From: a virus
DNA: 32,995 bases
Direction: 5' to 3' (one strand)
Virus record (IMG/VR): IMGVR_UViG_2706796521_000001
Coordinates: 1 to 32,995 of that record
Shown here piece by piece: positions 1 through 32,995 of the stretch; the stretch's first letter is position 1; each line of letters starts with the position of its first letter. The notes under the pieces are model-generated. The model was not told the DNA's origin. It did not search any database and was given only the letters and a program-made list of their open reading frames with translations. Both the position numbers and the translations under genes were made by a program.

Positions 1-86
1 AAAAAATGAAAAAAACTCCCATTTCCTTTTTACTACTCTACAATTATAAAACATTAAGAAGGTATTAGGAGTTTTTTTCATTTTTT
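1..86. other. Terminal hairpin (covalently closed end read through the loop)
   Basis: 1..19 (aaaaaatgaaaaaaactcc) is the exact reverse complement of 68..86. The inner 48 nt pair imperfectly around an axis at 43/44. Rudiviruses are known to have covalently closed ends. Confidence 0.8.
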
Positions 87-160
87 GCGTAAATTTCGCA
101 ACTAATGAGATAAATTGGAAATTCCAATTTTTTTCGTTTTTTTCGTTTTTTTCGCACCAA

Positions 161-545
161 AGTTAATAAATTGAAAATTCCTAAATTCCTAAATTCCAAT
201 TATTCTGTCATTTTGCGTAATTTTCAAAATAAAGTTAATAAATTGGAAGTTCCTAAATTCCAATTAATTCTACACCTTGTAAAAATATTCCAATAAGTTA
301 ACTAAATTGTAAATTCCTAAGTTCCTAAATTCCAATAAATTGTACACCTTGGAAATTTATTACAAAAAGTTAATAAAATTGAAAATTCCAAAATTCCAAT
401 TAATTGTTCACTTTGGAAAATTATTCCAATTAGTTATGTAAATTGGAAATTACAAAATTCCAAATATTCTATCATTTGTTGAAATTTATATTATAAAATT
501 GCTTAATTGTAAATTCCTAAATTCCAAATAATTATACATTTCCAG
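161..545. repeat. About 6 degenerate tandem repeats (63-72 bp units) within the ITR
   Basis: Units start agtta(a/t) at 161, 233, 296, 368 and 432, with a weaker unit near 498. Each contains aaatt(g/c)..aaattcc(t/a)aa(a/g)ttcc. Mirrored at the right end. Confidence 0.8.
175..195 (-). repeat. Conserved rudivirus terminal 21-mer AATTTAGGAATTTAGGAATTT
   Basis: aaattcctaaattcctaaatt at 175..195, mirror copy at 32801..32821. Matches the known conserved near-terminal motif of rudiviruses. Confidence 0.85.
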
Positions 546-1099
546 ATATATATATATTAGGAGCTATTAAATTATTAATTAATAATTAGGAGAAACCAAA
601 ACTTTTACGGCTGAAAATTATAAATATACTAAACATATTCGTATATTATAATATATTATATAATTTCCAAATTTTTAGTTTGCAATTAGTAATTTATGCT
701 TCAATTTTTTGCGTTTGCAATGGAGGAAATTGGAAGTTTAGAGAGAAAAGTTTAAATACTAGCAGAAGGCATTTAATTATGTTAGTGAGGACTATCCTTC
801 TTTTTTTTATTATTTTTTTATATATATTAATATTATTACAATCGTAATATCTTAATATTTATATATTTGTATATTATGCTAATTAGTTAATTAGTATATT
901 ATATATATTAGCTAATTAGCTAGATAGTAGTTATTAATTATATAATTATTCTTCAGTTCAAAATAGATTCTTTTAGACTTTTTCACCGCTCGTAATCAAT
1001 TTGTTTCATGCTAGGAATAAAAAGTGGCCTTTTTTAAAAAATTGGAGATAGAAAAATTGGAACCTTCAATTTATATATGCAGCGATGATAAAAATTGGA

Positions 1100-1192
1100 A
1101 ACTTCTTATTGAAAGTCGAGAGATACAAACGTAAAAAGTTGAAGAAAACTTTAAATACTAGTTTATGCATATATGATATCAAGGTGTAAGAA
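1100..1192 (+). promoter_or_regulatory. Early (anti-defence class) promoter of the HTH gene
   Basis: Purine-rich BRE region, TTTAAATA at 1150..1157, SD aggtg, ATG 43 nt after the TATA start. Confidence 0.85.
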
Positions 1193-1360
1193 ATGAAAAG
1201 ACAAGTAAGAGTTGGGAACACAATATATTACGTAGAAAGTGAGGATGATCTAGTTAGCGTGACTCACGAGCTAGCCCGACAGGGCATAAAAATTGAGAAA
1301 ATAGCGTATTTGTTGGGCGTTAGCGTGCGAAAAGTTCGCCAATATTTGGAGAGTTGTTAA
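1193..1360 (+). CDS. 55-aa helix-turn-helix protein, probable Acr-associated regulator (SIRV2 gp01 / Aca8-like); missed by the ORF track
   Basis: Own translation: MKRQVRVGNTIYYVESEDDLVSVTHELARQGIKIEKIAYLLGVSVRKVRQYLESC. HTH signature IAYLLGVSVRKVRQYL; 30/55 identical to the right-arm paralogue; directly upstream of acrID1. Confidence 0.9.
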   Translation: MKRQVRVGNTIYYVESEDDLVSVTHELARQGIKIEKIAYLLGVSVRKVRQYLESC

Positions 1361-1418
1361 GAAGTTAAGTTTTCTTTTTTTCTTCTTAGTTTCTAATGCT
1401 ATTTTTTTCTATTTTTTA

Positions 1419-1584
1419 TTTTCTCCTAATTAGCTAAGATTATGCTTAGTTTTTTTCAGGATTGTGATACTAATTCTAAAGGTTGAAAAAATTGAGAGGT
1501 GAAAAAATAAAGAGATAGAGAAGTAAAAAGATAGAGAAAGATTTAAATAGCAGAAGATACATAGATTATGTTGGGGAAAGAAAA
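1419..1584 (+). promoter_or_regulatory. Repeated upstream element plus early promoter of acrID1
   Basis: TAATTAGCTAA..TTTTTTTCA..GATACTAATTC block, then GTAAAAAGATAGAGAAAGATTTAAATA (TATA 1542..1549), SD gggga, ATG at +43. Confidence 0.85.
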
Positions 1585-1875
1585 ATGAATTACAAAGAAT
1601 TAGAAAAAATGTTAGATGTAATATTTGAAAATTCCGAAATAAAAGAAATAGATTTATTTTTTGATCCTGAGGTCGAAATTTCAAAGCAAGAGTTTGAAGA
1701 TCTTGTGAAAAATGCAGACCCTCTTCAAAAAGTTGTTGGAGACAATTATATAACAGAAACTTTTGAATGGTGGGAATTTGAAAATCAATACTTAGAGTTT
1801 GAACTTGATTATTATGTCAAAGATGAGAAAATATTTGTTTTAGAAATGCATTTTTGGAGGAAAATTAGAAAGTAA
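1585..1875 (+). CDS. acrID1: Anti-CRISPR AcrID1 (type I-D inhibitor, binds Cas10d)
   Basis: 96-aa acidic protein MNYKELEKMLDVIFENSEIKEIDLFF...LEMHFWRKIRK, recognised as the rudiviral AcrID1 sequence; terminal location, early promoter, HTH neighbour. Confidence 0.88.
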   Translation: MNYKELEKMLDVIFENSEIKEIDLFFDPEVEISKQEFEDLVKNADPLQKVVGDNYITETFEWWEFENQYLEFELDYYVKDEKIFVLEMHFWRKIRK

Positions 1876-2068
1876 TCCTATTTTTTTAATTTTTTAATTT
1901 CATTTTAATTTTCTCTTTTTCTTTTTCTTCTTACTAACTAAAACTATGAACTATTTTTTTCAAAATTGTAATATTATTCCAGTTAGTTGAAAAAATGGAG
2001 AGATGAAATGATAAATAAAAATTTAAAAATGTCATAATCTAAAAGAAAATATAGAGGTGAGAAAAAGT

Positions 2069-2377
2069 ATGAATAAAGATATGGAAGAAGTAATAGATAC
2101 AGTTCAAAGATTAATACAAGAAAATATAATCGGTGAGAAAGTTGTCAGTTTTGAAAATTCAATAGACTTACACATTCAAGAATTCGAATGGGTGATAGAA
2201 GTTTTAATTTATGCAGATGTTAAACATTACTGGTTTACTATCGGGCGTGAAAAAAAGAGATATGATATATTTATTTTTGATAATACTAGAGAATTAAAAC
2301 GAATTATTATTGAAAGTCATTTTAATGTTGAAAGAATTTTTATTGATTCAATACAATTAATTAGATATCCAAGATAA
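2069..2377 (+). CDS. Hypothetical early protein (102 aa), candidate anti-defence gene
   Basis: ORF from the track. Start moved to ATG 2069 because GTG 2057 lies within the SD gaggtg. Own TATA+GTC promoter at 2022..2033; T-rich terminator follows. Confidence 0.8.
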   Translation: MNKDMEEVIDTVQRLIQENIIGEKVVSFENSIDLHIQEFEWVIEVLIYADVKHYWFTIGREKKRYDIFIFDNTRELKRIIIESHFNVERIFIDSIQLIRYPR

Positions 2378-2400
2378 TTTTGTTTTTTTCTTTTTTTCTA

Positions 2401-2504
2401 ATTAGCTAATTCTATCTTTAATTTTTTTCAAGTTTGGAATGATAATTCTATTTTTTAGCAATTTCCTAGAATGAAAATTTAAAATTGTCATAGTTTTATC
2501 GAAA
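2401..2504 (+). repeat. 104-bp direct repeat, copy 1 (upstream element plus TATA-GTC promoter)
   Basis: Near-identical to 3829..3932; 63-bp exact core at 2442..2504. Confidence 0.9.
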
Positions 2505-2520
2505 TTTATTAGTGAGAAAT

Positions 2521-2862
2521 ATGGGCTATCAAGATATTCCAAATGAAATAATTAAACTAAGCGAAAAATATGTGAAAATTGTCGGAGAAAGAAAAAATAT
2601 ATTTAAAACTTTAAGAAGAAAAAGTATCGAAAAAAAGATAATAGAAAAATTTGAAAAATTTTGTGATATAATTCCATTATATATACTTGAAAATATACTT
2701 AAACCAAATAATGTTTTTGAATATAGTTTCGAAAAAAGTTATAAAAACAAAAGTGAGAAAATTGAAGTTATTACTAAAGCTAGACTAAAATTTAAATATG
2801 AAAATTATGAATTAAAATTATTAAGTGTTAAATTTGAAAAATCAATTAATCTAATTTCATAA
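2521..2862 (+). CDS. Hypothetical early protein (113 aa), paralogue of 30584..30907
   Basis: ATG 2521 is 43 nt from TATA 2478. Shares N-terminal helix and C-terminal LKL..(V/I)..EK with the right-arm 107-aa ORF. Confidence 0.8.
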   Translation: MGYQDIPNEIIKLSEKYVKIVGERKNIFKTLRRKSIEKKIIEKFEKFCDIIPLYILENILKPNNVFEYSFEKSYKNKSEKIEVITKARLKFKYENYELKLLSVKFEKSINLIS

Positions 2863-2993
2863 TTTTTTTATTAGGAATACTATTTCTAAAAGTTAAAAAA
2901 TCAGAGAGATGAAAAAATAGAGAGATAGAGATGTAAAAAGATAGAGAAAGCTTTATATAGTAGTTTGACAAATATAATATTGAGGTAAGAAAG

Positions 2994-3389
2994 ATGAGTC
3001 AAGAAATCGAATTTCCCGTAAATATAAATTTAGAAAGTCAAGAAGAAAAAATTCAACCGCAAGTCAAGAAGTTATACAAATTTTTTAATTACGTGAGTAA
3101 CTACCATAATGGGAAAATTGATACTATGACGACTCAAAGTTACCTATATTTATTCGTTAGAGACGGTGCCATTAAGGTTGATTATGATGGCGAAATTTCA
3201 ATAGAGACGACGGGTCTAAATATTTCAATTTGGGTCAATAGAGTAGAAAAAGAAGTAGAAATTAACGGTAATGCTAATGGATACGAGTTTAATATACAAT
3301 TTACCGGAAAAGTAAAAGTAAGGACAGAAGAAAATAGACTTGTATTGACGTTAAAGCCTGAGACAATTCCTCAAATTACAACTCATTAA
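2994..3389 (+). CDS. Hypothetical beta-rich early protein (131 aa), candidate anti-defence gene
   Basis: ORF from the track; early promoter TATA 2952..2959, SD gaggt, T-rich terminator 3395..3450. Confidence 0.85.
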   Translation: MSQEIEFPVNINLESQEEKIQPQVKKLYKFFNYVSNYHNGKIDTMTTQSYLYLFVRDGAIKVDYDGEISIETTGLNISIWVNRVEKEVEINGNANGYEFNIQFTGKVKVRTEENRLVLTLKPETIPQITTH

Positions 3390-3612
3390 TCATTTTTTAT
3401 TTTCTTTTTTTATTTTCTATTATTTTCTTCTTTTTTATGTTTTTTGTTTTTCTATAATTAGCCAATTCTCTCGATTGTTTTTTTCAAGTTTGTGATACTA
3501 ATTCAAGAGGTTGAAAATATAGAGACATAAAAAGTTAGAGAGATACAAACGTAAAAAGATAGAGAAAACTTTAAATATTAGTTTTTACATATATAAGAAT
3601 GAGGTAAGAAAA

Positions 3613-3759
3613 ATGAAAACGAAAATGAGTAAGAAAGAAAACAAAAAGAATAAAGTTTATTTTTGCAGAATGTGTAGTTTTGTAGCTACAGATTTAGATG
3701 AGTTAGATTTTCACTATAAGATGAGTCATGAATCATTTGATGAAGACTCTTTTTGGTAA
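3613..3759 (+). CDS. 48-aa C2H2 zinc-finger microprotein; missed by the ORF track
   Basis: Own translation: MKTKMSKKENKKNKVYFCRMCSFVATDLDELDFHYKMSHESFDEDSFW (C-x2-C-x12-H-x4-H). Early promoter TATA 3570..3577, SD gaggt, terminator downstream. Confidence 0.8.
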   Translation: MKTKMSKKENKKNKVYFCRMCSFVATDLDELDFHYKMSHESFDEDSFW

Positions 3760-3828
3760 GCTTTAAGTTATTTTATTTTTTATTTTCTCTTTCTAATTCT
3801 TCTTTTATATGTTTTTTCTTTTTCTATA

Positions 3829-3932
3829 ATTAACTAATTCTATCTTTAATTTTTCTCAAGTTCGGAATAATAATTCTATTTTTTAGCAATTTCCTAGAAT
3901 GAAAATTTAAAATTGTCATAGTTTTATCGAAA
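3829..3932 (+). repeat. 104-bp direct repeat, copy 2
   Basis: Near-identical to 2401..2504. Confidence 0.9.
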
Positions 3933-3948
3933 ACATAGTGAGAAAAAA

Positions 3949-4266
3949 ATGGAATTTGAAGATTTAGATGTAGTTCTATATGTATTTTTTGAAAATCAAG
4001 AAATGAAAAGTTTTGAATTTGAATTTAAAGAATTATTTGAAATTACTGAAAATGGATTAAGATATCTTGTAGGAGTTCCAGATTCAAGAAATAAAATCAA
4101 GAGTAATAGCGAAATTATTGAAGAATTTATATATTATCAGAATGATAATATTGTTATTAAGTTGACATTTTATTATACTAAAGACACGAATAAAATTTAT
4201 ATAAGAAAAATTTACGGTTGGAGAGAGAAAAGATCAGAATCTGAGAATGAAGAAGACAATATTTAA
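3949..4266 (+). CDS. AcrID1-family paralogue (105 aa)
   Basis: MEFEDLDVVLYVFFENQEMKSFEFEF and YYTKDTNKIYIRKIYGWRE parallel the AcrID1 N- and C-terminal motifs. Confidence 0.8.
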   Translation: MEFEDLDVVLYVFFENQEMKSFEFEFKELFEITENGLRYLVGVPDSRNKIKSNSEIIEEFIYYQNDNIVIKLTFYYTKDTNKIYIRKIYGWREKRSESENEEDNI

Positions 4267-4287
4267 GTATGCTATTTGATTAATTTA

Positions 4288-5220
4288 TTATTCTTCTAAT
4301 TCAATTTCCAAATCATTATTACTTTTCTTTATATTTTGTGGCTTATTTTTCTTTATTTCACTTGCAATTTTATAGTTTTGAATTATCTCATTAACTAGAC
4401 TATCTAGTCCCATTTTTTTTAATTTCTTAGCATATATCGTATATTTATTTTCAATATTCCAATTATTATATTTTAAAATCCAAGCATTTATAGTTTGTAA
4501 AATTTTTACATTTGAAAGATCATATTCAAATGGAAAATTTGTCTTATCTAAAAATTCATATAATAGTTCTTCTTCTTCTTTTGTTAATGTTCTTTTTTTT
4601 CTATCGCCTACATATCTTCTAGAACCATCAAACCAAAAGATCTCTCTGAAACCTGAAATTCTTGTATAAGTTGAAGTATCCATAGAATTAGCATTATCAA
4701 AAGTTTGGAGAAAATATGGAGCAGACATTCCTAGAACATGAAGTTTTTTTGTGTATTTTCTTAGATAATAATACCAAGGAAATGTATAGATTAAAATTTT
4801 TAATTTACTAGATGCAATTATTCCGCCAAATGCTATATAATCAGTGTATTGTTTATAAAAATCTAAGGCTTCATCTACTTCTCTAATTGGATATAAATGT
4901 ATAACTGGGATAATTCTTTCTATATATTCAATTTTAGTATATAGATATTCGAAATATTCGAAATTCTTTCTATTTAATGGTTCAAAAATAGATGGAATAT
5001 CAAGAGAAAAAAATGCATAAGCATTATATGTTTTATATTTTTCTAATACATCTTTTACTGAAATTTTCAAATTGTAAAGGCTAATTTGATAACCGCCACT
5101 GTCAACCCAAGTTTCATTTTTCCAAGTTATTTTTTTGTTATGTAATTGATTAATCAAAACTGGAAAATTTGTCTTGAGTAATAGTTCTTTTGATGATGTT
5201 ATTTCAAATACTAATTTCAT
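4288..5220 (-). CDS. tRNA-guanine transglycosylase (TGT/DpdA-like) family protein, 310 aa
   Basis: TGT-fold motifs WVDSGGYQ, FSLDIP, PVIH, IAFGG, HVLGM, SMDTS. No zinc-binding Cys cluster seen. Confidence 0.8.
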   Translation of the reverse strand: MKLVFEITSSKELLLKTNFPVLINQLHNKKITWKNETWVDSGGYQISLYNLKISVKDVLEKYKTYNAYAFFSLDIPSIFEPLNRKNFEYFEYLYTKIEYIERIIPVIHLYPIREVDEALDFYKQYTDYIAFGGIIASSKLKILIYTFPWYYYLRKYTKKLHVLGMSAPYFLQTFDNANSMDTSTYTRISGFREIFWFDGSRRYVGDRKKRTLTKEEEELLYEFLDKTNFPFEYDLSNVKILQTINAWILKYNNWNIENKYTIYAKKLKKMGLDSLVNEIIQNYKIASEIKKNKPQNIKKSNNDLEIELEE

Positions 5221-5228
5221 ATAACTTT

Positions 5229-6428
5229 CTATTTTGGTATGACATTTATTTTATTTCTTCTTAATAAGTATACTATAGATCCTATTATTGGTATTATTAT
5301 AATTCTTAATATTGTATCTTCTATATTTCCAGAGATTACAAATTTATAAAATATTGGATTTTGATATCCTAAGTAGAAGAATAGAAATATCTGAATTGCT
5401 AAAGATGTTAGAACTATAGAAAATAATTTTTTATCATTCATGAGTTTCAAATATGCAAATGCTACAATTATGAAATTCCAGAAGATGAACAATAAACCAT
5501 CAAGTCCAAAAGATATATTAAATCCAAGTAGATTTTCTAGAACATTTGCTATTGTTTCTGTCGCAAAAATCAATAATAAAATATTTGGATTTATTTTGCT
5601 AAATGTTTCAGGTAATACTTTATCGAAACTCATAGTTTGAATTAATCTACTTTGGATTTTATTTGCAATTGGCATGTAACTAAAGAACCAAATTGGCATT
5701 AATGCAAACAATATTGACAAATTTGAATAGCTATCTAGAATTGAAAGTATCACGACTACTAAATAGCTTACAAAATATCCGACCATACTAGATTTTTTAA
5801 TATTTTTTATTTCTCCAGCTATGTAACTGATTGCATTTATGAATATAAACGCTGATAAATCAAATAGTAATGCAGATAATAAAGTATTAGAAATTGTGAA
5901 GTTTTGATATTGAAAATTAAATGATTTAAAAACTATAAATAATGCTACTATTATTTGTGCAATTGCTAATATATCAACAATTTTTGCATATATTCTCTTA
6001 TTAGCGATAATTAGTAAAACAATAGGAAATAAAGATTCAACAATTAGAAATTGTTCAAATTGATTTTGAATATTAAAGTTTAAGAGTACAAGATCACCTA
6101 AGATTGGTTGAGATAGTACATATGTTAACCATAATGAAATTCCAAAAATTGTAAAGAATTTTGAAGAAAATGCAGTTCTAATATATGCATAATCACCGCC
6201 ATTAAGTGGATATTTTGTTGTTAAACGATAATACATTAATAATAGTGGAATTTCAAATACTGCTCCAATTAAAATTGCGTATAATAAGTTAACATTTTTT
6301 AGCAAACTACTGACAAATAATGGATAACTTATCCCGCTTAAAATTCCTATATAGAGAAGATTTATTGAAAAAATATCTAGGATATTAAATGATTTTACAA
6401 TTCCAGAACTTTTTCTTTCAAGTTCCAT
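5229..6428 (-). CDS. APC-superfamily amino-acid permease-like membrane protein, 399 aa
   Basis: About 11-12 hydrophobic segments; ELERKSSGIVKSF start, P..GGDYAYI motif and R....MSFDKVLP.F.KI motif typical of APC transporters. Confidence 0.8.
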   Translation of the reverse strand: MELERKSSGIVKSFNILDIFSINLLYIGILSGISYPLFVSSLLKNVNLLYAILIGAVFEIPLLLMYYRLTTKYPLNGGDYAYIRTAFSSKFFTIFGISLWLTYVLSQPILGDLVLLNFNIQNQFEQFLIVESLFPIVLLIIANKRIYAKIVDILAIAQIIVALFIVFKSFNFQYQNFTISNTLLSALLFDLSAFIFINAISYIAGEIKNIKKSSMVGYFVSYLVVVILSILDSYSNLSILFALMPIWFFSYMPIANKIQSRLIQTMSFDKVLPETFSKINPNILLLIFATETIANVLENLLGFNISFGLDGLLFIFWNFIIVAFAYLKLMNDKKLFSIVLTSLAIQIFLFFYLGYQNPIFYKFVISGNIEDTILRIIIIPIIGSIVYLLRRNKINVIPK

Positions 6429-6471
6429 AAGCTCTTGTGCAGTTTAAGACATAAATAAAGACTCAAAACTA

Positions 6472-6489
6472 ATACATAATATAATGTAT
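6472..6489. promoter_or_regulatory. Palindromic operator-like motif ATACAT-N6-ATGTAT
   Basis: ATACAT-AATATA-ATGTAT upstream of the permease/TGT pair; related copies at 6586, 11525, 14332 and 20747. Confidence 0.6.
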
Positions 6490-6664
6490 ATGATGTCTCC
6501 TTTTTGTAAGTAAAACTTCATTAAATTCTTATTGACAATAACAAAATTTTTTTATATAAATTTCATAGCAAGTAAATCAAACCATATACATTATATAATA
6601 TATATGATATATAGCTTTAGAAATAAGTTGATAAAAAAAAGAAAATATCTTTAATTTGGTTTTT

Positions 6665-6835
6665 TTAACCGCCTCGTTTTTGCAAATACTCTCTTATTGC
6701 TTCTTCTATAGCTTGAGTTAATTGAAGATTATTTTTTGCACAGTATACTTTCAGTCTAGTTTTCAAATCCTTGTCCATATAAATTCCAAATACTGCTTTT
6801 TGCTTCTTTTTTTGACTCTGTTCTTGAGTTTGCAT
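6665..6835 (-). CDS. svtR: Ribbon-helix-helix transcription regulator SvtR (56 aa)
   Basis: MQTQEQSQKKKQKAVFGIYMDKDLKTRLKVYCAKNNLQLTQAIEEAIREYLQKRGG, recognised as SIRV SvtR (ORF56b); start shifted to the second Met. Confidence 0.88.
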   Translation of the reverse strand: MQTQEQSQKKKQKAVFGIYMDKDLKTRLKVYCAKNNLQLTQAIEEAIREYLQKRGG

Positions 6836-6859
6836 TTTTCCTCGTTTGTTCATTTTGAT

Positions 6860-7219
6860 TTATGACATTTTTATATCTTTTTTTGTCTTTATCATATATT
6901 TATATACATTTTTTATATCACTTATATTTTTTGGAATTAATTCGATTCTTATATCAGTATGAGGAGGCATATGTTTGTGAACTCTAGAATAATCCAGTTT
7001 TTTATTCGTGAAAACTAAAATATGATAATGAAGACCATTTGAATTTTTTGTGGTTTCCTTTATAGAAAATACATGTGAATTTTTGTCATGATTATAAATA
7101 TAACTACGAAATTTTTTAAAAATTTTTTCAGTATCTCCATATTTATAATTAGTTGCAATAGTAATGAAATAAGTATAAGTATAAGAAAAATGAAAATTTA
7201 AAACTTTTTTCAAATCCAC
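6860..7219 (-). CDS. rep: HUH-superfamily replication initiator Rep (119 aa, GTG start)
   Basis: HUH motif GLHYHILVF and catalytic-Tyr motif YKYM. GTG at 7219 gives 119 aa as in SIRV Rep; the track's longer N-terminus is antisense to another ORF. Confidence 0.9.
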   Translation of the reverse strand: MDLKKVLNFHFSYTYTYFITIATNYKYGDTEKIFKKFRSYIYNHDKNSHVFSIKETTKNSNGLHYHILVFTNKKLDYSRVHKHMPPHTDIRIELIPKNISDIKNVYKYMIKTKKDIKMS

Positions 7220-7320
7220 AATATTACGTGCGGAAATGACGTTTAAAAACTTATGTCGACAGAAAGGCGAAAGGTTTAAAAATGTATAATCACAAATTTT
7301 TATAAGCGAGGTGGCTAGAG

Positions 7321-7587
7321 ATCCAGCGTAGAAAGTATATATGCCTAAGAGTTCCAAGTGAAGTAAAACAAATTTTTTACGAAAAAAGAGAAGAGATAAA
7401 AAAACAATTAGATGATATTTTAGAAGGAAAAAGAACACTAGAAATTAAAGAAACTGCAGATTTATATGATGAAAAAGTATTCTTTACAGTAGATATGTTA
7501 TATTATGCGAAATTGCAAGAATTATCAAAAAAATATAAAAAACCATTATCGAAAATAATCAGATCTGTATTCTTTAATCTAAGTTAA
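7321..7587 (+). CDS. Unannotated 88-codon ORF with two RHH-like modules and no canonical start
   Basis: Open frame 7306..7587. TATA at 7275, SD gaggtg 7308..7313, ATC at 7321, T-rich terminator 7590..7615. Protein IQRRKYICLRVPSEVKQIFYEK...KVFFTVDMLYYAKLQELSKKYKKPLSKIIRSVFFNLS. Confidence 0.6.
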   Translation: MQRRKYICLRVPSEVKQIFYEKREEIKKQLDDILEGKRTLEIKETADLYDEKVFFTVDMLYYAKLQELSKKYKKPLSKIIRSVFFNLS

Positions 7588-7714
7588 ATCTTTTTTTTCT
7601 TTTTCTTTTTTATTTCTCATATTATATATTGGAAATTCTATATTTCTCTTCATATTATGAAATTAAAAAGATATAAAAATGTCATAATTAAAAGATATTT
7701 TTAGAGGGAGAAAC

Positions 7715-8110
7715 ATGGCGTCCCTTAAACAAATACTGGATGAATTAGGAAAACAAGCTAAAGAACAAAACAAGATAGCTAGTAGAATTTTAAAGATAAA
7801 GGGAATAAAAAGAATTGTTGTACAATTAAATGCGGTTCCACAGAATGGTTCAATAAGATATTCAATGACAATCCATAGTCAAAACAATTTCAGGAAACAA
7901 ATTGGAATAACGCCACAAGACGCAGAAGATTTAAAATTGATTGCAGAGTTTCTAGAGAAATATGCAGACTTTCTTAATGAATATGTAAAGTTTACTCCAA
8001 GGAATAATAGCACAGTTCAAGAAGAAGAACTAGACATGGAGCAACAAGAAGAAAAAGAAGAAAAACCTAGTACGAAAAGCAGAAAGAAGAACGTAGAGGA
8101 GGAGTTTTAA
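7715..8110 (+). CDS. Single-stranded DNA-binding protein (SIRV2 gp17-like), 131 aa
   Basis: Recognised sequence with acidic disordered C-terminal tail; first gene of the conserved SSB-ATPase-Cas4 operon. Confidence 0.85.
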   Translation: MASLKQILDELGKQAKEQNKIASRILKIKGIKRIVVQLNAVPQNGSIRYSMTIHSQNNFRKQIGITPQDAEDLKLIAEFLEKYADFLNEYVKFTPRNNSTVQEEELDMEQQEEKEEKPSTKSRKKNVEEEF

Positions 8111-8135
8111 AACGTCATAAAGTCATTTTTTTTTC

Positions 8136-9458
8136 ATGAATGAAACTACACAACAGAATCTTCAATTATTTGAAAAGTTAAAAAGTCATTCTTTTTTTTA
8201 TAATCCAAGAGATAATGAAAGAATTTTAAGTCTAATTCTTGGCGAAAAACAAGTTGAAGAAAATAAGAAAATTGAGATTTTGAAAGCTTACAAGAGAGGA
8301 ATTGATTCTCAATATTTTAGTGCTAATTTGCCATATTATAACGAAATAAAATTTATAAGTAAAATTACTGGATTTAAAGTTAAAGATGATCTAGTAATTG
8401 CAAAATTTCAAAATGGTTTTACTGGAGATTTTGATCCACATGAAATTGCTGATAATCCAGATGATTTTTATAATCTTATTTCTTCATATATGTTTGTAAA
8501 GATCAAAAAAGGATCAGAAAACTGGTTTATTGATGAAATATTTTCTATAGAACCGCCTAATAATTTTGAAATTGCAAAAGAAATTCTAGAAGAAGCTGAT
8601 AAACAACATTTAACTTATGCTATTCTATTGCAAGCTTTTGGATATGATTCACAAAAGATGGATTCAGATGATATTTTCTTAACTTTACCACGATTATTCC
8701 CACTTTTCAAATCTCCAATTACTAAAAGACAGATAAACACAATAGAAATTTCAAATAGAGGTACTGGAAAAACTACAACATTTATGATTTTACAAGAAGT
8801 TTTCAATTTTCGTTATTATACAGAACCTCCAACTTATGCAAATTTGATCTATGATGCTAGAAATAATATGTACGGTTCAGTATTTTTATCAAACGGATTA
8901 ATTTTTGACGAAATACAAACTTGGAAAGATGGATATGCAGTTAAAGAATTAAATTCTATAAATTCTACATTATCTACTGGAATTGAAAATTGCATTTGGA
9001 CAAGAGGAGCAGGTACAGAAAGTAAATCTGCTACAATTCAAAAATGTATTCCAATTATTTATGCTGGAAATCCTTTCTCTTTAACTTTAGATAAATATCA
9101 AACTCCAGATATAGAATCATATTTACAACAATATGAAATTTTTACGCCGGCAATTTTAGATAGAATTCATATTATTCAATTAGCAATTAAGAAAACTTAT
9201 GATAAAATAATAAATGCTAGAGTTCTTTATCCTTCAATTCTAAGAGCATTAGTGGAATTAATTCAGGAAAAAATTAACAGAACTACAAATTATGCGGACT
9301 GTGGAAATCTAGAAAGTAGAAGAAAAGAACAATCTATAGATATTCAAATACTTTTACAAGCTTTAGATATAGATTTGCAAATTGGAAAAGTTTCAAATGA
9401 AGAAGTATGTAATAAAATTGTAAATCTAATGAGATTTAGCAATTTAGGAGGATGGTGA
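8136..9458 (+). CDS. P-loop ATPase (SIRV2 gp18-like; helicase/annealing), 440 aa
   Basis: Walker [10 protein letters not shown] and Walker B LIFDE; operon context. Confidence 0.88.
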
Positions 9459-10075
9459 AAATGAATTATGAAGATCATATAAAAGAAAGTTTTAAAGTTA
9501 AATATCCTAGTGATACAATTTTTCCAAGTGAAGTTGGTATTTGTTATAGAAAAAGCTATCTTGCTAGAAATATTGAATTTGAGAGAGGAATAAATGAAAT
9601 TTATCTTGATCTAGGAGAACAATATCATGAGAGAATTGAACAATATTTTAAAGAAAAATTGAATTGTCAAACTGAAGTTGAAATTAAAGATGAAGTTGAG
9701 GGAATGAAAATTAGCGGTAGAATTGATATAATTTGTAATAATGACTTATTGGAAATTAAAACAATTAGTTATAATTATTTCCAAGTAAAAGAATATCATT
9801 TATACCAAGTCGCATTATATTATCATATTTTGAAAAAGCAAAATTATCAAATCAATAATGTATATATTATATATTTAAATAGAAACACTAGAGAAGTTAA
9901 GCAATTTAAAATTGATGAAAAAGTTTTAGAAAATTATTATCAAAAAGTTATTGAATGGATAAAGAAATTTAAAGAATATCTAAAAGAAACAGATTATAAA
10001 AAAGTTCCAGGAGTTAATAATTATATCTGTAAATCTTGTGAGTTTAAGCAAAAATGCATTATATCACTTTTTTAA
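9452..10075 (+). CDS. cas4: Cas4-like RecB-family exonuclease (SIRV2 gp19-like), about 205 aa
   Basis: Fe-S Cys GICYRK and [10 protein letters not shown]; nuclease motifs SGRIDI, LEIKT and QVALY. Confidence 0.9.
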
Positions 10076-10138
10076 TGAAAAAATAGAAGAGTAAAAAGAT
10101 ATAAAAATGTCATAATATAAAATGTAAAAATAGAGAAC

Positions 10139-10384
10139 ATGAGTCAAGTAGAAGAAGTCATAAAAAGTTTAAATAAAAAAGATATAAAAGATATAATAAC
10201 TAAAAATATTAATTTTTTAGTAGAACCACAAATTCTATTTTATGCAAAAAAGAGAAATAGGATAGTAGGATATCTAGAAATCAATAATAAACATTATCGT
10301 TTTGAATTGATATTTAGCAAAGATAATAGCGTAAGTATAACAGTTGGAGAAATAATAGTTTTCGGGAGCAGTGATTTGAAATGA
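10139..10384 (+). CDS. Hypothetical protein, 81 aa
   Basis: ORF from the track with a TATA+GTC promoter at 10099..10111. Confidence 0.8.
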   Translation: MSQVEEVIKSLNKKDIKDIITKNINFLVEPQILFYAKKRNRIVGYLEINNKHYRFELIFSKDNSVSITVGEIIVFGSSDLK

Positions 10385-10560
10385 TGAAGATTGTCACATT
10401 TAAAATTCCAGATGAAATGTTACTATTACTAGAGGCTTATGCTATGAAACATAAGATGAACAGGTCAGAAGTAATAAGGTTAGCAATAGAGAAATTAGTA
10501 GTAGACGAAATGAAAAATGAACCAGTTCCAAAAGCTAAAGTTGAAAAAATAAAGTTATGA
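10381..10560 (+). CDS. RHH (CopG-like) regulator, 59 aa; missed by the ORF track
   Basis: Own translation: MMKIVTFKIPDEMLLLLEAYAMKHKMNRSEVIRLAIEKLVVDEMKNEPVPKAKVEKIKL. Classic RHH pattern; ATGA overlap with the upstream stop. Confidence 0.88.
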   Translation: MMKIVTFKIPDEMLLLLEAYAMKHKMNRSEVIRLAIEKLVVDEMKNEPVPKAKVEKIKL

Positions 10561-10609
10561 AAAGTGCATAAAATATCCATAAAAAATAAGATATTATTTT
10601 TTTGATTTT

Positions 10610-11086
10610 TTAATCATTTTTTGCTAAAGTTACTCCTTTTTGACCTTGATATTTTCCGTTATATGGCTTTTCGACTGGCGTTATAGTTCTTGCAAAAATT
10701 AAGTGTAAAAATCTTTCTCCTGTTTTTAGTTTTACTGGAATTGAAGAACCAACAAGTTCTATAGTTAATTGTCCTTCAAATCCCGCATCTACTATAGTCG
10801 GCGGAATTAATAATCCTTTTCTTGCAAATGTAGATCTTAAATTGCAAAATGCTATAATATCATTTGGTAATTTTATATATTCTTTAGTTGTTAAGAGAAC
10901 ATGTTCATATGGATAAATTATAAATTCATCTCTTATTTCTTTCGTCATATTTTCTTTTATTCTAACTATTTCATTTCCAATTTTTAAGTCTACTCCATTT
11001 TCTCTAATTGTATCCTCACTTAAAGGTTCAATTACAAGTCTATTTAAATTTATATATCTTTTTATATCTCTATCTGATAAAATCAT
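10610..11086 (-). CDS. dut: dUTPase (dCTP deaminase/dUTPase family), 158 aa
   Basis: MILSDRDI start, [28 protein letters not shown] and YNGKYQGQ motifs. Confidence 0.93.
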
Positions 11087-11092
11087 CTTTTC

Positions 11093-11404
11093 TCAGTTCT
11101 TATTTTCAGTTTCTGACATATTTATTTCTCCACAAATTACTGAGATTTTAAACATATTTCTATCATATCTCCAATTTACTTTTATATAATTTGGATATTT
11201 GAAAGTATGAACTAAATATTTTAAGATAGACATTCCAATTTTTTCGTATTCTTTCTTCTTCATATTTATTTTTATTTGTATTAATATTATTTCTTCATCT
11301 TCAAAAACATTAAAGAAATAAATATTGTCAGAGTATCTACTTTCTAACCAATTTCGAAATTGAATTATATATTTTCTACACTCATTCTTTATATCAATTT
11401 CCAT
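11093..11404 (-). CDS. Hypothetical protein, 103 aa
   Basis: ORF from the track with a TATA+GTC promoter near 11422..11440; co-oriented with dut. Confidence 0.8.
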   Translation of the reverse strand: MEIDIKNECRKYIIQFRNWLESRYSDNIYFFNVFEDEEIILIQIKINMKKKEYEKIGMSILKYLVHTFKYPNYIKVNWRYDRNMFKISVICGEINMSETENKN

Positions 11405-11524
11405 ATTTTAGTTAGAACAATATGACAATTTAATAGTTTTTCGTATTCTATGATATAGTCTATGATATAATATATAATCTCCGAAATTATTTTCATATTA
11501 TTTTTTGCAAATGTTAAACGTGAT

Positions 11525-11542
11525 ATACATAATATTATGTAT
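11525..11542. promoter_or_regulatory. Perfect 18-bp palindrome ATACATAATATTATGTAT upstream of the major capsid gene
   Basis: Read directly; lies just upstream of the TATA-like tttattaa near 11555. Confidence 0.7.
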
Positions 11543-11592
11543 AAGACGTGAAAATTTATTAATTTCAAATCATTAATTGTAATTGACCAAAT

Positions 11593-11997
11593 ATGGCAAA
11601 AGGCAGAACGCCAAGAAGTTATTCACAAAGGTACGCGAAATGGCAAGCTAAATTTAACGCATTTTCTAATCCAACAGTCGCTAGTACTATATTGTCAAAT
11701 GTAGCTCCAGTTGCCCAACAAAATTTCCAGACTAATGTACCTAAGTTTACCGCGATAAATGAAAATGTTAGTGCAGTATTATCACAATATGGAATAACTG
11801 GTCCTAACAGGGCAGTTTATCAAGGTTTTGCATTAAAGATAGCTAGAGCACTTAATAGGATTGGTGGTGGCCCGGCATTAGTAAATATGATTAGCGGTTT
11901 GAAAGCATATTATATTTCAGCCTTTAACGCAAATCCACAAGTTCTTGACGCTGTAGTTAATATTATAACTGGAAGCCCAACTGGATATGTAAGTTAA
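11593..11997 (+). CDS. Major capsid protein (134 aa, A-form DNA-wrapping)
   Basis: MAKGRTPRSYSQRYAKWQAKFNAFSNPTVASTILSNV..., recognised as the SIRV capsid protein. Confidence 0.97.
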   Translation: MAKGRTPRSYSQRYAKWQAKFNAFSNPTVASTILSNVAPVAQQNFQTNVPKFTAINENVSAVLSQYGITGPNRAVYQGFALKIARALNRIGGGPALVNMISGLKAYYISAFNANPQVLDAVVNIITGSPTGYVS

Positions 11998-12027
11998 AAT
12001 ATTTAAGCTATTTTTTTCTTTTTTTCT

Positions 12028-12195
12028 TTATTCTTCTTCAGCCTTTATTTCTATATATTCTCCAGTTCTTAAACTTATCCTTCTACAATTAGATAATTTT
12101 AAATTTTTATTATGCTTTCTTAAATGAGTAACCATACTTTTTCTTTTTATATAAATTTTTCCACAAATTGGGCATTCATATCCTAAAAGTGCCAT
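12028..12195 (-). CDS. C2H2 zinc-finger protein, 55 aa
   Basis: YECPICGKIYIKRKSMVTHLRKH; start placed at ATG 12195. Confidence 0.85.
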   Translation of the reverse strand: MALLGYECPICGKIYIKRKSMVTHLRKHNKNLKLSNCRRISLRTGEYIEIKAEEE

Positions 12196-12327
12196 AGCGA
12201 TAAATTTGGATTTGACATTTTTAAATGCTATTAAATCCAATCAACCATATACATTATATTTATTATATGAATTATAGGTTAAGTTATCAGTCAGCTTTAT
12301 TTTTGTCATAATTTTTAGATTTCAATT

Positions 12328-13335
12328 ATGAAAACTGCAATTTTAACTATGAATTATTCTTCTATATCAAATGTTTCAGAAGATATAGCTGAAGTATTAA
12401 GAGAAAATGGAGAAATTGCGACAATAACAAAAAATCCATATTATATTCCAAAAGCTGAAAAATTGATCATTTTTATACCATTCCATCCGCCATCTCTAAA
12501 TCCATATCTTTATGCTTTTTATCAATTTCAAGGAAAGAAATTATTTTATACAACTTGTGATGGAATTCCAAATATTGAAATTGTTAACAAGTATTTATTA
12601 CAAGATGTTAAATTTATACCAAATTCAAAATTTTCCGCCATAAATCTTCAGGAAGTAGGATTACAGGTCGATTTGCCAGTTTTTCATGGAATTAATTTTA
12701 AAATTGTAGAAAATGCCGAAAAATTAGTTTCACAAATGAGACAAAAATTAGATAAAGATTTTCCAAATAGTATAAAATTTGGAATTGTTAGTGGATTGAC
12801 AAAAAGGAAAAATATGGATTTAATGTTACAAGTTTTTAATGAACTAAATACTAAATATCCAGATATAGCTAAGAAAATCCACTTTTTCGTAATTTCTCAT
12901 AAACAGTTTACTCAATATGAAGTTCCACAAAATGTTCATTTTGTTGCGGAATTTGGATATAATTCCAGGGAATATATATTTGCATTCTATGGAGCTATGG
13001 ATTATGTTATTGTTCCTAGTGGGACTGAAGGATTTGGAATGCCAGTTCTAGAAAGTATGAGTATGGGAACTCCAGTTATCCATCAATTAATGCCTCCTTT
13101 TGATGAATTTACAAGTTGGCAATGGAATTTACTAATTAAATCTTCTAGAGTTGAGGAATATTATGATAAGGAACATGGACAAAAATGGAAAATTCATAAA
13201 TTTGAAATTGAAGATATGACAAATGCAATTATATTAGCTACAGAATTACAAGATAGAGAAGAAAGAAGTGTTAAATTAAAAGAATTAGCAAAAAGATATG
13301 ATATTAGAAATTTATATACTAGATTCTTAGAATAG
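12328..13335 (+). CDS. GT-B (GT4) glycosyltransferase, 335 aa
   Basis: PSGTEGFGMPVLESMSMGTPVI (EX7E motif) and RKNMDL. Confidence 0.92.
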   Translation: MKTAILTMNYSSISNVSEDIAEVLRENGEIATITKNPYYIPKAEKLIIFIPFHPPSLNPYLYAFYQFQGKKLFYTTCDGIPNIEIVNKYLLQDVKFIPNSKFSAINLQEVGLQVDLPVFHGINFKIVENAEKLVSQMRQKLDKDFPNSIKFGIVSGLTKRKNMDLMLQVFNELNTKYPDIAKKIHFFVISHKQFTQYEVPQNVHFVAEFGYNSREYIFAFYGAMDYVIVPSGTEGFGMPVLESMSMGTPVIHQLMPPFDEFTSWQWNLLIKSSRVEEYYDKEHGQKWKIHKFEIEDMTNAIILATELQDREERSVKLKELAKRYDIRNLYTRFLE

Positions 13336-13377
13336 TATAAATTTGTCATAATACATAATATATAATAGTGATAGGAC

Positions 13378-13518
13378 GTGAAGCTAAAAATAATATGCGA
13401 AAAACTAACGACATTTCATGTAAATTCTGAAGATCAAGAATTAATAGATAGAATAATAAAAATGTGTAATGATTATAATTTAAATTATAAAATTGAATTT
13501 GAATATAATAAGAAGTGA
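13378..13518 (+). CDS. Hypothetical 46-aa protein; missed by the ORF track
   Basis: GTG start after gga SD; MKLKIICEKLTTFHVNSEDQELIDRIIKMCNDYNLNYKIEFEYNKK; GTGA overlap with the next start suggests translational coupling. Confidence 0.6.
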   Translation: MKLKIICEKLTTFHVNSEDQELIDRIIKMCNDYNLNYKIEFEYNKK

Positions 13519-13718
13519 TAAAAATGATATTTTATCAATATGATGAAAAAGATAAAACATTACATGTTAAGATTTATCTGCTTATAGAACAAGTTCCAAA
13601 TAAACCAACAGAAGAACAATTAAGAAAAGTATTGCCAAAAATTCTAAGAGATTATGCAAATATGATAGAAAATGGAAAAATAAAAATTATAGATAGTAAT
13701 GAATGGGGCACTTGGTAA
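13515..13718 (+). CDS. Hypothetical protein, 64-67 aa
   Basis: ORF from the track followed by a T-rich stretch. Confidence 0.75.
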   Translation: MIKMIFYQYDEKDKTLHVKIYLLIEQVPNKPTEEQLRKVLPKILRDYANMIENGKIKIIDSNEWGTW

Positions 13719-13726
13719 AAAAAATT

Positions 13727-13954
13727 TTATTTTTCATCTAACTTTCTTTTTATTTCTTCAACTTGTCTTGATAATTCATCTTGTTTTATTTTTAATTCTT
13801 CAATTTCTGTCTTTAGATTTGATAATTCTGAATTTACTATCTCTTTTACTGCATCTTTTAATGCTTGTTTAATTTTTAAATATAGTTGAACAATTGCAAA
13901 TAATGTAGTTACAGTTGTAGAAAATAATGCAAATGTTAGAGTAAGATCACTCAT
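13727..13954 (-). CDS. Small membrane-anchored coiled-coil protein, 75 aa
   Basis: MSDLTLTFALFSTTVTTLFAIVQLYL transmembrane segment then heptad repeats; start at ATG 13954 overlapping the upstream stop. Confidence 0.8.
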   Translation of the reverse strand: MSDLTLTFALFSTTVTTLFAIVQLYLKIKQALKDAVKEIVNSELSNLKTEIEELKIKQDELSRQVEEIKRKLDEK

Positions 13955-14279
13955 CTTCACTTTCCTCCTCAGATAATTCAAAATTTGCAGTACTATTAAT
14001 TTGTTTCGCGTAAGGTTGAGGATAAACCACGCGAAAATCATCTATAAAAATTTGCTTAGTTTGTTGATCTTGAATTATAGAAAATTGAAAATAAAAAGTA
14101 AATCCAGGAATATATAAATCTACAATAAGCGGATAATCAATAGTTTTCATTACAATTATTGAATTTGGTAAAAAACGCGATAAACCATAAATTTGACCTC
14201 TCTGTTCAAGTTCACGAATTTTATCTATCGCAATTCTAACAACTCCAAAAATATTTTGAAAAGGATCTTCAATTTTCAT
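13947..14279 (-). CDS. Conserved rudiviral hypothetical protein, 110 aa
   Basis: ORF from the track; coupled with the downstream gene. Confidence 0.8.
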   Translation of the reverse strand: MKIEDPFQNIFGVVRIAIDKIRELEQRGQIYGLSRFLPNSIIVMKTIDYPLIVDLYIPGFTFYFQFSIIQDQQTKQIFIDDFRVVYPQPYAKQINSTANFELSEEESEDE

Positions 14280-14368
14280 ATGATATCTTTTATCTCAAGC
14301 CGTTAAAAAATATACAAGTAGCATAATACATATATATTATATAATGTATATAGTGTTTAGATTTTGTG

Positions 14369-15757
14369 TTATCTGACTGCAATATTTTGAAAGTTTTTAT
14401 AATGGAAAATTGGCTTATATTGTTTCGTTTTTGCAGATTTTTGAGCTAATTTTATCTGATTCTCAATTTTTGCCTGTCCTTGTAATTGTTCTCCTAATTG
14501 TTGTGCAAATTGCAAATCTTGATCTGAAATGCCATAAAATTTCCACTTAGTTTTCCAATAATTCAAAAATTCTTGATATGATAATGTTCTTTTTCCAGAT
14601 GTATAACTGTAATTTTGTTGGTAAGGATATCTTGCAATTTCTATAGTAGCACTTGCTACCATTTTCGCGTACCAAATATTTGCATATTTCTTATTGACAA
14701 TTTTTTGAACTTGTAAAAATTGCTCATATGTAACTGCATAGTTTTCAATTTCTGAACTATAAGCTATATTTGTACCGCCTGGAGAAGGATCATATAAATG
14801 CATTTTGAATAGATTTCCAAATATCGAAATTACAGTTTTATCTGCGGATAGAATTGCTATTAGGTCATCTTGAGTTACATTTTCTGGATTAAAATCAGGC
14901 ATTAATACGGCAAAATCAAGAGGAGTATAATCTAAAATCATTCCAAAAACATCTGCAAAATATTGTAAAATCATACCATTTTGTAATTGAATTCCATCTT
15001 GAGTTTCTGGAGCTAAAACACATCTATCTAACCAACCGACATCTAAAGCAAAACCACTATTAATTATACTATTTAAGTCTGGAATAAATGCAATTATGAA
15101 TTTGGCAAAATCTGGAAGTTGATTAAAATTGATATTTAAAGCATTTAACAAATCTGAAATACCAGTATCTGCAATATTATTATATATATAGTTATCTACA
15201 TTTGGAATATTTGTACTACCAATTCCTAAAGTTGTAACATCAACACTGACATTTGCAGTAGTTAAACTAGAAAAAGATTGTTCAATTTTCTGACAAGATT
15301 GATTTTGATATTCTGTAGCTAATGCCGGCTGATATACAGATAAATCAAAATAAGTTTCATCAAAAACTGCCGGTTGATACAAAACTGAACATAATTGTAC
15401 ATAATTATCATATAAACTAGTATAATTATTTAATAAACTTATTCCATTTGAAGTACCAAAATTTGCAGATTGACCTAAATTAAGAAATGTTTGAGAATTA
15501 AAATTAGGATTAAAAGTTGAACTTGCTAGATTATTTAATGCAGAAAGTAAAGAAGAAACAATTGAAGCATATGCAATTCCATAATTTGTATTTATTCCTG
15601 GAGGAATTTGAATATTCTCTAATGGAGTCGGCAAAACTGAAGAAACTCCAGCGTCAAACATTACAGAAAATGCGGGAAAAGATTTTCTATTCAATATTTT
15701 ATTATACAAGTGATATTTCATAGCTGAAATATTTCTTTGACCTTTCCTTTTTCCCAT
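14369..15757 (-). CDS. Minor virion structural protein (SIRV2 ORF488-like)
   Basis: Long ORF. Likely start MGKRKGQR at 15757; the track start at 15853 overlaps the divergent gene. Size and position match the rudiviral structural protein. Confidence 0.8.
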   Translation of the reverse strand: MGKRKGQRNISAMKYHLYNKILNRKSFPAFSVMFDAGVSSVLPTPLENIQIPPGINTNYGIAYASIVSSLLSALNNLASSTFNPNFNSQTFLNLGQSANFGTSNGISLLNNYTSLYDNYVQLCSVLYQPAVFDETYFDLSVYQPALATEYQNQSCQKIEQSFSSLTTANVSVDVTTLGIGSTNIPNVDNYIYNNIADTGISDLLNALNINFNQLPDFAKFIIAFIPDLNSIINSGFALDVGWLDRCVLAPETQDGIQLQNGMILQYFADVFGMILDYTPLDFAVLMPDFNPENVTQDDLIAILSADKTVISIFGNLFKMHLYDPSPGGTNIAYSSEIENYAVTYEQFLQVQKIVNKKYANIWYAKMVASATIEIARYPYQQNYSYTSGKRTLSYQEFLNYWKTKWKFYGISDQDLQFAQQLGEQLQGQAKIENQIKLAQKSAKTKQYKPIFHYKNFQNIAVR

Positions 15758-15843
15758 AACTATCAATTTATATACCTCAACTAGAAAAATAAACTTACAA
15801 ATTGCATAATGTATATAAATGTCATACATTATTGAGTTAATAA

Positions 15844-16308
15844 ATGAATCCAAAATATGAAGTTGAAGAAGTAAAAAATAAAGAATTAATAAAATTAGTA
15901 AGAATGTTAATTGACTATTATCATATTCAGGGAATGGTAAAAGGCGGTGGAGCTGGAAGAAATAGTAGATATTTTATATATCTTCAAAAAGAAGAAGACA
16001 AGAAATATATTGTAGCAGTAGCTTGGTTACACGATAATACACCATTCCGTTTTATTGCACAACAATATAATATTCCAAACGACAGATCTTATTTTATTAG
16101 AAGAGTTACAAAAACTGCTCCAGGAGATCATTTAGTGAATTTTCTAAATGATTTATCTGAGAAATTGAAGAATGACGGTTTTGAAGTTCTATGGACTTTA
16201 GGACTACCAGATCATAGTAACGCTTTATACAAGAAAGCTGGATTTAAATTAGTAGGACAAACTAGTAGGACAAAACATGAAGTTTATGTAAAATATCTAA
16301 ATAAGTGA
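15844..16308 (+). CDS. GNAT-family acetyltransferase, 154 aa
   Basis: FIRRV..T strand and SNALYKKAGFKLVG GNAT C-terminal motif. Confidence 0.75.
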   Translation: MNPKYEVEEVKNKELIKLVRMLIDYYHIQGMVKGGGAGRNSRYFIYLQKEEDKKYIVAVAWLHDNTPFRFIAQQYNIPNDRSYFIRRVTKTAPGDHLVNFLNDLSEKLKNDGFEVLWTLGLPDHSNALYKKAGFKLVGQTSRTKHEVYVKYLNK

Positions 16309-16314
16309 TAGAAA

Positions 16315-16680
16315 ATGAACATTAGGCAATCTGGTAAGTATTATGAATATAAAACTTTAGAAATTCTTGAACAAAATGGATTTAAAGCGTTAAGAATTCC
16401 AACTTCTGGAACTGGAAAACAAGCAATTCCAGATCTTATAGCGACAAAAGACAATACAATTTATCCAATTGAAGTAAAGTCAACTTCAAAAGATTTAATA
16501 ACTATTAAGAAATTTCAAATTGAAAAACTTTTCAAATTTTGTGAAATTTTCGATTTCTGTAATTGTCAACCATTAGTAGCTATTCATTACAAAAAATATA
16601 AAACTGTCATAGTTTATACTTTGTCTCAAGATGTCAGAAACAAGGAAAAAATCAAATTTAAATACGGAATTAACAGCTAA
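16315..16680 (+). CDS. hjr: Holliday junction resolvase (Hjc/Hjr family), 121 aa
   Basis: GKYYE..., IPDLIA and IEVKST PD-(D/E)xK motifs of archaeal Hjc. Confidence 0.95.
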   Translation: MNIRQSGKYYEYKTLEILEQNGFKALRIPTSGTGKQAIPDLIATKDNTIYPIEVKSTSKDLITIKKFQIEKLFKFCEIFDFCNCQPLVAIHYKKYKTVIVYTLSQDVRNKEKIKFKYGINS

Positions 16681-16840
16681 ATTGTATTTAGCTCTAGATG
16701 ATCTAACTATGGCTTTAGCAACAGAAGATAAAGAAGAAGTTAGAAAATCTGAAGTATTTCAAAAAGCTTTAGAAGTTGTAAAAGTTGTAAAAGAAATGAG
16801 AAGATTACAAGTTAAACCTGTTGAAGGTGAAGAAAAATGA
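16631..16840 (+). CDS. Small helical hypothetical protein, 69 aa
   Basis: ORF from the track; ATGA-coupled to acrIII-1. Confidence 0.75.
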
Positions 16841-17181
16841 ATAAAAATTATTTAGCAAATGCATTCTCAATAAATATGTTATCTAAATTTCCAATAAAAG
16901 TTACAATTGATAAAATTGACAGATTAGAATTTTGTACAAATATTGATAATGAAGAAATAATAAATGCAATTGGACATGATTCAACAGTTCAACTAATAAA
17001 TTCATTATGTGATACAAAATTTGAGAAAAATAGGATAGAAATTAAATTAGACAAAAGAGACAAACTATATATTGTGCAAATTTCACAAAGATTAGAAGAA
17101 GGAAAAATATTAACGCTAGAAGAAATATTGAAATTGTACGAAACTGGAAAAGTTCAATTTTTCGAGATAATTGTAGACTAA
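16837..17181 (+). CDS. acrIII-1: Anti-CRISPR ring nuclease AcrIII-1 (DUF1874), degrades cA4
   Basis: [19 protein letters not shown] (catalytic His), NRIEIKL and QRLEEGKIL signature of DUF1874 (SIRV1 gp29-like). Confidence 0.93.
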
Positions 17182-17458
17182 TAAGTCAAATAAAATTTTT
17201 TTCATCTTTTTGGAATTACGCATTTGGGTTAACTCTTTTATGCTAAAATTTTTTAATATATAAATGTTTTTACGCCGTTATTTTGCGTAAATTATCGTTA
17301 GAAAAGTAAAAATTTGTGTGAGTTAAAAGTTTAAAAAGATTTCTTGTAAATTATCGACTCTCATTTATATACTTGTCATTACAATTTTTCAGCAGATGAA
17401 TGCAAAAAAGTAACAAACGAAAAATTGAAAGAACTTTTAGTTTTGTATTTTTTTAGTA

Positions 17459-20400
17459 ATGTTTATAATTTTGAAAAGAAACAATTTAATCAATATGAGT
17501 TTTCTATTGAATTTAGGTGAGTTAGGAACATTCTTTGCAGATGAAATTGAAAATTTGGAAAATTTCACAAACTGGATATCTAGTGATTTTATAAATTTTA
17601 TTAATGCAATAGTTAATGATATCAAAAATATTACAAGTTTCCTAGGACAAGCAATTTCCGATATTCCTACTTTTATGACAAATATTGCAACTAATTTCTT
17701 AACAATTTTACAGAATTTTGTACAAACTGCAATTTCTACAATTCAAGGATTTGTTTCATGGTTTGAACAACAAGTTGTAGGAGCTTTTGAATTTCTATCC
17801 TCAATTGCGTCTGATTTCATAAATTCAGCATATTCATTTTTCCAAAATGTAGCTAACGCATTTGCACAAATTATATCAGGAGTAATTTCCGATTTTCTGA
17901 ACTTTTTCGGAGCTAATATGAAACATATTTCTAATGCAATTTCTCAACTTACTCAATTTTTATCACCATTTATTGCTCCAATTACAATTGGAAAATTCTT
18001 ACCAGTTATTGTAGATAAATTAGCTGAAATTTTACCAGAAATAGAAATAGATTTAGCTCCAGTTGGATTAGGCGGAAAAATTCCAATTAAATTTGGAGAA
18101 ATTATAAAAGCTTTTGCAGAAACTTCAGTAGATTTTTTAAATGAAATAAGAACTGAACTTGCTATAACTTTAAAAGAATTTATAAAAGAACCATTTATTT
18201 CAGATTTTAAAATTACAGCGAGAGAAATATTTAATGAAATTGGTTTGGGCGATTTGCCATTTGCAGATCCGCCATTTGTACAAATTGGAAGATGGGTAGC
18301 TGTAAGGTCTTTTGAAGAAATTAAAGATCACTTAAAAGAAACAATATTGCTAACTGGTTATCCAGCTTGGTTTACTAATGCTTATCTAGAACCTCCAGTT
18401 AATGATTTCGCTCCTAAAAATCCATTATTTAGACCTGTAGGAATTCGCGATCTAATCTTAGGGACACAATATGGAATTTTAAACATTTCAGATCTTGAAA
18501 AATATGCATATAACAATTTATTAACTCCAAAAACTGCAAAATTAATGTATCAAAACCAAACTGCTAGACTTTTACAAAGAACTGTAGAGCAAGGGATTCG
18601 ACAATTTATTATTACTCCTCAAAAAGCTTATGAAGAAATAATTCAAAATGTTAATTTAACTGGTAAAGAATTATTTCTAAAAACTTTCACATTAGAATAT
18701 GAATATGCAGTTCAGAGAATTGTTAGACAATTTTTAAGATCATTATTATCTAGAGCTTTATCAAATTTTGGAAGACCGTACCTTGATTTTAAATATTTAG
18801 ATGATACAATTGCTAAATTATTTAAAGATCTAGGATATCCAGAAGAAGTAAGAACAGTTTTCGATACTATGATCACACAATCTCAGTTAATTTATACTAA
18901 TCAACTTCTATTAAGACAATTACAACAAATCGTTAGGTTAGGAATTTTTGATCAGAAAAAGATTAAAGAAGAATTGAAAGCTAATAAATTTAATGAACAA
19001 ATAGCATTACAAATTTTAGAAAGTGAATTACAATTTGCACAATTGCAAAATATACTAAAAGAATATCAATTCAAACTTAAAAGTTTTCTAATTTCTCCAA
19101 GAGATTTAGAAAAAGATCTAAAACATATTGGATTTGATTCTGCAATTATTTCAGCTTTGATTTACGAAAATCAAACAGAACAACTTATAAAGTTTCAATT
19201 ATCAAATCTAGAAAGTTTAGCGAAAAAAGGCTATTTATCTTTAGATGAAATCAAAAAGCAATTTAAAGCAATTGGAATAATAAAAGAATATGAAGATGCA
19301 TTTATAAACTTTATAAATCAAGAATTACAAATATCTGCATTTTTGACAATTTTAAAGAGTCAATTAAGACAATTCCAAATAGATTCAAAAATTGCAGAAG
19401 TAGAATTGAAGAAATTGAATATTAATGAATATCTGCTAAATCAGATAATTCAAGAAGAATATAACATAAATATCGCAAAACTACAATTAAGCGTAATTGA
19501 AACAATTGCGAAAACTTTATACTATGATCAACAACAATTATCTGGAGAATTAGGAAAAATAGTAAAAGATAAAACAGCTCTTGATTTATATAATCAAAAG
19601 TTTTATTACGAATACATATATCCAAAAATTATTAATTATCATCTCCAATTGGCTAGACATGGAATTCTTTCAGATATTTCAAAATTACCAAAAGAAGTTA
19701 TAGAATATGAAATTAAGCCTGCATTATTGACTTATCAAACTACGCTAGAAATTGAGTATATAAAAGAATCATTAAAAGATTTGGAAATTAAGCCAGATAA
19801 CGCAATAAATGAACTAGAGAAATTAGGAATGCAGAAAGATATAGCTCAATTAATTGTAAATACTTATATTCCGACATTTTATAACGTACATACAATAATT
19901 CAAAATGTTATAGAAGGTCAATTATATAAAGTCGGGAAAGTTCCAATAAATCTAGGAAATGCAGAAAGTGAACTAAGAAAACTAGGAATTCCTGATAATC
20001 AAATAAAGATTCTTCTAGAACAATATGCTAGTACTTTTGGTCTTGAAATTTGGAGAAGACATTTGCCTTCAATTTCCATAATTGAAAATGCAATAAAGTA
20101 CAATTATCTAGATCAAAAATTAATAGAATATAGCTTTATCCCATCTGAATTATTGAATTTGTATGTAAACTATTATCAACATTTACTAGTAGCACAAGAA
20201 GTACAATCTTTCAAATCTGAATACATAACTGCATTAATTTATAATTATCAGAATTTACAATTTGAAAGTTTGTTAAAACAATATGGAATTAATGAAGCAT
20301 TATTAAATGTAATAAAATTATTTGCACAAGTAAGAAAAATTGTGACAGGCTTACAAGAACTATATCTAACGCCGACAAAAGCACTTTCAATTAGCGAATA

Positions 20401-20671
20401 TGTATCAAATCCACAACAATTACTACAGAAAGTATTTACAGAATTCCAGATTCCGCAAGAGTTACAAAATACATATTTTGAATATGCAAGAAATAGAAGA
20501 GTTAGCAGATATGTTAATGAAATAATTACTACAATTAGCTTACTATTTGAGAAACATAAAATAGATCTTAATACTGCACAATCTTATCTTCAACAATTGA
20601 AGAAATATGGATTAACTGATGAAGAAATTCAATTGATAACACTCAATTGGCAATTAAGAAGTGCTTACTAA
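17459..20671 (+). CDS. Terminal fibre structural protein (ORF1070)
   Basis: 1070-aa largely helical protein, the largest rudiviral gene. Start may be the second Met (MSFLLNLG). Confidence 0.9.
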   Translation: MFIILKRNNLINMSFLLNLGELGTFFADEIENLENFTNWISSDFINFINAIVNDIKNITSFLGQAISDIPTFMTNIATNFLTILQNFVQTAISTIQGFVSWFEQQVVGAFEFLSSIASDFINSAYSFFQNVANAFAQIISGVISDFLNFFGANMKHISNAISQLTQFLSPFIAPITIGKFLPVIVDKLAEILPEIEIDLAPVGLGGKIPIKFGEIIKAFAETSVDFLNEIRTELAITLKEFIKEPFISDFKITAREIFNEIGLGDLPFADPPFVQIGRWVAVRSFEEIKDHLKETILLTGYPAWFTNAYLEPPVNDFAPKNPLFRPVGIRDLILGTQYGILNISDLEKYAYNNLLTPKTAKLMYQNQTARLLQRTVEQGIRQFIITPQKAYEEIIQNVNLTGKELFLKTFTLEYEYAVQRIVRQFLRSLLSRALSNFGRPYLDFKYLDDTIAKLFKDLGYPEEVRTVFDTMITQSQLIYTNQLLLRQLQQIVRLGIFDQKKIKEELKANKFNEQIALQILESELQFAQLQNILKEYQFKLKSFLISPRDLEKDLKHIGFDSAIISALIYENQTEQLIKFQLSNLESLAKKGYLSLDEIKKQFKAIGIIKEYEDAFINFINQELQISAFLTILKSQLRQFQIDSKIAEVELKKLNINEYLLNQIIQEEYNINIAKLQLSVIETIAKTLYYDQQQLSGELGKIVKDKTALDLYNQKFYYEYIYPKIINYHLQLARHGILSDISKLPKEVIEYEIKPALLTYQTTLEIEYIKESLKDLEIKPDNAINELEKLGMQKDIAQLIVNTYIPTFYNVHTIIQNVIEGQLYKVGKVPINLGNAESELRKLGIPDNQIKILLEQYASTFGLEIWRRHLPSISIIENAIKYNYLDQKLIEYSFIPSELLNLYVNYYQHLLVAQEVQSFKSEYITALIYNYQNLQFESLLKQYGINEALLNVIKLFAQVRKIVTGLQELYLTPTKALSISEYVSNPQQLLQKVFTEFQIPQELQNTYFEYARNRRVSRYVNEIITTISLLFEKHKIDLNTAQSYLQQLKKYGLTDEEIQLITLNWQLRSAY

Positions 20672-20746
20672 CAATTTCTAAACATCATATACATTATATA
20701 TTTTATATAGTGTATGGGTTACGTTATCACATGCAAAACAACTCAT

Positions 20747-20764
20747 ATACATTATATAATGTAT
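20747..20764. promoter_or_regulatory. Perfect palindrome ATACATTATATAATGTAT upstream of ORF570
   Basis: Read directly; a half-site also occurs at 20689. Confidence 0.7.
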
Positions 20765-20792
20765 TAGATTTGATTTTTTATTTACCGCATTT

Positions 20793-22505
20793 TTGATATA
20801 TTATATCATGCCTTTGCCATACAAGATGAGTTACAAATTACCGTTAGAATATCTATCATTACAAGACTGGAACAACTTTGTTCAGAATTTAATATTTATA
20901 AATCAATACGGTACAGCTAAATTATTACAATATTATCAAAATGGTAATTTTCAAAATCTAAAAGATGTATTTGCAAAATATTTATATGTAGCACAATTGA
21001 AAGTTAATGGATATAATGTATTATATAATTTGGCAAAACCACTAGCGTATACTTTTGGAAATGTTTTTCAAGAACTCGCAAATAGACCTACCGTCGAATT
21101 ATCTGAAGTTATTGTTCCGCCTCCTTCACTTAGCTATAATATAAATTATAAATTACCAACTATAAAAAAGCAAATAGAAGTATTAATTCCTAATTTAATT
21201 TCTAAAATTGTAATTCCTAACGTCATAGCCGGCACACAATTTATATTTTCTGGAAATTCGAATTTAGCACAACTAACATCTCAATATTTACAATCTGGAT
21301 ATCTTCAAACTTGGAGAAGTATAACATTACAAAATTTAGGAAATAATTCAATTCAAATAAATAATTCGATTTATTTAATGCCTAAACAATGTTTGAAAAT
21401 TACAGTTTCAAATCCGCAAGAAGTACAAATTTCAGCACAAAATCCTACTTTGGTAAGTGAATTAATTGAATTTGGTGCAATACTAATTACTGCTTATACA
21501 ATTACAATTACAAATTCTCAACCTGATCCAACTTCAAGTCCATTTCAACAATTGCTAATTTTGAATTTATCAAACATAATTTCTAGTCCTTCACAATTAC
21601 TTAATTTACAATTTTGCTTAGATTCTCAGTGTCAAACGCCATTATATGCTTGGATTGAAAGTTATAATTCCAATTTATCAAACGTTTATATCTGGATTAA
21701 TTTACCAATTTCAATTCCCGCAAATTCTTCAATTACAATTTATATGTTTGTAAGAAATTCAATTCAATATCCTTATACTGGACTGAGATCGGATTTATCT
21801 CAGACTTATGCACAATATGATAATGGAAAAAATGTATTCTTAATTTATTTTAACGGAAATGAACCATTATCAAATTTTGATACTTTTGGAAATACAATTC
21901 AACAAATTTCTACAACTGGGCCATTAGGAAATCAAATAAATGCAATATATTTATCTGGATATTCAAATAATGTTGGATTTGTTTATATTGGAAAAAGTGT
22001 ACCAAATCAACCAGTAATTGCAGAATCTTCAACAATAGACCTAGGAAATCAAGCTGGAGGATTAGGAGCTAATAACGGTATGGCGGGAATTGCAGATAAT
22101 ACAAATACATCTTCTATAAATGCAATTGGAGTAACTATGGGATATAGTAACTCATATTTTTCTCAATCATATTATATAAATGGCAGTGAAACTAATGATT
22201 TAAATCAACAAGGTAGTGCAGTTTCACAGTGGGTTTATGCATGGGTTTATTATTACGGATCTTCAGCTAGTTCATGGTATGGATGTATAGCTCCACAATT
22301 CTATAGTTCTGCCGGCGGATATTGTGGAACAGTTAATAATAACCCACTTTCTAGTTCTACACAATTATATTTAAGTGCTATTGGTTCTGTTAGCTCAGGC
22401 TTTTGGTGGCAAACAGCTTGGAATTTCATGAGAATGAGGACTTATCCGCCTAACGGCGTAATGCCGTCTAACACAAATCCTCAATTAACTGCAATTTATA
22501 GTTAG
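20793..22505 (+). CDS. Minor virion protein (SIRV2 ORF564-like) with DUF2341-like domain and beta-rich C-terminus
   Basis: ITITNSQ...PLYAWIESY...YIWINLP..IPANSSITIYMF resembles DUF2341; follows ORF1070. Confidence 0.8.
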   Translation: MIYYIMPLPYKMSYKLPLEYLSLQDWNNFVQNLIFINQYGTAKLLQYYQNGNFQNLKDVFAKYLYVAQLKVNGYNVLYNLAKPLAYTFGNVFQELANRPTVELSEVIVPPPSLSYNINYKLPTIKKQIEVLIPNLISKIVIPNVIAGTQFIFSGNSNLAQLTSQYLQSGYLQTWRSITLQNLGNNSIQINNSIYLMPKQCLKITVSNPQEVQISAQNPTLVSELIEFGAILITAYTITITNSQPDPTSSPFQQLLILNLSNIISSPSQLLNLQFCLDSQCQTPLYAWIESYNSNLSNVYIWINLPISIPANSSITIYMFVRNSIQYPYTGLRSDLSQTYAQYDNGKNVFLIYFNGNEPLSNFDTFGNTIQQISTTGPLGNQINAIYLSGYSNNVGFVYIGKSVPNQPVIAESSTIDLGNQAGGLGANNGMAGIADNTNTSSINAIGVTMGYSNSYFSQSYYINGSETNDLNQQGSAVSQWVYAWVYYYGSSASSWYGCIAPQFYSSAGGYCGTVNNNPLSSSTQLYLSAIGSVSSGFWWQTAWNFMRMRTYPPNGVMPSNTNPQLTAIYS

Positions 22506-22514
22506 TGATCTAGA

Positions 22515-24464
22515 ATGTCTTCTAATCTAGTTACTACTAGTTCATCAACTCAATCATTAACTCAATCATCAAATCAATATTCATATCCAATATCAACTTG
22601 TTATCCAATTACTTCATTTAGTAAATTACTGAATAAAATAGCGAAACAATCTTTAATTTCTTCACAACTTTGGAATGAAATAGTTCAAGATCTTTATACT
22701 GCATACTCAGTTTACAAATATATAAATACTTCATTTCAATATCTATTACAATATCAATTTTCATATGGAAATATATATACTCTTTATGATTTATTTAAAG
22801 ATATGTATTTTTATATTTCAAATTTAAAGCCATATCCATTTATTCCATTAATTCAAGCTAGACCTGGACTGCCTTTAACTATAGAATATATGAATAATTT
22901 AATAAAAGCAATTATAAAATTAGCAAATGAAAATAATATAGCATTAGCAAAATCTTTAAACTTTGTTCAGCCTAATGAAATTGTTAAATCTAGAAAATTT
23001 AACGATATCATATACACAGTTAAACAATTCCTAACTTTTGATTTTAATACTTATTTTCTATTAGATTGTTATGGTTCAATATTCAGTAATTTAGTAAATT
23101 CAAAATCGGCATTTTTAAATGTATTAATTTATAATCTTCAATATCCTATTAATGCTAATAATACATATATCAAAAATTTGATTATATATCAATTAGATAA
23201 TACTATATATCTTAATGGTTATTCAATTATTAATGATTTTCTAATTGGAACAAATAATGGAACTATTGTTTTAAATGATAACGCAATTATAGAAAATTTA
23301 ATATGTAGACAAAATTATGGAGAAATATTGATAAATGGAAATGCAATTATAATAAATAATAAATGTTTTACAGCATTATTTTCAACTACACTTCAACAAA
23401 CACTTCCAGATTCCATTTCCTTAAATGCTAGATACTTCTTACCTCCGAATAAAATAGTATTTCAATTAACTCCAGGAAGCACAGGTGATTACGCAGTATT
23501 AATAAATCCAGATGGTTCTGTTTCTGTATTACCTGATAATACTACGATAAATTCCAATACAGATTACAGTAATATAACCGGTTATTCTACGGTACCTGGT
23601 CTTATTGCATTTGGAGGCGGAGAAGAAGCTTATAATCCTTGGTCTCCATGTGCGGAACCATGTTCACCATATGTCGCATTTTACAATACTTCAACTCAAC
23701 AATTGTCAATTTTCAAAATTCCTGGTGGAAGTTGTGATAATATGAATACTTCATCAATTGTTAAAGGTAATAGTAATGATATAATAGCAATAGGTGGCGC
23801 TAACCCAGGATCTTTAACTGGTGGAACTGGATATGTAATTTTTAACTCATCATTATCACCATATTTATATGGAACATTTGCACTTACAGATTCAGCTGGT
23901 AATTCGTTATATTTATATAGAATGCCCAAAATAACTGTTGGAAACAATCTTTATTTAATAGCTGGAATTAATAATTCTAATACTATTGCAATAGAATATG
24001 TTCCATTACAACTTCTATATACCAACGGGCATAGTTATGCTAATGTATTATGTAACAGTGAAACTATAACTCCAAATTATATAACAACTATTACAAATGA
24101 TTTTAACTATGAAGGAATATTATCTATATATACAGACGGTACAAATATTTATTTTGTATATTATTCAACTAATGGATATGTAAAATTAGTAATATTTGAC
24201 ACATTCACGAATACTGTCATATCTATTAAACAATTAATTCAATTATCAAATAATAGTTCAACTTTTACTATCGCTAACGGATACGTATATGTATCCGTAC
24301 AACAAACGAATTCATTTACTGTATATAAATTTGATTTAAATGGAAATTTAATAACATCAAAAAGTTTTACAGGAACTGGATTTATAGATATGAATGGATA
24401 TATAGTACAGTTTACAAATGGACTAAATGCAGGTTCTAAAATTTTAGTTTATCCGCCGTTCTAA
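22515..24464 (+). CDS. 649-aa putative virion/adhesion protein (helical N-terminus, beta-helix repeats, beta-propeller-like C-terminus)
   Basis: ORF from the track; 20-aa repeats TIYLNGYSIINDFLIGTNNG and TIVLNDNAIIENLICRQNYG; G/S/T/N/Y-rich C-terminus. Confidence 0.8.
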   Translation: MSSNLVTTSSSTQSLTQSSNQYSYPISTCYPITSFSKLLNKIAKQSLISSQLWNEIVQDLYTAYSVYKYINTSFQYLLQYQFSYGNIYTLYDLFKDMYFYISNLKPYPFIPLIQARPGLPLTIEYMNNLIKAIIKLANENNIALAKSLNFVQPNEIVKSRKFNDIIYTVKQFLTFDFNTYFLLDCYGSIFSNLVNSKSAFLNVLIYNLQYPINANNTYIKNLIIYQLDNTIYLNGYSIINDFLIGTNNGTIVLNDNAIIENLICRQNYGEILINGNAIIINNKCFTALFSTTLQQTLPDSISLNARYFLPPNKIVFQLTPGSTGDYAVLINPDGSVSVLPDNTTINSNTDYSNITGYSTVPGLIAFGGGEEAYNPWSPCAEPCSPYVAFYNTSTQQLSIFKIPGGSCDNMNTSSIVKGNSNDIIAIGGANPGSLTGGTGYVIFNSSLSPYLYGTFALTDSAGNSLYLYRMPKITVGNNLYLIAGINNSNTIAIEYVPLQLLYTNGHSYANVLCNSETITPNYITTITNDFNYEGILSIYTDGTNIYFVYYSTNGYVKLVIFDTFTNTVISIKQLIQLSNNSSTFTIANGYVYVSVQQTNSFTVYKFDLNGNLITSKSFTGTGFIDMNGYIVQFTNGLNAGSKILVYPPF

Positions 24465-24941
24465 TCATAATTTACAAAATACAAATTCTCTATTATCATC
24501 AGTTATAAAAGTTAGAATTGTTCCATATAATTTTCTCAACAAATCAAATCTATTCTCTGTCCAATCATGAATTGCTATACAATATTGTTTGTACTTTTGT
24601 AATTTAGAAAAATCTAGATTTTTTTCGCAACCTTCACAATCCATAATGAAAATATCACTGTCAGGATATTCGTTACTTTTCCATTCCTCATGAATTTCAA
24701 CTTTATCACAAATCTTGAATTCTTTACAAATTTTTTCTTTAAAAATTTGATTTAGTTTCTCTTCTTTTTCAAATCCAATTATCTTTTTAGCACCTTTTAA
24801 AAGAAAATATAAAGCAGAACTACCACAGTCATTACCAATTATTGTAATTGTTTTATCTTTAACATCTAATTTTGAATAAGCATATTCGAATTCTCTCCAA
24901 TAACAACACTGTAATTTACAAAAATAATCATCAAAATTCAT
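24465..24941 (-). CDS. SAM-dependent methyltransferase, 158 aa
   Basis: Motif I TIIGNDCGSSAL, KIIGFE and FIMDCEGCE (FkbM-like). Confidence 0.85.
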   Translation of the reverse strand: MNFDDYFCKLQCCYWREFEYAYSKLDVKDKTITIIGNDCGSSALYFLLKGAKKIIGFEKEEKLNQIFKEKICKEFKICDKVEIHEEWKSNEYPDSDIFIMDCEGCEKNLDFSKLQKYKQYCIAIHDWTENRFDLLRKLYGTILTFITDDNREFVFCKL

Positions 24942-25771
24942 GTTTGAACTACCTCAAATAGAGCATAAACTTTACATTTTCCAGTTGCCCAAGCGTAAAC
25001 ATTAGCTGGATTTCTAACATGAAATTCTAAACTATCACCGGGCAAGATTGGAAAACTGTTGTACAATTGATTACCAATATAAACTACATAATTACTCAAA
25101 TTCTGGAGAATTATCCTAACAGTTTCTAATGTTGAACCGCTATAAAGTGGAGAAGGAACTGTCGATAAATTAATTTGTAAACCTTCTATAGTTGGAGGAG
25201 ATAAATATAATGTTAATTTATTTAAAGTATTAGCTAATCCGACAGTAGCTAAATAGAAATATGTAAATGTATAAGCTACAAAATCTGCAATTTGATAAAG
25301 TGTAATTGTTGTAGATTTTTGTAATTGTTTAACTTGTGAAACTAAAGAATAAAATAAATCAGAAACAGATTTATAAATTAAATCTGAAATAGTTCTATAT
25401 AAATTTGTATATAAATCATATGAAATTTGTTTTGGTAATTTAGAAATAGAATAATAAAGTTGTTGATTTGAATATAGAATTTGATTTATTTGTTGATTTG
25501 CAGTTGAGATAAATCCAGCTATATAAATTGGATCTTGTTCTGTAAGAACTGGTTGACCAGAAACATAGACTTCATTTTTGAAAAATCCAGCTAATGCATT
25601 TACGCTATTCGGGATATATAAATTTCCATTTTGTAGAATTGAAGTTAATGAATTTCCACCGGTTTCATAGAGTTGATATAGAAGTAATGTAGCAGTGTTC
25701 CACATGCTAGAAGTTAGTCTTTGGAATGGACTAGCTAAAAGTGAAGAAATTGAAGTATAAGTTACACTCAT
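24938..25771 (-). CDS. Conserved protein (277 aa), paralogous to the N-terminus of ORF570
   Basis: ORF from the track; shared LTSSMWN and ILQNL.N...NP..V motifs. Confidence 0.8.
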   Translation of the reverse strand: MSVTYTSISSLLASPFQRLTSSMWNTATLLLYQLYETGGNSLTSILQNGNLYIPNSVNALAGFFKNEVYVSGQPVLTEQDPIYIAGFISTANQQINQILYSNQQLYYSISKLPKQISYDLYTNLYRTISDLIYKSVSDLFYSLVSQVKQLQKSTTITLYQIADFVAYTFTYFYLATVGLANTLNKLTLYLSPPTIEGLQINLSTVPSPLYSGSTLETVRIILQNLSNYVVYIGNQLYNSFPILPGDSLEFHVRNPANVYAWATGKCKVYALFEVVQT

Positions 25772-25902
25772 ACAATTTTAATAAGTAATTGACTAAAATA
25801 AAGTGTCACATCTTATAATTCATATAATAAATATAATGTATATAGTTTGTTCTCATTTAGATCATTTAAAATTAAAATATGTCATATTGTTTAGAAATTA
25901 TT

Positions 25903-26508
25903 ATGAAAATTTTCACTTTTGTTGGATTTACAAAACATTTAGATGAACTAGATTTTGATTACGTAGTAGTCGATAAAACTTTTAATGATATAACTGAAGA
26001 ACAAATTAAGAAATATCAAGAAAAAATAATTTGGAACGAAACGAATACGGATATTAGATGGTTAAGAATTGCAAAACAATTATTAACAATTGTAAATTTT
26101 GCAAAAAATATAGAAGATGATATAATTGCAATTATTGATAGTGATTTAATTATACCAAATTTGAGACAAATTATTCCAAATGAAAGAATTTTTATTCCTT
26201 GCTATTGGCTTTATTATTCCTGGGCAAATGAAATTAGACCATTTTGCAGTGGTACAAATTATATTTTCAGAAAATCATTATTACCATATTTGGAATATAC
26301 AATAAATACATATATAGAAAATGAATATTATAAAGAAATACCAGTTGACATATTTATTCATAATTTTGTTCCGCATATGAACATATTAAAATTAGGAACT
26401 ATTCATTATGTAAAAACTCCAGATAGAGAAATAAAAATGGAATTTAGATATGAAGATATTCCACAAATTTTCAAACATATTCCTGAATTTGTACTTTTGA
26501 TAGGTTGA
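25903..26508 (+). CDS. Putative GT-A glycosyltransferase (about 201-209 aa)
   Basis: IAIIDSDLII DxD motif. ATG 25879 lies in the TATA-GTC promoter element, so 25903 is preferred. Confidence 0.7.
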   Translation: MKIFTFVGFTKHLDELDFDYVVVDKTFNDITEEQIKKYQEKIIWNETNTDIRWLRIAKQLLTIVNFAKNIEDDIIAIIDSDLIIPNLRQIIPNERIFIPCYWLYYSWANEIRPFCSGTNYIFRKSLLPYLEYTINTYIENEYYKEIPVDIFIHNFVPHMNILKLGTIHYVKTPDREIKMEFRYEDIPQIFKHIPEFVLLIG

Positions 26509-26515
26509 TCTGGAA

Positions 26516-27586
26516 ATGCAAACAACTATTTTCTATGTTTATCCTCAACACCACGACGTTTCATTCAAATTTGTAGCTCAAGAACATGTGAAAATGCTAA
26601 GAGAGAAATATATAGTTTATGAAATTCCAACATTATCATTTTACCAATTTACACCTTTTAGATATCCAATTTCAATAATTCATCCCTTATTTTACTCTAT
26701 GTGGAGATGGTCAAAAGTCGAATTTTCATTTTTTGAACAATATAGAACTAGAGTTTCCGCACTTCTAGGAGTTGAAGTAGCAGATACTGATAAAATTGCA
26801 AAACAATATATAGATTATGCAAATAATTATACGGATGGAATGATTTTAAATTCTACTTGGTCAATTAATGCATTTAAAAATTCTGGATTAAAAGTTCCTG
26901 TTTATAAAGTTTTCCATAATTTTAAAGATAGACTTTTGGCGAAAGATGAAGAACTACAATTAGATGATCAAGTTCTATATATTGAAAAATTAAAGAAAGA
27001 GAAGAATTTCAAACTAATATTTATTTCATTATGGCATAGTGATTATAGAAAAGGAGCTGATATTTTTCATGTGATAGCTAAGGAACTACAAAAAGAAAGA
27101 AATGATATATATTTCTTGATAAAAAGCGGTCTCCCAAGAACAGATTTTCAAGATTTAAAAATGTTCAATATCTATGGAAATACTTCTTTTGACAATATCG
27201 TTAAAATGTACAGAATTTCAGATTTATATTTGCTAACTAGTAGAGGCGGAAGTTTCGAATTAAATGGTTTAGAAGCTTTTATAAATAAAATTCCAGCTAT
27301 AGCGACAAAAGGTGGAGCTTGGGAAGACTATTATCCTCTTAACTTGAAAGATCTATTAATTGATAGTTGTAAAAATCCACAAATTTTCCCAGATAATCCG
27401 ATACATATTGGAAATGGAGTTCAAATGTGTATAGAAAAAGCAATAGATAAAATTCTAGATGTTCTAAATAATTATGAAGAATATAAGGCTAAAGTTGAAG
27501 AAAATTACAATTTCTGGATAGAAAACTTTAGTTATAATGCAGTTAAAAAACAGCTATTAAATGTTATAGAAAAATATGCTAACTAA
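26516..27586 (+). CDS. GT-B (GT4) glycosyltransferase, 356 aa
   Basis: YRKGADI and TSRGGSFELNGLEA (EX7E) motifs. Confidence 0.9.
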   Translation: MQTTIFYVYPQHHDVSFKFVAQEHVKMLREKYIVYEIPTLSFYQFTPFRYPISIIHPLFYSMWRWSKVEFSFFEQYRTRVSALLGVEVADTDKIAKQYIDYANNYTDGMILNSTWSINAFKNSGLKVPVYKVFHNFKDRLLAKDEELQLDDQVLYIEKLKKEKNFKLIFISLWHSDYRKGADIFHVIAKELQKERNDIYFLIKSGLPRTDFQDLKMFNIYGNTSFDNIVKMYRISDLYLLTSRGGSFELNGLEAFINKIPAIATKGGAWEDYYPLNLKDLLIDSCKNPQIFPDNPIHIGNGVQMCIEKAIDKILDVLNNYEEYKAKVEENYNFWIENFSYNAVKKQLLNVIEKYAN

Positions 27587-27859
27587 TTAACTAGATCTCC
27601 AAAAATCAATTTCAACAATATAAACTTTACTGTCTTTCACATAATAATTAATTATTGAATTAATATTTTTTCTATATTCACAAATATCAGTTCTTATATT
27701 TCTATCATCATATCTATGCAATAAATCGGCATCTTTAACAATCTCTTCAAATTGGTCATATGAAGCTATTACTTCTTTATTAAATCTTAAATTTATTCTT
27801 ATTATTGTCGAATCTTGGAAAAATTTATCAATAATCGATTTTAATTCTTCAAATTCCAT
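27587..27859 (-). CDS. AcrID1-family paralogue (90-93 aa)
   Basis: MEFEELKSIIDKFFQDSTI...INYYVKDSKVYIVEIDFWRSS parallels AcrID1 (YYVKDEKIFVLEMHFWRK). Confidence 0.85.
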   Translation of the reverse strand: MEFEELKSIIDKFFQDSTIIRINLRFNKEVIASYDQFEEIVKDADLLHRYDDRNIRTDICEYRKNINSIINYYVKDSKVYIVEIDFWRSS

Positions 27860-27871
27860 TTTTATCACCTT

Positions 27872-28159
27872 TTATCTTTTTTCACGAAATAGATCAATTT
27901 CTAAGATATTTATAAAACCATCTTCTTTAAAATAATGAATAATAAGCTTAACTACTTTGTTTGATAATTCATAATATACAAATTCATCTGAAGTTATCCA
28001 GGGATCCTTATCTATAAAAGATAGATTTGGTCTCCTTACTAATTCGTTATATTCATTTTCTGTAAGTATTAAAGATCTCTTAAACGCTAAAGTTAACTCA
28101 TCAAGATTTTTTTCTTTGAAGAACATGTCTATAATTCGTTTAACTTTCTTTAAATTCAT
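27872..28159 (-). CDS. AcrID1-family paralogue (95 aa)
   Basis: MNLKKVKRIIDMFFKEKNLDELTLAF...HYFKEDGFINILEIDLFREK. Confidence 0.85.
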   Translation of the reverse strand: MNLKKVKRIIDMFFKEKNLDELTLAFKRSLILTENEYNELVRRPNLSFIDKDPWITSDEFVYYELSNKVVKLIIHYFKEDGFINILEIDLFREKR

Positions 28160-28198
28160 ATCTCATTTCACCTACTTCTATTCCTAGACTGAAAAAAA

Positions 28199-28471
28199 TT
28201 AAACTTCACGCCACATCTTAATTTCTTTTACATAAGCTATATCATCAATCTCTTCATATTTAAATAAGAATTTCGTGAACTCATTTTGTTCAAATTCAAC
28301 TGTAAAAATTGCATTTTTTACAGATGTATTTACGAATTTTTTATCTTTTGTCAACTCATAAAATTCATCACCTGATAATTCAATTGAATCATTAGTTTTA
28401 ATTATGATTTCCTTTATTTCAGCATTTTTTGAAAATATATTAACAAGTTCTTTTAATTCTTTAAATTTCAT
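28199..28471 (-). CDS. AcrID1-family paralogue (90 aa)
   Basis: MKFKELKELVNIFSKNAEIKEIII...YVKEIKMWREV; TATA-GTC promoter 28510..28521. Confidence 0.85.
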   Translation of the reverse strand: MKFKELKELVNIFSKNAEIKEIIIKTNDSIELSGDEFYELTKDKKFVNTSVKNAIFTVEFEQNEFTKFLFKYEEIDDIAYVKEIKMWREV

Positions 28472-28620
28472 TTACCTATTCACCACCTTCAAAAATCTAA
28501 AAGAATTATGACATTTTTAAATCTTTATTTTTTGGAATAAGTAGGATTAATATTTGGAATTTGAGAAAAATTATCGATAGAATTAGGTAATTAGGAGAAA
28601 AGAAAAAATTTAAAAAAAGA

Positions 28621-28923
28621 TTAACTTTCAAATTGACTTTTTAATTTTTCTGCTATGCTAGAATGCATACACAAAAACTTTTTGTTTCTTTTTACTTTTT
28701 TAACTTTTATGAAAAATATGCCTTTCTCTACTAATCTCATTATCCTGAAATAAGCATATGGTTGATATTTTTGTGCATCTTGTTCAAATAAAGTTAGTTT
28801 ACCATTAGAATTGTACATGGAAATACATAGATCTCCAACCTCATCCTTTTGTGCAATTGAAAAAAACTTTTGTAATAACTCTTTTTGTTTTGACCTTAGA
28901 CTTAACTTTATTTGTTCAGTCAT
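28621..28923 (-). CDS. Hypothetical early protein (100 aa, possibly winged helix), candidate anti-defence gene
   Basis: Start at ATG 28923, 43 nt from TATA 28959..28966, SD ggtga. Confidence 0.82.
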   Translation of the reverse strand: MTEQIKLSLRSKQKELLQKFFSIAQKDEVGDLCISMYNSNGKLTLFEQDAQKYQPYAYFRIMRLVEKGIFFIKVKKVKRNKKFLCMHSSIAEKLKSQFES

Positions 28924-29151
28924 TTTTCTTTCACCAATATACATTATGTAAAAACTCATATATAAAGCTTTCTCTCAATTTTTACGTTTATAGCTTTCTA
29001 CTTTTTTATGCTTACAATTTCTGCGGAATTAGTAAAAATATCTAAAAAATGAGAAAAATTATCGATAAAAATAAATAATTATAAGAAAATAAGAAATTAG
29101 AAATACTAGAAATAATATTAAGAACTTGAAAAAAATTATTGATAAAAAAAA

Positions 29152-29601
29152 TTAACTTGATAACAAATATGCTAATAAGACAAGAACATCAGTAGGAACA
29201 TTAACGCCTGTGATATCTTTTATCGCATTTAGTAATGAAGATAATCCTTTTATATCTATTTGGCTTTTGCTTGTATCGACTAATAAATTTCCGCTGATAT
29301 CATCTGCTACATTCAGTAAATCGAAATTGACAACTTCATAATCACTTAGAAATATTGGTGGACTTATAGGAATGAAGGAAAATAGTAAATTCCCCTTTTT
29401 ATCGCTCCATAACTTTAGTATTACTTTTTTTGATAACGGAACATAAAACACATCCTTATTGATTGCTTTCTTGATGATATATTGGTATACGCCGAAATGT
29501 GTCTTTATCACAAGCAATGATAGTCTACTACTATCAAGACTATCGTCATTACTGAAAAAATAATATGCTTTAACTTTTTTTTCGACTTGTGCTTTTTCCA
29601 T
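29152..29601 (-). CDS. Early protein (149 aa) in the type III-B Acr locus; probable AcrIIIB2
   Basis: Early promoter TATA 29635..29642. Lies immediately beside pvap, where SIRV2 has acrIIIB1. The AcrIIIB2 identity comes from recollection and position only. Confidence 0.6.
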   Translation of the reverse strand: MEKAQVEKKVKAYYFFSNDDSLDSSRLSLLVIKTHFGVYQYIIKKAINKDVFYVPLSKKVILKLWSDKKGNLLFSFIPISPPIFLSDYEVVNFDLLNVADDISGNLLVDTSKSQIDIKGLSSLLNAIKDITGVNVPTDVLVLLAYLLSS

Positions 29602-29748
29602 CCTTTTCACCAATACTATATATGTAAAAACTAGTATATAAAGTTTTCTCTAATCTTTTACATCTCTATTTTTCATCTTCAAAACTTGAAAAATATGCAA
29701 AAATAAAATATAAAAAAGACTAAAAAAATAATACCTTAAAAATTAAAA

Positions 29749-30045
29749 TTATTTAGCTTGCGTATTTGGATTTTGATCTTTTGCTTTTTCTCTAGCTAAT
29801 GAATTTACATCTCTTAAAGTATCCATATTCAATAATGCATTTATTCCAGTTACTGTCGTGTCCTTAATTGATTCAATAGCAATAACTGTACTTTTTGACA
29901 TTTGATCAACAGCTTTAGCAAAATTCTCATTTGACTGCTTTTCATTATATAAGTGTACTATTTCTCCAATTACGAAACTACCAATTAACACTCCTGTTAC
30001 TGCAAAAAATCCATATAGTGCTCCTTCTAATAATGTTATCGCCAT
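29749..30045 (-). CDS. pvap: Virus-associated pyramid protein PVAP (P98), virion egress
   Basis: MAITLLEGALYGFFAVTGVLIGSF.IGEIVHLYNEKQSNENFAKA, recognised; N-terminal TM helix. Confidence 0.95.
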   Translation of the reverse strand: MAITLLEGALYGFFAVTGVLIGSFVIGEIVHLYNEKQSNENFAKAVDQMSKSTVIAIESIKDTTVTGINALLNMDTLRDVNSLAREKAKDQNPNTQAK

Positions 30046-30148
30046 TTTTGGTCAAATAATATTATCAAGAACTAAATAATATAGTTTTCTGTAAATTTAA
30101 AAAAATAAAGAATTTTTCAGAAAGATAGATAATGAAATTAGAAAAGAT

Positions 30149-30403
30149 TCACAATTTTTTAGTACGCACTATTTGAATTTCATATAATAAATCTTTTTCA
30201 TTATCTGTTAACTCCATAGTATTAATTCTTATCTCAATATTATCGTTTAAAGGATAAATAAATTGACTAAATGCTAATTCAATTAATTGCCGATAATCTT
30301 CTTCATTAATTTCAAAAGAAATCTTAAATTTTAAACTTAATTCTTGTATATTAGAATCTTCAAAAAACAAATCTATAATTTTTTTAACTTCTTTAAAACT
30401 TAT
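30149..30403 (-). CDS. AcrID1-family paralogue (84 aa) with ATA at the start position (non-canonical start or pseudogene)
   Basis: SFKEVKKIIDLFFEDSNIQELSLKF matches the family. SD context ttggggaaagaaaa is identical to acrID1 but followed by ATA, 43 nt from the TATA. Confidence 0.65.
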   Translation of the reverse strand: MSFKEVKKIIDLFFEDSNIQELSLKFKISFEINEEDYRQLIELAFSQFIYPLNDNIEIRINTMELTDNEKDLLYEIQIVRTKKL

Positions 30404-30583
30404 TTTTCTTTCCCCAATATTTCCATAAAAATATGACAATTTTATATTTTTACATCTTAAATTTTTCTATCTGCAGAATTAGTATCTGGAAAATGAAAAA
30501 AATTCGGCATAGCTTTAGCTAATATTTAGAAAAGAAAAAAACAAACTAAGAATTAAAAAGAAGAAAAAGAAAAAAAGAAAGAC

Positions 30584-30907
30584 TTACTTTTCAAGTTCAA
30601 TTTTAGTCAATTTTAACATATTGTTTCTTTTTTCAAAAAATAATCTTATGTATCTAGTTTCGTGATATATACCAAATACAGTGCCAAAATCATAATCAAA
30701 TCTGAATTCAATCTTATCATTAAAGATATTGATATTATTTGAATTTATCCCGTAATATTCCATAATTTTTTCAACAATTTCTTTAAGCTGTTTTTCGCTA
30801 AATGTCAGTTCTTTTTTCGTTTTTAACACTTTCCTCTGTACGAATTGATCATTTAAAAAATCTCTAACTACTGAAATTATCTTTTGACTTAATTCTTGAC
30901 CATTCAC
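30584..30907 (-). CDS. Hypothetical early protein (107 aa), paralogue of 2521..2862
   Basis: GTG start 43 nt from TATA 30943..30950; similar N-terminal helix and C-terminus. Confidence 0.82.
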   Translation of the reverse strand: MNGQELSQKIISVVRDFLNDQFVQRKVLKTKKELTFSEKQLKEIVEKIMEYYGINSNNINIFNDKIEFRFDYDFGTVFGIYHETRYIRLFFEKRNNMLKLTKIELEK

Positions 30908-31120
30908 CTTTTTCCCCTCATTCTTTCATATGTATCTTCTACTATTTAAATCTTTCTCTATTCTTTTATCTTTCTATCTCTTTATCTTTTCACCGTCTTG
31001 ATTTTTCAACCTCCTGAATTAGTATCTGAAAAATGAAAAAAATAGTCCATAGTCTTAGATAATAAAGAAAAAATTAAAAAATAAAAATAAGAAAAAAATT
31101 AATGAAATAAAAAAAGAAAA

Positions 31121-31411
31121 TTATAGCTTAATCTCTCTCCACATTTGTAACTCCATTACGTAATATTTCTCATCTTTCTTATAGTAGACCAATAACATTT
31201 TAACGTACCTTTTTCCTTCTTCCCAATATTCGTAAATGTCAGTTATTACACCGTAATCTTCTGTACCAGTTACCAAGGTACCTTGACCGATTAACTGTTT
31301 AAATTCTTCTGGACTAACTTCAACATCTTCCCTAAATCTCAGCTGTAACTCGTCTACTGTACTGTCTTCAAATACTTGATTTACGATTTGATTTAAGACT
31401 TCATACTTCAC
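31121..31411 (-). CDS. AcrID1-family paralogue (96 aa), mirror position of acrID1
   Basis: 33/96 identical to AcrID1 without gaps; near-identical upstream cassette. Confidence 0.9.
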   Translation of the reverse strand: MKYEVLNQIVNQVFEDSTVDELQLRFREDVEVSPEEFKQLIGQGTLVTGTEDYGVITDIYEYWEEGKRYVKMLLVYYKKDEKYYVMELQMWREIKL

Positions 31412-31632
31412 TTTTTACTCACCACTTACATATATGTATCTTCTGCTATATAAATCTTTCTCTATCTTTTTACTTCTCTATCTCTTTATTTTTTCACCTC
31501 CTTGATTTTTCAACCTTTACAATTACTATCACAAAACTGAAAAAAACTAAGCATAATCTTAGCTAATTAGGAGAAAAATAAAAATTCTAAAAAGGAGAAT
31601 TAGAACTTACAAATAAAAAAACAAAACTTAAC

Positions 31633-31803
31633 TTACCAACAGTCTTCTAAATATTTCCTGACCTTTTTCTCACTGATTCCTAGTCCGTATGCAATCTCCT
31701 TAACTGTAAACCCTCTTTTGACTAACTCATGAACTATGCTAACTAGGTCATCCTCACTTTCAATATAGTACGTTTCTCCTTCAATTATTACTTCTTTTTT
31801 CAT
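31633..31803 (-). CDS. 56-aa HTH protein (Aca8/gp01-like paralogue)
   Basis: MKKEVIIEGETYYIESEDDLVSIVHELVKRG...; start is 43 nt from TATA 31839..31846. The track's extra N-terminus is translated promoter sequence. Confidence 0.9.
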   Translation of the reverse strand: MKKEVIIEGETYYIESEDDLVSIVHELVKRGFTVKEIAYGLGISEKKVRKYLEDCW

Positions 31804-31859
31804 TTCTCTTTCACTGATATCATATATGTAAAAACTCATATATAAATCTTTCTCTAAAC

Positions 31860-32995
31860 TTTTACGTTTGTATCTCTCGACTTTCAATAAGAAGTTTCCA
31901 ATTTTTATCATCGCTGCATATATAAATTGAAGGTTCCAATTTTTCTATCTCCAATTTTTTAAAAAAGGCCACTTTTTATTCCTAGCATGAAACAAATTGA
32001 TTACGAGCGGTGAAAAAGTCTAAAAGAATCTATTTTGAACTGAAGAATAATTATATAATTAATAACTACTATCTAGCTAATTAGCTAATATATATAATAT
32101 ACTAATTAACTAATTAGCATAATATACAAATATATAAATATTAAGATATTACGATTGTAATAATATTAATATATATAAAAAAATAATAAAAAAAAGAAGG
32201 ATAGTCCTCACTAACATAATTAAATGCCTTCTGCTAGTATTTAAACTTTTCTCTCTAAACTTCCAATTTCCTCCATTGCAAACGCAAAAAATTGAAGCAT
32301 AAATTACTAATTGCAAACTAAAAATTTGGAAATTATATAATATATTATAATATACGAATATGTTTAGTATATTTATAATTTTCAGCCGTAAAAGTTTTGG
32401 TTTCTCCTAATTATTAATTAATAATTTAATAGCTCCTAATATATATATATCTGGAAATGTATAATTATTTGGAATTTAGGAATTTACAATTAAGCAATTT
32501 TATAATATAAATTTCAACAAATGATAGAATATTTGGAATTTTGTAATTTCCAATTTACATAACTAATTGGAATAATTTTCCAAAGTGAACAATTAATTGG
32601 AATTTTGGAATTTTCAATTTTATTAACTTTTTGTAATAAATTTCCAAGGTGTACAATTTATTGGAATTTAGGAACTTAGGAATTTACAATTTAGTTAACT
32701 TATTGGAATATTTTTACAAGGTGTAGAATTAATTGGAATTTAGGAACTTCCAATTTATTAACTTTATTTTGAAAATTACGCAAAATGACAGAATAATTGG
32801 AATTTAGGAATTTAGGAATTTTCAATTTATTAACTTTGGTGCGAAAAAAACGAAAAAAACGAAAAAAATTGGAATTTCCAATTTATCTCATTAGTTGCGA
32901 AATTTACGCAAAAAATGAAAAAAACTCCTAATACCTTCTTAATGTTTTATAATTGTAGAGTAGTAAAAAGGAAATGGGAGTTTTTTTCATTTTTT
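31860..32995. repeat. Right inverted terminal repeat (ITR), 1136 bp, with terminal hairpin 32910..32995
   Basis: Reverse complement of 1..1136. Confidence 0.97.

Follow-up and report, generated by a model that had tools for sequence, protein, structure and literature searches.

Nine single-gene cassettes behind a shared early-type promoter on both arms of the linear genome of the rudivirus SIRV3

Does a stereotyped promoter that recurs on both arms of a viral genome mark the genes behind it as early anti-defence genes? The question is raised by a window of 32,995 nts (i.e., the whole stretch of DNA that was analysed), for which a first-pass annotation proposed nine copies of a shared early-type promoter. 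In archaeal viruses, reading function from promoters is a proven route to anti-CRISPR and other anti-defence genes that sequence homology cannot reveal. The window spans the entire linear genome of the rudivirus SIRV3 (NC_030884), since the published coordinates of BHS13_gp39, complement(28621..28923), and BHS13_gp45, complement(31633..31803), are identical to those of the window and gp02 matches PDB 6EXP. A BRE/TATA early regulatory sequence was described for this genome by Bhoobalan-Chitty et al. (Nat Commun 2024; PMC11065993), and their Supplementary Data 1 lists nine SIRV3 genes behind the motif, BHS13_gp01, 02, 05, 06, 39, 40, 43, 44 and 45. These nine ADG/Aca entries are exactly the nine genes (hereafter class 1) of the first-pass annotation; the observation is correct yet already known. 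Because the promoter logic has already been applied to SIRV3 and partly validated, no new candidates arise from the present finding. Its additions are small, namely the spacing in relatives, the phasing of an upstream box, the replacement of acrIIIB1 by acrIIIB2 at the ORF ends and an ATA codon at gp42.

The pattern GTAAAAAGATAGAGAAARMTTTAWATA, with at most three mismatches, was found nine times in the genome and 0.00 times in shuffles (Table 1). The weight matrix suggested by the first-pass annotation was made from the nine 27-nt sites, which score 28.9-37.1 bits (24.5-35.8 bits upon leave-one-out), while the best site genome-wide outside class 1 reaches 14.0 bits and the shuffle maximum 18 bits. 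All nine 27-mers terminate in GAAA(G/A)(A/C)TTTAWATA, with a G at -6 and an A at -3, the bases for which a TFB preference is cited in PMC11065993. Counted from the initial T of TTTAWATA, the start codons lie 43, 43, 42, 43, 43, 41, 43, 43 and 43 nts downstream, reproducing exactly the distances first given for the nine genes. Among 30 further non-redundant sites from SIRV1, SIRV2 and IMG/VR contigs, 29 lie at 40-43 nts, 19 of them at exactly 43.

Conservation in class 1 is not restricted to BRE and TATA, as the conserved blocks span -39 to +42. From 5′ to 3′, the module consists of a distal AGATA-rich box, GTAAAA, a purine-rich BRE (TAGAGAAAG), TTTAWATA, an AG..ACATAT block (AG at +10, ACATAT at +18) and a ribosome-binding site (GGTGA/GAGGT). 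The T-rich terminators noticed earlier were found for most genes, with a run of at least seven T within 20 nts of the stop codon in 11 out of 14 promoter-bearing cassette genes, but not for gp06 (six T at +17), gp07 and gp42 (seven T at +44).

Table 1. Coordinates of cassettes, promoters and upstream boxes in the SIRV3 window
Feature	Position	Strand	Content
Class-1 pattern matches	1131, 1523, 2933, 3551	+	
Class-1 pattern matches	28959, 29635, 30943, 31447, 31839	-	
gp01 cassette	1131..1360	+	class-1 promoter 1131-1157, TATA 1150; aca8 ORF 1193-1360
gp02 cassette	1523..1875	+	class-1 promoter 1523-1549; acrID1 ORF 1585-1875
gp03 cassette	2022..2377	+	class-2 (TATA+GTC) promoter 2022-2036; ORF 2069-2377
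gp04 cassette	2478..2862	+	class-2 promoter 2478-2492; ORF 2521-2862
gp05 cassette	2933..3389	+	class-1 promoter 2933-2959; ORF 2994-3389, 131 aa
gp06 cassette	3551..3759	+	class-1 promoter 3551-3577; ORF 3613-3759, 48 aa
gp07 cassette	3906..4266	+	class-2 promoter 3906-3920; ORF 3949-4266
gp38/gp37/gp36	27587..28521	-	class-2 promoter 28507-28521, then three tandem AcrID1-family ORFs
gp38 ORF	28199..28471	-	Pfam DUF1374
gp37 ORF	27872..28159	-	Pfam DUF1374
gp36 ORF	27587..27859	-	Pfam DUF1374
gp39 cassette	28621..28985	-	class-1 promoter 28959-28985; ORF 28621-28923
gp40 cassette	29152..29661	-	class-1 promoter 29635-29661; acrIIIB2 ORF 29152-29601
gp41	29749..30045	-	pyramid (egress) protein PVAP, within island
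gp42 cassette	30149..30446	-	class-2 promoter 30432-30446; AcrID1-like ORF
gp43 cassette	30584..30969	-	class-1 promoter 30943-30969; ORF 30584-30907, GTG start
gp44 cassette	31121..31473	-	class-1 promoter 31447-31473; AcrID1 paralogue 31121-31411, GTG start
gp45 cassette	31633..31865	-	class-1 promoter 31839-31865; second aca8 copy 31633-31803
Scaffold box, gp02	1451..1476	+	65 nt before class-1 TATA
Scaffold box, gp04	2423..2448	+	29 nt before class-2 TATA
Scaffold box, gp06	3479..3504	+	65 nt before class-1 TATA
Scaffold box, gp07	3851..3876	+	29 nt before class-2 TATA
Scaffold box, gp42	30476..30501	-	29 nt before class-2 TATA
Scaffold box, gp43	31016..31041	-	65 nt before class-1 TATA
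Scaffold box, gp44	31520..31545	-	65 nt before class-1 TATA

The class-1 genes comprise two copies of Aca8, three members of the AcrID1 family, an AcrIA3 homologue, AcrIIIB2 and two others, gp05 and gp06. The HTH proteins gp01 (55 aa) and gp45 (55-56 aa for the pair) are 55% identical and both match PDB 2X48 (SIRV1 ORF55; E 8e-18 for gp01); BHS13_gp01 is listed as Aca8 (PMC11065993). Each aca8 copy itself carries a class-1 site 43 nts ahead of its ATG, and the perfect ITR terminates at 1136, within the gp01 promoter. The gp02 protein matches 6EXP, ‘SIRV3 AcrID1 (gp02)’ (E 1.9e-59), and Pfam DUF1374; it is a published ADG (PMC11065993), and AcrID1 is validated (PDB 6EXP/6THH). At mirror coordinates, gp44 (DUF1374, E 1e-17) shares 35% aa identity with gp02 and was published as an ADG of the AcrID1 family, while gp43, published as AcrID1 (PMC11065993), falls below the cut-off for PF07118 (DUF1374) and is a distant AcrID1-like protein (hhalign against the DUF1374 paralogues, E 8e-4). 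gp39 (family ADG.09) is an AcrIA3 homologue, sharing 69% identity with the AcrIA3 of SIRV2, gp47. BHS13_gp40 is AcrIIIB2, a validated Acr (PMC10681719) that forms the singleton family ADG.14 and has no homologue in the phage collection.

The two remaining proteins are also published ADGs (PMC11065993). The first, gp05 (family ADG.13), is 56% identical to SIRV2 gp07, gave no match in Pfam and PDB searches and has an AF2 model of pLDDT 60. The second, gp06 (family ADG.04), contains one C2H2 zinc finger (Pfam zf-C2H2 type, E 2e-6) and, when tested, acted weakly in the wild type but left the Cmr-alpha module unaffected (PMC10681719). The proposal that a strong early promoter drives single-gene anti-defence cassettes on both arms is supported and corresponds to the model published for rudiviruses (PMC11065993): gp02 and gp40 are validated Acrs and gp39 is a close homologue of one, although gp01 and gp45 encode the putative regulator Aca8 and no inhibitor. 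The broader suggestion that every unknown class-1 gene is a candidate, which leaves gp05, gp06, gp43 and gp44, agrees with the published inference, although the absence of a Cmr-alpha effect of gp06 counts against it. Also inside the island is gp41, which shares 92% identity with the annotated ‘pyramid forming protein’ of SIRV2, gp49, and whose upstream sequence has neither a class-1 nor a class-2 promoter.

The second class, TTTAAAAWTGTCATA, was indeed found upstream of 2069, 2521, 3949, 28471 and 30403, the TATA lying 47, 43, 43, 50 and 43 nts before these positions. TATA+GTC sites, in which the GTC comes within 1-2 nts of the TATA, occur 17 times genome-wide, including in the genome centre, against ~4-6 expected (~6 in shuffles), and 13 of them lie 7-50 nts ahead of a listed ORF start. 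Core genes are among those preceded by such sites: one encodes an RHH regulator of the 56B type, another a protein resembling PHA01746 and a third an ATPase of 440 aa. A GTC follows the TATA box in most SIRV1 and SIRV2 promoters (review PMC5569661, summarising Kessler et al. 2004); when assayed in a reconstituted system, several SIRV1 promoters were weak relative to T6, and three of them were bound by Sta1, an activator from the host. Class 2 (T[A/T]TAAAA[A/T]TGTCATA) is thus the generic rudiviral TATA+GTC promoter of Kessler 2004, serving core and island genes alike, but the island copies differ from it by an extended conserved upstream module with a box 29 nts before the TATA. Because core genes also carry class 2 and the strong BRE is absent, the anti-defence meaning first given to this class did not stand, and its genes should not be ranked as anti-defence candidates on promoter grounds.

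PF07118 matches above the cut-off were obtained for gp02, gp07 (an AcrID1-family paralogue, E 4e-35), gp36, gp37, gp38, gp42 and gp44, and none for gp03 and gp04. For gp42, the match is confined to the N-terminal half (profile positions 2-49), and the codon at 30403, where a start was expected, is ATA, which is non-canonical; the promoter assigned to this gene was found, but the start codon was not. gp03 belongs to phrog_31459 and showed no relation to DUF1374 by hhalign; both gp03 and gp04 are absent from the published ADG list (PMC11065993). Since gp04 (class 2) and gp43 (class 1) belong to the same family, phrog_13653, promoter class is no clean functional label.

It is highly probable that the nine single-gene cassettes on both arms form, as published, the immediate-early anti-defence regulon of SIRV3. 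The class-1 module, built like the T6 promoter of SSV1, would most likely recruit TBP and TFB from the host, with no need for helper factors, immediately upon DNA entry. By analogy with T6, transcription of the SIRV3 class-1 genes would start about 30 nts past the TATA, giving a leader of about 13 nts, and the transcripts would end at the oligo-T runs behind each ORF. The early timing of the ADG set was measured in SIRV2 only (PMC11065993), and SIRV3 presumably follows it. Aca8 may later shut the set down by binding to the common sequence, a binding still described as ‘predicted’ in a September 2026 paper.

The nine promoters could also be alike merely because their cassettes were recently duplicated or homogenised by gene conversion, so that whole promoter-plus-gene units descend from a common ancestor, and not because selection maintains a regulatory element. 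The promoters of gp02, gp43 and gp44 are a sub-type sharing extended upstream sequence and leader (AGCAGAAGATACATA), which fits a joint duplication of promoter and gene, and the gp01/gp02 and gp45/gp44 cassettes stand at exact mirror coordinates, like remnants of a longer terminal repeat. However, the module also precedes mutually dissimilar proteins (Aca8, ORF131, the zinc finger, the AcrIA3 homologue and AcrIIIB2), and module and spacing are kept in SIRV1, SIRV2 and metagenomic contigs. Furthermore, the intergenic DNA of the mirrored arms is 85% identical, against 56-63% (nt) and 35-55% (aa) for the flanking ORFs, a pattern that neutral decay would not yield, and duplication on its own is very improbable.

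Class 1 might instead be a strong constitutive promoter without temporal meaning, standing before a mix of highly expressed accessory genes. This is likewise very improbable, given that in SIRV2 the TTTAWATA consensus with a BRE lies upstream of 11 out of 13 early genes, including aca8, acrID1 and acrIIIB1, and that the expression of early genes drops after 1 h (PMC11065993). In SIRV3, at least three of the seven class-1 genes other than the regulator are validated Acrs or close homologues of one, whereas the putative status of gp05 and gp06 as anti-defence genes favours this rival. Host housekeeping genes, i.e., those of Cren7, SlaA and the chaperonin, do carry the same BRE/TATA (PMC11065993), but the distal box, GTAAAA, the AG at +10 and the ACATAT at +18 exceed the needs of a bare strong core promoter.

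Apart from the promoters themselves, several cassettes share a 26-nt box, TTTTTTCA-N2-TTTGKGATANTAATTC, placed 65 nts before the TATA in class 1 and 29 nts before it in class 2. The class-1 box, at -134 to -109 from the ATG, was outside the 2024 analysis because this reached 100 bp back from the start codons (PMC11065993). It is conceivable, though doubtful, that the inter-cassette DNA is a fixed scaffold extending beyond the promoter and serving as homology arms for exchange, as a second operator, or both. Such a scaffold would read as T-runs, a CTAATTAGCTAA palindrome, the 26-nt box, and then the promoter with its leader as far as the ATG. As homology arms, it could allow co-infecting rudiviruses to swap anti-defence ORFs at their start and stop codons. 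The acrIIIB1-to-acrIIIB2 replacement would be an example, as SIRV3 has acrIIIB2 in place of the acrIIIB1 of SIRV2 and homology breaks within ~6 nts of the start and stop codons. Alternatively, the box could be a second, undescribed operator for both promoter classes. Both the phasing of this box and the exchange of ORFs at their boundaries give a hint of how anti-defence islands are rebuilt.

The closest known system is the ADG regulatory sequence of PMC11065993, which concerns the same genome, the same purine-rich BRE and TTTAWATA consensus, the conserved flanks and the same nine genes, and from which an identical promoter-to-anti-defence inference was drawn; there is no essential difference. 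SSV1 T6, the model of a strong archaeal BRE/TATA promoter and immediate-early in a fusellovirus, resembles class 1 in its GATAGAG-type BRE and flanking repeats and in its core, GATAGAGTAAAG-TTTAAATA against GATAGAGAAAGA-TTTAAATA (L116 5741-5797 against the consensus). Counted from the initial T of its TATA, the annotated transcription start of T6 lies 30 nts and its ATG 44 nts downstream, the latter comparable to 43 nts in SIRV3. In SSV1, a temperate virus, T6 drives a multi-gene operon, and the RHH protein F55 represses this promoter at ATAGATAG repeats, whereas SIRV3, a lytic or carrier-state virus, has the module copied ahead of single genes and the HTH protein Aca8 as presumed repressor. 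Similarly, the acr-aca operons of bacterial phages combine a strong early promoter, small acr genes and a small HTH protein as presumed later repressor. In phages, a single promoter yields a joint acr-aca transcript, whereas aca8 and each acr of SIRV3 have their own promoter copy, which makes the arrangement a regulon rather than an operon.

The coordinates of ORFs in the window are identical to those published for BHS13_gp45 and BHS13_gp39 (SIRV3, NC_030884; PMC11065993, Supplementary Data 1), and a third ORF is matched over its full length by PDB 6EXP, "SIRV3 AcrID1 (gp02) anti-CRISPR protein" (E 1.9e-59), which identifies the window as the complete genome of the rudivirus SIRV3. Both of its ends consist of a perfect inverted repeat of 1136 bp, and its arms are ~87% identical to SIRV1 and SIRV2. 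In 14 RNA-seq runs, drawn from eight studies and carrying two host labels, 40-70% of the words sampled from 1100-4300 are present. SIRV3 apparently accompanies its host in many laboratory cultures, consistent with the carrier state reported for it.

The stereotyped, putatively early promoter (class 1), which the first-pass annotation placed before nine single genes on both arms, is real and highly non-random. Allowing up to 3 mismatches, its 27-nt BRE/TATA consensus gave nine matches versus 0.00 expected. Scored with a weight matrix derived from these nine SIRV3 sites, they reach 28.9-37.1 bits (24.5-35.8 bits in leave-one-out scoring), while the runner-up in the genome reaches 14.0 bits and the maximum in shuffled genome sequence is 18 bits. 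Counted from the first T of TTTAWATA, the start codons follow, as claimed, at 43, 43, 42, 43, 43, 41, 43, 43 and 43 nt. Of the 14 island genes with a promoter, 11 have the T-rich terminators described in the same annotation (at least 7 T, no more than 20 nt from the stop), the exceptions being gp06 (T6 at +17), gp07 and gp42 (T7 at +44). Scans of the window for bacterial-type signals detected sigma-70-like sites at chance level (25 versus 21 expected) and no hairpin terminators, as expected for an archaeal virus.

The promoter is part of a longer module, which was defined by aligning 36 non-redundant sites (SIRV1-3 plus metagenomic contigs) on the TATA box (see table). A query of IMG/VR with the 18-nt core returned more than 111 matches. 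Most were isolated chance matches in contigs rich in AT, and only rudivirus-like contigs with multiple matches were informative. At 29 of the 30 sites beyond SIRV3 that score at least 27 bits, an ORF starts 40-43 nt past the TATA box (exactly 43 nt at 19 of them), hence the fixed spacing characterizes the family as a whole. It is explained by the conserved unit extending right up to the ATG.

Elements of the class-1 module (positions relative to the TATA box) and genes and repeats of the SIRV3 genome (window coordinates)
Feature	Position	Description	Source of assignment
Distal box AGATA.AAA	about -30 to -22	conserved	36-site alignment
GTAAAA	-19 to -14	conserved	36-site alignment
BRE TAGAGAAA	-6 and -3	G at -6, A at -3 in 9/9 SIRV3 sites	36-site alignment
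TATA box TTTAWATA, then AG	+10/+11 (AG)		36-site alignment
ACATAT	near +18		36-site alignment
GGTGA/GAGGT	near +31	followed by the start codon	36-site alignment
gp01, gp45	gp45: complement(31633..31803)	Aca8	PMC11065993 table, SIRV3 entries
gp02, gp43, gp44	gp02: 1585-1875; gp43: 30584-30907	AcrID1	PMC11065993 table, SIRV3 entries
gp05		ADG.13	PMC11065993 table, SIRV3 entry
gp06		ADG.04	PMC11065993 table, SIRV3 entry
gp39	complement(28621..28923)	ADG.09	PMC11065993 table, SIRV3 entry
gp40		ADG.14	PMC11065993 table, SIRV3 entry
gp04	2521-2862	class-2 promoter	
gp42	30149-30446 (-)	AcrID1-like ORF	
Degenerate BRE/TATA TAGAGAGAAAAGTTTAAATA	732-758 (+), 32238-32264 (-)	one in each terminal repeat	
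Hydrophobic ORF	779-847	22 codons	
Palindrome CTAATTAGCTAA	908-919, 1426-1437, 2398-2409, 31559-31570, 32077-32088		

A TATA box TTTAWATA behind a purine-rich BRE was previously described as an early regulatory sequence located upstream of 11 out of 13 early genes of SIRV2, including aca8, acrID1 and acrIIIB1 (Bhoobalan-Chitty et al. 2024; PMC11065993). In that study, virus-specific matrices were used to predict anti-defence genes (ADGs) in 17 rudiviruses with aca8, SIRV3 among them, and the nine class-1 genes of the first-pass annotation correspond one for one to the nine SIRV3 entries. The finding is therefore a correct rediscovery: the proposal that these promoters mark anti-defence cassettes is essentially right, and both observation and interpretation are already published for SIRV3 itself. 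Several of the products have been characterized. The founding AcrID1, gp02, was solved in complex with Cas10d (6EXP/6THH), and gp40 is AcrIIIB2, an inhibitor of Cmr-alpha complex turnover (PMC10681719). A 2024 preprint identified SIRV2 gp47 as AcrIA3, a wHTH protein that represses the I-A cas promoter of the host, and named SIRV3 gp39, which shares 69% identity with it, as a homologue. In a III-B reporter assay, gp06 and gp39 were weakly effective, and gp06 had no effect on the Cmr-alpha module (PMC10681719). As of September 2026, binding by Aca8, the HTH protein and putative regulator, was still only predicted in the literature. For gp05, Pfam and PDB searches returned no match, a large protein database gave solely gp05 itself, scores in the ESM Atlas were below 0.9, and a single-sequence AlphaFold model (pLDDT 60) was too weak for a fold search.

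The second promoter class, a TATA box followed by GTC, was confirmed at all five places where it had been reported, but the codon at 30403, given as the start of gp42, is ATA. As a mark of anti-defence genes this element does not hold, since it is generic and therefore unsuited for ranking candidates. T[A/T]TA[A/T]A[A/T]N1-2GTC occurs 17 times in the genome versus about 6 times in shuffles, and 13 of the 17 copies lie 7-50 nt upstream of a listed ORF start, core genes included, such as those encoding a 56B-type RHH regulator (6853), a PHA01746-like protein (7715) and a 440-aa ATPase (8136). A review (PMC5569661, citing Kessler 2004) places GTC after the TATA box in most SIRV1 and SIRV2 promoters, and the G at -6 is absent from class-2 sites; taken together, class 2 is an ordinary viral promoter. 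In a reconstituted system, several SIRV1 promoters were weak compared with T6, and three were bound by the host activator Sta1.

Class-2 island genes are consequently anti-defence candidates through homology only. Those encoding gp07, gp36-38 and gp42 belong to DUF1374, the AcrID1 family, and gp04 is a candidate through a family it shares with the class-1 protein gp43, in agreement with the motif prevalence published for AcrID1 homologues (0.51; PMC11065993). Neither gp03 nor gp04 showed a relation to a profile of the DUF1374 paralogues. Although BLASTP gave no match between gp04 and gp43, both match phrog_13653 (E <1e-37), placing one protein family behind both promoter classes. In gp42, DUF1374 (Pfam) spans only the N-terminal half, the ATA aligns to the initiator Met of the family, and the reading frame offers only one start further upstream, TTG at 30439, within the TATA/GTC element. 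It may be that gp42 is a paralogue in decay, or that its translation begins at a non-canonical codon. Location alone is no criterion either, because PVAP (gp41; 92% identity to SIRV2 P98) lies inside the right island without a promoter of either class.

The first two cassettes of each arm start at exact mirror coordinates (1193/31803 and 1585/31411). The mirrored ORF pairs share only 63% and 56% nucleotide identity (55% and 35% in amino acids), whereas the intergenic region between the cassettes is 85% identical between arms and near-perfect across the promoter. The module also precedes proteins without detectable mutual similarity, and a simple duplication history does not account for these observations, which point to constraint on the regulatory DNA. 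The three AcrID1-type class-1 promoters do form a sub-type, which probably spread jointly with the gene. An integron-like cassette array was also considered and set aside: every cassette carries a promoter of its own, and attC-like sites or an integrase were not seen in a non-systematic inspection of the window.

Only two observations possibly go beyond the literature, an upstream box and gene replacements that end at ORF boundaries. The 26-nt box TTTTTTCA-N2-TTTGKGATANTAATTC is present in seven copies in the window versus 0 expected, and had no match among unrelated viral loci totalling 845 kb. It ends exactly 65 nt (class 1) or 29 nt (class 2) before the TATA box, mostly likewise in SIRV1 and SIRV2, and at class-1 genes it occupies -134 to -109 from the ATG, beyond the 100 bp covered in the 2024 study (PMC11065993). 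SIRV3 30538-29607 aligns to SIRV2 32459-31530 at 90.6%, and 29155-28425 to 30778-30047 at 78%. What differs is only the ORF lying between these two blocks, acrIIIB2 in SIRV3 (29152-29606) and the non-homologous acrIIIB1 in SIRV2 (30779-31529), which have promoter and terminator in common, the 3′ homology returning at the stop codon. In a similar replacement, gp06 occupies the place of SIRV2 gp08-gp09. We hypothesize that the conserved intergenic scaffold could provide homology arms for ORF swaps.

The palindrome CTAATTAGCTAA is also recurrent (29 matches at up to 2 mismatches versus 9.6 expected), with copies in the terminal repeats and others that closely follow several cassette terminators and precede the scaffold box. 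The perfect terminal repeat itself stops within the aca8 promoter, past GTAAAA (1131-1137), so that the distal half of this promoter is repeat DNA, and in its BRE/TATA half divergence between the arms has already begun. Each repeat contains a degenerate class-1 BRE/TATA (14 bits), and an ATG 28 nt past it opens a very hydrophobic short ORF; the element could be the promoter of a short transcript inside the repeat.

That the early promoter resembles strong host promoters and T6 of SSV1 was likewise noted in the 2024 study (PMC11065993). For T6 (GATAGAGTAAAG-TTTAAATA), the SSV1 record annotates box A (5753), the transcript start (5783) and the ATG (5797). This geometry, with 30 nt to the transcript start and 44 nt to the ATG, agrees with class 1, and by analogy suggests a class-1 leader of ~13 nt bearing a ribosome-binding site.
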